Shown piece by piece: positions 1 to 64,000 of a stretch of DNA of 64,000 nt. The DNA comes from an uncultured Chloroflexia bacterium (GTDB taxonomy: Bacteria > Chloroflexota > Limnocylindria > Limnocylindrales > CSP1-4), in the NCBI GenBank assembly GCA_963802165.1, contig CAWDHT010000020.1, forward strand, positions 17,333-81,332. Reading direction: 5' to 3'. The first letter of the stretch is position 1, and every line of letters begins with the position of its first letter. The notes under the pieces are model-generated. The model was not told where the DNA came from. It ran no database searches and worked only from the letters and a program-made list of their open reading frames with translations. Position numbers and translations under genes: made by a program.

Positions 1-336
1 ATCCACGACGTCGGCGGCGAAACGCCGCCAGCGATCGTCGGGCTCGGCACCGGTGAGGACCAGGATGTCCCGACCCCCGAAGCGGGCGGCACGCAGCGTG
101 ATCTCCGGCCAGTCCAGCGATGCCAGCCGGCCGTCGCGGATCTCCAGCGTTGGCCGGCGCGACCGGTAGTCGAACAGCTCGTCCGGATCGAAGCGGGCGA
201 CGACCGGTGCATCCTCGGCCAGGATGTCGAGCACGCTTGTCGCGGCGGAGCCCGCGTCCACCCAGCCGTCGAAGGCGGCGAGCACGACGGGCTCGGTCAG
301 GTCGGGGCGCGGTTCCTCGAGACGGTAGAGCGGCAT
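1..336 (-). CDS. PAC2 family protein (N-terminal part; gene continues past the left edge)
   Basis: Reverse translation from ATG 336-334 gives MPLYRLEEPRPDLTEPVVLAAFDGWVDAGSAATSVLDILAE...GRDILVLTGAEPDDRWRRF, a typical N-terminus of bacterial PAC2 proteins. It is absent from the ORF track because there is no stop inside the window. Confidence 0.65.
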   Translation of the reverse strand, partial: MPLYRLEEPRPDLTEPVVLAAFDGWVDAGSAATSVLDILAEDAPVVARFDPDELFDYRSRRPTLEIRDGRLASLDWPEITLRAARFGGRDILVLTGAEPDDRWRRFAADVVD

Positions 337-473
337 GGCGGCAGTCTACGGCCCAGCCCCCGAGTTCGCGCCCGGAGCGCGGTCGGGCCGATGGTCCGGT
401 CCGATCGGGCCGCTCGGCCGGGTCGCGGCCGACACCCTGGGGCCCAAGGTTGGGGCCCACCCAGGGAGGAACC

Positions 474-1644
474 ATGGCGAGCACGTCTGACCGGATCACG
501 ATCGGCTTCCCGAGGATGCACAAGGAACCCGGAGAGCGACGCGACTTCCTGCCGCCGTTGATCGGTCTCTTGGCGGGGCTGGGCGCCGAGGTGTACGTGG
601 AGTCCGGTATCGGCTCCGCGATGGGCTACTCGGACACGGACTACACCTCGATCTCGCCGCAGGTGCACGCAACCGACGAGGACACCGCCTACCGCCAGGA
701 CATCGTCGTCTCGCTGCGGGCACCGGAAGGCAACTACGAGCGGATCCGGCGGGGCGCCATCCTGATCTCGATGCTCCACTTCCCGACCCGGCCCGCCCGC
801 GTCCAGCTCCTCTCGGACCTCGGGCATCGATGCGATCAGCCTCGACACGATCGTGGACGACGACGGTCACCGCCTGATCGAGAACCTGCGGAGCGTCGCG
901 TGGAACGGGATCGGCTCGGCGTTCCAGGCCCTGGAGCGCCATTGGCCGGCGATGACCATCAAGGGCCGGCCGCCGATCCGGGTCACGATCATGGGCGCCG
1001 GGACGGTCGGCAAGCACGCGGTGGAGTTCGCGACGAAGTACGGCGACGATGCGCGCAACGAGGCGTTCATGCGCAGCGGCCTCGCGGGCGTCGAGGTCGC
1101 GACGACGGGCCGCAACCTCACCCGCGACCCCGAGTACCTGCGCGGCCGCCTGACGATGACGGACATCCTCGTCGACGCCACGCAGCGTCACGACGCGTCG
1201 GTTCCCCTGATCCCCAACGCGTGGATCGGCCTCATGCCCGAGCACGCGGTGATCTGCGACCTGGTCGTGGATCCGTACCTGCCGGACAACGATCCGCCCG
1301 TGGTGCGTGGCATCGAGGGGATCCCGCAGGGCAACCTCGACCAGTGGGAGTTCGCCCCGGACGACCCTGCCTGGGACAGGCTGCCGCGTGGGGTCCCGAC
1401 GGATCACCGTCGCGTCGTGGTCTCGTGCTACTCGTGGCCGGGCGTGCGCCCCGAGCCGTGCATGCACGTGTACGGCTCGCAGCTGGCGCCGATCCTGGAG
1501 ACGCTCCTGCGCACCGGCGGGCTGGACGGCCTGAAGCCCGACGGCAGCTACCACGAGCGCGCGATCTGGCGCGCCAGCCTGCGGGCATGGCGGCGCGGTG
1601 AGGGTGCATCGATCGGCACGCCACCCGCGATCGTCTCAGGCTGA
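474..1644 (+). pseudogene. Alanine dehydrogenase/PNT-domain family protein (carboxyethyl-ornithine-synthase-like), split by a 1-nt frameshift
   Basis: ATG 474 follows GGGAGGA. The N-terminal half (MASTSDRITIGFPRMHKEPGERRDF...MLHFPTRPARVQLLSDLG) is in the frame of ORF 120..1601. The C-terminal half (IDAISLDTIVDDDGHRLIENL...IMGAGTVGKHAVEF Rossmann motif) is in the frame of ORF 853..1644. The two halves join if one G of the GGG run at 822-824 is removed. Confidence 0.7.
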
Positions 1645-3412
1645 GGGCAGTGGGGAGGAGGCCGCCCGGGCTCAGCCTCCCTGGCCGCCCGTCCTGCTCA
1701 GGCGTTCGCCCGGGAGGACTCGCGGTTGGCCCTGGGCCCCGTTTCCGGCCGCAGGCCTGCCGTGTCCGGTGGCTGGTCGGGCGTGGCCGCCACCGGATCG
1801 CGCATGCGACCCTCTGGAGCGGTCGTGCGCACCGGCGCGCTGGCCGATGAGACGTTGCCGAACCCGGTCCCCGGCGCGGCCGTCCCTTGGCCTCGAACCG
1901 ATCGCCTGGGCCCGCCGCCCGGTCGCGCGCCCGGGGCGCCGTGTCCCCGACCCGCGTCCGGACCCGGGCGGGCCGGACGGGCGACGAACGACTCTTCGCG
2001 ACGACGTGTCTCCTGGGGACGGTCGCCGGCAGGTCGCTCGCGGCGGTCACCCTGCGGTGCACCGCGCCCGGATCCCCGGCGGCGCCGTGGCCGCCGGGGT
2101 GCGCGGCGCCCATGCCGCGCGCGGAGGTCGCGGCGGTCTCCTCCCGAGCCGCGCCGGCGTGGCGTGCCGCGCCGGCGTGGCGTGCCGGGCCCGCCTGGCG
2201 GAGCGTGGCGGCGCGCTCGGCGCGCTCGGCGGGCGTGGATCGCAGGCGGATCGGCTCAGGGCGGATGTGCCGGTCCGGCTCGAAGCCGGCGATGGTCTCG
2301 GACGTGATCGCGCGCTTGAGCAGGGCCTGGATCGCCCGCAGCAGCGGCGCCTCGTCCACGCACACGAGCGAGATCGCCTGGCCGTCGATGCCGGCGCGAC
2401 CGGTGCGACCGATGCGGTGGACGTAGTCCTCGGGGACCATCGGCAGCTCGAAATTGACGACGTGGGGGAGCTGCTCGATGTCCAGGCCGCGTGCGGCGAT
2501 GTCGGTCGCGACGAGGATGGCGACGCGGCCCTCCTTGAAGTCCGAGAGGGCCTTCACGCGCTGGGACTGGCTGCGGTTGCCGTGGATGGCGGCCGCCTCG
2601 ATCCCGTCCCTGCGCAGCTGTTCCGCGAGGCGGTTGGCGCCGTGCTTGGTCCGCGTGAACACCAGGGCCTGCTTGACGCGGCCAAGGGCGACGAGCTCGC
2701 GCAGCAGGTCGCGCTTGCGCTCGCGGTCAACCGGGATCACGAGCTGGTCGATGAGCTCGGTCGTGGTGTTGCGGGGCGTGACCTGGACGTGCGCCGGGTT
2801 GGTCAGCAGGCCGTCGGCCAACTGGCTGATGTCGTCCGAGAAGGTCGCCGAGAACAGCAGGTTCTGGCGCTTCGGCGGCAGCACGGCCAGGATCTTGCGG
2901 ATATCGCGGATGAAGCCCATGTCCAGCATGCGGTCGGCCTCGTCGAGGACGAGGACCTCGACGCCGGACAGGTTGATCGTCCCCTGGCCGAGGTGGTCCA
3001 GCAGGCGGCCGGGCGTGGCCACGACGATCTCCGGGCCGGCGCGCAGCTTGGACACCTGGGGTCCGAAGCCCACGCCGCCGTAGACGGTGGCGGAGCGGAT
3101 CGGGCGGTGGGTGCCGTAGGTGCGGACCGACTCCTCGACCTGGATCGCCAGCTCACGGGTCGGCACGACCACGAGGACGCGGACCTGGTGGCGGGCCGCC
3201 CCGGCGTCGCGCCGGGTCTCGTGGAGCCGGTGGATGATCGGCAGCACGAAGGCGGCCGTCTTGCCGGTGCCGGTCTGGGCGCCGGCGAGCAGGTCGCGGC
3301 CCTCGAGGACCAGGGGGATGGCCGCGCTCTGGACCGGGGTGGGGGTCTCGTACCCCTGGTCGGCGACGGCTCGAAGCAGCTCGGGCGACAGCCCGAGACC
3401 ATTGAATGACAC
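1232..3412 (-). CDS. DEAD-box ATP-dependent RNA helicase (RhlE-like) with a doubtful Arg-rich tail
   Basis: Motifs present: [29 protein letters not shown]. The start was trimmed to GTG 3412 (AGGAG upstream, [14 protein letters not shown]). After about 2250 the frame is low-complexity Arg/Ala/Pro and overlaps the convergent gene 474-1644 by 413 nt, so the real 3' end is uncertain. Confidence 0.8.
2148..2183. repeat. Perfect 18-bp tandem duplication (gccgcgccggcgtggcgt x2) inside the helicase tail
   Basis: Units 2148-2165 and 2166-2183 are identical. They encode [12 protein letters not shown] on the minus strand. Confidence 0.9.
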
Positions 3413-3687
3413 GGAGAGACGCTCCTGACGGGCCCCTGGCCCGCTGGGCGGGCTCCGGTCAGGGCGATGTGGTGAGTCGGGATCAAGCGGTCGGCTGAAG
3501 GACCGGGGCGCCGACCGGGGGCGTCCATCGAACACGAGTTGCGCGGTCAACGATACCGGCGCCGGGGCGGCATGGCGAATCGCCCCTTGCTGACGGGCCG
3601 CGAGGCATTGGACGTCGCGGGGCCGCCGGGGCCATGCTGGGACCCTTCGGTGGCCGCCCGGCCGCCCGCACATCCGGAGTACCCGCG

Positions 3688-4173
3688 ATGCTCGGTCGCC
3701 TGTTCCGCGTCCTCTCGGTCATCCTGCTCGGCTGGTTCGTGTTCGTCCTCGGCGCCGTCGCCTACGCGGCCATCAGGGGTCGCCAGTCAACCACGCCGGA
3801 GCCGGACGAGGACGAGATCGACCTCGTGACCACCTTCGGCGAGCTGAAATACGTGAGCACCGCCCAGTCCTTCCGCGGCGGCCGGGCTACGACGTGGTTC
3901 GCTGGCGGGACGCTCGACCTGCGGGGCGCGCGGCCAGACCCGGCCGGCGCAACCCTCCGGACCCAGACCGCCTTCGGCGGCGGCAGCCTGCTGGTGCCTG
4001 ACGACTGGCGCGTCGAGTCCCGGATCCTGCCGGTCTTCGGCGGCGTCAGCGATGCGCGGCTGGACGGGAACCCGCCCGAGGGCGGGCCGACGCTGCGCCT
4101 CGAGGGCATCGCGCTGTTCGGCGGCTGGGTCGTGACGTCCGAACCGCCCGGCGAGGAGCTGGTGACCGCCTGA
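3688..4173 (+). CDS. LiaF/YvqF-like cell-wall-stress protein (one TM segment plus a DUF2154-like C-terminal domain)
   Basis: ATG 3688 lies 9 nt after GGAG. The protein has an N-terminal TM segment ([25 protein letters not shown]). This is followed by FGELKYVS...GGTLDLRGA...[16 protein letters not shown]...VFGGV...[10 protein letters not shown], a pattern typical of LiaF C-terminal domains. Confidence 0.55.
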
Positions 4174-4187
4174 CGGAGCCGCCCCGC

Positions 4188-4841
4188 CTAGGTCCGGGCC
4201 GCGCGGCGTTCGGCCCGCACCGACAGGTAGTGGTGCCAGAGCATCCGGGCCGCGACCGCGCGCCATGGTCGCCAGGCCTCGGCGATCACCTGGAGCTCGT
4301 CCGGCGTCGGCCGGCCATCGATGGCGCGCGTCTCGGCGACGGCTTGGGCGAGGGCGATGTCTCCGACCGGCCATGCGTCTGGACGCAGCAGCACCATGAG
4401 CCGGTAGATGGTCGCCGTCCATGGCCCGATCCCCGGGACCGAAGTCAGCCGCCGGTCCACTTCGTCATCATCCACGCCGGGGAGCGCATCGAGATCAAGG
4501 TCGCCTGACGCCACCGCCACGGCAAGCGCCCTCGCATAGCGAGCCTTCTGGCGGCTGAACCCGATGGCCAGCATCTCCGCGTCGTCGAGCGCCAGCAGCG
4601 CCGCGGGCGTCACCGTGCCCGTCGCCGCGACCAGCCGGTCGAAGGCCGACTTCGCCGATGCCAGCGACACCTGCTGCTCGAGGACGAGGTGGACGAGCGT
4701 GGCGAACCCGGGCTCGCGCGCCCACAGCGGCGGCACGCCGAAGCGGGCGGCAATGGCAGCGAGGCCCGGATCTCGCGCGGCCAGCACCGCGACGGCGGCG
4801 GGGAGGTCTGTCTGGGTCAGCGCGGGAATGAACACGGGCAC
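4188..4841 (-). CDS. HhH-GPD DNA glycosylase (3-methyladenine DNA glycosylase II, AlkA-like)
   Basis: The sequence LVHLVLEQQVSLASAKSAFDRL...LAIGFSRQKARYARALA...LTSVPGIGPWTATIYRLMVL...WPVGDIAL contains the HhH-GPD signature. The start is GTG 4841 or 4835, and the longer ORF upstream is a GC artefact. Confidence 0.75.
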   Translation of the reverse strand: MPVFIPALTQTDLPAAVAVLAARDPGLAAIAARFGVPPLWAREPGFATLVHLVLEQQVSLASAKSAFDRLVAATGTVTPAALLALDDAEMLAIGFSRQKARYARALAVAVASGDLDLDALPGVDDDEVDRRLTSVPGIGPWTATIYRLMVLLRPDAWPVGDIALAQAVAETRAIDGRPTPDELQVIAEAWRPWRAVAARMLWHHYLSVRAERRAART

Positions 4842-4888
4842 ATCATCGGGGAACCCGCGATGTGCCCGTGCCGTTGCGCCGGGCCCGA

Positions 4889-5092
4889 TCAGTGGGCGAC
4901 GGGCTGCTCGGGGGGCACGATCCGTGCGCTGCCGGCCGACGGCCTGATGTCGCTCTCGCGGCCGTCGTCCCAGCGCACCAGGTAGTGGCGGCCGGTGGAC
5001 GACGGCAGAACCTCGAGGATCACTCCACCTCGCTCCGGCTGCCCAACGCGCTCGGATTCGATGAGGATCCGGTCTCCAGCCTTCGCGTCCAT
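4889..5092 (-). CDS. DUF1918 domain protein (67 aa)
   Basis: MDAKAGDRILIESERVGQPERGGVILEVLPSSTGRHYLVRWDDGRESDIRPSAGSARIVP matches the small actinobacterial DUF1918 family pattern. The ATG is at 5092. Confidence 0.7.
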   Translation of the reverse strand: MDAKAGDRILIESERVGQPERGGVILEVLPSSTGRHYLVRWDDGRESDIRPSAGSARIVPPEQPVAH

Positions 5093-5281
5093 GCGAGTCC
5101 TCCGTCCAGGGTGTCGCGTCGTGTCGACAGGAAGCGTCCGGTCCCTCGCGGCCACCCGCCAGAGCCCGACGTCCCGAACGACAGGCCGCGTGGACACGTC
5201 TGGCGCCAGGTCTCGCGGCGGGGAACCCCATGGCGGCCGACGGCGTCTTGACCCGGTCGTCCTCCCCAGGAGCGTTGCCCG

Positions 5282-5716
5282 ATGCCCGGCCGTCGCCATG
5301 TCCTCGCGATCCTCATCCTCCCCGCCGCGCTGCTGGTCGGGTGCGACGTCGTCAGGCAGGTCGGTGCGCGGAGCTGGTCGATGGCCGAGAGCAACCAGGC
5401 AGGCACGGAGCACGCCATCACCGTGACGGACCGGAGCGGCCGGGTCGTGGACGTGGCGTTCGCCCCGCCCGATGCCAACCTGTTCCAACCCGTCACGGTC
5501 GCCCCGAACAGGCCCAACGCCCTCGACGTCGCCTGGACCGGCGGAGCCTGCGACGCGACGACGACGGTGGACATCGACTCGCTCGGCGCCGCCCTCGAGG
5601 TTGCCGTGGCGATCGAGGACAACGGGATGCCGTGCGACGCGATGGGCCTTCCCCGGGTCGTGCGGCTGACCTTCGCGGGGCCCGTGGACCCAGGCCTCGT
5701 GAAGGTCACCCAGTAG
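5282..5716 (+). CDS. Hypothetical lipoprotein
   Basis: The signal peptide carries a lipobox (LILPAALLVGC). Third-position GC is high. I recognise no family. Confidence 0.6.
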   Translation: MPGRRHVLAILILPAALLVGCDVVRQVGARSWSMAESNQAGTEHAITVTDRSGRVVDVAFAPPDANLFQPVTVAPNRPNALDVAWTGGACDATTTVDIDSLGAALEVAVAIEDNGMPCDAMGLPRVVRLTFAGPVDPGLVKVTQ

Positions 5717-5734
5717 CGGCCGCGCGGCGGGGAG

Positions 5735-6226
5735 CTACTTCACGACGGTCCCATCGGCCTTCAGGACGTACCACTTGCCGCCCACACCCTGGCCGGCGAC
5801 GTCGCCTGCGGCCTTGTCGCCGGCGAAGTGGTAGAGCGGCATTCCGAAGAAGGTCAGCTGCGTGGCGCCGTCGTCACGCACAATCGTGCCGAAGTCCCCG
5901 GTGTCGAGGCCCGTGCCGGGCGCTGCCCCGTCGCCGACGAGCGCCGGCCAGGTGCCCAGGCAGTCGCCGGAGCAGGCCGACTTGCCGCCGGCGTCCGCGG
6001 TGAACATGTAGAGCGTCATGCCCTGGCCGTCGACGAGGACGTCGCCGAGACTCGTGCTCGCGACGTTCACCGCGACGCCGCCCGCGGCCGCCGATGGGGC
6101 CTCGGTCGGGGCCGCGGTGGCGGCAGCCGATGTGGGCGCGGCCGCGGGCGAGGAAGCCCCAGCCCCGCACGCCGCGAGGAGCACGGCGAGTCCGAGCAGC
6201 GGCACGGTCTTGAGATGGGTACGCAT
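5735..6226 (-). CDS. Secreted lipoprotein of the COG4315 type (Yx(FWY)xxD repeat family)
   Basis: ATG 6226 follows AGGAG. The lipobox is LLAAC. The sequence LVDGQGMTLYMFTADAGGKSACSGDC...GMPLYHFAGDKAAGDVAGQG is typical of this family. Confidence 0.7.
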   Translation of the reverse strand: MRTHLKTVPLLGLAVLLAACGAGASSPAAAPTSAAATAAPTEAPSAAAGGVAVNVASTSLGDVLVDGQGMTLYMFTADAGGKSACSGDCLGTWPALVGDGAAPGTGLDTGDFGTIVRDDGATQLTFFGMPLYHFAGDKAAGDVAGQGVGGKWYVLKADGTVVK

Positions 6227-6512
6227 CGATGGACTCCTGGTCTGGTCGGGTTCGGGACGCTGGACATGGACCCGTACGCCGCCCACGGGTCCTCCGGTTT
6301 TCGCCGCAACCCAGGCAGGACGGACGTCACCCGATCGAAAGGATGGCCACGGCACGCTGCGCGGCATGAGCGAGCTCCACAACGAGCCCCACGGCCGGCG
6401 CCCCGCGTGCCGGGTGGCCGTTGCCGTCCGCCCCGGGTGGCGCATCCCCCCCGTGGCACGATCAACAGGGCCGGCAAGACCCGGCTCACGACCGCCGACG
6501 GAGGCTGACGGC

Positions 6513-7112
6513 ATGCGGATCCTGGTGGCCGAGGATGACGAGGGCCTGCGCGAGGTCCTGGTCCTGGGTCTGACCGATGCCGGCTACCACGTGGACGCCG
6601 TGGCCGCGGCGACGACGCCATCGACATGCTCAAGTGGTATGACTACGACGTGGCCGTGATCGACTGACGGATGCCGGGCGCCGAGGGCATCGCTGTGGTG
6701 GCCTGGGCCCGCACACACGACCGGCCGACCGCCCTGCTGATGCTGACCGCCCGCGACACGCCCGCGGACCGGATCCGGGGCCTGGACACCGGTGCGGATG
6801 ACTACCTCGTCAAGCCCTTCGACTTCGGGGAGCTGCTCGCCCGGGTCCGGGCCCTCCAGCGCCGCCCGCGTGGCGTGGACCAGCCGGTCCTGCGCAGACT
6901 CCGGACCGGGCGTCGCCGAAGAGGACGCCGCGCGCATCTTCGACCGCTTCCACCGCTCCGTCGCGACCTCCTCCGAGGTCGGCGGCGCGGAGCTGGGCCT
7001 CGCGATCGGCGAGGCGATCGTGCGCGCGACCGGCGGCCGATGGGCGGTGGACCGCTCGCCCGTCGACGGCGCGCCCTTCGCCGTGACCTGGAACCGCGCG
7101 ACGTTCGGGTAG
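6513..7112 (+). pseudogene. Remnant of a two-component system: OmpR-type receiver domain fused by deletion to the last ~70 codons of a histidine kinase
   Basis: The receiver begins MRILVAEDDEGLREVLVLGLTDAGYHVDAV (ATG 6513). A 1-nt frame slip occurs at ~6606. An in-frame TGA at 6665-6667 sits where ...VAVID-W-RMPG is expected. The receiver ends ...DYLVKPFDFGELLARVRALQRR..QPVLR. It then runs at ~6893-6897 directly into ADSGPGVAEEDAARIFDRFHRS...GGAELGLAIGEAIVRATGGRW (the HATPase_c G-boxes) in another frame. The DNA-binding domain and most of the kinase are missing. Confidence 0.75.
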
Positions 7113-7194
7113 CGTCCGGTCGCCGGGGCCTGAGACGCAGAACCGCCCGCGTCGGCGTGCGACGCGGGCGGAAGGACTCGCCGGGGCGAGTGAC

Positions 7195-8736
7195 TTAGGC
7201 GGCGAACTCCCGGAGCTTGCGGCTGCGGGACGGGTGGCGCAGCTTGCGCAGCGCCTGCACCTCGATCTGGCGGATGCGCTCGCGCGTCAGCCCGAACTCC
7301 CGGCCGACCTCCTCGAGCGTCCGGGCATGCCCGTCATCCAAGCCGAAGCGGAGGCGCAGGACGCGCTGCTCGCGGCCGTCGAGGCTCGCCAGAACGTGCT
7401 CGATCTGCTCGCGGCGCATGCGGTCCGCGACCACGTCCAGCGGGGATACGGCGTCCTCGTCCGGGATCAGCTCGCCCAGCTCCGCGTCGCCCTCGTCGCC
7501 GACCGGCGACTGCAGGGAGACGGGCTCCCGGCCGAGCTTGCGGATCTCCTCGACGCGCTGCGGGGTCATCGTCGGCGTCTCGTCGGGGAGCGCCGCCGCG
7601 ATCTCGGCGTTGGTGGGCTCGCGGCCTAGCTGCGTGGACAGCTCGCGCACGACGCGCGCCACGCGGCCCATCGTCTCGACCATGTGGACCGGGATCCGGA
7701 TGGTCCGGCTCTGGTCCGCGAGGCCGCGCTGGATCGCCTGGCGAATCCACCAGGTGGCGTAGGTGCTGAACTTGAAGCCGCGCTCGTACTCGAACTTGTC
7801 CACGGCCCGGATCAGCCCGGCGTTGCCCTCCTGGACGAGGTCCAGCAGGCCCATGCCCGCCTGGTTGATGTACTTGCGCGCGATCGACACGACGAGGCGC
7901 AGGTTGGCCGAGGTCAGGTGATCCCGCGAGTGCTTCGCGAGCACCTTGAGCGTCGGCGCCAGCTCGTCGAGCGTCTCGGCGTCGTTGCCGGCATCGAGCC
8001 AGCGCTGGATCGCCGGGTAGGCGATCTCGGTGCGCGCCCAGGTGCGGAGGTCCTTGAGCGCCACACTGGCTCGGATCTCGGCGTTCGGGCGACCCAGCTC
8101 GCCCTCGACCCAGTTGAGGAGGTCGAGGAACGCGTCGGCGTCCAGGCGCTCGTTATAGACGGAGCGAAGGTCCCCGGCCTGCACGAGACGCTCCTTGAGG
8201 GCGTCCGTCTCGACCGCCTTGAGCGCCTCGGCGAGGCCGAGTCCCGGCGCAGTCACGAGCAGGTCCAGCGCGTCGTCGGAGCGGATGGCGCCCTCGACGA
8301 TGCGGTGCGACTCGGCCTCGAACGGCAGCACGTAGCGCTTGTCCTTGGCGCGACCGACGGGCTCGGTGCGGTGGAGCGTCCACTCGTGGATGGACAGGAT
8401 GGCCTTCCAAGGGGCTTCCTCGGACTGCGCGCCGAGCTCCATGCCCTTGGCGAGGATGACCTCCTCCTCCGCGGTCAGGAGCGGCACCCGGCCGATCTCG
8501 CGCAGGTAGAGGCGCACGGAGTCGTCGGTGTCCAGGACCTCGGCTGCGACGGGCTCCGGTTCCGCTTCGGGTTCCGGCTTGGCCACCGGCGCAACTGGCT
8601 TCGCGAGCTCCGGCTCCTCGATCACGAGGGCGGCCTCGGCCTCGAGCTCCGCGGCAACGGGATCGAGCTCGATGGCGGCAACGGCGAGCTCGGCCTCCGG
8701 ATCAGAGGCGGGGGTAGACGGATCGAGGGAAATCAC
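7195..8736 (-). CDS. rpoD: Principal (group 1) RNA polymerase sigma-70 factor with a long insertion between regions 1.2 and 2.1
   Basis: Region motifs present: [22 protein letters not shown] (1.2), [52 protein letters not shown] (2), IRIPVHMVE (3), and [31 protein letters not shown] (4.2). The start was trimmed to GTG 8736 (GGAG 5 nt upstream). Confidence 0.9.
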
Positions 8737-8881
8737 GACGCTCCAGCTGAAACGAACCGCACCCGACCGCGCGGCTCGTGGATGACGAACCACTCGCCCG
8801 ACCCGCAGGACGGGCGCTGCGCCGGGTCCACGCCACCCGACACACGTAGTGGCGTGTCAAGCGACACGCCATTGGACCAGA

Positions 8882-8910
8882 AGTCTAGGCCATTGAGCGG
8901 GCGTTGACAA
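8882..8910 (-). promoter_or_regulatory. Candidate sigma-70-type promoter for the sigma factor gene (-35 TTGTCA, 17-nt spacer, -10 TAGACT)
   Basis: The minus strand reads TTGTCA-acgcccgctcaatggcc-TAGACT, about 140 nt upstream of GTG 8736. This is a pattern match only. Confidence 0.35.
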
Positions 8911-8977
8911 CCCCCCAAACCAATACTCGCGGGGAGTATCAGCGGGTTCAGGTGGGCCGGCTGGGTGCAGCCTCCGG

Positions 8978-9329
8978 GACGAACCCCCGGCCCGCTACTG
9001 CGGGTCCTGGGTGAACACCCACAGGGCCTCGGGGCCCAGGCAGATGTAGTAGCCGGCCAGCCGGTCTCCGACGCGCAGCTGGTCTCCGTCGCGGACCACG
9101 ATCACGCCCGCCGGATCCCGGATGACGCGCTCGTCTCCAATGCCCGCCGTGAAGCCGGGTGCCCAGGAGGTGCGGAGCGTGACGCCCGTGTTGGTGAGGG
9201 CGGTGACCTGCTCCTCCGCGGCCGGGTCGATCTGCCAGGTCAGGCTCTGGTACTCGACCCCGATCGCGTCGCACCCACCGGTCGCGGTCCCGGCGCGCAG
9301 GGCGAACCCGGGCGACGGGATGGGCGAGG
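8978..9329. repeat. Left arm of a 352-bp inverted repeat (partner 10656-11007)
   Basis: Base-by-base comparison with the reverse complement of 10656-11007 gives 350/352 identical. The mismatches are at 9070 and 9109. Confidence 0.95.
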
Positions 9330-9762
9330 GCGTGGGCTCCGTCATCGGAGACGCCGTGGGTGGCGGCATGCTCGGGATCCGCGTCTCGGAGGTCACCGCA
9401 GTCTCGCTCGACATGGGCGGCACGACCGCGAGGTCGTCGTCGCGACGCAGGAGCTGCGAGCCGGCGGCAAGCGACCCGATGAGCAGCAGGCCGAGGAGGG
9501 CGGCGACAGCCAGGATGCGTGCCGGGTGAATGGCGACGCCTGGTCGCAGTGCGGCGGCGAGGATCTCGTCGCCGCGGCGCCCCGGAAGCAGCGGCACGGC
9601 GAGCTCGGCGTACTCCCGGGCATCCCCCCGCATCCGCGCGACCTCGCGGGCGCATGCGCCGCATCCCTCGAGGTGCTGCTCGAGGCGCGCACGGTCGGAC
9701 GGGGCGAGCGGCTCGTCCATCGCCATGGCGGCGAGCGCGAGGTAGGTCTCGTGCGGCTTCAT
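8995..9762 (-). CDS. Anti-sigma factor (zf-HC2, single TM) with an extracytoplasmic C-terminal domain
   Basis: MKPHETYLALAAMAMDEPLAPSDRARLEQHLEGCGACAREV contains the HxxxCxxC zf-HC2 motif. A TM segment follows (ILAVAALLGLLLIGSLAAG). ATG 9762 overlaps the sigma gene stop as ATGA, and the C-terminal 110 aa lie in the inverted repeat. Confidence 0.8.
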   Translation of the reverse strand: MKPHETYLALAAMAMDEPLAPSDRARLEQHLEGCGACAREVARMRGDAREYAELAVPLLPGRRGDEILAAALRPGVAIHPARILAVAALLGLLLIGSLAAGSQLLRRDDDLAVVPPMSSETAVTSETRIPSMPPPTASPMTEPTPSPIPSPGFALRAGTATGGCDAIGVEYQSLTWQIDPAAEEQVTALTNTGVTLRTSWAPGFTAGIGDERVIRDPAGVIVVRDGDQLRVGDRLAGYYICLGPEALWVFTQDPQ

Positions 9763-10337
9763 CGGACGCCCTCCGCCGACCTGATATCGGCCCGCAGGCG
9801 CACTCGCGTCCGCCACAGCAGCGTCCTGGTCGCAAGCGGCGTGCGCCCGATGGCCGCGGCGATCTCGGGAATGCCGAACCCCTCGCTGCTCAGGAGGAGT
9901 GCCGCGCGTGCATCCGGGGATAGGTGGTCGACTGCCGCGACGAGGGCCGCTCGACCTTCTTGCTCGAGATAGCGTGCCTCGGGCAATTCCTCGGTGCGCC
10001 GAACGATGGGGGTGACTGCGATCCGCGCGAACCCCCGTAGTGATGCGGCGATCCGTCGAGCGCGGCTGGTCGCGAGGTTGGTCGCGACCCGGTAGAGCCA
10101 CGCTCGTACGTTGTCGGGCGTCCGGCCGGCGCGCGTCTCGCGCGTCAACCGGAGGAAGGACTCCTGGAGCAGATCCTCGGCGGTCGCCACGTCGCGCGTC
10201 GTGCGCACGAGGAAGGCACGGATCTCGTCGTGGTGATCTGCCCACGCTGTGAGGACGGCCTCGTCGGCCAGGGTCGCGGCGCGCGCGGAACTGGCATCCA
10301 CTGCTTCGGGAGGAAAGGCCGTCGGATCCACGCCCAT
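9759..10337 (-). CDS. ECF (group 4) RNA polymerase sigma factor
   Basis: Region 2 reads AEDLLQESFLRLTRE...VRAWLYRVATNLA. Region 4 reads LSPDARAALLLSSEGFGIPEIAAAIGRTPLATRTLLWRTRVRLR. The start was taken as ATG 10337 (MGVDPTAF). Confidence 0.8.
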   Translation of the reverse strand: MGVDPTAFPPEAVDASSARAATLADEAVLTAWADHHDEIRAFLVRTTRDVATAEDLLQESFLRLTRETRAGRTPDNVRAWLYRVATNLATSRARRIAASLRGFARIAVTPIVRRTEELPEARYLEQEGRAALVAAVDHLSPDARAALLLSSEGFGIPEIAAAIGRTPLATRTLLWRTRVRLRADIRSAEGVR

Positions 10338-10528
10338 GTGACGCCACCTACCCTCCCGCGTTGCGGTCGCCACCGCAAGGCGCGGACGGCCCGACCGCGC
10401 GGTGAGCGGCCCGGCCCGGTCGAGAGTGTGGGGCACAACGCGACCGCCGGATCGGCGTCACATCGGCGGGTTCAAGTACCTCCACCGGTCGGGACCGACC
10501 GGAGGACATCACGAATTGAGGGTGCGAC

Positions 10529-10990
10529 ATGCGCCGCCAGCTGTTCATCTCCGCCGTCCTGGCCATTGCGCTCGGCGCGTGCGCGGACGGCGCTGCGCCG
10601 TTCCCCACCCGGTCAGAGGCTGCGGTCGTAGCCTCGGACACGGCCCCGGACTCCGCCTCGCCCATCCCGTCGCCCGGGTTCGCCCTGCGCGCCGGGACCG
10701 CGACCGGTGGGTGCGACGCGATCGGGGTCGAGTACCAGAGCCTGACCTGGCAGATCGACCCGGCCGCGGAGGAGCAGGTCACCGCCCTCACCAACACGGG
10801 CGTCACGCTCCGCACCTCCTGGGCACCCGGCTTCACGGCGGGCATTGGAGACGAGCGCGTCATCCGGGATCCGGCAGGCGTGATCGTGGTCCGCGACGGA
10901 GACCAGCTGCGCGTGGGAGACCGGCTGGCCGGCTACTACATCTGCCTGGGCCCCGAGGCCCTGTGGGTGTTCACCCAGGACCCGCAGTAG
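10529..10990 (+). CDS. Lipoprotein whose C-terminal 110 aa are identical to the anti-sigma factor sensor domain
   Basis: ATG 10529 lies 6 nt after GAGGG. The lipobox is AIALGAC. From SPIPSPGFALRAGTATGGCDAIGVEYQSL... to ...ALWVFTQDPQ the protein is identical to the C-terminus of 8995-9762. Confidence 0.8.
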   Translation: MRRQLFISAVLAIALGACADGAAPFPTRSEAAVVASDTAPDSASPIPSPGFALRAGTATGGCDAIGVEYQSLTWQIDPAAEEQVTALTNTGVTLRTSWAPGFTAGIGDERVIRDPAGVIVVRDGDQLRVGDRLAGYYICLGPEALWVFTQDPQ

Positions 10991-11007
10991 CGGGCCGGGG
11001 GTTCGTC
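10656..11007. repeat. Right arm of the 352-bp inverted repeat (partner 8978-9329)
   Basis: See the left arm. The mismatches at 10915 and 10876 are both synonymous in the encoded domain. Confidence 0.95.
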
Positions 11008-11415
11008 AGCCCGCCGTCGGCTTGGCTGACGTGAACCTGATGACCCAGCGCATGCATTTGTGGCCGACATCAGCGCGGCCTCCTCGGACACGCTCCCGCC
11101 GCCGAACGAGCGGTGCATCCACGCGCGTGTGATCCCCAGGCGCTCGCAGTCCGCGATGACGTCCGCAGCCGCGTCGGGTGCCGTGGCGATGACGACGGCG
11201 TCCACGCCGCCGGGGATCGCGGCCAGGCTGCGGAAGCACGGCTTCCCGTCGATCTCGTCCGCGTTGGGGTTGACCGCGAACACCTCGTAGCCGCGACTCC
11301 TGAGCCGGTCGTAGACCGCGTTGCCGCTGTGGGCCTTCGCATTGCGCGAGACGCCCGCGATCGCGATCCGCTTCTGGGCCAGGAAGTCCGCCGTCGCCTC
11401 GGCCACCGTTGCCAT
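11006..11415 (-). pseudogene. CoA-binding domain protein with an internal out-of-frame deletion
   Basis: The N-terminal 113 aa are typical of the family: FLAQKRIAIAGVSRNAKAHSGNAVYDRLRSRGYEVFAVNPNADEIDGKPCF...ITRAWMHRSFGGGSVSEEAA. The family-like C-terminal end (DVGHKCMRWVIRFTSAKPTAG*, stop 11006-11008) is in another frame. About 20-25 codons between them appear to be missing at ~11070-11076. The listed ORF instead reads on to 10936, into the repeat arm. Confidence 0.5.
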
Positions 11416-11796
11416 GTGCCTTCGCCTCCGTCTGTTGCGTCGACCGGGAGCCTAACGACGGCGGGCCACAGTCCGACAGGGCCGATGGTCAGGATGGCGG
11501 ATCGCCGGGTCCCGGGAGGAGCGGAACCGTGACCCCACGGCTCGGGGAGAGCCTCCGCGGGATCACTGTTCCGTCTTGCGACACGGGTGCCGCTGGTGGC
11601 GCGGACCCTGCCCGTGGCCCTGCCGCCGTGTCCGGTCACCGGGGGGTAGGTGGCCTGACCAGGCACACGATCGGGTCTGCACCCTGGCCCGGGGACGGGC
11701 CATCGGGCCTGTGACCGGCCCGCCGACGGCCCGTCCGGACTGGTGCAAATCCCGTAGCGGGCGTGAAGACGGGCGCGGTGGCGACGCCCGCCCTAC

Positions 11797-12885
11797 CTAC
11801 CTCCAGCCGGTCACCCAGTAGAAGGCGCCCGGCGTCGACAGCACGAGGGACGCCTTGGAGGCACCGACCCGGATTGCCCAGATGTCATCCCGACGCATGG
11901 CCTTGGCGCTGGCGTTGAACCCGATCGAGGCCCCGTCCGGCGACCAGTAGATGCCTCCGATGGCGCAGGCCGCGATCGTGTTGTCGACGATCAGCGGCGT
12001 GATCTCGCCGGTCCGCGTCGTGATGAGCAGGTCGTCGAGCCGCCAGGCGCTGGTCCGGCTGGGGTGCACGAACGCAATCCGGTCGTCCACCGGGGAGAAG
12101 ACGGGCGACACGCCGACGCCATCCACCGGGATGCGGCCCTCTGCCGCTACGGCCGCCGACCCGGGCCCACCCACGTCCGCCAGGTACAGCTCGCCGCCCG
12201 AGGATCCGTCGGCGGGCGGCCTGCCATACACGACCGTGTGGCCGTCGATGGACCAGCGCGGGGTCGCGGTCAGGTTCCGGTACAGCGGCTCCGCGCCGGG
12301 GCCGGTCCCCGCCTGGACCATCGGGAACGGGACCGCGAGGTGCATGCCGCACACGCCGGGCCCGCAGCTGCCGTTGACGTCACCGACCCAGATGCCCTGG
12401 GCGGTGGCCACCCCGGCGGGGTCGTACTGCATGGCCCTGACGGCAACACGGGTGCCGTCCTGGGACCAGGTCCGGTAGTCCACCCTGAGGCCGGTCGGCA
12501 GCTCTCAGGCGACGAGAGTGTCCTCGCACGCCTCGGTCCGGGTCACCAGGCGCTGCCGCGCCACCTGGATGACGCCGCTCGGCATGACGATCGGGTACGA
12601 CTCGCCCGGCACGTCGCTCGTGATCACCCGTCGGCCCGTCGCACGGTGCTGCCAGTCGCCGGCGCACGTCGCCACGCGTGTGTCCGAGCCGTCCGCGTCG
12701 ATGGCCCAGGAGCCGGTGGGCACAGCCCGCTCGTAGGCGTAGATCCAGCTGTCCGGGGCCGGCGGTGGGGTCGGCTTCGGCCGACCCGCGGCGACGTCAG
12801 GGCCGGTCCCGACGAGTAGCGCCACCGTTCCCAGGGTGATGGCCGCGACGACCGTGACGCGGCGTCCCGTGCGTCCGCCGTCCAT
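11797..12885 (-). pseudogene. Secreted TolB-like beta-propeller (PD40/WD40-like repeats) protein interrupted by an in-frame TGA
   Basis: ORFs 12505..12900 and 11797..12483 are in the same frame, separated only by the TGA at 12505-12507 (...CEDTLVA*ELPTGLRVDYRTWSQDGTRVA...). ATG 12885 follows GGAGGG, and a signal peptide is present (VTVVAAITLGTVALLVG). The downstream part contains repeated W/YSPDG-type propeller motifs (YWSPDGASIGF, RWSIDGHTVVY, FSPVDDRIAFV). Confidence 0.6.
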
Positions 12886-13076
12886 GACGTATCCCTCCAC
12901 GCTCCGTGTTTACCTGTTGGTCGCCCGGGCGCACGGGAATCCTTCGCCGGGGGGTGGCGCTTGACCTCGGACCTCATCGGCTCGACCATCTAGGGGTCGT
13001 CCTCCGCCGTCCCACGCGTCCTGCCCGCCGCCCCATCCCGCGGCGTCCATCACCCGACCCGAGGTTCCAGCCCGTC

Positions 13077-13346
13077 ATGCAGAGCACCATCGTCACGAAG
13101 GCCGAGAAGGCACACCGCTACGCGCTGGAGCCCGACCGGCTCCGCATCACCGCGATCGAGGCGACCTTCGAGGCGGGCGGTGGGACCCACGTGATCGGGC
13201 TGGCCGACGGCGCCTGGACGTGCGACTGCGACTTCTTCCGGACGAGCGGCGTCTGCCCCCACGTCGAGGCCGCGTCGCGAATGCTGGACGCCCACCTGGT
13301 CGAGGGCGCGAAGCCGCGCGTGGTGGACCTGCTCGCAGGGTCCTGA
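13077..13346 (+). CDS. Small SWIM zinc-finger protein (89 aa)
   Basis: WTCDCDFFRTSGVCPHV matches the CxCxnCxH SWIM signature. The ATG is at 13077. Confidence 0.6.
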   Translation: MQSTIVTKAEKAHRYALEPDRLRITAIEATFEAGGGTHVIGLADGAWTCDCDFFRTSGVCPHVEAASRMLDAHLVEGAKPRVVDLLAGS

Positions 13347-13373
13347 CCCCGGCGACGCTGCCCGGGGCCAGCC

Positions 13374-14075
13374 TCAGCTGAGCGCCAGGTCCGCGAACGC
13401 CGCCATCGACCTGACGGCCAGGTCCGGTCGCGCGTCCGCCGGTGGCGTCGCCCCGCTGCCCGGCCTGTCGTGGCGGCGATCGATCCACGCCGTCGTCATG
13501 CCCAGCCGCTTGGCGGGCACGTGGTCATGGAACAGGCTCTGGGCCACGTGCAGGATGCGCTCGCGGGGCACGCCGATGCGCTCGAACGCCACCTCGAAGG
13601 TTCGCAGGCTTGGCTTGTAGGCGCCGACCTGCTGCGCCGTGATGACGTGGTCGAACGCCACGCCCAGCCGCGCGCTGGACGCGGTGAACAGGTCGTCGTC
13701 GCAGTTGGTGATGACGGCGAGGCGGAAACGCTCGTGCAGGCGGGCGAGAGCGTCCGCCGAGTCCGGGAATGCCGGCCAGGCGGCCACCGAGCCACCGAAC
13801 GCCGAGAGTCCATCCGGCCCCACCACGACGCCCAGCTCGCGGCACACGCGGTCCGCCGACCGGGCGAGCACCTCGCGGTAGCGCAGGTACGGGCCCGACT
13901 CCAATTCCGCCTCCGCCGCCGCGTAGCGCTCCAGGAGGTCGTCGTCGTCGGCGTCCACGCCGCCGGGCGCAAGGAGCTCCTGCAGCCCCGCGAGGATGCC
14001 GGCCTCCCAGTCGATGAGGGTGCCGTAGCAGTCGAAGGTGAGGACGTCGAACCGGCCGAAATCGATGGCTGTCAT
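13374..14075 (-). CDS. HAD-superfamily hydrolase (haloacid dehalogenase type II-like)
   Basis: Motif I is LTFDCYGTLIDWE. Also present are AVITNCDDDLF, VGAYKPSLRTFE and ILHVAQSLFHDHVPAKRLGMTTAWIDR. The ATG is at 14075. Confidence 0.8.
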   Translation of the reverse strand: MTAIDFGRFDVLTFDCYGTLIDWEAGILAGLQELLAPGGVDADDDDLLERYAAAEAELESGPYLRYREVLARSADRVCRELGVVVGPDGLSAFGGSVAAWPAFPDSADALARLHERFRLAVITNCDDDLFTASSARLGVAFDHVITAQQVGAYKPSLRTFEVAFERIGVPRERILHVAQSLFHDHVPAKRLGMTTAWIDRRHDRPGSGATPPADARPDLAVRSMAAFADLALS

Positions 14076-14250
14076 GGCCGTCAGGCTAGCGCACCACCGG
14101 GCGAGGGCGCGGAGAGGCGCCCGACCTGGGGGGAAGGTCGGACGCCTCCGCGTCTCGCCTGAGACTGGTCTCACGATAGGCCTCGGGGTCTACCGAGACT
14201 TACGGAGAATCGGTTCGGTCGACCCCCGAACCGGGTGCCGGGCCCGGCGT

Positions 14251-14298
14251 GCCTGGGCCCGGCCGGGCGAACCTGCCTGGCCCCGGCCGGGCGAACCC
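14251..14298. repeat. 24-bp tandem repeat x2 (plus a partial third) in a divergent intergenic region
   Basis: The units are gcctgggcccggccgggcgaacct and gcctggccccggccgggcgaaccc, followed by gcctgc. Confidence 0.85.
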
Positions 14299-14494
14299 GC
14301 CTGCATCCCGGAGCACGCCGGTGGTCGACGGTCGCGTCACGATGGGACCGGAGTCCTCGGCGACACGCTCACCGACCGTACTGCGCGGGCCGCGCCCGTT
14401 CTGCCCGCGGGGCACCGCCGGGGCTGGTGGTGCGTTGGTGCACCGGCGACGACGCGTGGACATCCGATGGGGCACCCGGCTACCGTTGTCAGCG

Positions 14495-15019
14495 ATGACT
14501 GCAGAGGTGCCCGTCTCCACGCCTGATGCCGACCGCGACGCGCTCGAGGCCGCCCTGGCCGGACGCGGGGAGTACGAGCTGTTCGCCTGCGACCCGGCCC
14601 TCGCCGACACCGCCTCGTTCTGCGCCGCCTACGGCTTCGATCCTGCGGACTCCGCCAACACGATCATCGTGGTGGGCAAGGGCACGCCGCCCGTGTACGC
14701 CGCCTGCGTGGTCCTCGCGACCCATCGCCTGGCCGTGAACCAGTCCGTGAAGGCCCGCTTCGGACGCAAGTCGTCGTTCGCGGCGCCCGAGGAGACGAGG
14801 GCGATCACTGGCCACGAGATCGGCGGCGTGACGGTGTTCGGCCTGCCGGCGGACCTGCCGGTCTGGGTGGATGCGGCGGTCATGACCCGAGAGCGGATCG
14901 TCCTCGGCGGCGGCAGCCGCAGCTGGAAGGTGATCGCGCCCGCATCGATCCTGCTCACGCTGCCGAACGCGGAGGTGGTCGAAGGGCTGGCGAGCCCGGC
15001 TCCCCCTCGTGAGGGCTGA
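14495..15019 (+). CDS. YbaK/EbsC-type aminoacyl-tRNA editing (deacylase) domain protein
   Basis: The sequence ...DTASFCAAYGFDPADSANTIIVVGK...VVLATHRLAVNQSVKARFG..SFAAPEETRAITGHEIGGVTVFGLP...VWVDAAVMTRERIVLGGGSRSWKV fits the family. The ATG is at 14495. Confidence 0.7.
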   Translation: MTAEVPVSTPDADRDALEAALAGRGEYELFACDPALADTASFCAAYGFDPADSANTIIVVGKGTPPVYAACVVLATHRLAVNQSVKARFGRKSSFAAPEETRAITGHEIGGVTVFGLPADLPVWVDAAVMTRERIVLGGGSRSWKVIAPASILLTLPNAEVVEGLASPAPPREG

Positions 15020-15037
15020 CGCGCCTACGATGCGAGC

Positions 15038-15952
15038 ATGACGAACAAGGAACGCCTGCTCATCGCCGCCGTGTTCGTCATCGCCCTGGTGGGCGGGGGC
15101 ATCCTCGCGATGAGCGTCCTCGGTGGGGGAGGGGATGCGGCCGCCACGCCGAGCCCGGTCGCCATCGCCAGTGCCAGCCCCACGCCGACGCCCCCGGTGA
15201 CCGCGCCACCGATCGAGTCGCCGTCTGCCACGGCCGAGCCGTCGGCGCCGGCGTCCCCTGAGCCGTCCCCGTCCGCCGCGCCGTCGGCCACGCCCGGTTC
15301 CAGCCTTACCCCTGGAGAGCCCGCCACCATCGTCCTGTCCGGCCTCAAGCTGGATGCGAAGGACGACCCGGACGGCAAGGACCGCTCCATCGGCTTCCGC
15401 ACCGACGGCACGGGGGATGTCACGGCGCAGGTCACCGTCCTCTCCCCGCAGGGCAACGTGGTGATGTGCCTTGGCGTCGCCCAGGAGCTCGGCCAGCCGG
15501 ACTGCACCCCGAACGCGAGCGGCGCGCTGACCGCGGTGGCGCCGGACGGCGGCGGCGACGTCGTCCTGACCCTTCGCGGCGAGGGCATCGAGGCCCCTGT
15601 CGTCGACGTCACGATCACGTTCCCCGCAACCGCTCCCGCCGTCATCATCGCCGGTGCCCGGTTCGACGGCACCCTGTACCCCGACACGAACGGGATCGCT
15701 GCCACCATCACGCCCCGCCGCAACGGCGACGTGACGCTGGCCGCGGACTGGGGCGGCCACCCGTTCCCGTACGAGGTGGAACTCCGCGAGAAGGGCGGCC
15801 CGGGTTCGGTGCTGATGGCCGACCAGGGCCCGGCGACCCGCATGGCGGAGACGCTGCCGATCACCGCGCCCAATCCCTGGATGGTGGTCCTCCGGAACGC
15901 GGGCGGGGGCTTCGGGCCCACCGAGCTGGACGCGACGATCGCCTGGCCCTGA
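15038..15952 (+). CDS. Membrane-anchored secreted hypothetical protein with a Pro/Ser/Ala-rich linker
   Basis: It has an N-terminal TM segment (LLIAAVFVIALVGGGILAMSVLGG), a PSPxA low-complexity linker and a globular C-terminal part. Codon bias is good. I recognise no family. Confidence 0.6.
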   Translation: MTNKERLLIAAVFVIALVGGGILAMSVLGGGGDAAATPSPVAIASASPTPTPPVTAPPIESPSATAEPSAPASPEPSPSAAPSATPGSSLTPGEPATIVLSGLKLDAKDDPDGKDRSIGFRTDGTGDVTAQVTVLSPQGNVVMCLGVAQELGQPDCTPNASGALTAVAPDGGGDVVLTLRGEGIEAPVVDVTITFPATAPAVIIAGARFDGTLYPDTNGIAATITPRRNGDVTLAADWGGHPFPYEVELREKGGPGSVLMADQGPATRMAETLPITAPNPWMVVLRNAGGGFGPTELDATIAWP

Positions 15953-16136
15953 CAGGGCGCGGGCAGAGGAGCGGCGCTCTGGGTGCGCCGGCGCAGACCG
16001 GACCATCGTCTCGGGTGCGCCGGGACCGCCGATCCATGGTGCGCCCACGCGCCGCACCGCAGTCTGAGGCCACCTCTCGCGGTCTTCCCCGTCCCGGCAC
16101 GGTGCCGGCGATGCCACCGCCGCTGCAACGTCCGGA

Positions 16137-17627
16137 ATGCCGATCCCTCGCTCTGCCCGTACCCTCGCCGCCGCGTGCCTCGTCCTGGTGACGCTCCTCG
16201 TCGTGGCCCCGCGTCCCGCAGCCGCCCTCGAGCCGCCTCGCCCGCTGCCGGACCATCGACCCGAGTTCGTCACCGAGACGGACACCCGGCCCTGGGTCGA
16301 CTGCCTGTGGGCATCGGCGGCGATGCTGCTGGACAAGTGGACGAACGGTGATGTGCGGGTCACCCACGGCAAGCTTCGCCGCCTGTCCGGCGACCGCGGG
16401 GGCTCGTCGCTCGAGGACCTGCAGGTCGCCTTCCGCAAGCTCGGGTTCGACGTCCCCCTCGACGCCTCCGGAGACAGCACGCTCACCTGGGGCGGGCTGC
16501 TGGGCCGGCTGCGAAACGGCGCCGGAGCGGTGGTGCTGGGCGACTATGGTGATATGCCCCGCTGGCACGCCCGCTGGGACCGCAGCTTCTGGCGCAAGAA
16601 GGGCAAGGAGGACAACCACGCGGTCTACGTCGAGCGCTACGACCGCAAGCGCGGCCGGGTCTGGATCATGGATCCGCTGGCCCGCGGCGACTGGCGCGGC
16701 GAGTGGATCAGTGTCGCCGCCCTGCGGCGCTTCGCCTGGTTCAAGGGCGGCCGGGTCGCGGCCGTGACGACGCCTACGGCAGCACCCGCTCCGTTCGCCG
16801 GCGTGGTTCTCGGGCAGCCGAAGGTGGGCCTGTCCGAGGAAGCCCTGACGACGACCTGGAAGCTGCGCACGCCCAGGGGCTGGGCGTGGAAGGGCGGCGA
16901 TGTCCACGTGTCGATCCTCCCTGCCGAGGACCCGATCGCGGCCGCCATCACGGCGGCAGCGGTGGATCCGCGCACGACGGCCGACCCGGCGCCGGAGGCT
17001 CCTGTCGCCGGTGTCACGGGGCACACCCTGCGCCTGTCCGCCGCGCTGCCCGCGAAGCCCGGCGCCTACGTCGCACGCCTGTCGCTGTCCGACCGCCGCT
17101 TCGGGAAGACGGTCGTCGCGAGCGAGCCGATGGGCGTGTTCGTGTCCGGAGCCCGGCAGGCGAAGCTGCGGTTGAACGTCGCCAGGACGGTCCTCATCGC
17201 CGGCGATGACGTCCGGGTCAACCTGTCCGTGGCCAACTCCGGCGAGGACACCTGGGCCGACACCGTCCGCCCGGACGGGGATCAGGGCGACGTTCGTACG
17301 CGGGCGACACGCGTGGTGGCTGCGTGGGTGCGCCTCGATCCGCAGGCGCAGCGACCGGCGCCCGCCGACCCTGCCGCCGACGCCGCGACGGCCACTGGCG
17401 TCACTGCCGCCGTCCCGCTCACGATCGAGCTGCGGAAGGTGCCGCTGGCGCCCGGGGCGCTCGAGCGGATCCGCGAGACCCTCGTCGTGCCGACGGATGT
17501 CGGCCGCTGGGCGCTGGTCATCGACATCGTGGACGACGTCGCAGGGTCATACGCGACGCTCGGCAGCGCTCCGGCCGTCGCGCTGTTCGATGTCGTTGCG
17601 CCGCGAGGCATCGAGCCCGTCGAGTAG
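16137..17627 (+). CDS. Secreted protein with an N-terminal papain-like (C39-like) cysteine peptidase domain and C-terminal beta-sandwich-like repeats
   Basis: A signal peptide is present. PWVDCLWASAAMLLDKW is the candidate Cys nucleophile region and EDNHAVYVERYD the candidate His region. The C-terminal half reads like CARDB/Ig-type domains (DDVRVNLSVANSGEDTW). The assignment rests on motifs only. Confidence 0.5.
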   Translation: MPIPRSARTLAAACLVLVTLLVVAPRPAAALEPPRPLPDHRPEFVTETDTRPWVDCLWASAAMLLDKWTNGDVRVTHGKLRRLSGDRGGSSLEDLQVAFRKLGFDVPLDASGDSTLTWGGLLGRLRNGAGAVVLGDYGDMPRWHARWDRSFWRKKGKEDNHAVYVERYDRKRGRVWIMDPLARGDWRGEWISVAALRRFAWFKGGRVAAVTTPTAAPAPFAGVVLGQPKVGLSEEALTTTWKLRTPRGWAWKGGDVHVSILPAEDPIAAAITAAAVDPRTTADPAPEAPVAGVTGHTLRLSAALPAKPGAYVARLSLSDRRFGKTVVASEPMGVFVSGARQAKLRLNVARTVLIAGDDVRVNLSVANSGEDTWADTVRPDGDQGDVRTRATRVVAAWVRLDPQAQRPAPADPAADAATATGVTAAVPLTIELRKVPLAPGALERIRETLVVPTDVGRWALVIDIVDDVAGSYATLGSAPAVALFDVVAPRGIEPVE

Positions 17628-17652
17628 CACCCGCCTCCGGTACGGTGTGCCG

Positions 17653-18240
17653 ATGTGGAGGAAGGGACGCCCACGCAGGACGATCAGGTTGGTCGCTGCC
17701 GTCGCCGTGGCGCTGGTCGCCGCGACGTGTTCGACGCCCTCGTCCTCGCGCGCGCCGTCGCCCGTGGCAGGCTCCTCGATCCCGCCTGCCGATACGGCCC
17801 TGCGCCCCGTCGGCGCCACCGAGACGGCCCGCGTCGTGCGGGTGGTGGATGGCGACACGCTTGTCGTCGACCGCGGCTTCGGCAACGAGCGGCTCCGGTA
17901 CATCGGCATGGACGCGCCGGAGAGCGTGAAGCCGGACTCGCCCGTCGAGTTCATGGGCAGGGAGGCATCGGCGGCCAACGCGGCCCTGGTGGAGGGGCAG
18001 GAGCTCGTCCTCGAGCGCGACGTGTCCGAGACGGACCAGTACGGCCGGCTCCTGCGTTACGCCTGGCTCCGCGAGCGAGATACGTGGCTGATGGTCAACC
18101 TGGAGCTGGTCCGCCGGGGGTATGCGCAGGCGGCCACCTACCCGCCGGACGTCCGCTGGACCGACGAGCTGCGCGCCGCCGAGCGGGCTGCGCGCAGATG
18201 CGGGCGAGGGACTCTGGGGGCCGGCGACGCCGCTGCCCTG
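17653..18240 (+). CDS. Thermonuclease (staphylococcal nuclease family) lipoprotein with an apparent frameshift ~17 codons before the end
   Basis: ATG 17653. The sequence VVRVVDGDTLVV...ERLRYIGMDAPES...ETDQYGRLLRYAW...VNLELVRRGYA fits the family. The expected C-terminus ...ADAGEGLWGPATPLP* (stop 18238-18240) is in the +1 frame from ~18190, within a gcgcgc run. As sequenced, the ORF reads through in frame into mgsA. Confidence 0.65.
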
Positions 18241-18318
18241 ACATCGAGGGCCCGCCGCACGCTCGCCGGCCGTGGCGCACAATCGGACCCGTACCCCCAA
18301 GCGCAGGAGAACGGTCCC

Positions 18319-18786
18319 ATGGACCCCGTGCTCGAGCCCCGCAAGACGATCGGCCTGGTGGCCCACGACAACATGAAGGCCGACCTCATCGAGTGGTGCC
18401 ACTACAACCGCGCGCTCCTCGTCTCCCACGACCTGGTCGCGACCGGGACGACCGGCACGCTGCTGGAGGAGGAGCTGCAGCACCCGGTCCGGCGCCTGCA
18501 GAGCGGCCCGCTCGGTGGCGACCAGCAGCTGGGCGCCCTGATCGCCCAGGGCGAGGTGGACCTGCTGGTGTTCTTCTGGGACCCGCTCGAGGCGCAGCCG
18601 CACGACCCCGACGTGAAGGCGCTCATTCGGCTGGCGGTCGTGTGGAACATCCCGGTTGCCTGCAACCGGGCGACCGCGGACTTCCTGGTGTCGTCGCCGC
18701 TCATGACGGGCAGCTACGTCCGCGCGACGCCGGACTTCGACGCGTACCTCAACCGGTTCTCGAAGGTCTCGCCGGAGACCACCTGA
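18319..18786 (+). CDS. mgsA: Methylglyoxal synthase
   Basis: ATG 18319 follows AGGAG. The sequence is KTIGLVAHDNMKADLIEWC...LVATGTTGTLL...LQSGPLGGDQQLGALIAQGEVDLLVFFWDPLEAQPHDPDVKALIRLAVVWNIPVACN. Confidence 0.9.
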   Translation: MDPVLEPRKTIGLVAHDNMKADLIEWCHYNRALLVSHDLVATGTTGTLLEEELQHPVRRLQSGPLGGDQQLGALIAQGEVDLLVFFWDPLEAQPHDPDVKALIRLAVVWNIPVACNRATADFLVSSPLMTGSYVRATPDFDAYLNRFSKVSPETT

Positions 18787-18916
18787 CGCCGGCGGTTGTG
18801 ACGGTGCCCGATGCTGTCCCACGTCCGGTCCCGATTGCACCCTTCACCGCGGGTCCAGATGGCGTCATGCTCTGGGCAGCCCGGATCACGGGCAGGGGTA
18901 GCGCGGGAGGTCACCG

Positions 18917-19573
18917 ATGGCCACGGACCTGATGATCGGGATGGCCCACCAGCCCGGCACGCTGGCTGCCGCGTGCGACGCCCTCGGCCGCGCCGGGGTG
19001 AACATCGAGGGGGCCTTCGGTACCGTCATCGACGGCCAACCCGCACTGCACGTCCTCGTCGCAGAATCCGGGCACGCCACGCGCGCCCTCGTCGACGCCG
19101 GCTTCGACATCCTCGCCCAGCGCCAGGTCCTGGCGATACCGGTCGAGAACCGGCCAGGGGCCGGGGCTGCACTGCTCCGGCGGATCACCGACGCCGGCGT
19201 GAGCCTTGACCTCATGTACACGACGCTGGATGGCCGGCTGGTGCTGGGCTCGGAGGACCTGGCCGGCCTGCGGACCGCCATCGGGACTAGCGGCGGGGTC
19301 CCACGACCTGATCGCGGGCCGTGGTCAGCGCTTGTCCTTCGGGTTCACCCGGTCCGGCAGGCGCCCGGCATCGACCAACGCCCGGCGGAGGATGAACTCC
19401 ACCTGGCCGTTGACCGACCGGAGGTCGTCCGCGGCCCAGCGCTGGAGGGCCGCGTACGTCTCGGGGTCGAGGCGGAGCAGGAACGGCTTGCGCTCGGCCA
19501 TCGTGGTGGCTCCCGGCCCATCGAACCCGCTCCGCCGTCGGTCGCGGCTACTGGTACAGCGTCCCGGCGTTGA
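18917..19573 (+). CDS. ACT-domain protein (two ACT repeats); the last ~90 codons of the ORF are probably not genuine
   Basis: [34 protein letters not shown]...[31 protein letters not shown]...[16 protein letters not shown] is family-like. After ~19290 the frame is antisense to a well-supported Arc-like gene. Confidence 0.6.
19325..19501 (-). CDS. Arc/MetJ-type ribbon-helix-helix DNA-binding protein (58 aa)
   Basis: This was found by hand because it falls below the ORF-track cutoff. The protein is [63 protein letters not shown] lies upstream of ATG 19501. The gene sits directly downstream of the SPFH gene, a pairing I recall as common in actinobacteria. Confidence 0.7.
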
Positions 19574-20451
19574 CCACCGGCTGCGTCTCGTGCTCCGAGC
19601 ACAGGACGACCAGCAGGTTGCTCACCATCTGCGCCTTGCGCTCCTCGTCCAGCTCCACGACGTTCTTCGCGGACAGCATCTCGAGGGCCATCTCCACCAT
19701 GCCGACGGCACCCTCGACGATCCGCGTGCGCGCCGCGATCACGGCGTTGGCCTGCTGGCGGCGGAGCATCGCATTGGCGATCTCGGGGGCGTACGCGAGG
19801 TGGCTGATCCGGGCCTCGATCACCGTGACGCCGGCCTTCTCGAGCCGGTCCTGGATCTCCTGTCGCAGCTGGTCGCTGATCGACACCCTGGCTGGAGCGC
19901 AGCGCAAGGTCGCCCTCGACATGCGCGTCGTACGGGTGGGAGGTGGCGAGGTTCCGGAGCGCCGACTCGGCCTGGACGTGCACGAAGTTCTCGTAGTCGT
20001 CCACCTCGAACAGCGCCTCGGCCGTGTCGGTGACCATCCAGACCACGACGGCCGCGATCTCGATCGGATTGCCGGTCTGGTCGTTGACCTTGAGCTTGGA
20101 CGTCTCGAAGTTGCGGACCTTGACCGAGATCCTGCGGCGATCAGTGAACGGGTTCACCCACTGGAGCCCCTGCTTGCGGAGCGTGCCACGGTAGTTGCCG
20201 AACAGCACCAGTGCGCGCGCCTCGTTGGGGTTGACCGGGGTGAGGCCGACGAAGCCCACGATCACGACGACCAGCAGGCCGACCAGGAGCAGCAGGCCCA
20301 GCATGTCGAGCCCGGTGGCGCTTTCACCGGCGGGCACGAGGACGGCACCGATGTAGAAGATCATCCCGACAGCGACGGCGATCACCGCGACGACCAGCGC
20401 CAGCAGCATGGGGATGCCGGGCAGCGACCCGGCGGCTCGTTCCTTGTTCAT
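19548..20451 (-). pseudogene. SPFH/Band-7 (stomatin-prohibitin-like) membrane protein, frameshifted
   Basis: The N-terminal 2/3 is in ORF 19345..20451 (TM segments, [22 protein letters not shown]...[18 protein letters not shown]...[17 protein letters not shown]). The C-terminal 1/3 is in ORF 19548..19922 ([46 protein letters not shown]...[12 protein letters not shown]). The junction at ~19885 lies in a ggtgtc context, consistent with loss of one gt from ggtgtgtc. Confidence 0.75.
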
Positions 20452-20489
20452 CGACCCTGCACTCCTTCGCGCCGATCACTCAGGGCGCG

Positions 20490-20511
20490 ATCAGAATGAT
20501 ATCACTCTGAT
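20490..20511. promoter_or_regulatory. Inverted repeat ATCAGA-N10-TCTGAT in a locally AT-rich patch upstream of the SPFH/Arc operon (candidate operator)
   Basis: The sequence is atcagaatgatatcactctgat. It is the only clearly AT-rich stretch in the 114-bp spacer 20452-20565. Confidence 0.3.
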
Positions 20512-20565
20512 ACAAGTGGAACAGGGCCGGATGGCCGTTTCGGAGCCCGCGAGCGGGACGGGTCC

Positions 20566-21429
20566 CTACGGGCGGGCGCGGAGGAAGGAGGCGCCCATCA
20601 GGTCCGGACCCAGGTGTGGGCCGGTTGACGCGCCGATGATCCCCACGGTGACCTTGGCCGCGTCCACGCCGCCGGGGATGGCGGCGAGCAGTTGCGTGCG
20701 GAAGTCCGCGACCTCCTCCTCGGTGCTCGTCGGTGTGTGCAGGATCGAGAGGCGCTCGATGGGCGCCTTGGCGATGTTCCGGATCACCGTGGCCCGGGCC
20801 TTGGCCCGACTGCGTTCCTTGTCGGCCATCACGACGAGACCGTCGGTCACGGTGATGATCGGCTTCACGGAGAGGATCGTTCCCACCACGGCCCGCGTCG
20901 CGGAGAGGCGGCCGCCCTTGCGCAGGTACTCGAGGCCATCCGCGGCCACGAACAGGTCCATGTCCGGCAGGCGCCGGGTGACCTCGTCCGCGATCTCCTT
21001 CGCCGACACGCCGGCCCCGGCCATCTCTGCCGCCATGAGCGCGGGAACGCCCGTGGACATCGACGTCGAGCCGGTGTCGATCACATGGATGTCGCGGTCC
21101 GGCATCGCCTGCGCCGCCAGGGTGGCGCTCTGGAAGGTCGCGGACAGCTTCTGGCCGATCGTGGGGCAGACGATCGCCGCCGCACCCGCCTCGAACGCGG
21201 CATTGAAGGCGTTCGTGAAGTCGCCCGGCGAGGGTGCCGCCGTCGTCGGGAAGGCAGCGCCGGCCGCGAGGAGCTTCTGCCAGAACTGCTCCGTGCTGAG
21301 GTCAACGCCCGCGCGGTACTCATCCGATCCGAAGCGGACGTAGAGGGGGACCACGGTGATCCCGGCCGAGGCGGCCTGCTCCGGCGTGAGGTCCGCGGTT
21401 GAGTCGGTCAGGATCGCGACGCTGGCCAA
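20566..21429 (-). CDS. DegV family fatty-acid-binding protein
   Basis: TTG 21429 lies 6 nt after GGAGGA. The sequence is VAILTDSTADLTPEQAASAGITVVPLYVRFG...VIDTGSTSMSTG...LEYLRKGGRLS...SVKPIITV. Confidence 0.85.
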   Translation of the reverse strand: MASVAILTDSTADLTPEQAASAGITVVPLYVRFGSDEYRAGVDLSTEQFWQKLLAAGAAFPTTAAPSPGDFTNAFNAAFEAGAAAIVCPTIGQKLSATFQSATLAAQAMPDRDIHVIDTGSTSMSTGVPALMAAEMAGAGVSAKEIADEVTRRLPDMDLFVAADGLEYLRKGGRLSATRAVVGTILSVKPIITVTDGLVVMADKERSRAKARATVIRNIAKAPIERLSILHTPTSTEEEVADFRTQLLAAIPGGVDAAKVTVGIIGASTGPHLGPDLMGASFLRARP

Positions 21430-21729
21430 GGTGGGTCCTCCGGTGACGTGGGACCAAGAGCATACGACTCCCGGTGGAGGGTTCGGTGCCGGATCGCGGC
21501 GTGGATCCCGGGCGATGGCTCCTCCCCGTCCCTCGACCGGCCCCCGGTGGCGCGTGTGGACCGGTGAAGTGCCAGCCGGCTCGGGGGCGCGGGCCGGGCG
21601 TCGTGGACGGCCTTGCCCACTGGTCCCCGTCACGGACCGGGCGGCCCTATGGCGGGATCCGTTCCCGTCATCACCATTCCCGATGCGGGCGGAGGCCGGC
21701 GTGTGCCGGCCCCGGCCCATGGAGGCGAC

Positions 21730-22227
21730 ATGACGCGCATCATCCGGGAGCTCGGACCCCTGGCGATCGTCGCCGTCGTGGTCGGGGCCGTGACGCTCTG
21801 GCTGCTGGAGACGAACCCGGGTGTCGGCCGCTGGCTGCTCGCGGCCATCCTGTTCGGCCACGGCTGGGTGCACCTCATGTTCCTGTTCCCGAAGCCGGGC
21901 GCCACCCAAGGCGACAAGCCCGCGGTGGATTGGCCGTTCGACCTCCGGGGTTCCTGGCTTACCGCCCGCGTCGGGTCCAGGCCCGGGGCGTTCGCTGCCG
22001 TGGGACGGGTGGTCGCGGTCGTGACGTTCGTGCTGGCCATCCTTGCCGCGCTCGCGACGGCCGGGATCCTGGTTCCGGCAGCCTGGTGGCAAGGTCTGGT
22101 CGTGGCATCCTCGCTGGCGTCACTGGCCATGCTCGCGGTGTGGTTCGCGCCGATGCTGCTGCTCGGCATCCTGATCGACATCGGGCTCATCTGGCTGGCG
22201 CTCGCCGGTCCGTGGAGCCCTGCTTGA
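21730..22227 (+). CDS. Hypothetical integral membrane protein
   Basis: ATG 21730 follows GGAGG. It has 4-5 predicted TM segments (LGPLAIVAVVVGAVTLWLL, WLLAAILFGHGWVHLMFLF, and others). Confidence 0.6.
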   Translation: MTRIIRELGPLAIVAVVVGAVTLWLLETNPGVGRWLLAAILFGHGWVHLMFLFPKPGATQGDKPAVDWPFDLRGSWLTARVGSRPGAFAAVGRVVAVVTFVLAILAALATAGILVPAAWWQGLVVASSLASLAMLAVWFAPMLLLGILIDIGLIWLALAGPWSPA

Positions 22228-22889
22228 ACGCGCGGGGCACGCGCCTTGGCGGGTCGGCGTCCGGACGCGTGACCGCCCTAGGTGGTGCCGGGGCGTTGAT
22301 GTTCGCGGCCGGCGCGATCATCCTCATGGGGATCATCACGGCGGAGGCGCTCTACCCTGCCCCGTACACGACCGGCGGCAGCGAGATCAGCGACCTGGGC
22401 GGCACCCGGCCCCCGGAGGGGCTGGTGCTGCAGCCGTCCGCAACGATCTTCGACCTGTCGATGATCGTCGTGGGGGCGATGATCGTCGCCGCCTCGCTGC
22501 TGGTTCACCGGGGCTTCGGCCGCCGGGCGGTCACCATCCCGCTCCTGGTGCTCGGCGTCGGCGCCCTGGGCGTCGGCGTCTTCCCCGGCAACACCGGCAC
22601 CCCCCATGCGCTGTTCGCGATGGCCACGTTCATCGCCGGCGGGGTCGCGTGCGTCTCAGGCGGGCTGGTCACCCACGGACCGTTCCGCTGGCTCTCCGTG
22701 GTGTGTGGCGTGGTTGCCCTGCTGACCCTCGCCAGCTACATGGTCATGCAGGATGCCGCGCCACTCGCCGTGCTCGGCACCGGCGGGGTGGAGCGCTGGA
22801 TCGTGTATCCGATCGTGCTCTGGGTCACCGGGTTCGGGGGCTACCTCGCCGGAACGGCGGAGGCGGGCCGCGCGACAGTGGCAGGATGA
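22224..22889 (+). CDS. DUF998-like integral membrane protein
   Basis: The sequence is hydrophobic, with YPAPYTTGGSEISDLGG near the N-terminus as in DUF998. The start is uncertain: TTG 22224 (overlapping the previous stop as TTGA), GTG 22269 or ATG 22299. Confidence 0.55.
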   Translation: MNARGTRLGGSASGRVTALGGAGALMFAAGAIILMGIITAEALYPAPYTTGGSEISDLGGTRPPEGLVLQPSATIFDLSMIVVGAMIVAASLLVHRGFGRRAVTIPLLVLGVGALGVGVFPGNTGTPHALFAMATFIAGGVACVSGGLVTHGPFRWLSVVCGVVALLTLASYMVMQDAAPLAVLGTGGVERWIVYPIVLWVTGFGGYLAGTAEAGRATVAG

Positions 22890-23116
22890 CAACCAGGCGC
22901 CAGAACCTGGCCCTCGCCGACGTGGCGGGGCTGCCGTTCTGGGACACCGGCTTCGACCTCGTCGTGACCTCGTTCTCGGCCCACCACCGCTTCGAGACCG
23001 GATCGACGGGCACCGATGGAGCCCTCGCCGTGTTCGAGGCTCCCGAGACCAGCACGTGCAGGGGCATCGGGCCGTGGGCGCTGGCACGGCGCGTGGAGCT
23101 CAGGAAACCCGGCTGA
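22886..23116 (+). pseudogene. Fragment of a class I SAM-dependent methyltransferase (lacks motif I)
   Basis: This 76-codon ORF contains ADVAGLPFWDTGFDLVVTSFSAHH and ...ARRVELRKPG. These resemble the post-I/II and RVLKPGG regions of Methyltransf_11 proteins. No GxGxG SAM-binding motif precedes them. Confidence 0.35.
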
Positions 23117-23137
23117 TCAGGCTCGACCGCCCCCGAT

Positions 23138-24268
23138 TTGGGGCGATTGCCCGAGAGGACCGATACTACGGCCGTGACCTACGACCTCTTCATCCTGCCG
23201 GCCGACCGAGCGCTCACCGTCGACGAGGCTGCCGCCATCGTCGATCGCTCGGGCGGGTTCCCGTTCGGGTTCGGCCACGACAAGCGCCTTGACCCGTTCA
23301 TCGCGTCCATGGAGCGCCGGTACGGGCGGCTCCGCGGGCTCAATGCCACGCCGCCGTTCGAGTTCGACGTCGTCCGCTCGCACGTGTTCATCGGCATCCC
23401 GTGGATCGGCGTGGAGGAGGTCGTGACCGCCGTGGGCGAGGCGGCCTTCGAGGCGGGCGTCGCGGTCTGGGACCCGCAGCGCGCCGTGGTCGGCCTGCCC
23501 GCCCCGCACGGCGAGGCCCCGATGACGGCCGATGGCACCGAGGTCCACGTCCATCGGGCCGAGACTGCCTTCGCGGCGATCGAGCAGGGCGCGGCATCGT
23601 CGGAGCCGGGCGATGCCGGGGAGGGGTTCGGCACGGCGCCGGTGGAGCCGGGCGATGCCGACGGGTCAGCCGAGCCCGAGACCGAGCCCGAGCCCGAAGC
23701 CGAGTCCGAGCCTGAGCCCAATGCGGTGCGCAAGACCGCGTTCCCGCAGATGAGCCCGCTCGGCTTCGAGATCACGCCGGAGCTCGCGGCGGAGTTCGCC
23801 GCGGACCCGCGGCGGATGCCCAGCAGCCTCCAGACCCCGGAGCTGCGGGACTCGCTCCTTGCGTCACTCGCGGAAGGCCGCGTCGGGGACCGACACGCCG
23901 CGATCACGCGACTCGCGGGCTGGGACCCCGATCCGCTCGTGCCGCCCGCGCTGCGGCCCCTGCTGGCGTCAGATGACGTGTTCGAAGCAAGCCGCGCCGC
24001 GTCAGGCCTCGCCCGCCAGCGGGACATCACGGACCTGCCGGCGCTCCTGGACCTGGTCTACCGGCTCTCGCCGGCGGACGGCGGGACGGCGGGTTCGATG
24101 CTCGAGCCGCTGCGAGCCACGCTGGACCTCGCGGTGCTGGCGGGACCGGAGATCGTCGAGGGAGTCCGGTCGCGTGCCCGCACCTGGCGAGCGGCCGGGT
24201 CCGCTGCGCGGCGGTCGTGGGAGCGGGACCAGGACCGCGAGCTGGACGCGCTGCTCGCAACGTCGTAG
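23138..24268 (+). CDS. Hypothetical protein with an acidic EP-repeat linker and a HEAT-like C-terminal region
   Basis: Codon bias is good. There is a low-complexity EPETEPEPEAESEPEP stretch. The C-terminal helical repeats (LASLAEGRVGDRHAAITRLAG, LLASDDVFEASRAASGLARQ) resemble HEAT/PBS repeats. The start is TTG 23138 or GTG 23174. Confidence 0.5.
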   Translation: MGRLPERTDTTAVTYDLFILPADRALTVDEAAAIVDRSGGFPFGFGHDKRLDPFIASMERRYGRLRGLNATPPFEFDVVRSHVFIGIPWIGVEEVVTAVGEAAFEAGVAVWDPQRAVVGLPAPHGEAPMTADGTEVHVHRAETAFAAIEQGAASSEPGDAGEGFGTAPVEPGDADGSAEPETEPEPEAESEPEPNAVRKTAFPQMSPLGFEITPELAAEFAADPRRMPSSLQTPELRDSLLASLAEGRVGDRHAAITRLAGWDPDPLVPPALRPLLASDDVFEASRAASGLARQRDITDLPALLDLVYRLSPADGGTAGSMLEPLRATLDLAVLAGPEIVEGVRSRARTWRAAGSAARRSWERDQDRELDALLATS

Positions 24269-24376
24269 CGGGCGTTCGCAGCCGACCCTGCCTGGGCCCC
24301 TTGACCGATGGCGGACGATGGAGCGCACCGGCCCGGTCCCTCGACCGGAGCGCCGTGGTCGCGTCCCGGAGTCGCC

Positions 24377-24652
24377 ATGCTCGTGTCCCCGTTCCCGGCC
24401 TCGGTCCTGCGGGCCCCCTCGACCGACGCCGCCTGCACCTGCAGCCACTCGATCCACTGCAACTGTGACTGTCACGGCATCTCCTGCGACCCCACCGAGG
24501 CCGCCTGCGACGTCGCCTACCTGGCGGACGAAGGCGGGCTGACGCCGTGGGGCTGCCCGGACTGCACCCCGGGCCAGCGGTCCCCGCACCTGCTGGGCTG
24601 CGAGCTGATCGGGTGGAACGTGCCGATGCCGCAGGCGCTCGGGCCGGCCTGA
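24377..24652 (+). CDS. Small Cys/His-rich protein (91 aa, 10 Cys)
   Basis: ATG 24377 lies 6 nt after GGAG. Third-position GC is strongly biased. The Cys/His cluster is CTCSHSIHCNCDCHGISC...C...CPDC...C. I recognise no family. Confidence 0.5.
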   Translation: MLVSPFPASVLRAPSTDAACTCSHSIHCNCDCHGISCDPTEAACDVAYLADEGGLTPWGCPDCTPGQRSPHLLGCELIGWNVPMPQALGPA

Positions 24653-24678
24653 CCCGGCCCGACCCGGGGCCGCGAAGG

Positions 24679-26268
24679 CTAGGGGCAGGTCCCGGGCCGG
24701 GCGTCGATGCGGTAGACCGGGACGCGGTACGCCGCGGTGGGTGCGAGTGCGCCGATGTCAACGGTCAGCGCCCTGGTCACGGTGTACTGCTCGCGGATCG
24801 CCTCCATGTGGGGCTCCTTGAGCGGCAGCATGAACACCGGACGGGAGCAGACCAGCGAGGCGATCCGCGCCTCGCGCGTGCCCCAGCCGTCGTAGACGAT
24901 GTTGGTGTCGTCCACGATGAGCACGTCGGGCCGCTCGCCGAGCACCAGCTGCGCATGCAACAGGGGCCAGGACGGTCCCCAGAACGAGAGGATCGCGGCG
25001 TCTTCCGGCAGGGCCGCGAACATCGCGTCAACGTAGGTTCGGGCGGAGGTGTCGGCACTCCGGTCCGCCGTCGGCAGGTTGAGCGCGACCAGCGCCACCG
25101 CCAGCACCGCCGCGACGATCACCGTCGCCGGACCGGCGGCGCGCCCGGCCCGGCCCGGCAGGCGTGCTTCGGCCGCGCGTGCGGCCCCTTCGAGCGCGAC
25201 GGCGGCGCCGATGCCCAGCAACAGCCACGGGATCAGCAGGTAATGCGGAAGGCGCAGGTAGTTCGCCCAGACGTAGATCCCCACCAGCAGCGTGCCCGCG
25301 CAGGCCAGCCCGAACGCCGGCCGGCGGACAACGAGGATCGCGAGGCCGACAAGGCCAAGGACCGGCACGAGGGCCGTCGCTGCCGACAGCGCGGTTGACC
25401 AGAGCTCGGGCAGGCCGTCAGCGAGGACGCCAAGGCTTGCGACGGTGAACAGCCCGCCGTACTGGCCGCGGAACTGCTCCCCGGTCACCAGGAATCGGAA
25501 GGCCTCGAAGGTCGTCGGGTGGTTGTAGGCGAGGGGCGGCGAGAGGCTCGCCGCGATGGGGATGTACAGGTACACGGCCAGCCCCGCGAGCCCAGCCAGC
25601 ACCGGTGCCAGGATCAGGCGCTTCCGCTCCAGCAGCGTGGAACGGCCCTCCCACAGGGCGAACAGGACGAAGAACGGGGCAACGAACGCCGTGAGGAGGT
25701 GGTTGCCGAGGGACAGGCCGACGAGCAGGCCGCCGAGGGCGAGGTCCCGCGTGCGCCGCTCGTCCACCCACGCCAGCGAGCGGTCCACGATCAGCGCGAT
25801 GAACGCGAGGTGGAGCCCGTTGACCTCTGCGACCACCGCTGACGCCCAGACCGTCCCGATCGCGCCCGTCGCGACCGACGCTGCCACGGCGATCGCCGGG
25901 CGGACGCCGAGGCGCAGCGTCGTCGACGTCATCGCGGCCAGCGCCACGGCGACGCAGACGGCGGCGAGCAGGTTCGCCCGGAAGGCGACCGAGCCGATCG
26001 GCAGCAGCTCGAACAGCCAGGCCGTGAGGATGTAGGTGGGGTAGCCGGTGGGATGCGAGATGCCGAGGACGTGGGGCACGGTCTGCAGCTCGCCCCAGTC
26101 GTCGAACGCCATGCCGGGCAGGAGGGTCCGCAGGTAGAGCGCGAGCGAGACGGCGAACACCACCAACGGCGCCAGGCGCACGGCGAGCGTCGGCGGGATC
26201 GGCTGGCCGGTCACCGCGTCGCGGCGTGCCGACGAGCCGATCGGCGGCCGGGTACGGACTGCTTGCAC
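24679..26268 (-). CDS. DUF2723 (TMEM260/GT-C-like) polytopic membrane glycosyltransferase-family protein
   Basis: The sequence YLRTLLPGMAFDDWGELQTVPHVLGISHPTGYPTYILTAWLF is followed by ~10 TM segments. The start was taken as GTG 26268. The long upstream extension of ORF 24679..26910 is Arg-rich and overlaps the phd gene. Confidence 0.75.
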   Translation of the reverse strand: MQAVRTRPPIGSSARRDAVTGQPIPPTLAVRLAPLVVFAVSLALYLRTLLPGMAFDDWGELQTVPHVLGISHPTGYPTYILTAWLFELLPIGSVAFRANLLAAVCVAVALAAMTSTTLRLGVRPAIAVAASVATGAIGTVWASAVVAEVNGLHLAFIALIVDRSLAWVDERRTRDLALGGLLVGLSLGNHLLTAFVAPFFVLFALWEGRSTLLERKRLILAPVLAGLAGLAVYLYIPIAASLSPPLAYNHPTTFEAFRFLVTGEQFRGQYGGLFTVASLGVLADGLPELWSTALSAATALVPVLGLVGLAILVVRRPAFGLACAGTLLVGIYVWANYLRLPHYLLIPWLLLGIGAAVALEGAARAAEARLPGRAGRAAGPATVIVAAVLAVALVALNLPTADRSADTSARTYVDAMFAALPEDAAILSFWGPSWPLLHAQLVLGERPDVLIVDDTNIVYDGWGTREARIASLVCSRPVFMLPLKEPHMEAIREQYTVTRALTVDIGALAPTAAYRVPVYRIDARPGTCP

Positions 26269-26314
26269 GCTGGGCAGGTCCTCGCGGGTGGTGGGCGCCG
26301 GTTGGCGCAGGGCG

Positions 26315-26396
26315 ATCCTAGTCGAGGATGCCGAACCGGCGGATCGTTGGTCAGCAGCTGGTGGAACCACCACGTAGGATCGAGGCGTCCTAGTAT
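26315..26396 (+). promoter_or_regulatory. Two related inverted repeats plus a TAGTAT -10-like hexamer just upstream of the phd antitoxin gene (candidate autoregulatory operator/promoter)
   Basis: The repeats are atcctagtcgaggat (26315-26329) and taggatcgaggcgtccta (26375-26392). TAGTAT at 26391-26396 lies 8 nt before ATG 26405. Confidence 0.3.
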
Positions 26397-26404
26397 GGTC
26401 GGGT

Positions 26405-26749
26405 ATGATATCCAGCATGAAGACCGTGACGCCCCTCGACCTCCGCCGGTCGCTGGGTTCCATCCTGGACGCCGCCTCCGCCGGTGAGCGGTTCCTCATC
26501 GAGCGCGACCATCGTCCGGTCGCCGTCCTGGTCTCCGTGGAGGACGGCCGGCGCCTCGAGGACGATGTGGAGGAGCGACGGCGACGGGCGCTGGCTGCGC
26601 TCGACCGGCTCCAGGCGCTGGGCGACGAGATGCGCCGGGGGCATCCGGGCGGTCCCTCGGCCGTCGACGCCATCCGCGCAGATCGGGATCGGGACGATGC
26701 CGGGTGGGTGGCGTGCGTGACGAGTTCGCGAGGGCTTCGGCCACCGTGA
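26405..26749 (+). CDS. Phd/YefM-family type II antitoxin (its 3' end reads into a foreign fragment)
   Basis: The sequence is MKTVTPLDLRRSLGSILDAASAGERFLIERDHRPVAVLVSVEDGRRLED...AVDAIRADRDRDD. The last ~16 codons (AGWVACVTSSRGLRPP) are antisense to a histidine-kinase fragment. Confidence 0.7.
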   Translation: MISSMKTVTPLDLRRSLGSILDAASAGERFLIERDHRPVAVLVSVEDGRRLEDDVEERRRRALAALDRLQALGDEMRRGHPGGPSAVDAIRADRDRDDAGWVACVTSSRGLRPP

Positions 26750-26873
26750 AGTAGGCGGTCGCCTCGATGTGCCGTGGCAGCCGCCGGGCCAGGTCGCAGC
26801 GGACCTCGACGGCGACGCCGGCGCGGCGACCGAGAGCGGAAACGGCCGCCGGCGGCCCGTCGTCCTCGAGCAA
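26712..26873 (-). pseudogene. Orphan ~54-codon fragment of a NarL-class (HisKA_3-type) sensor histidine kinase
   Basis: The minus-strand translation is LLEDDGPPAAVSALGRRAGVAVEVRCDLARRLPRHIEATAYFTVAEALANSSRT. It matches the ...RLPxxvEaaAYFvVaEALtNvaKH N-box region. Neither a H-box nor the G-boxes flank it. Confidence 0.55.
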
Positions 26874-26891
26874 CGCAGGTGTGGCGGTGAC

Positions 26892-27282
26892 CGGCTGGTC
26901 GTCGACGCATCCGTCGCGGTCGGAATCCTGCTGCGGGAACCGGGCTCCGAGGCGGTGCAGGGTCGCCTGGCAGGTGCGGCGGGCGGCGAGCTGCTCGTTC
27001 CCGAGCACTTCTGGCTCGAGATCACGAACGTCCTCGTGCGCCGGTACGCCTGCAAGCCCAACGATGTCGTGGCGGCATTGCGCGAGCTGGACGAGATGCA
27101 GCTGGTCACCGTCGCCCTGGATCGCCCGGCCATCCTCCACGGCCTGGAGCTGATGGCGCGTCACGGCCTCACCGCCTATGACGCTGCGTACCTGGCGCTC
27201 GCCGAGGTGACCGATGCGGAGCTCCTCACGGCTGCGACGGCCGGCTCGCACGAGGCGCCGGGCGCAGACGCGGGCGACCTAA
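26892..27282 (+). pseudogene. PIN-domain VapC toxin lacking a start codon, with a frame disruption before the last acidic residue
   Basis: The sequence is RLVVDASVAVGILLREPGSEAV...LLVPEHFWLEITNVLVRR...ARHGLTAYDAAYLALAEVTDAELLTA. The expected ...LLTADGRLARGAG continues in another frame after 27233 (an extra gc). No ATG/GTG/TTG lies in frame between the kinase fragment and LVVDAS. Confidence 0.6.
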
Positions 27283-27359
27283 GCCGAGGACGCAGAGGGT
27301 GGCGTGGCCGCCGTCTCGACCGGATGCACGCCGTCGCATCCGGGGATCCCGAACGGGTT

Positions 27360-27861
27360 CGGCGTGCAGTCGGTGCGCCGAACATCGCGGGCTCCGGTAG
27401 GAGCAGGCGCGACGCGCTCCGGGTGACGAACGCCGCCAGCATGCAGATGGAGAGCCACCGCCCCAGGCCAGTCGGCAGCCGCTTGGGAAGGGCGAGGACG
27501 AGCACCGCCAGGGCGACGTCGTAGTACCCCTCGAACGCAAACCCGAGGTAGGTGACGACCGGCCGGCCGGTCGGACCGTAGCTGCCCACGAAGTTGAGCA
27601 CGCCACAGGCGAGCAGGAGCGGCCCGGTGAGGACCTCCGGCCGCCGCATCCACGTGATGACGCCGGCGCCGATGTAGACAGCCCGATCGTGGTGTCGAGC
27701 AGGAGGAACTCCGGTGGCGCGCCGCTTGCCACACCGACGGCGAGCGTCAGGACCGTGAACGAAACTGCGCCGACCGTGGCAGCGACGAGGGTTCTCCCTG
27801 GACGCACGCCGGCCGACCGGGCACGCGCGGCTGCGGGCAAGGCCGGGACGGGCGACTCCAT
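27360..27861 (-). pseudogene. Membrane sensor-domain remnant, probably the N-terminus of the decayed histidine kinase (frameshifted)
   Basis: The N-terminus MESPVPALP...VSFTVLTLAVGVASGAPPEFLLLDTTIG is in one frame. The rest, AVYIGAGVITWMRRPEVLTGPLLLACGVLNFVGSYG...VALAVLVLALP, is in another. The join at ~27687 needs 1 nt. The ITWMRRPE..GPLLL pattern resembles N-terminal regions of actinobacterial NarL-class kinases. Confidence 0.4.
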
Positions 27862-28005
27862 GGTGGTGGATCGTGGCACATCGGCAGCGCCCCGTGACCC
27901 GGGAAGACCCCGGTCTTCCGGCGGGGCTGGCTCGCTTGGCGGATCGGCCGGTTGCCCGGTGGGCCCACGCTCAGCGCAGCATCACCACCGTAGAGGAGCC
28001 ACCCG

Positions 28006-28470
28006 ATGAGAATCGCCCGCCTGACCGCCGTCAGCCTCGCGCTGGCGGTTGCCGGCACCGCCGCAGGTGCGACCACGGTCCTCGGTGCCAAGCCGTCGAC
28101 GGAGCGCAGCGGTCGTGTCGTCGAGACGTTCGCGGACGACTTCATCCTCGAGCTGTGCGGGATCAAGACGATGACGACCGTCACGGAGCACTGGACGCTG
28201 ACCACCTATGCCGATGGGTCGCAACGCTTCAGCGACATCCGCACGTTCGAGTCGGACGACCCCAGGCTGCCGATCGGGCAAGGCGCCGGGATGTCGTACT
28301 GGGATGCCAATGGCGTCCAGACCGACCACGGCTCACCGATCCGCCTCCGGCGACCCGGCGAGGGGATCATCCTGCTGGACGCCGGTCGCGTCGTGTTCAG
28401 TGATCCGCCGGTCATCCGTGGCCCGCACCCGTCGCTCGGGATGGATCTCGCCGACGCGTACTGCCCCTGA
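28006..28470 (+). CDS. Secreted hypothetical protein
   Basis: ATG 28006 follows GGAGGAG. The signal peptide is MRIARLTAVSLALAVAGTAAGA. Codon bias is good. Confidence 0.6.
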   Translation: MRIARLTAVSLALAVAGTAAGATTVLGAKPSTERSGRVVETFADDFILELCGIKTMTTVTEHWTLTTYADGSQRFSDIRTFESDDPRLPIGQGAGMSYWDANGVQTDHGSPIRLRRPGEGIILLDAGRVVFSDPPVIRGPHPSLGMDLADAYCP

Positions 28471-28496
28471 CCACAGGCGCAGGCGACCGGGCCGCG

Positions 28497-28961
28497 CTAC
28501 AGGATCGGGACCAGCGTCCGCTCCCCGGGCGGACGACGGAGCAGCTCGACCGCAGCCATCGCGGCCGCGAGCTGGGCGGCCTCCTCGCCCGTGCCGAGGT
28601 CCAGGCGACAGTAGGTGAAGCGGCCGGGGAGCACGCGTTCCATCATCGCGCCCAGCCAGTTCGTGAGGTCCGTGCGATGGCCAGTGCGCTTGCGTGCGCC
28701 GGGGGCGATCGCGTGGACGAGCACCAGGCGTCGCCCGCTCCGCTCGAGCCACGGCCAGTACTGGAGGACGTTCTCGGCCGGGTGCGTGTGCTTCTCCTCG
28801 ACCTGCAGCGCCACCCACGCGTGGTCGCCGACCTCGGCCAGCCCACCTGCCACCCCGCCCAGGCCCACGATCTCGTTGCCGGCGAACTTGACGCCGAGCA
28901 TCCTGCCCAGTCGCTTCGCCACTTGGGACTCCGAGAGGCCGCCCCACTCCTGCTTCGCCAA
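28497..28961 (-). CDS. Hypothetical protein with a possible PD-(D/E)xK nuclease-like motif
   Basis: TTG 28961 lies 5 nt after GAGGG. GDHAWVALQVEEKHTHP fits a D...ExK pattern. It lies directly downstream of nrdJ. The functional call is weak. Confidence 0.4.
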   Translation of the reverse strand: MAKQEWGGLSESQVAKRLGRMLGVKFAGNEIVGLGGVAGGLAEVGDHAWVALQVEEKHTHPAENVLQYWPWLERSGRRLVLVHAIAPGARKRTGHRTDLTNWLGAMMERVLPGRFTYCRLDLGTGEEAAQLAAAMAAVELLRRPPGERTLVPIL

Positions 28962-29092
28962 GTCACCCTCGTGTTCACGTCGGCCGGAGAGATGACTGTA
29001 CCCCTGCGCCGCTCCCGGAGACGAGGCTGGTCGTGGTGAGACAAGGCCCCGAGCGCCTGCCCGGGGCCCTGAATTCAGGTGCCGGTTGAGGA

Positions 29093-32000
29093 TCAGCTGC
29101 AGCCGGACGTCGCCCCGCAGTTGAGGCACTTGTAGCAGCTGCCGCTGCGGACCATGATCGAGCCGCACTCGGCGCAGGACGGGGCGTCCGCCTGGGCCGC
29201 GAAGGCGACCTTCACACCGCCGCCGAGGGAGCCGGTGAACGAGTCAAGGGTCCGCTTGCCGTTCCCATTCCCGTTCGCCGCCGCGGAACCGTTGGCCGCC
29301 CCGTTGCTGGCGACGGTCGCGAGCTCACGCTTGTCGACGGAAACGCTGATCGAGGGGGCTGCCGGCGCTGTGGCGGCAACGGATGGGGACGCGACCGCAC
29401 CCTTGGCCGTGTCGTCGGACGCTGGAGCCGGCGCGGGATCCGGGGCCACGGCCGGCGTCACCTCCGGCGCGATCGCCTCGGACTGGGCGGTGATGCCCTC
29501 GTCCGCGCGCGGCCGAAGGGCCGACGCGCCGAAGGCAGCCGGGGCCTCGGAGACCACCGCGGAGCGGTCGATCAGCCCGAGGGCGCCCTTCTCCTCGCTG
29601 GGCAGGAAGCGGGATCCCATCCAGCGGAAGATGTAGTCCACGAGGGACTTGGCGATCGGGATCTCCGGGTTGCCGGTGAACCCGCTCGGCTCGAACCGCA
29701 CGTGGGCGAACTTGTTCACCACGTCCCGCAGCGGCACGCCGTACTGGAGCGCCAGGCTGACCGAGGTCGCGAGCGTGTCCATCAGGCCGCTGATCGTGGA
29801 GCCTTCCTTGGCCATCTTGAGGAAGATCTCGCCCGGCTGGCCGTCCGGGTACAGGCCGACCGTGATGTAGCCCTCGTGCCCGGAGATCTCGAACTTGTGG
29901 GTGACCGCGGTCCGCTCCGACGGCAGCCGGCGGCGGTGCGGGCGGGTGGCCTCGACCTGGGCCGACGCGAGCTGCCGGCGCAGGCCCTCGATGGTCTCCT
30001 TGTCCTCGGCCGAGCCCTCGTCCTTCTTCTTGCCGGTGGACAGCGGCTGGGAGCGCTTGGAGCCGTCGCGGTAGATGGCGATGGCCTTGAGGCCCTGCTT
30101 CCAGCCCTCGAGGTAGACCGTCTCGATCTCCTCGGCCGTGGCGTTCTCCGGCATGTTGACGGTCTTGCTGATGGCGCCCGACAGGAACGGCTGGACCGCG
30201 CCCATCATCCGGATGTGGCCCATGTAGTGGATGGACCGCTCGCCGTTGACCGGCTTGAACGCGCAGTCGAAGACGGGGAGGTGCTCGTTCTTCAGGCCCG
30301 GCGCGCCCTCGATGGTCTCGCGCTCGTTGACGTAGGCGATGATCTCCTCGACCTGCGCCGGGGAGTAGCCCAGCTTGCGCAGGGCCGCCGGCACGGTCTG
30401 GTTGACGATCTTGAGGTAGCCCTCGCCGACGAGCTTCTTGTACTTGATGAGCGCGATGTCGGGCTCGATGCCGGTGGTGTCGCAGTCCATCATGAACGCG
30501 ATGGTCCCGGTGGGGGCCAGCACGGTGACCTGCGCGTTGCGGAAGCCGTGGGCGGTGCCGAGCTCCAGGACCTCGTCGTACAGGCCGCGGGCGTTGGCCA
30601 GCATGGCCTGCGGGACGCCGGTCTCGGGCAGCGCGTACGCCGCGTCGCGGTGCTTGGCGATGACGCGCAGGAACGACTCGCGGTTGGTGTCGTAGTCCAC
30701 GAAGGCGCCGCCGTGGTCCCGGGCGATGACCGAGCTCTGGCGATACGCCTCGCCGTGCATCAGGGCGGTGATCGCGCCTGCGTAGGCGCGACCTTCGTCG
30801 GAGTCGTAGGCCAGGCCGCGGTTCATGAGCAGCGCGCCCAGGTTCGCGTAGCCCAGGCCGAGGGGCCGGTAGCGGTGGCTGTTCTCCTCGATCTTCTGCG
30901 TGGGATAGCTGGCGTTGTCGACCAGGATCTCCTGCGCCGTGATCGTCACCTTGGCCGCGAAGCGGAAGGCGTCCACGTCGAACTCGCCGTCCGCCTGCAC
31001 GAACTTCATGAGGTTCAGGGAGGCCAGGTTGCACGCCGTGTCGTTGAGGAACATGTACTCCGAGCACGGGTTGGACGCGTAGATCCGGTCCGTGTTCAGG
31101 CTCGTGTGCCAGTCGTTGATGGTGGTGTCGTACTGGATGCCCGGGTCGCCGCACAGGTGGGCCGCGTCCGCCATCTTGCGGAAGATGTCCCGCGCCTTGT
31201 ACGTGCCGGCCGGCTGGCCGTCGCTGACCTCGAGCGTCTGCCACTCCGCATCGCGCTCGACGGCCTTCATGAAGTCGTCGGTCACGCGGACGCTGTGGTT
31301 GGCGTTCTGGAAGAAGACGCTGCCGTAGGCCTCGCCGGTGAAGGAGGGGTCGTAGCCCTGCTCGATGAGGGCCCAGGCCTTCTTCTCCTCGTGCGCCTTG
31401 CTGTCGATGAACTCGATCACGTCCGGGTGGCTGACGTCGAGGATCACCATCTTGGCCGCGCGGCGGGTCTTGCCGCCCGACTTGATGACGCCCGCGAAGG
31501 CGTCGTAGCCGCGCATGAAGCTGACGGGACCGCTGGCGATGCCGCCGCCCGACATCTTGGCCTTGGACGAGCGGATGGGGGACAGGTTCACGCCGGCGCC
31601 GGAGCCGTACTTGAACAGCATGGCCTCGGTCTTGGCGAGGTCCATGATGCTGCTCATGTTGTCCTGGACCGAGTTGATGAAGCACGCGGAGCACTGCGGC
31701 TTCGCCTCGATCCCCACGTTGAACCAGACCGGCGAGTTGAAGCTCATCTTCTGGTGGACCAGGAGATGGGTCAGCTCGGCCTGGAACGCGGCGAGGTCCT
31801 CGTCCGTGGCGAAGTAGCGCTGGGTGTCGGCCCAGGCGGTGATCGTGTTGACGACGCGGTCGATGAGCTGCTTGACGCTGTGCTCGCGCTCCGGCGTGCC
31901 GACGTGGCCGCGGAAGTACTTGCTCACCACGACGTTGGTGGCGAGCTGGCTCCAGAAGGCCGGGACCTCGACGTCCTTCTGCTCGAAGACCGTCTTGCCG

Positions 32001-32245
32001 GTCTCGCTGGAGATGCCGGCCGTCCGGTACTCCCACGTGATCTCGTCGTAGGGGTGGACGCCGGGGCGCGTCCAGCGGCGCTCGAACGTGAGACCGCGGG
32101 TCCCTTCGCCGTTGAAGCTGGCACCGTACGGGCCGCCGAGGCCCTTGCGCGCGGCCGACGCCGACTTGGTCCCGGTCCTGCCCCCGCGGGACTTGGGCGC
32201 AACCTTCTCATCCATGACCGGGACAACCTCGCGAGCCTGGGCCAT
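29093..32245 (-). CDS. nrdJ: Adenosylcobalamin-dependent (class II) ribonucleotide reductase
   Basis: ATG 32245 follows GGAGGAG. Motifs include VVVSKYFRG and NPCSEYMFLNDTACNLASLNL (the catalytic Cys region). The gene is 1050 aa. It has the low-complexity linker and C-terminal Zn ribbon (CAECGSIMVRSGSCYKCLNCGATSGCS) typical of actinobacterial NrdJ. Confidence 0.95.
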   Translation of the reverse strand: MAQAREVVPVMDEKVAPKSRGGRTGTKSASAARKGLGGPYGASFNGEGTRGLTFERRWTRPGVHPYDEITWEYRTAGISSETGKTVFEQKDVEVPAFWSQLATNVVVSKYFRGHVGTPEREHSVKQLIDRVVNTITAWADTQRYFATDEDLAAFQAELTHLLVHQKMSFNSPVWFNVGIEAKPQCSACFINSVQDNMSSIMDLAKTEAMLFKYGSGAGVNLSPIRSSKAKMSGGGIASGPVSFMRGYDAFAGVIKSGGKTRRAAKMVILDVSHPDVIEFIDSKAHEEKKAWALIEQGYDPSFTGEAYGSVFFQNANHSVRVTDDFMKAVERDAEWQTLEVSDGQPAGTYKARDIFRKMADAAHLCGDPGIQYDTTINDWHTSLNTDRIYASNPCSEYMFLNDTACNLASLNLMKFVQADGEFDVDAFRFAAKVTITAQEILVDNASYPTQKIEENSHRYRPLGLGYANLGALLMNRGLAYDSDEGRAYAGAITALMHGEAYRQSSVIARDHGGAFVDYDTNRESFLRVIAKHRDAAYALPETGVPQAMLANARGLYDEVLELGTAHGFRNAQVTVLAPTGTIAFMMDCDTTGIEPDIALIKYKKLVGEGYLKIVNQTVPAALRKLGYSPAQVEEIIAYVNERETIEGAPGLKNEHLPVFDCAFKPVNGERSIHYMGHIRMMGAVQPFLSGAISKTVNMPENATAEEIETVYLEGWKQGLKAIAIYRDGSKRSQPLSTGKKKDEGSAEDKETIEGLRRQLASAQVEATRPHRRRLPSERTAVTHKFEISGHEGYITVGLYPDGQPGEIFLKMAKEGSTISGLMDTLATSVSLALQYGVPLRDVVNKFAHVRFEPSGFTGNPEIPIAKSLVDYIFRWMGSRFLPSEEKGALGLIDRSAVVSEAPAAFGASALRPRADEGITAQSEAIAPEVTPAVAPDPAPAPASDDTAKGAVASPSVAATAPAAPSISVSVDKRELATVASNGAANGSAAANGNGNGKRTLDSFTGSLGGGVKVAFAAQADAPSCAECGSIMVRSGSCYKCLNCGATSGCS

Positions 32246-32576
32246 TGCCGTTTCTCTCCTCCGTTCCCGCAGACCGCGGGACCACGCCATGACGGCCGGC
32301 GGTCCGGATGGGGGTCCGTGCGGGCGTTCGCTTCCCGGGTGCCAGGCGGGTTGCGGAATGCGGGCACGGACTCCGTCCGGGTGGCTTGTCCCGCGGTCAC
32401 GTAGATGGGGTGACGCGTAGCTGCGGGGCCGTTCACCGGATCGATCTGCCGCCTTGGTCCCGGGGCCCTGTTCCGCGGGGCTTGTGGCCCGCGTTCCCTG
32501 GCGTTCCGGGGGTCGTCCGGCGGCGGAGCGACCGGTGAACTGTACGCCGCTGATGGGCCGTGGTCAAGCCGAAAAC

Positions 32577-32634
32577 CACAAGATGTAGTGGTCGGCCGGT
32601 GGTTCGCATCGCAACATATTGTGCTTCGTCCCTT
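32577..32634 (-). promoter_or_regulatory. Two NrdR-box-like palindromes upstream of nrdJ
   Basis: cacaagatgtagtg (32577-32590) and gcaacatattgtgc (32621-32634) each match about 12/14 of the NrdR box consensus (aCaCwAtATaTwGtGt) as I recall it. Their centres are 44 bp apart. Confidence 0.5.
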
Positions 32635-32695
32635 GGAGCGCCGATTCACGCCCGGTGGCCCGCCGGACACGTCCAGCTGCCTCGTCGGTCCACGC

Positions 32696-32814
32696 CGACG
32701 AGGCGCTCGTCCACACCCCGAGGCTCCTCGTCCACACGGATCGCGGTGCCTGTCCACCATCGCCACGGTGGTTGTCCACAGAACGGGCGTTCTATTGTGG
32801 ATGGTGCGGGGTGC
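32696..32814 (+). promoter_or_regulatory. Phased array of five direct DnaA-box-like 9-mers plus one inverted copy
   Basis: The direct copies are cggtccacg (32696), tcgtccaca (32717), tcgtccaca (32738), ctgtccacc (32760) and ttgtccaca (32782, a perfect match to the high-GC consensus TTGTCCACA). The inverted copy is tgtggatgg (32806). Start-to-start spacing is 21, 21, 22 and 22 bp. Confidence 0.55.
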
Positions 32815-32925
32815 CGCGCGCCGAGGCCGCCGCCGTGCCGCGCGTCGCCGCGCCGCCGTCCCTCTCGCGGCCAGGTACCGATGCCAAGCGCGGTAACCCG
32901 CCGCCTCCGCCCTGTTCACGGCCAC

Positions 32926-33027
32926 CCACCGGTGGAGTGCGTCGTACGCCCGCGTTGACCGCCGGTTGGTGGCCAGCCACCGGTGCGGCGCGTGGTGGGC
33001 CAGGACCTGCTGGCCTACCACCGGTGG
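32926..33027. repeat. Three copies of a GGCCnnCCACCGGTG(G/C) motif with a 10-bp palindromic core
   Basis: The copies are ccaccggtgg at 32926-32935, ccaccggtgc at 32977-32986 and ccaccggtgg at 33018-33027. Each is preceded by ggccNN. Confidence 0.6.
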
Positions 33028-33076
33028 CATCAGTGGAAGGCCGCGACCTCGGGGCGAAGGCGCCCGTCACCGTGCG

Positions 33077-33808
33077 TCACCCTGCGGCACGAGCCGCGCG
33101 AACGCGCCTGACCGCGGCAGGGCTCCTGGTACCAACGACTCCACCAGTGGATGGCCAGAAGCTGAGCGCGGCGATGGGGCCGGACGGCGCGGCGAGCCAC
33201 GCGTTCATCGCGTGCCCATCCGCCGGGAGCGCGGCTCGCAGCAGGGTGCGGTGTGCCGCGACGCGGCGGCGGTTGGTCCGTCCCCCGGCGAGGATGACCC
33301 ACGTGCCCACCACCGCCGGCCGCCAACCGCGCTCCACGGCGATCTTCGGGGCCAGGCGACGCTTCCGATCGAGCGTCCCGACGAGCTCCTGGACGTCGAC
33401 GATCTCGGTCTTGAGCTCGATGACGAGGAGCGTGCGGGTGGGCTCGTGCCAGGCGAGCACGTCGATCGCCCCGCGCTCACCGTAGATGGAGAACGTGACC
33501 TCGGGGACCGCGCGCCAGCCGGGCAGCGTCGCGAACCGCGCAGCGACCGCCTCCTGCAAGGCCGAATGCCGCGCACCGAGGAGTCGATCCAGCTCGCCTC
33601 CACGCCAGCGGGGCACCAGGTCCAGCGTGATCCCGATGGCCTCGCCGATGGCCCGGATCTGCGCCACCGTCATGCCGCCGATTGCACCGCGTTCGAGCCG
33701 CGAGATGGTGTCCTGCGAGGTCGTTGCCACGAGGGCGACATCGACCTGCCGGAGCCGCTTGCGGATTCGGACGGCGCGGTACACGCGACCGAGGGCAGCA
33801 TCGTCCAT
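33077..33808 (-). CDS. XRE-family HTH protein fused to a PD-(D/E)xK-like C-terminal domain
   Basis: The N-terminal HTH is VRIRKRLRQVDVALVATTSQDTISRLERG. The C-terminal part, GAIDVLAWHEPTRTLLVIELKTEIVDVQE, fits D...ExK. Confidence 0.6.
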   Translation of the reverse strand: MDDAALGRVYRAVRIRKRLRQVDVALVATTSQDTISRLERGAIGGMTVAQIRAIGEAIGITLDLVPRWRGGELDRLLGARHSALQEAVAARFATLPGWRAVPEVTFSIYGERGAIDVLAWHEPTRTLLVIELKTEIVDVQELVGTLDRKRRLAPKIAVERGWRPAVVGTWVILAGGRTNRRRVAAHRTLLRAALPADGHAMNAWLAAPSGPIAALSFWPSTGGVVGTRSPAAVRRVRAARAAG

Positions 33809-33871
33809 GCGCCAAGGATCGCTGCCGTGGCTTACGCGGGGCTTACGCGGGTCGGCGATGATCTGCTCGCG

Positions 33872-34783
33872 ATGGTGACGAAGGACAAGCGATGGGCCTC
33901 ACCGATCCTCGTCGGCGTCGATGCGGGTGCGACCAAGGCCGTCGCGATCGCCGTGACCACGGACGGGGAACGGCTCGCCCGCGCCGAGGGTCCCGGCGCC
34001 AACCCCAAGCGCCACGGCCTGGACGTCGCCGCGGACCGGATCTCGGCGCTCGCGGGCCGGGTCGCCGGCGGCCGCCCGATCGCCGTTCTCTTCGTCGCCG
34101 GTGCGGGCATCGATCGACCCGAGCACGCCCGGGCACTCGAGGGAGCCCTGCGCCACCGACGTGACGAGGACGAGCGCGTGATCGTCGTGAACGACACCCT
34201 CGCGGTGCTGCGCGCCGGCACGCCCGATGCCGTGGGCATCGCGGTGCCCGTCTCGACCGGCGGCAACGTGATCGGCCGGGCGGGCGACGGTCGCGTCACG
34301 GACCGCGGCCACGGGATCTTCGGCGGCGGCTACGTGTTGGGCGCGCTCGCGGCGCGGGCCGCGGGCAGGGGGCGGGTGGGGGAGGAGCTCGCCCGGGAGA
34401 TCGACGCGGCCGGCCTGAGCTGGCGGGGACGCAGGCCCGGTCCGGAGGCCGCCGTCCTGGGCGTGGCGGTGGCTCGTGCGGCCGAGCGGGGCGATCCCTA
34501 CCCACGGCGCCTGGTCGACCGCTGGTGCGCCCGGGTCACCGGTGCCCTCCGCGAGGAAGTCCGGCGCCTGGGGCTGGGCGACGAGCCGGCCGTCGTCGTC
34601 TACGGCGGGCTCGGGGACGCCTCGCCCTGGCTGGCGAACCGCATCCGTGTGGCCGTTCTCGCCGGAGCGCCGCGCGCCCGCATCGTGCACCTGGAGACGG
34701 AGCCCGCCGCAGGCGCAGCGGCTCTCGCCCTCGACGCGCGGCTGGGCGCTCCCATCGCCTGGGACTTCACGCCCCGCCGCTGA
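33872..34783 (+). CDS. BadF/BadG/BcrA/BcrD-type ATPase (N-acetylglucosamine-kinase-like)
   Basis: The sequence is ILVGVDAGATKAVAIAVTTDGERLARAEGPGANP...VAGAGIDRPE...VVNDTLAVLRAG...VSTGGNVIG...GGGYVLG. The ATG is at 33872. Confidence 0.7.
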   Translation: MVTKDKRWASPILVGVDAGATKAVAIAVTTDGERLARAEGPGANPKRHGLDVAADRISALAGRVAGGRPIAVLFVAGAGIDRPEHARALEGALRHRRDEDERVIVVNDTLAVLRAGTPDAVGIAVPVSTGGNVIGRAGDGRVTDRGHGIFGGGYVLGALAARAAGRGRVGEELAREIDAAGLSWRGRRPGPEAAVLGVAVARAAERGDPYPRRLVDRWCARVTGALREEVRRLGLGDEPAVVVYGGLGDASPWLANRIRVAVLAGAPRARIVHLETEPAAGAAALALDARLGAPIAWDFTPRR

Positions 34784-34804
34784 CCGCCTCGGCCGCGGGT
34801 CGCC

Positions 34805-35419
34805 CTATTCGGCCGCCGGCGTCTCGTCGAGCGCCGCCGCCCGCTTCGCCAGGTCCCGCTCGAACATCGGCTTCGCCTTGAGCGCTGCCCTGAGCTCCGC
34901 GTCGGCCTCCGCGAGCTCGGCGAGCCGCTCCGCCACACCCGGCGCCTCGGGGTCCGCCAGCAGCGTCTCGCGCAGCAGGCCGATGTACCGCTCCGTCTCC
35001 GGCCCCTTGAACGCGGCCAGTCCCGCGATCCGCTCCGCGACCTCCTCGTTCCGCCCGGCCACGGACCAGCCCCCGTGCTCGCGCACGAGCAGCTGCAGCT
35101 CTCGCCCCTCGTGGAGCGCGCGGTACCGGAGCGACGGCCCGCCCGTGAACTTGATGACCTGGTCGGGCCGGTAGATCACCATCAGCGAGAGGATGAGGAC
35201 GAAGATGCCGATGTCGAACGGGAGGAAGTTGGGGGAGATCGCAACCAGGAGGCCCACGATCGCGATCGCCATCAGCGCGGCGGCGATGTTGCCGCCGCCG
35301 TACCGCCGAGACCGGTGCTGGAGCTGGACCCACAGCAGGACGGACAGGACGACGATCCCCACGCCGCCGAGGATCAGGAGCAGCGCATGTGCCGGATCGG
35401 GGTCGATGAAGGAGAGCAT
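34805..35419 (-). CDS. Hypothetical membrane protein (3 TM segments plus a helical cytoplasmic domain)
   Basis: The ORF is complete, with TM segments and good codon bias. I recognise no family. Confidence 0.55.
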   Translation of the reverse strand: MLSFIDPDPAHALLLILGGVGIVVLSVLLWVQLQHRSRRYGGGNIAAALMAIAIVGLLVAISPNFLPFDIGIFVLILSLMVIYRPDQVIKFTGGPSLRYRALHEGRELQLLVREHGGWSVAGRNEEVAERIAGLAAFKGPETERYIGLLRETLLADPEAPGVAERLAELAEADAELRAALKAKPMFERDLAKRAAALDETPAAE

Positions 35420-35553
35420 CCGCCAAGGATCGGGCAGAACCTCGAAGCCTGCAACGAGCGGGAGCCCGCGGCGGATCGCGCGAGAGCGACGACACCCGGG
35501 GCCGACCTCGAGATCGGCCCCGGGCGCGGGACCGCCGCATGATCCCAGGGACG

Positions 35554-35829
35554 CTACCGGCCCTCACGCTCCGAGGCGCGGAACTCGATCAGCGAGGAGC
35601 CCTGGGTCGGCACGCCGACCACCCAGTCGGTGCGCTCGGCGGCCCGGTACTGGATCAGCGACTGCACCTCCTCGATCGGGGTCACGGTCGGCACGACGTT
35701 GACGCGAACGGTCATCGCGACGCCGACGACGACGATGAGCGCGATCGCGACGCCGACCGCGATCAGGAAGTTGCGGAACAGGTGATCGCCGGTGACGCCG
35801 GCGTGGTGGGCTGGAACGTGCAGTGCCAT
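35554..35829 (-). CDS. Small single-TM hypothetical protein (91 aa)
   Basis: ATG 35829 follows AGGAGG. The TM segment is FLIAVGVAIALIVVVGVAM. Confidence 0.5.
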   Translation of the reverse strand: MALHVPAHHAGVTGDHLFRNFLIAVGVAIALIVVVGVAMTVRVNVVPTVTPIEEVQSLIQYRAAERTDWVVGVPTQGSSLIEFRASEREGR

Positions 35830-36048
35830 CGCGGCACCTCCTGGTGCCCGCGGGCCCGTCTCGCCAGTGGCTCGGGACCGTCCCGGCGGCAGGGATTTGG
35901 ACGGTCCTTCGCGGCCTCCCGCGTATCCGTTGAGGATCGTGCCTCGCGCAGCTGGCGATTGACAGGGCCGACAGGTGGCGGACGTCGGGGACCGTAACGC
36001 CGCCGCCCGGCCGACGGGTCGCGACCACAACCCGCGCTGCAGCCCGGC

Positions 36049-36987
36049 CTACAGCCCCGAGTACGCGTGGAGCCCGCTGAACCAGAGGCTGCCGGAGTAG
36101 GTCACCAGCACCATCAGGAAGCCGATCACCAGCAGGAGTGCCGCCGGCCGCCCGGCCCATCGCCGCTGGTTGCGCGCGTGGAGGTAGACCGCGTAGATCA
36201 GCCACGTGACCAGGGCCGCCGTCTCCTTGGGGTCCCAGCCCCAGTAGCGTGACCAGGCGATGGACGCCCACCAGGATCCCAGGATGATCATCGTCGCGAA
36301 GATCGGGAAGCCGATGATCACCGAACGGTAGGCCACCTCGTCGAGCGTCTTGTGCGAGGGCAGCCAGGCGAAGCGGTCGCCGGTCCCCTGCGCGAGGTAC
36401 CCGATGCCCGCGGCGAAGGACGTCGCGAAGATCCCGTACGAGATCACCGCCATCCCCACATGGATCGTGAGCAGCGGGGCGTTCTGGAGCGCCGGCACGA
36501 GTGGCTCGATCTCGGACGGCAGCGACGACGCGTACAGCAGCATGACGAGCGCCACGCCCAGCGGGATGAACCCGATCTGGCGGATCGGGTAGCGGCGTGC
36601 CAGGAACAGGTACCCGCCAAGGATGCTGGCCGCGAATGCGACGCTGAACTCGTAGAGGTTCCCGTACGGCCCGCGCCCGACCACGATCCCGCGCAACACC
36701 AGCGACGCCACGAGCAGCCCGAAGGCCAGGACGGTGATGAAGGTTGCCGCCCTCGAGAGCGGAGTGGGGGAGGCGGCCAGCTCGACGGGTGCGGCGGCAG
36801 CTGAGGCCCGCGCCGTGACGAACGAGCCCGTGACACCGCCCGTCGCGAAGGCAGGTCGGACGGCAGGGGCGAGCACGACCGCCCGTCGCCCGTTGGCGAG
36901 GAGCACGGCGTGACCGACGTGGGCCGCGAAGCCGATGGCGGTCGCGATCACGCCGAGGACGAAGAGCAGCGAGGAGGCCTGTGCCAT
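36049..36987 (-). CDS. ccsA: Cytochrome c biogenesis protein CcsA/ResC (system II haem handling)
   Basis: The protein is polytopic and carries the WSRYWGWDPKETAALVTWL (WGxxWxWDPKE) signature. Confidence 0.85.
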   Translation of the reverse strand: MAQASSLLFVLGVIATAIGFAAHVGHAVLLANGRRAVVLAPAVRPAFATGGVTGSFVTARASAAAAPVELAASPTPLSRAATFITVLAFGLLVASLVLRGIVVGRGPYGNLYEFSVAFAASILGGYLFLARRYPIRQIGFIPLGVALVMLLYASSLPSEIEPLVPALQNAPLLTIHVGMAVISYGIFATSFAAGIGYLAQGTGDRFAWLPSHKTLDEVAYRSVIIGFPIFATMIILGSWWASIAWSRYWGWDPKETAALVTWLIYAVYLHARNQRRWAGRPAALLLVIGFLMVLVTYSGSLWFSGLHAYSGL

Positions 36988-37076
36988 GTCGTGTCCCGGG
37001 ACGCTGGGGGCCCGGCGGATGGTTCCGCGGGCCCGTGGGATCGCCGGCGGCCGCCCGCCGGTTGTTCAGCAGTCGT

Positions 37077-37547
37077 TCAGGCGGCGGCGCGCCCGCCCGG
37101 CGGCGGTCCGGCCGGCTGGAGGGAGCGGGTGGTGGGCGTGAGGGTGAAGGAGAGGCCGCAGTTGCCGCAGGTGTCGTCGGCCGCGGTGCGGACCAGCGAG
37201 CACTTGGGGCAGGCCACGACCAGGACCTCCCCGGACGGCGAACGGGTCATGCCCGGTTCGTAGATGACGCCCTCGCGTGGGCTGTACGGCTCCCCGACGG
37301 GGAACACGGGGTTGCCGGCGGCGTCGAGCGGTGCGGCCCGACGGGGATCCGCGTAGGCCACCTTGGGCCGCGGCTTGAGGATGGCGTACCGCACCCAGAG
37401 CAGAAGGAGCAGCGTCAGCAGCGGCCCCACGACGAAGACCAGCAGGAAGACCGAGAGGAGGCCCACCAGCTGCGCCCAGTCCGGGACGATGAACGACTCG
37501 GAGAAAGCGAGGAGGTTGGCCACGATCTGCTGCAGCGTCTCGATCAC
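37077..37547 (-). CDS. Membrane protein with a C-terminal zinc-ribbon (CPKC...CGNC)
   Basis: GTG 37547. The TM segment is LVGLLSVFLLVFVVGPLLTLLLLLWV, and the ribbon is ACPKCSLVRTAADDTCGNCG. Confidence 0.5.
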   Translation of the reverse strand: MIETLQQIVANLLAFSESFIVPDWAQLVGLLSVFLLVFVVGPLLTLLLLLWVRYAILKPRPKVAYADPRRAAPLDAAGNPVFPVGEPYSPREGVIYEPGMTRSPSGEVLVVACPKCSLVRTAADDTCGNCGLSFTLTPTTRSLQPAGPPPGGRAAA

Positions 37548-37614
37548 GCGCAGATGCTAACAGGAGGCGTCACGCCGGCGCAGGGGCGCGGCCGGGGGGA
37601 TGCGGCCCGAGGGG

Positions 37615-38232
37615 TCAGCCGGGTGCGTGCGGGTGGCGCTTGTGGCGGGCGACCTTGTTGGGCGTCCCGGACTTGGTGGTCGCGCCGCGCCCCGGCTTCC
37701 ATCCCTTGCGCTGTTCGTCACCGGACGCGTTCGAGGCCTGGCTGGCCGTCCCGGGGGGCCGGCCCGCGCCGATCCCGGGCCGGCGTGACCCCGTGGCCGT
37801 GACGGATGGGGCCGGGACGTTGAGCTTGCCGATGAACCACTGGAGGGGGGCGGTGCGCGCGCCCTTCGCCGCGAGGTGGTCGCGCAGCCCACGGTCGTTG
37901 GTCACCACCAGCACCCGGTCTGCCGCCGCGGGCCCGCCGCCGTGCATCGTGGCCTCGGAGACCAGGTCCAGGATCGTGTCATCGGCGGTCCTCCGACCCG
38001 AGTAGCGGACCACCATCTTCTGGGCGAGGCGGCCGTAGACGCCGTGGCCGACCCCGTCGAACACGAGGTCGATCGTGATCGGCAGGGGCACCGCTCCGCG
38101 GATCCGCCCGACGATCGCCGATGGCGGGGCCGCCCCGCCAGCCCCCGTCCCGAGGCGGTAGAGCAGGTTGGTGCCGTCGATGATGAGGCGGTCGGTGCCG
38201 TCGAAGGGCGTGGTGCGGGGGGCCGGGGGCAT
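37615..38232 (-). CDS. NYN/PIN-like domain protein (YacP/Rae1-like) with a basic tail
   Basis: The sequence is RLIIDGTNLLYRL...ITIDLVFDG...VVRYSG..TADDTILDLV...VLVVTNDRGLRDHLAAKGARTAPLQWF. Confidence 0.6.
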   Translation of the reverse strand: MPPAPRTTPFDGTDRLIIDGTNLLYRLGTGAGGAAPPSAIVGRIRGAVPLPITIDLVFDGVGHGVYGRLAQKMVVRYSGRRTADDTILDLVSEATMHGGGPAAADRVLVVTNDRGLRDHLAAKGARTAPLQWFIGKLNVPAPSVTATGSRRPGIGAGRPPGTASQASNASGDEQRKGWKPGRGATTKSGTPNKVARHKRHPHAPG

Positions 38233-38254
38233 GCGCAGACGGTAGCATCGTGCG

Positions 38255-39101
38255 GTGCTCCTCCTCGTCGATCTCGATGGTGTCGTCTACCGCGCCTCCG
38301 AGGGCGTGCCCGGCGTCGGGCCGGCACTGGCCGCCCGCGCGGCGCTGGGCGACATCGTGGTCTACGTGACGAACAACGCGATGCACTACCACGGCGACTA
38401 CCTCCCCCGGCTGGCGGGCCACGGTGCGCCCGTGGGGCTGGACCGGGTCGTCACCAGCGCGCGGGCCAGCGCCCTGTACGTGCGCGATGCGATGCCCGGC
38501 GTCCGGCGCGTGCTCGCCGTGGGTGCCGCGGGCCTGGAGCGCGAGCTTCGCGAGGCCGGGTTCGACGTGGTGACCGCCGCGTACGCCGCCACCCGCATGA
38601 GCCAGGAGGGGATCGACGGCTGGGCAGCCGCGGAGCATCCCGACGTGGTGGTGGTGGGCCTGGACCCGCAGCTGACCTACCTGCGGATTGCCGCCGCCGC
38701 CGATTGCATCCGGGCGGGTGCGGTGCTGGTGGCCACGAACCGGGATCCCCTCTACCCCACCGAGCGCGGCTTCCGGCCGGGTGCCGGTGCCGTCGTGGCC
38801 GCCATCGAGACGGCGGCCCGCACGACGGCGCGCGTGACGATCGGCAAGCCCGAGCCGTACCTGCTCCTGGCGGCGGCCATGTCCGTAGGGGCGGACGTGC
38901 GGCGGGCCGTGATGATCGGCGATGCGCTCACGGACATCGCTGCCGGGTCGCGCGGTGGGTGCCCGCACGGTGCTGATGCTGACCGGCGTGACCACCCGCG
39001 AGATGGCCGACGCCATCCCCGATGCCGAGCGTCCGACGCGCATCGCCGCGGACGCCGTCGAGCTCAGCGCGGTTCTGGCGGAGCTGGCGGCCGAGGGGTA
39101 G
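38255..39101 (+). pseudogene. HAD-IIA family phosphatase (NagD-like), frameshifted near the 3' end
   Basis: The N-terminal frame reads LLLVDLDGVVYRASEGVPG...VTNNA...ATNRDPLYPTE...IGKPEPYLL...VMIGDALTDIAAG. The canonical continuation RAVGARTVLMLTGVTTREMADAIP...AELAAEG* (TAG 39099-39101) is in the +1 frame. The extra t is at 38948. Confidence 0.75.
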
Positions 39102-39378
39102 ACCGCGGGCGGCTCGCCAGCCTGCGCAGCCGCCGCACCACGAACGGGTAGAGCGCCGCGGCGGCCAGGATCCCGAGGACCGTACCTGCCGCCACGACGT
39201 AGAGCTCCTGGCCGGTGAACAGCGTGAAGCCGAACAGGAGGAACGGCAGCCGGCCCACGACGAGGACGGCAGAGGTGCGATCCGAGATCCGGCCGGCCCG
39301 CCACAGGCTCTCCTCCCAGAGGCGCGTCGCGATCAGCGCGAAGACCAGCAGCGCGAGGACGATGTTCTGCGGCGTCAC
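39064..39378 (-). CDS. Small membrane protein (3 TM segments)
   Basis: GTG 39378 lies 7 nt after the add stop. TM segments include IVLALLVFALIATRLW and LPFLLFGFTLFTG. Confidence 0.45.
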   Translation of the reverse strand: MTPQNIVLALLVFALIATRLWEESLWRAGRISDRTSAVLVVGRLPFLLFGFTLFTGQELYVVAAGTVLGILAAAALYPFVVRRLRRLASRPRSTPRPPAPPEPR

Positions 39379-39385
39379 CGCCGGC

Positions 39386-40447
39386 TCACCTGTGGATCAG
39401 CTCCGGGATGCCGGCGCTCCAGGCGAGGAACTCCTCGCGCAGGTCCTCCTTGGTGGGCTCGCCGCAGAACGCGGCCTCGATGGCCGCGGTGTTCACGGCC
39501 CACAGCTCGGGCAGCGTGACGCCCAGCTGTTCGACCGCCCGCGCGTACTCCTCGGAGAGGGTGATGTCGGACACCGTCAGGTCGTCGGTGTTGAGGGTGA
39601 CCCTGACGCCCGCCTGGAGCAGCCGGCGGAAGGGGTGCTCGGCGAAGGTCGGGACGATCCGGGCCTGGTAGTTGGAGGTCAGGCAGAGGTCGAGCCAGAC
39701 CTCCCTCTCGATGAGCTCCCGGACGAGCTCCGGATCGTCGATCGCCAGCGGGCCGTGCGCGATCCGCTCCGGCTCCAGGGCCAGGGCGCGCCTGACCTGC
39801 CCCGCGCCGCCCCACTCGCCGGCGTGCAGGGTGACGTGCAGACCGAGGTCCCGGGCCATGTCGATCGCCCCGCGATGGCGCTCCGGGTCCGGGTAGCGTT
39901 CCTCCGGCCCGGCGAGGTCCACGGCGACCAGTCCGTCCGGGATGCCCTCCTGGACCATGTCGAGCACGAAGTCCAGGTTGGCCTCGGGCGCATGTGACCG
40001 CATCAGCGTGGCGATCAGCCGGACGTCCACGCCGAGCCGCCGGGCGGCCCCGTGGGCACCGCGCCAGACCGCTTCCACGACCTGCCGCCCCGTCAGGCCC
40101 TTGTGCGTGTGGAGCAGGGGCGCCCAGCGGATCTCCATGTAGCGCACGTGGTCGCAGGCCTTGTCCTCGACGAGATCCGCCGCGACACGCTCCACGGCCT
40201 CGGCGTCCTGCATCAGGGCGATCGGGAGATCGAACGCACGCAGCAGCTCGGCCTGATCGTTCACCTGCTCCGGGCCGACCAGCACGGAGCGCATGCCCGC
40301 GAACGTGACGGGCGCCTCGACGCGTCGGGTCCGCGCGATGTCGAGCGCCGTGTCGACGCGCAGGGAGCCGTCGAGGTGCAGGTGGAGCTCCGCCTTGGGC
40401 ATGGCGTGCGTCAGGCTGCGCAGGGTCCGGGCATCCAGCTTGGTCAT
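39386..40447 (-). CDS. add: Adenosine deaminase
   Basis: The sequence is MPKAELHLHLDGSL...RYMEIRWAP...VAVDLAGPE...HVTLHAGEWGG...IAHG...LDLCLTSN...VTLNTDD. The ATG is at 40447. Confidence 0.9.
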   Translation of the reverse strand: MTKLDARTLRSLTHAMPKAELHLHLDGSLRVDTALDIARTRRVEAPVTFAGMRSVLVGPEQVNDQAELLRAFDLPIALMQDAEAVERVAADLVEDKACDHVRYMEIRWAPLLHTHKGLTGRQVVEAVWRGAHGAARRLGVDVRLIATLMRSHAPEANLDFVLDMVQEGIPDGLVAVDLAGPEERYPDPERHRGAIDMARDLGLHVTLHAGEWGGAGQVRRALALEPERIAHGPLAIDDPELVRELIEREVWLDLCLTSNYQARIVPTFAEHPFRRLLQAGVRVTLNTDDLTVSDITLSEEYARAVEQLGVTLPELWAVNTAAIEAAFCGEPTKEDLREEFLAWSAGIPELIHR

Positions 40448-40577
40448 GGGGCGATGGTAGGGCCGACGGCCGATTTGGCGCGAGTCGAGTGCACGATCGA
40501 CCATCCGCCGCCCCACCAGATGCGAACAATGGGTGATCGCGTCCGAGACCGCGACTGCACATCCGGAGCCCACACCG

Positions 40578-41525
40578 ATGTCCACGATCCTCGTCACCGG
40601 CGCCAGCGGATTCGTCGGCAGCCACATGCTCCCCGCCCTGGTCGATGCCGGCCACCGCGTCCTCGCCCTCGTCCGCGACGACGACGGGGCGGCCCAGGTC
40701 AACCGCCGCCTGACCCCATCCCAGCGCGCGGCCGTCGAGATCCGCGTCGGCGACGTCACGAAGCCCGACACCCTGGCCGCCGCTCTCGCCGGCGCGGACG
40801 CGGTCCTCCACCTGGTCGCCGTGCCCCGCGACTGGGACGGCGGTGCCACGCTCCGCCTGGTCAACACCGAGGGAACCCGCAACGTCCTGCGCGCCGCGTC
40901 GGAGGCGGGCGTCCGGCGCTTCGTCCACTTGGGCGCACTGGGCGTCGTGGACGACCCCGACCTGCACTACGGGAGCTCCAAGGTCAAGGGCATGGCGCTG
41001 GTGCGCGAGAGCGGCCTCGACTGGACGATCCTCTCGCCGTCGCTGCTGTTCGGGCCTCGCGACGGGTTCTTCAACATCCTGGGCGACCTGGTCCGGATGT
41101 CGCCGGGCATCGTGCCGATCACCGGCAAGGGCAACGCCCGGTTCCAGCCACTCGCGATCGCCGACCTCGCGCGCGCCGCCGTCCTGACGTTCGGCGACCA
41201 GGCGACGGTCGGCAGGGAGTTCCTGCTGGGCGGGCCGCGCTACTGGACCTATCGCGAGATCGTCGAGGAGGTCCTGCGCGGGATGGGCAAGCGGCGCGCC
41301 CTCGTGCCGATGCCTGTGGCGCTGATCCGCCTCGTCGCCACCGTGGCCGAGAAGATCCGCCTGCCGTTCCCGGTCGCCACGGACCAGCTCCGCCAGCTCA
41401 AGCACGACAATATCGGGCCCCTGGGCGGTGTCTTGGACGGGTTCGGGTTCGAGCCCCGACCGATGGAGGGCGAGCTGACGCACCTGCGTCAGAAGCTCAA
41501 GGACCAGGAGCCCCCCGCGGCCTGA
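40578..41525 (+). CDS. NAD(P)H-binding SDR-family protein (NDUFA9/NmrA-like epimerase-dehydratase fold)
   Basis: The sequence is ILVTGASGFVGSHMLPAL...YGSSKVKGMALVRESGLDWTILSPSLLFG. The ATG is at 40578. Confidence 0.8.
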   Translation: MSTILVTGASGFVGSHMLPALVDAGHRVLALVRDDDGAAQVNRRLTPSQRAAVEIRVGDVTKPDTLAAALAGADAVLHLVAVPRDWDGGATLRLVNTEGTRNVLRAASEAGVRRFVHLGALGVVDDPDLHYGSSKVKGMALVRESGLDWTILSPSLLFGPRDGFFNILGDLVRMSPGIVPITGKGNARFQPLAIADLARAAVLTFGDQATVGREFLLGGPRYWTYREIVEEVLRGMGKRRALVPMPVALIRLVATVAEKIRLPFPVATDQLRQLKHDNIGPLGGVLDGFGFEPRPMEGELTHLRQKLKDQEPPAA

Positions 41526-41596
41526 CGCTGGTCCCTCGATCGCGCAGCGAGCCCCTTCGATCGCGGTCCGACCCGCAACCCGCTACCCTCCGCGTC

Positions 41597-42568
41597 GTGA
41601 ACATCCTGCGGACCGTCGCGACCCGGGTCGTCTGGGTCACCCTCGCGCTGCTGATCGCGTTCGGCTCGGCCGGCATCGTTGCCGCCATGAGCCACGTGCC
41701 GGGCACGGCCGCCCGTCCCGAGCTCACCTGGGCCGGGGACGCGGAGATGGCGTCGGCGCTCGACGCCGCGATGGCGGACCTCGAGGCGCTGGCCGCCGAG
41801 GTTGACACGCTCGGAGCCACCGCGCGGGTTGCCCTGAGCCAGGTGGTCGCCGGTGACGCCGATGCGCTGCGTCGGACGATCTCGACGGGGACGCTGCGCG
41901 TCGCCGAGATCCAGGAATTGAGCTCTGAGCTCGAGCGATCGCTGGCCGCGGTCCCGTATGCGGGCGAGGACTGGGCGCTCCACGTCTCGGCGGAGTCGAG
42001 GTATCGCTTCGACGAGCTCGCCGCGACCGCGGGCGTGACGAAGGGTGTCGGCGACGAGTGGGCAGCGCTCACCGGGCGCTCGATCGACGCCGCTCGCGTG
42101 TCCGCGCTGCTGGCCAACCACGACGAGCAGACGGCCGCAGCGGCGAAGCTGGGATCGGAGGGCAAGTACAAGGCCGCCATCGCCCAGCTCGATGCCTCCG
42201 ACGCCACGATCGCCGATGCCCGTGCGCTGGCCGACCGCCTGGCGGCGACGACGGACGTCAGCACGCTGAGGGCGTGGATCGGCCGCAACGCCGACTACGA
42301 CGTGGCGCTGCGGGTGCTGTACACGGCCCTCATCGAGTCGAAGGCGCGCGTGAACGCCGAGGTCCGCAAGGCGTTCGACCTGGAGCAGCAGGCGCGGACA
42401 CAGCTCCCCGGCGACACGCGGGCCATGGTCGTGATCATGTCCGACATCGCTCAGGGTGGGCTCAACCAGGCCGTCATCGCGATCGAGGAGGCGCGCGGGT
42501 CGCTGGCCGATGCGCTCGAGATCCAGCAGCAGCTTCAAGATGGATCCGGGATCGAGCCCCCTGGCTGA
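41597..42568 (+). CDS. Membrane-anchored hypothetical helical protein
   Basis: GTG 41597. The N-terminal TM segment is VVWVTLALLIAFGSAGIVAAM, followed by an Ala-rich helical ectodomain. Confidence 0.5.
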   Translation: MNILRTVATRVVWVTLALLIAFGSAGIVAAMSHVPGTAARPELTWAGDAEMASALDAAMADLEALAAEVDTLGATARVALSQVVAGDADALRRTISTGTLRVAEIQELSSELERSLAAVPYAGEDWALHVSAESRYRFDELAATAGVTKGVGDEWAALTGRSIDAARVSALLANHDEQTAAAAKLGSEGKYKAAIAQLDASDATIADARALADRLAATTDVSTLRAWIGRNADYDVALRVLYTALIESKARVNAEVRKAFDLEQQARTQLPGDTRAMVVIMSDIAQGGLNQAVIAIEEARGSLADALEIQQQLQDGSGIEPPG

Positions 42569-42708
42569 CGGCGCCCGACCACCGGGAGACGTCGCCCGAT
42601 CAGACAGCGCCCGATCAGACAGCGGGGCGGCGCTACACTCGATCGTAACGTTCGCCTGAGCCATCTCCTGGCCGCCCGTCGCGCGGCCTCGAGCACCCGG
42701 AGGTCCTC

Positions 42709-44220
42709 GTGCAGATCCGCGTCGTCGTCGCGCAGCCGTGGGAGGCTGCCGCCCAGCTGCTGGTCGTTCCCATCATCGGCGAGCCCGCCTTCGAGGGGGA
42801 GCTCGATGAGCTCGACCGGCGCACCGAGGGTGAGCTTCGGGCACTGGCGGCGTTCGGTGAGCTCAAGTCCAAGCGCTACTCGACGGCGCTCGCGGCGCCC
42901 GGCGACGTGCCGTCGACGCGGGTCCTCGTCGTCTCCGGGGGGCCTGCTGACGAGTTCGACCGCGAGACCGCCCGGCGCCTCGCCGCCACCGCGATCCGTC
43001 GGCTCATCGGGCGCGAGGTGCGCTCCGTCGCCGTCTGGCTTGCGCCGATCGCCGGAGCCTTGGGGAATGACGTCGCCCTGGCGGCCGAGCTGGTCGCCCG
43101 CGGCGTCGTCGAGGGCGGCTTCGAGCCCAAGACCATCTACCGCGAAGACAGCGATGCGGCGCCTCCGGCCCTGGACGAGCTGGTGCTGCTGGTCCCGGAC
43201 GGTGCGACGGCCGACGCCGAGCGCGGTGCCGAACGCGGCCAGATCATCGGCGAGGGCGCCAACATCGCCCGGCGCCTGGCCAACCGCGCTGCCAACGACG
43301 TGTCGCCGCAGGTCCTGGCCGACGAGGCCCGCGCCATCGCGGAGGCCCACGGGCTGTGGATCGACGTGGTCGACGAGGTACGGGCCGCCGAGCTGGGCAT
43401 GGGCATGTTCCTCGCCGTGGGGCAGGGGAGTGACAACCCGCCGCGGATGATCGTCATGCGCTCCGGCGCCGAGGGGGAGAAGGACGCGCTCGGGCGCCAC
43501 CTGGCGCTGATCGGCAAGGGCGTCTGCTTCGATTCGGGCGGCATCAGCATCAAGCCGGCCGACCGGATGGAAGAGATGAAGATGGACAAGACCGGTGCGT
43601 GCACCGTGATCGCGGCCATCGCCACCGCGTCGCGCCTGGCCCCCGGGCTGCCGCTCCTCGCCGTTGCGCCCGCCGTCGAGAACATGCCCGGCGGGCACGC
43701 GTCGCGGCCTGGCGACATCGTCCGGGCGCTGAACGGCAAGTGGGTCGACCTCATCAACACCGACGCCGAGGGCCGCCTGATCCTGGGCGATGCGATGACC
43801 TATGCCGAGCAGCTGGGCGCCACCCACATGGTGGACGTGGCCACCCTCACCGGCGCCGTGGGACGGGCCATCGGCAACCTCGTCACGGGCGTGTTCGCCA
43901 CTCCCGACCCCTGGTGGGGCGAGGTCGAGGCCGCGGCCGAGCGAGCCGGCGAGCGCTACTGGCGCTTCCCGCTGGTCCAGGACTACATGTCCGAGATGGA
44001 CAGCTGGTACGCGGACTTCCAGAACACGGGCACCAACGACGGCTCGCTCGTGAAGAGCGGCCTGTTCCTGGAGCAGTTCCGGACGGTGCCGTGGGCGCAC
44101 CTCGACATCGGCGGGACGGCCTACTTCCGCAAGGCCTATCCGTTCGCGACCCGTGGTGCCACGGGCGTCACGCACGCGACGCTGGTCGAGCTCGCCCTGG
44201 CTGGCGCGCCGAAGGCCTGA
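42709..44220 (+). CDS. pepA: Leucyl aminopeptidase (M17)
   Basis: GTG 42709 follows GGAGG. The sequence is GKGVCFDSGGISIKP...DKTGACTV...NTDAEGRLILGDAMTYA. Confidence 0.9.
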   Translation: MQIRVVVAQPWEAAAQLLVVPIIGEPAFEGELDELDRRTEGELRALAAFGELKSKRYSTALAAPGDVPSTRVLVVSGGPADEFDRETARRLAATAIRRLIGREVRSVAVWLAPIAGALGNDVALAAELVARGVVEGGFEPKTIYREDSDAAPPALDELVLLVPDGATADAERGAERGQIIGEGANIARRLANRAANDVSPQVLADEARAIAEAHGLWIDVVDEVRAAELGMGMFLAVGQGSDNPPRMIVMRSGAEGEKDALGRHLALIGKGVCFDSGGISIKPADRMEEMKMDKTGACTVIAAIATASRLAPGLPLLAVAPAVENMPGGHASRPGDIVRALNGKWVDLINTDAEGRLILGDAMTYAEQLGATHMVDVATLTGAVGRAIGNLVTGVFATPDPWWGEVEAAAERAGERYWRFPLVQDYMSEMDSWYADFQNTGTNDGSLVKSGLFLEQFRTVPWAHLDIGGTAYFRKAYPFATRGATGVTHATLVELALAGAPKA

Positions 44221-44258
44221 ACCCGGGCTCTGCCTCCTGCTTGGGGTGACGCCCGGCG

Positions 44259-44510
44259 GCGCCTCCCAGGCGACGACGTCCGGCTCGATGGCATCCGCAC
44301 CAGCTTGCCACCGCAGGCCAGCGCCTGTCAGGCGACGAAGCCAGGCGTCCCGACGCCCCGGCGCAGGGAGTGCCGCGGGCCGGTGCCTGCTAGGCGACGA
44401 AGCCCGGCGTCGCGCCGGCCGGACCGTCTCGATGCCGCTTCGCGGCGATCGTGGGTCGACGGCCGCAGCGGTTGCAGATGGATGACACTGCGAACTCCCG
44501 GGCTTCGTCG
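44259..44510. repeat. Three direct copies of a ~25-nt motif at exact 62-bp spacing plus one inverted copy, in a 455-bp non-coding spacer
   Basis: aggcgacga(c/a)g starts at 44268, 44330 and 44392, each preceded by gcctNNN. The inverted copy ccgggcttcgtcg (44498-44510) is the exact reverse complement of cgacgaagcccgg (44395-44407). Confidence 0.8.
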
Positions 44511-44675
44511 ACTTGATGTCGCCACCGCTGCACGGGAGTTGCTCGGAGCTGCACCGGGGCAGGACTCGTTCGTCTGCTGCACGGGGAAGCCATCGACCGG
44601 GTACCGAGGCCGACTCCCACGCGTATCGCACGCCGGGCACAGGTCGCCGATCGTCGTCCCCGATAGACTCCGGGC

Positions 44676-45314
44676 GTGCTGACGCCGCTGGTCATCGTGC
44701 TTGCGCTCGTCGGCGGCGCGTGGGGATTCGCCGCCGATCGCATCGCGGCGCGCTGGCCGGCGCACGACGACGGGACGGTTCGGGCGATCGACTGGCGGAC
44801 GCCGGTCGTGGTGGTCGTGGGTGCCCTCTCGCTGGGCGCGCTGACACTCCGCTTCGCGGACCCGGTGCCGGCTGCCGCCTTCGGCGCCTATCTCGTCGCC
44901 CTCGTGCTGCTGCTGGCCACGGACCTTGACCAGCGGCTGCTGCCCGACGTCATCACGCTGCCGGCGATCCCACTCGCGTTCGTGTTCAGCCTGTCCGGGC
45001 TCAACCCGCTGGTGCCGGCCGGCGTGCTCCCGATCGCCATCGCGGTGGCGATCGGCCTGCCGCTCCTGCTGTGGCTGGTCTCGATCCCGTTCGGGGCGGG
45101 GGCGATCGGGCAGGGCGACCTCAAGCTCCTCGTGTCCGTCGGCTTGATGGTGGGACCGCTCCGCCTCGTCTACGGCGCGATCTATGGGGCGCTGCTGGCG
45201 GGGGTGGTGCTCGTGGTGCTGCTCCTGCTCCGGCGGATCACGCTCAAGACGTTCGTACCCTACGGGCCCTTCCTGATCATCGGTGCGATCTGGGCGGTGC
45301 TGGTCATCACGTAG
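44676..45314 (+). CDS. Prepilin (type IV leader) peptidase, A24 family
   Basis: The protein is polytopic. The two catalytic-Asp contexts are LLLATDLDQRLLPD and GAIGQGDLKLL. Confidence 0.8.
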   Translation: MLTPLVIVLALVGGAWGFAADRIAARWPAHDDGTVRAIDWRTPVVVVVGALSLGALTLRFADPVPAAAFGAYLVALVLLLATDLDQRLLPDVITLPAIPLAFVFSLSGLNPLVPAGVLPIAIAVAIGLPLLLWLVSIPFGAGAIGQGDLKLLVSVGLMVGPLRLVYGAIYGALLAGVVLVVLLLLRRITLKTFVPYGPFLIIGAIWAVLVIT

Positions 45315-45467
45315 GGTCGCTCCTGCTCGTGGCCAACTTGCGACCCCTTGGTACACTCGAGCCGAACGCCGGTTCAGGTCGTCTCGGGAGTGCCCTCCGG
45401 GGCGGCGCCAATCCCGGTGGAGGGTGTGGCCACACGCTCCCCCGCCGCAGATGAGGACGCCTGCTCG

Positions 45468-46826
45468 TTGACCCGCCACGACGTCGCGCAGCGCTTCCCG
45501 AGGTCTCGCCGAGGCCATCGGACCCGCTTCCTTCTCGCCCTGCTCATGGTCCCCTTCATGGTCGGCGTGATCGCCGTGCCCGCGGTTGCACCCACCCCGG
45601 TCCTGGGCGACGAGCTGGCCGACGCGAAGGCGCAGCAGAAGGACCTCGAGCGCAAGATCAAGAGCCAGCGCGCGCTCGTGGCCAGGATCAACGTCTCCCA
45701 GGACCGGCTGGAAGGCCGGATCGCGAAGACGAAGTCCGAGATCAAGGACATCGCCGAGGACCTGAGCGTCACGCGCAAGCGCGTCGCCGCGCTCGAGGCC
45801 GACATCGGCGAGATCCGCAAGGCGTACCAGGGCCTCGTCAACTCGCTCGGCGACCTGGGCCTCCAGCTCCACCGCATCGAGCTGCAGGAGACGGACAAGC
45901 GCGAACAGCTGCGCCAGCGGAAGGCCGAACTTGCGGACCGGATCCGCCAGGCCTACGAGGCCGAGCGGACCTCCATGCTGGAGACCTTCCTGTCCGGCGC
46001 CTCGTTCACGGACATGCTCGCGGTCATGAGCACCCAGCTGGACGCCGCCGAGCAGGATCGCGTCCTGGCGCAGCAGATCGCCCAAGACCGGGCGACACTC
46101 CTCCAGCTCCACGAGACGGTGGACGAGACCCGCGCGGAGACGGACGTGCTCCGCCAGGAGACCGGGGTCCAGAAGCAGAAGCTGGACCGGCGCATGGAGG
46201 ACCTGCGCAAGCAACAGGCGCGCCTCAAGGCGCTGGAGAAGGCGGCCAAGGCGGCGCTGGCCAAGGAGAAGGCGGACTACGCCAGGCTGGCCGCCGACAA
46301 GAAGAAGCTGCAGCGGGCGATCGCCTCGGCCGCGGCGGCCCGCAAGAAGCTCCAGCGCAAGATCGACAAGCTGATCTACAAGCAGTTCCAGTACGGCAAC
46401 ATCCCATCCGCGTACAACGGCACGCTCGCCTGGCCCATGGCCGGGACGATCAGTGGCGACTACGGCTGCAGCTCCTTCGCGTGGTACGGGCCGGGCAACG
46501 GCTGCGCCCACTTCCACAACGGGATCGACATCGTGGCGCCGTACGGCACGCCGGTCCGGGCGTCAGGCGCCGGCCGCGTCGTGTACTGCGGCTGGAACTA
46601 CGCGGACGGCGCGGATCCGGCCTGGATCGTGATCATCGCCCACTCGTCCGAGCTCTCCACCTGGTACGCCCACATGAGCGCGGGATGCCCCGCCCGCGCC
46701 GGATCGGTCGTGAAGAAGGGCCAGGTCATCGGCCGTGAGGGCAACACGGGTCGCTCCACGGGCGCGCACCTGCACTGGATGGTCCAGTTCAAGGGGAGCT
46801 TCGTGAACCCGCGGTTGTTCACCTAG
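45468..46826 (+). CDS. M23 family metallopeptidase with a long N-terminal coiled coil (EnvC-like)
   Basis: A signal/TM segment is followed by ~300 aa of heptad-rich sequence. The M23 domain reads HNGIDIVAPYGTPVRA...GNTGRSTGAHLHW. The start is uncertain (TTG 45468 preferred). Confidence 0.8.
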   Translation: MTRHDVAQRFPRSRRGHRTRFLLALLMVPFMVGVIAVPAVAPTPVLGDELADAKAQQKDLERKIKSQRALVARINVSQDRLEGRIAKTKSEIKDIAEDLSVTRKRVAALEADIGEIRKAYQGLVNSLGDLGLQLHRIELQETDKREQLRQRKAELADRIRQAYEAERTSMLETFLSGASFTDMLAVMSTQLDAAEQDRVLAQQIAQDRATLLQLHETVDETRAETDVLRQETGVQKQKLDRRMEDLRKQQARLKALEKAAKAALAKEKADYARLAADKKKLQRAIASAAAARKKLQRKIDKLIYKQFQYGNIPSAYNGTLAWPMAGTISGDYGCSSFAWYGPGNGCAHFHNGIDIVAPYGTPVRASGAGRVVYCGWNYADGADPAWIVIIAHSSELSTWYAHMSAGCPARAGSVVKKGQVIGREGNTGRSTGAHLHWMVQFKGSFVNPRLFT

Positions 46827-46936
46827 GGAGCGGCCGGCAGGCCGGAACCCGCCGTTCACCGCACCGAAACCCTGCGGCAACCCTCCGGTGCTAGCATCGG
46901 GGCGACTCGCCGCATAGCCCGACGGAGGGACGACGC

Positions 46937-48200
46937 TTGGTCAAGCCGGTCATGGCCGTGATCCTCGCCGGGGGCGAGGGTGAGCGGTTGTCGATCCTCT
47001 CGTCGGTGCGCGCGAAGCCCGCCGTCCCCTTCGGTGGCAAGTACCGGATCATCGACTTCACGCTGTCCAACTGCGTGAACTCGGGCATCGACAACGTCGT
47101 CGTCCTGACCCAGTACAACCCCAGGTCGCTCAACGACCACATCGGCGTGGGCCGGCCGTGGGATCTGGACCGCACCACCGGCGGCGTCCGGATGCTCCAG
47201 CCGTACATCCGGCGCGGGCGCGTCGCGGAGTGGTACGGCGGTACGGCCGATGCGGTGCTCCAGAACTTCAACGTGGTGGAGCGCGCCGGGGACACCGTGC
47301 TGGTCCTCGCCGGCGACCACATCTACAAGATGGACTACCAGCCCTTCATCGCGGCGCATCGCCGCAAGCGGGCCGACGTCACCATCGCCGTCCGTCGCGT
47401 CCCCCTGGCCGAGGCGACTCGGATGGGCGTCCTGGCCCTCGACGAACAGGACCGCGTCACGGACTGGCAGGAGAAGCCCAAGCAGCCCAAGAGCGATCTG
47501 GCGTCGATGGGCGTGTACGTATTCAGCAAGCGGGCGCTCCAGCGCTGGCTGTCGGAGGACCGGCGGGACTTCGGGGCCAACGTGATCCCGGCCATGCTCG
47601 AGGGCGGGGCCCGCGTCTTCGGTTACCGGTTCGACGGCTACTGGCAGGACGTGGGCACGATCCAGTCGTTCTGGGAGGCCAACATGGCGCTCCTGGACGA
47701 CCATCCCGAGCTGGACCTCTATGACCGCGAGTGGCTGATCCACACCCGGTCCGAGGAACGGGCACCGGCCAAGATCGGCCCGACGGCCCAGGTCCACCGG
47801 AGCATGATCTCCCACGGCTGCGTGATCAACGGCACGGTGGTCAACAGCGTGCTCTCGCCGGGCGTGCGAGTCGATGTGGGCGCGGTCGTACGCGACTCGA
47901 TCGTGATGTTCGACACCGTCATCCGGTCGGGCGCGGTCGTGGACCGGGCGATCCTGGACAAGGAGGTCGTCGTCGGACAGGGCGCCATCGTGGGCGACGG
48001 CCCCGACTTCGACACCCCGAACAAGCAGGAGCCAGGCCGCCTCAACACGGGCATCACGGTGGTGGGCAAGCAGTCCGTGGTGCCACGCGGGACACGGCTG
48101 GGCCGCAACGTGAAGGTGGGCGAGCGGGTCAAGTCCACCGACTTCCACGCCCGCACCGTCCGCTCCGGCGGCACGGTGGACCGCAAGCCGCGTGCCTCGC
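46937..48200 (+). CDS. glgC: Glucose-1-phosphate adenylyltransferase; no stop codon at the expected end
   Basis: TTG 46937 follows GGAGGG. The sequence is [12 protein letters not shown]...[22 protein letters not shown]...[11 protein letters not shown]...GYWQDVGT. Family similarity ends at ~48181 (..VRSGGTVD), but the frame stays open to 49732, across three downstream genes. Confidence 0.85.
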
Positions 48201-48330
48201 GCACCGACGCCGACAGTGATGCCGACGAGCCGCCGGCCCGGGTGACGTCAGGCAAGGGGCCGCAGTCCGGGTCCGGCTACGCGGATCCGCCACGAGGGGT
48301 TGCGCCGCGGTCTCGGGTAGACTGCCCGCC

Positions 48331-48878
48331 ATGTCCTCGCCCCCGGGACGTCGGTCTCTGCCCCGGCCGACGTCGAGGCCTGGCTCGGCGAGCTGGGCCT
48401 GGCGCCCACGGAGCGCGCCGATCGCGAGAGCGTCACGTCGTGGGACCTCGTCCTCGACGGGCGTCGCCGTGCCCGGCTCCGGATCACGCTGATCCTGGAT
48501 CCGTCGCTGGCGCTCATCTGCTGGGCCCACTACGCCCCGCCCATCAACGACAGCTTCCGCGTGTCGTACCGCAAGCTCCTGCGCTGGAACGACGACCTGC
48601 CGTTCGTGAAGTTCTCGATCGGCGAGGACGAGCGCCCCCTGCTGGTCGCCGAGATCCCCGTAGCGCACGCCAGCGAGGACGCGCTGGGGCTCGCGCTCGC
48701 CCGCCACCTGGCGGTCGCGGACCGGTACCACGCGGACTCCGTCGCGTGGCTCAAGGCCGGCGGCTGGTCCACGGAGCCGTCCACCGCGGCCCAGGTCGAT
48801 GGCCCGGGGGTCAGGCTCGTCGCCCGCTACGCGCCAGACCTGGCCGAGCTGCTGGACCCCGCCGAGGGCACCGCGTGA
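48331..48878 (+). CDS. YbjN-like (putative sensory transduction/chaperone-like) protein with an apparent frameshift in codons 4-5
   Basis: The body reads ...ADVEAWLGELGLAPTERADRESVTSWDLVLDG..ARLRITLILDPSLALICWAHYAPP...LLRWNDDLPFVKFSIGEDERPLLVAEIP. It has no in-frame start. ATG 48331 is in the adjacent frame and joins if the C5 run 48340-48344 were C6. Confidence 0.6.
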
Positions 48879-50960
48879 CGTCCGGACACATCCGGGCGGC
48901 CCTGACGGCCCTCGTGATCGCGCTGGTCCTCGGCGTCGCGGCGCCCGCCGCGGGTCTGCGTGGCGCCGGCGGCCGTCCGCGCCGCCGACACGGACCTCAC
49001 GGTCGTCACGGATGCCACCTACACCGTGGACCCCGAGGAGGGCAACGTCGGGGTGTCCCTGGCAATGACGGCGCGCAACCGCACGTCCGAGTCGCGGACC
49101 CGCAGGTTCTTCTTCGACCACGCCTTCCTCGCGGTCCAGCCCGGGGCGACCAACCTTCGGATCTCGGGTGCCAAGGGGGCCCGCGTCAAGGTGGCCCGGA
49201 GGACCGCGGACGCCACGCTCCTGCGGATCGACTTCGGGTCACGCCTGTACAGCGGCAAGGCGGCGACGATGAAGCTGGGCTTCGACCTGCCCGGGCAGGG
49301 GGACGGCGCCGCCCCGCAGGTCCGGGTGGGAAGCGGCCTCGTCACGCTGCCCGTCTGGGCGTTCGCGTCCAACGGAGCCCGTGGGAGCTCGGTCGAGGTG
49401 CGGTTCCCGCCCGGCTGGGACGTCGCCGTGGAGTCGGGCGAGCTTGCGCGCCGCACCGCCACCGCCGACGGATGGACCGTGCTCTCGGCCGGCCCGCTTG
49501 TGACACCACTCGACTTCTTCGCCTTCGTGTCCGCCCAACGCCCCGCGGTCTACGTTGCCCGGTCGCTCACCGTCCCGGTCGCGGGTCAGGGCGTGGAGCT
49601 CGAGCTCCAGGCGTGGGAGGACGATCCGGAATGGGCGGACCGGACCGGCTCGCTGTTCGCGGATGCGCTCCCCGTGCTGCGGGAGGACATCGGCCTGCCG
49701 TGGCCGATCGAGGATCCGCTGGTGATCCATGAGACCGCCGGTCGGGACCCTGATGCGTCGGCCGGCGTCTACGACCCGGCCCTGAAGCGCATGGACGTCG
49801 CGTACTGGGCGGACCGCGGCGTGGTGATCCACCAGGCGGCGCACGGCTGGTTCAACGGCGACCTGCTGGCGGATCGCTGGGCGAACGAGGGCTTCGCCAC
49901 GTTCTACGCGCTGCGCACGGCCGCGAAGCTTGGGGTGCCCGCAGCCAGCCCGGAGGTGACGGACGAGGCACGGGCCGCATCCTTCCCGCTCAACGCATGG
50001 GCCGCGAGCGACGGCCAGGGACCGACGACGACGGCCGCCGACACGTACGGGTACGCAGCATCGCTGGCGCTCGCGAACGCGCTGGCCGACCAGGTCGGCG
50101 CGGACGTCCTGGCCACGGTCTGGTCCGATGCGGCCGCGGGAACGGGGGCGTACCAGCCGCCGGCACTGGACACCGATGTTGGCGGTGGAACGGCCACGGG
50201 TGCGACGACCCTGGAGGGCGTCGAAGGCGCCCCTGACTGGCGTGCACTGCTCGACCTGCTCGAGGCCCGCTCCGGCGAGGACCTGACCCCGCTCTGGCGC
50301 GAGTGGGTCGTGGGCCCGGCCGACGCAGCGTTGCTCGATGCACGGGCCGCAGCCCGGGCATCGTACGGGCGCACGCTTGCCGTGGCCGACGGCTGGCAGC
50401 TGCCGCGCGCGATCCGGGACGCACTCCGGAGCTGGCAGTTCGAGAGGGCGGAGACGCTGATGGCCGACGCGCGCACCGTGCTCGCCCAGCGCAAGGCGGT
50501 CGCGGAGATGGCCGAGCGTGACGGCGTGGCCCTCACCACCACGATGCAGTCGCAATTCGAAGGCGGCGCCATGGCCGAAGCCAGCGCCCTCGCCGCGGCT
50601 CAGCGTGACGCGATGCAGGCGATCGAGGATGCGGGAGCCGCTCGCTCGGTCGACGACGACATCCTGAGCCGGATCGGCATGCTCGGCGAGCACCCGGAGC
50701 AGAGCCTCCGTGAGGCGAGGCTGCTGCTCGCGCAGGACGACTTCCAGGGGTCGGCTGCCGCGTCGGACCGGGCCCTGCGCTCCTGGACCGTCGCGTGGGA
50801 GGAGGGCCGCCGCCGCCTCCTGATGGCGCTGGCCACCCTCGCGACGGTCGTGGTGCTGGGGTCTGCGGTCGTCGGGACCTTCCGCCGGTCCCGTCGGGCG
50901 GCAGGGTCGGACGGGTCGACCCGGCCCGCGTCACCGGGCGACGGTGCCGCCCCGGCCTGA
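48875..50960 (+). CDS. Membrane-tethered gluzincin (M1-like) paralog with HQAAH in place of HExxH; apparent frameshift after the signal peptide
   Basis: GTG 48875 overlaps the upstream stop as GTGA and encodes the signal peptide VTSGHIRAALTALVIALVLGVAAPAAG. The mature part (from 48960) is in the +1 frame. The motif region is VIHQAAHGWFNGDLLADRWANEGFATFYA, and a C-terminal TM anchor is present. Confidence 0.6.
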
Positions 50961-51058
50961 CGGATCCCCGCCTGCCGAGGTTGCAGACGGATCGCCCGTC
51001 CCATGCGACCATGGGCCAGCGTTCGACCTCGCCACACCCGGAGGGAGCCGCCGCCCGC

Positions 51059-53221
51059 ATGCGCCGCGCACCCGCTGCCGTCCTCCTGGCCCTGCTGCTG
51101 ACCGTCGGCGCGGGGCTCGTGCCGGTGCTCGCCCCGGGGATGCCCCTCCCGGCAGCCCTGGGTCCGGGGGTCGTGCTGGCTGCCGACGACATCTCGATCG
51201 GAACGGCGACCCGGTACACCGTGGCTCCCAAGGCTGGACGGGTCCGGGTCATCGTGGACATCACGGCGACCAATGAGAAGCCCAACCGGGTCGCAGGCGG
51301 CAACGTCACCCGCTACTTCTACGACGGCGTCAGCCTGGCCATCCAGCCCGAGGCCCGGGCCGTTCGCGCCACGCAGGACGACAAGCCGATCAAGGTGGAC
51401 CTGACCAAGCGCAACGGCTATCGCCTGGCCACGGTCCTGTTCCGCGAGAACCTGTACTACGGGGAGACGGCCCGCGTCCGGCTCACCTTCGACCTGCCGG
51501 GGGGCGCGCCACGATCCGACAGCGATATCCGCGTGGGGTCGGCGTTCGCGACGTTCACCGCCTGGGCTTTCGGCGACCGGGGGTCCGTCCGAGTCGAGGT
51601 GCCCAAGGCGTTCCGGGTGGAGATCGCGGGCGCGGACATGGAGCCGGAGACGGGCGCGAAAGGGCTCCAGGCCTGGTCGGCGACCACGGCGCGGCCGCTC
51701 GACTGGTACGCGTGGGTCACCGCGACCAACGACGAGGCGCTGACCCGGGATCGTCTGGCGCTGGCCGGCGGTGACGAGGTGGTGATCCGTGGCTGGCCCG
51801 AGGACACGCGCTGGCGGAGCCGAGTCCGGGACCTGCTGCGCGACGGCGTGCCGGCGCTTGCAGACCGCATCGGGCTCCCCTGGCCGGTGGACGGCTCGCT
51901 CGTCATCTCCGAGGTGCACACGCCGCTGCTCGAGGGCTATGCCGGCTTCTACGATCCCAAGACCGACGAGATCACGATCAGCGAGGATCTCGACGATCTC
52001 ACGATCATCCACGAAGCGTCGCACGCCTGGTTCAACAAGTCGCTGTTCACGGAGCGCTGGATCACCGAAGGGCTCGCGGACGAGTACGCGGCACGCGTCC
52101 TGCGAGGCCTGGACCGCGGCTACCCGGGGCCGCCGGCGTCGAACCGCAAGGAGAAGGCGGCGTTCCCGCTGTCGGACTGGCCGCCGCCCGCCGCGATCCG
52201 CGACGATGACAGCCAGGACCGCGAGTCCTACGGGTATGCGGCCAGCTGGGCGCTCGTGCGTGAGATCGTCAAGCTCGTGGGCGAGGATGGCATGCGAGCG
52301 GCATTCGCGGCCGCTGCCGCGGGCACCACGGCTTATCCGGGCGAGGCGCTGCCCGAGAGGAGTCGCCTGCCCAGCGACTGGCGGCGGTTCCTGGATCTCG
52401 CCCAGCGCGGAGCCGTCGTCACGGACGAGGCCGAGGTGACCGACCTGGTGGCGAAGGTCGTGCTCGACGAGGCCGACCGCACGCTCCTCCCGGCCCGGGC
52501 GTCCGCGAGGCGATCGTTCGCGGACCTGGTCCGGGCGGGCGGCGAGTGGGCGGCACCGGTCGTCGTCAGGATGGCGATGGACCGCTGGGAGTTCCCCACG
52601 GCGACGGAGGCGATGGACCGCGCGGCCGCTGTCCTCGAGGTCCGCGACGAGATCGCCGAGTCGGCCGCGGTGGAGGACCTGGAGCCACCGGCTGGGCCGG
52701 AGGCGGACTACCAGGACGCGGGGAGCGTCGCCGACCTCGCCGTGGCGATGGAGGATGCGGAACGCAGCCTGGCAGTGCTCAGGCAGGTCGCCGGGGCGTC
52801 CGACGTCGTGGAGGCCCCGAGGGACTGGTTCACCGAGGTTGGTCTCGACGAGGCCGATCCTGCGTCCGAGGTGGCGGTGGCGCGGTCTGCCTGGGAGTCG
52901 GGCGACCTGGAGGGGGCCGAGATCGCCGCTTCCGGTGCCGTCGACCGGCTCCGGGCCGCCCCGGAGGAGGGCCGGACGAAGGTCCTGGCGATCGGTGGTG
53001 GGCTGGTGCTTGCCATCACGATCCTCGCTGTCATCGCCGTGCTCCTGGTGCGCCGCCGGAGCGTCGCGGCCCGCACGGGGCGCGCGGTGGCGATGGCCTC
53101 GTCCGGCGCAGGAACCCCGCCGGCCGCGTCCCGGCCGTACGCTACACTCCCGCCGGAGGGACCCCCGGCCGAGCCTCCCGGCAGGCCGCCATCCGGAGAC
53201 GAAGGAGCGGACCCATCGTGA
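51059..53221 (+). CDS. Membrane-tethered gluzincin (M1-like) metallopeptidase, paralog of 48875-50960
   Basis: A signal peptide is present. The motif region is IIHEASHAWFNKSLFTERWITEGLADEYA (HExxH plus a downstream E). It shares the architecture of its upstream neighbour (shared blocks RIGLPWPVDG/DIGLPWPIED, YGYAASWAL/YGYAASLAL) and has a C-terminal TM anchor. Confidence 0.7.
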   Translation: MRRAPAAVLLALLLTVGAGLVPVLAPGMPLPAALGPGVVLAADDISIGTATRYTVAPKAGRVRVIVDITATNEKPNRVAGGNVTRYFYDGVSLAIQPEARAVRATQDDKPIKVDLTKRNGYRLATVLFRENLYYGETARVRLTFDLPGGAPRSDSDIRVGSAFATFTAWAFGDRGSVRVEVPKAFRVEIAGADMEPETGAKGLQAWSATTARPLDWYAWVTATNDEALTRDRLALAGGDEVVIRGWPEDTRWRSRVRDLLRDGVPALADRIGLPWPVDGSLVISEVHTPLLEGYAGFYDPKTDEITISEDLDDLTIIHEASHAWFNKSLFTERWITEGLADEYAARVLRGLDRGYPGPPASNRKEKAAFPLSDWPPPAAIRDDDSQDRESYGYAASWALVREIVKLVGEDGMRAAFAAAAAGTTAYPGEALPERSRLPSDWRRFLDLAQRGAVVTDEAEVTDLVAKVVLDEADRTLLPARASARRSFADLVRAGGEWAAPVVVRMAMDRWEFPTATEAMDRAAAVLEVRDEIAESAAVEDLEPPAGPEADYQDAGSVADLAVAMEDAERSLAVLRQVAGASDVVEAPRDWFTEVGLDEADPASEVAVARSAWESGDLEGAEIAASGAVDRLRAAPEEGRTKVLAIGGGLVLAITILAVIAVLLVRRRSVAARTGRAVAMASSGAGTPPAASRPYATLPPEGPPAEPPGRPPSGDEGADPS

Positions 53222-53256
53222 CCATCCACGCCGCCCCGGGACGCGGGCGCGCCTGA

Positions 53257-54279
53257 ATGGGCCTGCAGCGCATCCGCCCGTCCCACGAGATCCTGTCCGG
53301 GGCGACGGCCGACGTCTACTTCGCCCGCGCGAACAGCATCCTTGACCGCGAGGGCCTCGACCCCGTCGTGCTCATGGAGGTGTTCTGCCGCGAGGACGCC
53401 GTGCTGTGCGGCATGGGCGAGGCCACCAACCTGATCGGCCACGTGCTCGCGAAGGAGCCGGGCGCCATCGTGGAGGCGCTCGAGGACGGTGACCTCGTGA
53501 CGCCCAAGGAGGTGGTGCTCCGGATCCGTGCCCGCTATCGCGCCTTCGCCCTGTACGAGACGGCGATGCTGGGCATGCTCTCCCAGTCCACCGGCTGGGC
53601 CACGGCCGCCCGCGAGTGCGTGGAGGCGGCCGCGCCGCAGCCCGTGATCTCCTTCGGGGCACGCCACGTCCATCCTGACATCACGGACGTGCTTGACTAC
53701 GCGGCCATCGTCGGCGGGTGCGTGGGGGCATCGACCCCGGCCGGTGCCCGGCTGGCCGGCCTCAACCCCACGGGCACCATGCCCCACTCGCTCGTGCTGA
53801 TCTTCGGGGACACGGTTCGGGCCGCCGAGGCATTCGACCGCGACATGCCCCCGGACGTCCCCCGGATCGTCCTCGTCGACACGTTCAAGGACGAGGCCGA
53901 GGAAGCCCTCCGCGTGGCCCACGCCCTGGGCGACCGGCTGTACGGCATCCGGCTGGACACGCCGTCCGAGCGCGGGCGCGTCACCGCGGCGCTCGTGACC
54001 GAGGTTCGGGCCCGGCTCGACCAGGCCGGTTTCTCCCACGTCACGATCACCGTGTCCGGTGGCCTGACGCCCGATCGCATCCGCTACTTCAAGGACCAGG
54101 GTGCGCCGGTGGACTCGTTCGCCGTGGGCTCGCACATCTCGGGCGCCACCCCGATCGACTTCACGGGCGACATCAAGGAGATCGACGGCACGCCGATCGC
54201 GAAGCGGGGCCGGATCCCCGGGCGCACGGAGAGCCCACGCCTGAAGGCGATGGACCTGGCCGCCTGGCGGGAGATCTAG
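53257..54279 (+). CDS. Nicotinate phosphoribosyltransferase (short, archaeal-type NaPRTase family)
   Basis: The sequence is ADVYFARANSIL...FGARHVHP...GTMPHSLVLIFGD...VLVDTFKDE...GIRLDTPSERG...VSGGL. Confidence 0.75.
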   Translation: MGLQRIRPSHEILSGATADVYFARANSILDREGLDPVVLMEVFCREDAVLCGMGEATNLIGHVLAKEPGAIVEALEDGDLVTPKEVVLRIRARYRAFALYETAMLGMLSQSTGWATAARECVEAAAPQPVISFGARHVHPDITDVLDYAAIVGGCVGASTPAGARLAGLNPTGTMPHSLVLIFGDTVRAAEAFDRDMPPDVPRIVLVDTFKDEAEEALRVAHALGDRLYGIRLDTPSERGRVTAALVTEVRARLDQAGFSHVTITVSGGLTPDRIRYFKDQGAPVDSFAVGSHISGATPIDFTGDIKEIDGTPIAKRGRIPGRTESPRLKAMDLAAWREI

Positions 54280-55507
54280 GAGGCGACCACTCCGGGATCA
54301 GAGGCGGGTGGCAGGGCAGGCGCCTGCCTGGATTGCCGGTGCCCCCTCCGTCCGCTCGTCCCCGCCCCGCCAGCGAGCGGTCCGCGACCGTGAGCGCCAT
54401 CGACACGGCGATCAGCGCCATGCCCATCGCGAGCGCGGCCGACATCCCCAGCGCCGCGACCACCGGTGCCCCGCCGATGCTGCCCAGTGCCATGGCGGCG
54501 GCGAGGCCGCCCGAGAACAGCGAGAACGCGGAACCGCGGTCCGCGTCGCTCGAGCGGCGGGACAGCTCGACGGTGATCGGCGTGATCACGATGCCGCCGC
54601 CCGCCCCGCCGATCAGCCCCGAGACGACGAGCAGCGGCGTGGTGAGCGGCAGGAGGAGCATGCCGATCGCCACGAAGGTCATCCCGGCCCCGGTGAGGAT
54701 CAGGTTGCGCGACGAGACGCGGTCCACCAGCCAGCCAGTCGGGAAGCGCATCAGGAAGATCGCGATCCCGTCGGCGGCGAAGTAGAGCCCGATGTTGGCG
54801 CCGGCCTCCTCGGCCCGGATGGGCAGGTAGGCCGTGACCGCCCCCCAGTGCGCGACGTAGGTGACGATGATCAGCAGGGGCGACGTCCACTCGCGCCGGA
54901 ACGTGATCCCGAAGCGCCGGCCGGCGGCGGCCATGGTCGCCGGGAGGGGCGCAGCAGGCCGGAGCGGGAGCCGCTGGCCCAGCAGGATGCCGACGACGAC
55001 CACGCCCACGACCGCCGTTGCGACCCCGTCGAGGGACGTCGCGTTCAGGATCGCGATCGAGATCAGGGGCGCCAGGACCAGGGTCAGGTTCTGGGCGGCC
55101 CCCACGATCGACAGGCCCTGCGCGACGCGCGCCGCGACGACCATGCGGGGGACCAGCGACAGGGCCGATGGGAGCACCATGGCGATCCCCGCCCCCTGCA
55201 GCATCCGCACGAGCACGAAGGGGACGAGGCTGCCGCCCACGTCCACGCCGGGCAGCAGCAGGACGCCCGACGCGACCAGGTACAGGATGGCCCCGGCCGT
55301 GAACAGGCGCGGTGCCCCGAACGTGTCCACGAGGCGTCCGCCGACCAGGGCTGCCGGGATCTGGACGGCCGCGGCCGCGCCCATGACGAGCCCGATCGCG
55401 GCGTCCGCGACCCCGGCCCGGGCGAGGGCCAGGGGCATGGAGGCGGTGTAGGCCTGGAAACCCATCTGCACCAGGAACACCGCGATGGACAGCCGGAGGA
55501 TGGTCAA
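54173..55507 (-). CDS. MFS transporter
   Basis: It has 12 predicted TM segments. TTG 55507 follows AGGAG. The last ~50 codons are non-hydrophobic Arg/Pro-rich and overlap the convergent NaPRTase gene by 107 nt, so the 3' end is doubtful. Confidence 0.7.
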   Translation of the reverse strand: MTILRLSIAVFLVQMGFQAYTASMPLALARAGVADAAIGLVMGAAAAVQIPAALVGGRLVDTFGAPRLFTAGAILYLVASGVLLLPGVDVGGSLVPFVLVRMLQGAGIAMVLPSALSLVPRMVVAARVAQGLSIVGAAQNLTLVLAPLISIAILNATSLDGVATAVVGVVVVGILLGQRLPLRPAAPLPATMAAAGRRFGITFRREWTSPLLIIVTYVAHWGAVTAYLPIRAEEAGANIGLYFAADGIAIFLMRFPTGWLVDRVSSRNLILTGAGMTFVAIGMLLLPLTTPLLVVSGLIGGAGGGIVITPITVELSRRSSDADRGSAFSLFSGGLAAAMALGSIGGAPVVAALGMSAALAMGMALIAVSMALTVADRSLAGRGRADGGGTGNPGRRLPCHPPLIPEWSPPRSPARRPGPSPSGVGSPCARGSGPASRSACRRSP

Positions 55508-55633
55508 GGGGCTCCTGGCCGCGAGGCCGGTTGGGCGAGCCGGTCGGGTATGCGCCGGGCCGTGCTCCGCCGTGCGCCTCGGCGGTAGGCACCCATCCTA
55601 CCGGCGCGCTCCCATCATTCGTGCCAGCATCGT

Positions 55634-56077
55634 GTGGTGACCGACGACGACGCTCCGCACCCCGCCCCCCGGCCCGACGAGGTCTCGCCTCGCGCGGACG
55701 AGCCCGAGTCCGCCTACGAGCTCCTCCAGCGCGGCACGGCCCTGATGCGCCGTCGGCACAACGCCCAGGCAGCGGTCGTGCTGGAGCGGGCTGCCCGCCT
55801 GGAGCCCGGCAGGGGCTCGATCCTCGAGGCACTGGGGCGCGCCTGCTTCACCTCCGGCCAGTACGAGCGCGCACGGGAGACGTTCGAGGCGCTGCTCGAG
55901 GTGGATCCGTCGTCCCACTACGGGCACTACGCCCTGGGCCGGAGTCTCAAGAACCTCGGCCGTCCACATGAGGCGCGGACCCACCTGCGCCTGGCCGTCG
56001 CGCTCTCACCGACGACGGCGATGTACCGGGCTGCCCTGTCGCGACTCCCGTCACCCGGAGATCGCGGCGAACCCTGA
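55634..56077 (+). CDS. Tetratricopeptide-repeat protein
   Basis: TPR-like pairs include AAVVLERAARLEPGRGSILEALGRACFTSGQYERARETFEALLEVDPSSHYGHYALGRSL. Confidence 0.65.
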   Translation: MVTDDDAPHPAPRPDEVSPRADEPESAYELLQRGTALMRRRHNAQAAVVLERAARLEPGRGSILEALGRACFTSGQYERARETFEALLEVDPSSHYGHYALGRSLKNLGRPHEARTHLRLAVALSPTTAMYRAALSRLPSPGDRGEP

Positions 56078-56735
56078 GGCCGCGGACGCGGCGTCGGGCT
56101 CGCCCGTCGAACGGGCCAGCGCCGGTCAGACCCGCCGGCCCGGGCGAGGCGGTCCAGCCAGAGGACCCGAGGATGGTCTTCGACGTCGGCGATTGCACCG
56201 GACTCGACCATGGCCACGGCGTCTCCATATCGCCAGTGGCGAGCTCTAGGCGCTCATTCTCGTCGGGGGTGCGGCGATTCGTCCCGGTGCGGCGTGAGTC
56301 CTGTGGCGAGGTAGAGGTGCTCAGCTCGGTCGCGAATCCGGGTGCCGTCCAGAATGTCGCAAGCTTGCGCCAGGTCGTCGCCCGCCGGCCGGTCTCCTCC
56401 TCCAGCTCCCGTCGCGCGGCCACGTCGGGGTCCTCGGTGACGCCGTCGTGGACGTCGAGCGTGCCCGCCGGGATCTCCAACACCCCGCGCTCGGCGGGGA
56501 TGCGCCACTGGCGGACCAGCAGGACCCGCCCGTCGTCCACGGCGAGGACGGCGATCGCTCCGGGGTGGCCGACGACATCGCGCGTCCCGGTGGTCCCGTC
56601 GGCGCGCACGATCGTGTCGACGCGGAACTCCAGGTAGCGGCCCCGGTGGAGGAGCTCGCGCGCCGTGACGTGCTCCTCGAGCGGGTCGTCGCCGAAGGGC
56701 TGCGGGTCGAGGCGGGTGATCCGGGGCTCGGTCAT
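55947..56735 (-). pseudogene. NUDIX hydrolase (ADP-ribose pyrophosphatase-like) whose conserved segments alternate between two frames
   Basis: The Nudix box GTLDVHDGVTEDPDVAARRELEEETG is in the listed frame. The conserved downstream blocks EHLYLATGLTPHRDESPHP, RHWRYGDAVAMVESGAIAD and LWLDRLARAG are in the frame of ORFs 56254..56508 and 55927..56217. DENERLELA and SKTILG are in the main frame. Confidence 0.65.
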
Positions 56736-56814
56736 CGGGGCTCCAGGACGTGGAACGGCCGGCCCGCCCGGAGTGGGCGCGCCGGCCGTCGTGGTGGCGG
56801 GTTCGTGGTCTGGC

Positions 56815-57921
<1,107 letters not shown>

Positions 57922-58110
57922 GCGAGAACCTCCAATCCCGTCCAGGTCATCGCGGGCTCATGTATCCGGCCGTCAAGGGACGGACTCGGACGAGCCCCAT
58001 ACGAGGTGCTGGCTCGGGCTGTGCGCATCGTACGAGAAAACGAGTCGAGCGGGATGACGGCACGGCATCTGCCCCGAGCGGTCCACGGGCGGGCGCTGTA
58101 CCGTCCGCCC

Positions 58111-59079
58111 ATGACCGACACCCCAGCTCCGACCGACCGCGCCATTCCCGGTCTCTGCGGGCCGATCCCGCGGCTGGTGCTGGGCTCCTTCAACCTGTCC
58201 GACGATCGGCCGGACGCCGGACTCGCCGTGCTCGACGCCTTCGTGGAGCGTGGTGGCCGGCTCATCGACACTGCGCTGGTCTACACCGGCGGCGCGGCGG
58301 AGCGCCTGATCGGGGAGTGGCTGCGCACGAGACCCGCGGTCGCGCGGGAGGTGCTGGTCCTGACCAAGGGCGCCCATCCGGACGAGGCGTGGCGCGGCCG
58401 ACTGACGCCAGAGGCCATCGCCGTCGATGTCGCGGCGAGCCTGGGCAGGCTGGGCGTGGCAACGGTGGACGCCTGGCTGGTCCATCGCGACGACGAGGCG
58501 GTCCCGGTCGGCGAGATCGTGGACGCACTGGATGCGCTGGTCCGCACCGGCCAGACGCGGGCGGTGGGTGTCTCGAACTGGCGGTTGCCCCGGCTGCGCG
58601 AGGCCGTGGCCTGGGCGGCCGCGCACGATCGGGCCTCGATCGTCGTCAGCAGCAGCTACCTGGGTCTCGCGGCGGCGGTCGAGTTCCCGTGGCCGGGCTG
58701 CCAGAGCGCCCGCGAAGACGAGACGCTCGCGTGGCACGCCGCGAGCGGCCTGCCATTGCTGGCCTGGTCGTCGCAGGCGAGCGGGTTCTTTGCCCCGACC
58801 TTCGACCCGGCGACGGCAAACCCGGACGTCGTGTCCTCCTACCTGTCCGAGGAGAACCTGGCGCGCCGGGCACGGGCCACGGAGCTGGGAGCGCGACGTA
58901 GTTGGGACGCCGCCCAGGTGGCGCTGGCGTGGGTCCTCTCGGAGCCCTCGGCGCCGTTCGCGGCGTTCGGCGTGCGCGATCCGACCGGCATCGACCGCGC
59001 GTGGGTCGCCCTCGAGACGCCGCTGACGCCCGAGGAGCGTGCCTGGCTGGACACGGGCGATGGGGCGCCAACGTCATGA
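58111..59079 (+). CDS. Aldo/keto reductase
   Basis: The sequence is LIDTALVYTGGAAERLIGEWL...VLTKG...LGVATVDAWLVHRDD...RAVGVSNW. The ATG is at 58111. Confidence 0.8.
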   Translation: MTDTPAPTDRAIPGLCGPIPRLVLGSFNLSDDRPDAGLAVLDAFVERGGRLIDTALVYTGGAAERLIGEWLRTRPAVAREVLVLTKGAHPDEAWRGRLTPEAIAVDVAASLGRLGVATVDAWLVHRDDEAVPVGEIVDALDALVRTGQTRAVGVSNWRLPRLREAVAWAAAHDRASIVVSSSYLGLAAAVEFPWPGCQSAREDETLAWHAASGLPLLAWSSQASGFFAPTFDPATANPDVVSSYLSEENLARRARATELGARRSWDAAQVALAWVLSEPSAPFAAFGVRDPTGIDRAWVALETPLTPEERAWLDTGDGAPTS

Positions 59080-59896
59080 GCCGCGAGGATGCCGCACGGT
59101 CGTCCACCGGAACCTGGCACTACGGCCTCATCGCGCGCTGGTGGGCAGAGGTCAACCAGCCGGAGGAGGCCGAGCTCGCGTACCTGCGGGCCGCCATCGC
59201 GCGGTTCGGCGAGCCTGCGCTCGACCTCGGCTGCGGGACCGGCCGGCTGCTACTGCCCCTGCTCGCCGAGGGCGTCGACATCGACGGCACCGACATCTCG
59301 GCCGACATGCTGGCCTACGCGCGCGACACCGGCGACGCGGCCGGCATCGACATGGCGGGACGCCTCGCGGCGCAGGCCTTCGACGGCCTCGATCGGCCGC
59401 GTCGCTACGCGACGATCTTCTCGATCGGCTCGTTCGCGATTGGTGGCAGCCCCGAGCGGGACGCGGCAGCGCTGCGCCAGATCCACGACCACCTCCTGCC
59501 CGGGGGCACCGTGCTGCTGAGCTACGAGGTGGCCACGGAGGCGGACCACGCCCGCATGGCGGACCCCGCCCGGACGTACCCGTCTCCCTGGCCCGCGGCC
59601 GGCACCCGCGCCACCCTCTCGGACGGCGACGAGCTGGAGCTGCTCTCCCGCGCGGCCGGCTACGACGCGGACCTGCGCTGCCAGGCGCTCGAGATCCGGG
59701 CCCGACTGTGGCGGGGCGACCGCCTCGTCCGGGAGGAGGAGGGCAGCCTCCTGTGCACGTACTACCTGCCCGGCCGGCTCTGCGAGATGCTCGAGGAGGC
59801 CGGCTTCGAGGATGTGCAGGTCGAGGGCCCGTACACCGGTCGACGCCCGAGCCATCCGACGACACCATCGTCGTGGTGGCTCGACGGGTATCGTGA
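59076..59896 (+). CDS. Class I SAM-dependent methyltransferase with an apparent 1-nt frameshift ~15 codons before the end
   Basis: ATG 59076 overlaps the AKR stop as ATGA. Motif I is ALDLGCGTGRLLLPLL, followed by LLPGGTVLL. The family-like end ..PEPSDDTIVVVARRVS* (TGA 59894-59896) is in the -1 frame from ~59850. The listed frame instead runs to 59936. Confidence 0.7.
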
Positions 59897-59932
59897 ACCC
59901 GACGACCAGCCCGCCACCATCCCGAGGTACCG

Positions 59933-61578
59933 ATGAGCCAGCACCCGCGCGCCGGCCAGCCCGCCCTCCCGTCCGAGCTCGTGGACGTGCCCGCGCTCCT
60001 GCGCGCGTACGACGACATCCACCCGGATCCGTCCGACCCGGCCCAGCGGGTCGCGTTCGGGACGTCCGGCCATCGTGGGTCGGCGTTCCGCGCGGCGTTC
60101 AACGAGGCCCACATCCTGGCCACCACCGAGGCCATCTGCCGCTACCGTGCCACCCAGGGCACCACGGGCCCGCTGTTCATCGCCCGCGACACCCACGCGC
60201 TCTCGGAGCCGGCGTGGCGGACGGCCCTCGAGGTGCTGGTCGGGAACGGGGTGGACGTGCGCGTCGATGCGGAGGACGGCTACACGCCGACGCCGTCGCT
60301 GTCCCTCGCGATCATCGTCGCGAACCGGGGTCGGACGACCGGTCTCGCGGACGGCATCGTGGTCACGCCGTCGCACAACCCGCCCGACGATGGCGGGCTT
60401 CAAGTACAACCCGCCCAACGGCGGCCCGGCGGACACGGACGTGACGCGCTGGATCCAGGACGAGGCGAACCGGATCCTGGAGGCCACCGGGCACAGATGG
60501 CCTTGACGGCATCCGGCGCGTTCCCTTCGCGCGAGCGCGGGCGCAGGTCGGTGCGTACGACTTCCGGGGCGCCTATGTCGCGGACCTCGAGAACGTCATC
60601 GACATGGAGGCCATCCGGGCCTCAGGGCTCCGCCTCGGCGTCGACCCGCTGGGTGGTGCGGCCGTCGCCTACTGGGGCCTCATCGGCGAGCGCTACGGTC
60701 TCGACCTCACCGTGACGAACGAGACCGTGGATCCACAGTTCGGGTTCATGACCCTCGACTGGGACGGCAAGATTCGCATGGACCCGTCCTCGCCGTTCGC
60801 GATGGCCAGGCTCGTGGAGCTGCGCGATCGGTTCGACCTCGCCATGGGCAACGATGCCGACGCGGACCGGCACGGGATCGTCGTCCCGGGCGTCGGCCTG
60901 ATGAACCCCAACCACGTCATCGCGGCGGAGATCAACTACCTGTTCGGCGGCGGGCGCTCGTGGCGCTCCGATGTCGCCGTCGGCAAGACCCTGGTCTCCT
61001 CCTCGATCATCGACCGGGTCACCGCGAGCCTCGGCCGCCGCCTGCTCGAGGTCCCGGTCGGCTTCAAGTGGTTCGTGGACGGTCTCGTGGACGGGTCCGT
61101 GGGTTTCGGCGGGGAGGAGAGCGCCGGCGCCTCGTTCCTGCGGCTCGACGGCACGGTATGGACGACGGACAAGGACGGGCTGATCGCCTGCCTGCTGGCC
61201 GCGGAGCTGACCGCGAAGACTGGCAAGAACCCCGCCGAGACCTACGCCGGGCTGACGGAGCGGTTCGGCGCCCCGGCCTACCGGCGCATCGACGCCCCGG
61301 CCACACCCGAGGTCAAGGCCGCGCTCGGCCGTCTCTCGCCGGGGGACGTGACCGCGACCACGCTGGCGGGCGACCCGATCACCGCCAAGCTGACCCGCGC
61401 CCCCGGTAACGACGCACCCATCGGCGGCCTCAAGGTCACCACGGACCAGGGCTGGTTCGCCGCGCGCCCGTCGGGCACCGAGAACGTGACGAAGCTCTAC
61501 GCGGAGTCCTTCCGCGGCGAGGTGCACCTGGGCCGGATCCTCGACGAGGCACGCGCGATCGTGGACGCCGCCGTCTGA
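59933..61578 (+). pseudogene. pgm: Phosphoglucomutase (alpha-D-glucose-phosphate specific) broken into three frames
   Basis: Frame 1 reads [11 protein letters not shown]...[15 protein letters not shown]. Frame 2 reads [31 protein letters not shown]. Frame 3 reads LDGIRRVPF...GVDPLGGA...[13 protein letters not shown]...GFGGEESAG...RPSGTE. Single extra nucleotides lie at ~60398 and ~60490. Confidence 0.85.
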
Positions 61579-61691
61579 TCCTTTCGGCTGCCGCCACCGG
61601 GACCTGTTGCCCGCTGGCACATCGGTTGCCGCCGGGAGAGCATTGAGCCATCGACAGCGTCCTGTCCCTGGGCGCTCGCTGGAGTTCGTTC

Positions 61692-62228
61692 GTGCCCGTC
61701 TCGCCCCCCGTCGCCTCCACCTGCCTGCAGTGCGGGACAGTGTCCAGCCGCGCCGCCGCGCGCATGTGCCGCCGCTGTGGCATCCCGTTCGGCGAGGCAC
61801 CGCCGGCATCCGCGCGCCTGGCCTCGTGCCCCGTCTGCTATCGGGAGACCGAGGCGGACGGGCGTCTCCCGTCCCTCGCGCACCCGTTATTCCGGCTGGA
61901 CATCAACGAGCACATCGACGAGCATGAGCGCTTCCCCGTGGGTGATGACGCCTGGCTCGAGACGCTCCGGTACAACGAGAGGATCCGGATCGACCGCTGG
62001 TCGGCCCCGTTCGACCTCGTCCGTCGCTACCTCGTGACCGGGGTGGTGGACGCGGGCCGCAACCGGCTGGCACTGCACAACGCCCTCGTCACGGCGATGA
62101 CCCAGGTGCAGCGCTGGGGTCCGGGAGCCCGGGTCATGGGCGACCAGGAGGAATGGCAGGCCGCCCGGGAGGCCGTTGAGGTCCTGATGGAGCGCTACCA
62201 CCGGGGCCGGCTGGACCGAGCGGGTTAG
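61692..62228 (+). CDS. Hypothetical protein with N-terminal double CxxC zinc-ribbon motifs
   Basis: GTG 61692. The motifs are CLQCG...CRRCG...CPVC. Codon bias is good. I recognise no family. Confidence 0.5.
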   Translation: MPVSPPVASTCLQCGTVSSRAAARMCRRCGIPFGEAPPASARLASCPVCYRETEADGRLPSLAHPLFRLDINEHIDEHERFPVGDDAWLETLRYNERIRIDRWSAPFDLVRRYLVTGVVDAGRNRLALHNALVTAMTQVQRWGPGARVMGDQEEWQAAREAVEVLMERYHRGRLDRAG

Positions 62229-62270
62229 GTCACCGCCGCCAGCGACGCCGTCGCCGGATGGTCGCCACGG

Positions 62271-63269
62271 TCAGATCTCCTGCGTGCCGGACTCCTGGAG
62301 GGTCGTCGGCGCTCCGTGGACCGCGGGGATCTGCCCCAGGCGCCCCGCCTGGTAGTCCTCGAAGGCCTGCATGACCTCCTCGCGGGTGTTCATCACGAAC
62401 GGGCCTGCCCACGCGACCGGTTCCCGGATCGGTCGGCCACCGAGGACGAGGACGTCGAGGTTCGGCGCCCGGCTCTCCTGGACCTGGTCCGCCGCGAACG
62501 TCAGGGTGTTGCCCGGCCCGAAGACGGCGAGCTGACCCAGCTGCGCCGGCCTGGCCTCGGTCCCCACCGTGCCCCGGCCCGCGAGGACGTAGGCGAGTGC
62601 GTTGTAGTCCGCCCGCCAGGGGAGCTGGACGCTGGCACCCGGCGCAAGGGTCAGGTGCACGAGCGTCATCGGCGTGTAGGTGGAGCCCGGTCCGGCGTGT
62701 CCGGCCACCTCACCGGCGATCACCCGGACCAGCGTGCCGCCGTCGTGGGAGGCCAGCAGGGCGACCTCGCTCGCGCGGATGTCCTGGTAGCGGGGCGCGG
62801 CGAGCTTCTGGGCGCGCGGCAGGTTCACCCACAGCTGGAAGCCGTGGAACAGCCCGCCTTGGGCGACCAGCCACTCGGGCGGCTTCTCGATGTGCAGGAT
62901 CCCGGCGCCCGCGGTCATCCACTGCGTGTCGCCATTGGTGATGACGCCGCCGCCGCCGTTGCTGTCGGCATGCTCGAAGACGCCGTCGAGCATGTAGGTC
63001 ACCGTCTCGAAGCCGCGGTGTGGGTGCCATGGCGTGCCCTTGGCCTCACCGGGGGCGTACTCCACCTCACCCATCTGGTCGAGGTGGATGAACGGGTCCA
63101 GGTCCTCGAGCAGGGCTCCCGCGAACGCGCGGCGCACCGGGAAGCCCTCCCCCTCGTACCCCTTGGGGGCCGTGGTCAGGGCGCGCACGGGGCGCTGGCG
63201 CGCGACGACGGGGTCGGGGACGGGGACGCGGGGGAGGATCGTGATGTCGTCGACGGTGACGGCGGGCAT
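62271..63269 (-). CDS. Pirin family protein
   Basis: The sequence is GFPVRRAF...PFIHLDQMG...GTPWHPHRGFETVTYMLDG...WMTAGAGILHIE...GFQLWVNLP. ATG 63269 follows AGGAAG. Confidence 0.9.
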   Translation of the reverse strand: MPAVTVDDITILPRVPVPDPVVARQRPVRALTTAPKGYEGEGFPVRRAFAGALLEDLDPFIHLDQMGEVEYAPGEAKGTPWHPHRGFETVTYMLDGVFEHADSNGGGGVITNGDTQWMTAGAGILHIEKPPEWLVAQGGLFHGFQLWVNLPRAQKLAAPRYQDIRASEVALLASHDGGTLVRVIAGEVAGHAGPGSTYTPMTLVHLTLAPGASVQLPWRADYNALAYVLAGRGTVGTEARPAQLGQLAVFGPGNTLTFAADQVQESRAPNLDVLVLGGRPIREPVAWAGPFVMNTREEVMQAFEDYQAGRLGQIPAVHGAPTTLQESGTQEI

Positions 63270-63365
63270 GGTGGACGCTTCCTGTGCGGATGATTGCGTG
63301 GGCAACTATCTCACCTTGCGGGCCGCGCGTCAATGGGCAGGGACGCACAGCGTCCCTCGCCGCAG

Positions 63366-64000
63366 ATGTCGGCCCCGTACCCTGTGAGCAGCGCGTCCAC
63401 GCCACGCCCGGAGGGTCCCATCGCCACCATTGTCGAGCCAGGCTCCGCCCGCCGGCCGGTCGCATCCCCCGCTGAGGCGACCGGCGAGCTCCTCGCGCGC
63501 CTGCGCCACGCCCTGCGTGGGTCCGTGGCGTCCGACGCCGGCACGCGCGCGCTGTACGGCTCCGATGCGTCCAACTACCGGGTGCTGCCCGCGGCCGTCG
63601 TGACTCCACGCGACCGCGACGATCTGGCGGCGGTGGTGGCGCTGGCCGCGGAGGCCGGCGTCCCCCTGACGATGCGCGGCGCCGGGACCAGCATTGCCGG
63701 CAACGCGATCGGGCCGGGGTTGGTGGTGGACCTGTCGCGGTATCTCGCGGGCGTCCTCGCGCTGGACCCGGAGGCGCGGACCGCCACGGTGCTGCCGGGC
63801 ACGGTCCTCGACGACCTCAACCGGGCTGCCGCCGCCCACGGCCTGCGGGTGGGCCCCGACCCCTCCACCCATAGCCGGTGCACGGTCGGCGGGATGCTCG
63901 GCAACAACGCCTGCGGGTCGCGCTCGGTCCGGTGGGGCACCACGGCGGAGAACACGCTGGGGATGGAGGTCGTCACGGCGGATGGCTCGAGGCGGCGGAC
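63366..64000 (+). CDS. FAD-binding (FAD_binding_4, GlcD-like) oxidoreductase, 5' part; continues past the right edge
   Basis: The hand translation is ...DAGTRALYGSDASNYRVLPAAVVTPRDRDDLAAVVALAAEAGVPLTMRGAGTSIAGNAIGPGLVVDLSRYL...VLPGTVLDDLNRAAAAHGLRVGPDPSTHSRCTVGGMLGNNACG. The start is ATG 63366 or GTG 63384. Confidence 0.75.
   Translation, partial: MSAPYPVSSASTPRPEGPIATIVEPGSARRPVASPAEATGELLARLRHALRGSVASDAGTRALYGSDASNYRVLPAAVVTPRDRDDLAAVVALAAEAGVPLTMRGAGTSIAGNAIGPGLVVDLSRYLAGVLALDPEARTATVLPGTVLDDLNRAAAAHGLRVGPDPSTHSRCTVGGMLGNNACGSRSVRWGTTAENTLGMEVVTADGSRRR

Follow-up and report, generated by a model that had tools for sequence, protein, structure and literature searches.

We examined the region upstream of a class II (B12-dependent) ribonucleotide reductase gene, nrdJ, in a 64,000-nucleotide stretch of DNA (the window; 72% GC) from an uncultured member of the Chloroflexota. 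The gene encodes a protein of 1050 aa with the Pfam domains Ribonuc_red_2_N, Ribonuc_red_lgC, and TSCPD. Its first in-frame ATG is at 32290; however, translation likely starts at the ATG at 32245, in view of a conserved GGAGGAG ribosome-binding site and an MA(Q/R)A N-terminus that aligns with those of relatives. An exact-sequence look-up with the protein read from either start gave no recorded protein. Ahead of the class II N-domain, NrdJ carries an extension of roughly 80 aa that is variable and repetitive in relatives. The next gene upstream, on the same strand, encodes an XRE-family HTH protein. Read on the nrdJ strand, the order is a LexA-type palindrome, a row of DnaA boxes, two NrdR boxes, the -35 and -10 elements, the leader, and nrdJ. 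Two words serve as references for the boxes, namely TTGTCCACA, the high-affinity DnaA box of M. tuberculosis and S. coelicolor, and TTATCCACA, that of E. coli and B. subtilis (PMC4285127). The features are listed below, with 9-mer scores given relative to these boxes of other organisms, from which the preference of the host lineage may differ:

29093-32245, minus strand: nrdJ, class II ribonucleotide reductase
32246-32532, minus strand: nrdJ leader of ~290 nt, with GGTCGCTC near its 5' end
32539-32567, minus strand: predicted sigma-70-type promoter, TTGACC-17 nt-TACAGT, of which TTGAC and TAnnGT are kept in relatives
32577-32590, minus strand: NrdR box 2, core CACTACATCTTGTG
32610-32623, minus strand: NrdR box 1, core CACAATATGTTGCG
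32642-32650, plus strand: B0, weak candidate DnaA box CGATTCACG with a TTCAC core, inferred from its in-phase position alone, 44 bp from B1
32686-32694, plus strand: B1, DnaA-like box CGGTCCACG, 6/9 to TTGTCCACA
32707-32715, plus strand: B2, DnaA-like box TCGTCCACA, 8/9
32728-32736, plus strand: B3, DnaA-like box TCGTCCACA, 8/9
32750-32758, plus strand: B4, DnaA-like box CTGTCCACC, 7/9
32772-32780, plus strand: B5, perfect high-GC-type DnaA box TTGTCCACA, 9/9, at the distal end of the array
32780-32793: LexA-type (Cheo-box-like) palindrome AGAACGGGCGTTCT, AGAAC-GGGC-GTTCT, overlapping the last base of B5
32796-32804, minus strand: B6, inverted DnaA-like box CCATCCACA, 7/9 to TTATCCACA
33077-33808, minus strand: XRE-family HTH gene

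The GTCCAC cores of the array start on the plus strand at 32688, 32709, 32730, 32752, and 32774, with spacings of 21, 21, 22, and 22 bp. The original prediction had described five same-strand cores in this order, orientation, and spacing, including one perfect 9-mer (B5) and two 8/9 matches (B2 and B3), as well as an inverted copy beyond the array (B6). All of these are present, and its array coordinates are corrected here, being about 10 bp too high. It had also placed the array ~450-570 bp upstream of nrdJ, which agrees with the 441-557 bp that we measure from ATG 32245, and it had rightly recognized two NrdR boxes with the first DnaA box ~60 bp further out. Specifically, the exact boxes stop ~60-65 bp short of NrdR box 1, and B0 would continue the series promoter-ward as the array member nearest the NrdR boxes. 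The array occupies about -100 to -270 relative to the predicted promoter, in non-coding DNA distant from the predicted -35. Against the DnaA-box pattern TT(A/G)TNCACA with at least one high-affinity consensus box, the array qualifies through the perfect B5, which is a probable high-affinity anchor. The predicted layout is 5-7 DnaA boxes on one helix face, one per two turns, and no cryptic boxes were found between the 21-22 bp-spaced sites in the window. B2 and B3 have the 11-mer CTCGTCCACAC in common (repeat family D6), which can be read as tandem duplication of a 21-bp unit, and B4 and B5 have CGGTGnnTGTCCAC in common (repeat family D4). We also considered a coding repeat and rejected it, since a period of 21-22 bp is not a multiple of 3 and the GC frame plot is flat, with no coding signal from 32300 to ~32850. 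Separately, a perfect 10-bp inverted repeat, GCCTCGTCGG/CCGACGAGGC, spans 32679-32704 with the B1 core inside its 6-nt loop; this hairpin has no T-tract and is absent from L001 and other relatives.

CACAATATGTTGCG and CACTACATCTTGTG together form an NrdR operator pair as that operator family has been defined (bioRxiv 10.1101/2025.03.28.645925). Their starts are 33 bp apart in all of the 12 clade loci except L014, where the distance is 34 bp. In the window, the two boxes lie just upstream of the predicted -35, unlike the many cases in which NrdR boxes cover it. Downstream of the promoter, the leader ranges from 160 to 410 nt in relatives, with GGTCGCTC-like bases near the 5' end. It contains an invariant, near-palindromic GYAGCTAC (32416-32423 in the window) at ~122 nt from the -10 in 11/12 loci, and the sequence separating the two is divergent although the distance is fixed. 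We found no Rfam match and no RNAalifold consensus pairs for leader RNA structure, and single-sequence folds have z-scores close to 0; in these folds, the leader's 5' end tends to base-pair with a stretch ~90 nt further downstream. The leader of L002 (~3735-3830) carries about seven tandem copies of a 14-nt unit, GGCAGCCGCGGAAC, which is absent from other relatives.

On the far side of the array, a segment of ~1.04 kb (~32815-33890) holds the XRE-family gene and, downstream of it, repeats of GGCCnnCCACCGGTGG, with three direct copies (32920, 32971, and 33012) and inverted copies near 32959 and 33141. The whole segment is missing from L174, where a BadF/BcrAD-type ATPase gene directly adjoins the array, and from this comparison the segment looks like an insertion. 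Further out, a c-di-GMP-II-GAG riboswitch aptamer (Rfam) lies at 35844-35928 on the minus strand (60.5 bits against a gathering score of 40, E 2.4e-10), upstream of an ORF of 252 aa (34805-35563, minus strand) that has no Pfam domain.

Chance is excluded for the cluster of boxes, but not for the word GTCCAC. The original prediction had taken enrichment of this word over background as a test. The hexamer does exceed expectation, with 91 copies in the window versus 57 +/- 7.5 in shuffles, a surplus that we would guess comes from the frequent codon pairs GTG-GAC and GTC-CAC, whereas the 9-mer TTGTCCACA with at most one mismatch is not enriched window-wide (4 found versus 4.6 expected). Three of these four matches fall in the 74-bp stretch of the array. 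The clustering lies beyond chance: at most 3 same-strand GTCCAC copies occur per 100 bp in 300 simulated first-order Markov sequences of 64 kb each, versus 5 observed, and the array is the densest DnaA-box cluster in the 64 kb.

We then compared nrdJ loci of related genomes. The closest relatives of this NrdJ, at 73-86% identity, come from Chloroflexota MAGs labelled Chloroflexia or Limnocylindrales, not from Actinobacteria. In all 11 clade genome loci (L001-L007, L009, L010, L014, and L049), 3-9 RTCCAC boxes lie just upstream of the NrdR boxes, and arrays of likewise 3-9 RTCCAC boxes occupy the same place in the more distant L011 and L012 and in the metagenome relatives L174 and L189. Conservation at nrdJ in relatives, which had been named as a check, is thereby borne out. 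Words matching TT[AG]TCCACA with at most one mismatch reach 2.6/kb in the array region versus 0.10/kb in the rest of the loci, a 25-fold contrast (Poisson P about 1e-24, with related genomes as non-independent observations). The genes next upstream share no relationship from one locus to another (PALP enzyme, XRE regulator, GAF-PAS histidine kinase, ICMT methyltransferase, GNAT, and ROK), and L174 retains the palindrome-array-NrdR module without the XRE segment. Because the neighbours vary while the array stays, and because the module persists in L174 without that segment, the array belongs to nrdJ. Its phasing is equally regular: 42 of 44 successive same-strand spacings equal n x 11 +/- 1 bp (11, 21-22, 32-33, or 42-44 bp), and a period of 10.7-10.8 bp fits best (R = 0.75). 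The last box comes within -2 to +4 bp of NrdR box 1 in several relatives.

Beside the array lies a conserved GAAC-N4-GTTC palindrome that the original prediction had missed. This pattern has 2 matches in the 64 kb, one of them AGAACGGGCGTTCT, which we counted as a putative Cheo-type SOS box (palindrome CGAAC-N4-GTTCG). One LexA of the Chloroflexi, that of Dehalococcoides, recognizes the Gram-positive box. With at most one mismatch allowed, each of the 12 clade loci has this palindrome just once, 165-221 bp upstream of NrdR box 2, and this fixed position indicates that the length of the array compartment is constrained. It overlaps the anchor box in the window, L001, and L174, and B6 faces B5 across it, an arrangement also seen in L001. 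TATAAT, oriented toward nrdJ, follows the palindrome in L004; the window and L174 have TATTGT/TATTAT there instead, oriented away from nrdJ. A terminator scan gave a single terminator-like match, at 32773-32789, which we rejected since it merely reflects the LexA-type palindrome.

We next looked beyond the clade, at 69 nrdJ loci from other phyla. There, TTATCCACA occurs 9 times in 54 kb upstream of nrdJ versus once in the remaining 613 kb (~100-fold denser), and it ranks 1 of 1680 same-composition words upstream of nrdJ, the runner-up being part of the NrdR box. Perfect copies of TTATCCACA are found at the equivalent place in Dormibacterota, Acidobacteriota, Myxococcota, Gammaproteobacteria, and Saccharibacteria. 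The other phyla keep 1-3 boxes, which often abut the NrdR boxes (L067, L076, L030, L053, L056, and L044); L067 has two convergent boxes beside its NrdR boxes, and L076 and L030, both Dormibacterota, have two direct boxes 11-12 bp apart. No lineage-specific regulator accounts for this recurrence, which fits the universally conserved DnaA.

Arrays at dnaA or oriC were sought in metagenomes with the pattern GTCCAC-N15/16-GTCCAC-N15/16-GTCCAC, covering at least 120 loci. Among the matches listed, most are coding tandem repeats together with one recurrent conserved coding stretch, and tblastn found no dnaA among these loci (at least 120). The informative ones among the matches listed are the nrdJ relatives L174 and L189 and a further contig, L086 (metagenome contig ODIP01001469.1), with boxes upstream of dnaB. 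In this 65% GC organism, three DnaA-type boxes follow one another every 21 bp at 2962-3009, with inverted boxes on the flanks, and two of the three are perfect TTGTCCACA. They sit at or just upstream of the 5' end of the gene for the replicative helicase DnaB. By its sequence, L086 is an independent two-turn array of DnaA-type boxes at a replication gene.

Taken together, these results suggest that the array is probably a DnaA-box cluster forming the upstream part of the nrdJ regulatory region, and not a replication origin. This agrees with the original prediction of DnaA-type boxes tied to the nrdJ promoter: the array follows nrdJ, its flanks match the consensus, its phasing is 10.7-10.8 bp, and TTATCCACA recurs across phyla. 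The anatomy of the array, its conservation, its phasing, and its cross-phylum association were all observed directly. The main weakness of the DnaA reading is the dominant spacing of 21-22 bp, versus 11-12 bp in the E. coli double box.

The array might instead bind DnaA mainly to titrate or recharge it, as a datA- or DARS-like site, with its adjacency to nrdJ incidental or secondary. We consider this improbable. Its standing as the densest cluster of the window would suit such a sink, as would the variable orientation of the array relative to nrdJ, which differs between loci and makes a strictly directional mechanism unlikely. E. coli DARS1 likewise joins DnaA boxes and LexA sites upstream of uvrB (PMC6015884, PMC11317965). 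The orientation differences and the extra identity between neighbouring boxes can also be read as turnover of the array through 21-22 bp units duplicating in tandem, which one would expect where copy number is what counts. However, a pure sink need not stay at one gene, and this array always lies between the palindrome and the nrdJ NrdR boxes. The 1-3 boxes that other phyla keep directly against their NrdR boxes resemble promoter control, and an unsystematic look identified neither an IHF-like site nor a DARS-type box arrangement.

It is similarly unlikely that the repeats only happen to look like DnaA boxes and instead serve a different regulator, for example a response regulator of the OmpR/PhoB family, that recognizes direct repeats on one helical face. 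Winged-helix response regulators typically bind direct repeats with a period of 11 bp (PhoB/PhoP, GlnR, and MtrA sites), and the array has this periodicity; its 21-22 bp spacing also departs from the E. coli DnaA double box. To look at the motif itself, we picked 63 boxes by the RTCCAC core alone, leaving the flanks unselected. Strict conservation is limited to this 6-bp core, which would suit such a regulator, and positions 1, 2, and 9 are merely biased: position 1 is T/C (T 44%), position 2 is C/T (T 35%), and position 9 follows A>G>C (A 38%) with almost no T, whereas A and T each make up roughly 14% of the genome. The consensus of the 63 boxes is YYRTCCACV and the best word is TTGTCCACA, so that the unselected flanks drift toward TT...A as in the DnaA consensus. 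Position 3 alternates between A and G, and weak in-phase sites in the clade use GTGCAC and TTCAC cores. DnaA boxes tolerate variation at position 5, and these weak cores fit that tolerance. Further evidence against another regulator comes from the perfect TTATCCACA at nrdJ in five further groups, which only a universally conserved protein explains, and from the 21-bp-phased triple of TTGTCCACA-type boxes before dnaB in L086. The 11-bp periodicity would fit an OmpR/PhoB-type site, but the motif equals the universal DnaA box and recurs as TTATCCACA in other phyla, which speaks against a lineage-specific factor.

It is very improbable that the array has no function and is simply left over from a 21-22 bp unit that was duplicated locally in tandem. 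The identity of B2 with B3 and of B4 with B5 does extend beyond the core, but cores are conserved and spacers divergent over relatives at 73-86% NrdJ identity, and the invariant columns of a three-way alignment coincide with NrdR boxes and box cores, the spacers being divergent. Helical phasing is strict across independent arrays, and the motif recurs across phyla.

Least credible of all is a replication origin, either a chromosomal oriC or the iteron origin of an integrated plasmid-like element: several DnaA-type boxes share one orientation and a repeat period of 21-22 bp is typical of iterons, but the GC skew keeps its sign across 32.7 kb with no switch near it, local GC is 64-73% with no AT-rich unwinding element, the neighbours are nrdJ and an XRE-family gene with no rep gene nearby, 6-9 bp of each 21-22 bp unit are conserved where the 17-22 bp repeats of iteron origins are conserved over most of their length beside a rep gene, many genera keep the element at nrdJ although the neighbours differ, and no dnaA homologue was found by tblastn in the window or any fetched locus. 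The tblastn queries were E. coli DnaA, B. subtilis LexA, and E. coli NrdR, and none of the three had a match in the window or the clade loci. The skew and the absence of a dnaA homologue were the check set by the original prediction, and both disfavour oriC.

The DnaA-box cluster can be compared with several known systems. At E. coli nrdAB (class Ia) and nrdDG (class III), as here, a reductase promoter that NrdR also controls is preceded by DnaA boxes, direct boxes sit on one helical face, and the logic would couple initiator status to dNTP supply. E. coli DnaA prefers a double box spaced 11-12 bp, it binds such double boxes at nrdA and nrdD, the class III binding having been mapped, and this binding is cooperative, as we propose for the present array (PMC11317965). 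The present locus differs in that the reductase is class II and that there are 5-7 boxes (relatives have up to 9) where E. coli has 2. They are mostly 21-22 bp apart, not 11-12 bp, and lie distal to the NrdR boxes (-100 to -270) with a LexA-type palindrome flanking them. The host is an uncultured high-GC member of the Chloroflexota. In Caulobacter crescentus, nrdB is among the direct DnaA targets and is activated (PMC3193534), making DnaA a transcription factor for a nucleotide-synthesis gene, as predicted here; that reductase is class Ia, and a long phased array is undescribed there.

At E. coli uvrB/DARS1, DnaA boxes and LexA operators share one upstream region, which gives a precedent for co-regulation by DnaA and LexA (PMC6015884). 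DnaA boxes are joined with LexA-type sites in both cases, but the target gene is different, the specific three-box core that DARS1 needs for its function was not recognized here, and the present locus has a single distal LexA-type palindrome. The low-affinity sites of E. coli oriC are thought to be filled from a high-affinity anchor, building an oligomer (PMC4285127). Both arrays consist of phased sites in the same orientation, and the window has a perfect distal box followed by weaker ones. At oriC, the sites are separated by 2 bp (11-bp period) and act in DNA unwinding at an adjacent DUE, whereas the present boxes come once every two turns, at a promoter and with no DUE.

On these grounds, we propose how the DnaA-box cluster may act on nrdJ; DnaA binding, its cooperativity, the filament raised by the original prediction, the sign of the effect, and the role of LexA are inferred from sequence comparison. 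DnaA would bind the perfect distal box B5 (TTGTCCACA) first, and DnaA-ATP would then fill the weaker phased boxes cooperatively, promoter-ward. Occupancy of the proximal sites beside NrdR box 1 would interfere with NrdR and alter promoter output. The LexA-type operator may add a DNA-damage input by gating the anchor box or, alternatively, through control of a distal promoter. As to sign, the main alternative is repression at high DnaA-ATP, which has reportedly been proposed for E. coli nrdAB (Gon 2006, Olliver 2010). We favour activation or anti-repression, in which the NrdR repressor would be antagonized at high DnaA-ATP and dNTP synthesis would rise as the cell becomes competent to initiate. 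Positive control by DnaA is reported at E. coli nrdA and Caulobacter nrdB (PMC11317965, PMC3193534).

A bolder version of this proposal is possible but doubtful. The array could be a scaffold for an unusual DnaA-ATP oligomer with one protomer per two turns, which would both sequester the initiator, as a datA- or DARS-like sink, and displace NrdR, with the LexA operator over the anchor gating nucleation. On this view, three signals would be integrated at the nrdJ promoter, namely initiation potential through DnaA, DNA damage through LexA, and the dNTP pool through NrdR, and the arrangement would have expanded in Limnocylindria-like Chloroflexota from an ancestral one- or two-box DnaA/NrdR module of many phyla.

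To our knowledge, DnaA control of dNTP synthesis has been demonstrated experimentally just in a few Proteobacteria, and for class Ia and class III reductases alone. We found no report in the literature linking DnaA boxes to nrdJ or to a class II reductase. The novelty claimed in the original prediction was overstated, given that class Ia control and class III binding are known and that DnaA boxes at nrdJ are widespread. What is new here is the class of reductase, an array of much greater length, its two-turn spacing, and the LexA-type site beside it, whereas the factor and the logic are known. The principle itself would not surprise a specialist, and the system is testable.

A module of DnaA boxes and NrdR boxes appears widespread at class II reductase promoters, in at least 6 phyla, and one uncultured lineage of soil and freshwater Chloroflexota has expanded it to 5-9 strictly phased boxes. 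The array offers a cis-element for studying DnaA oligomerization on sites two turns apart, an opening for work on how a single promoter combines initiator, SOS, and dNTP-pool signals, and a sequence signature for predicting DnaA regulons in uncultured bacteria.
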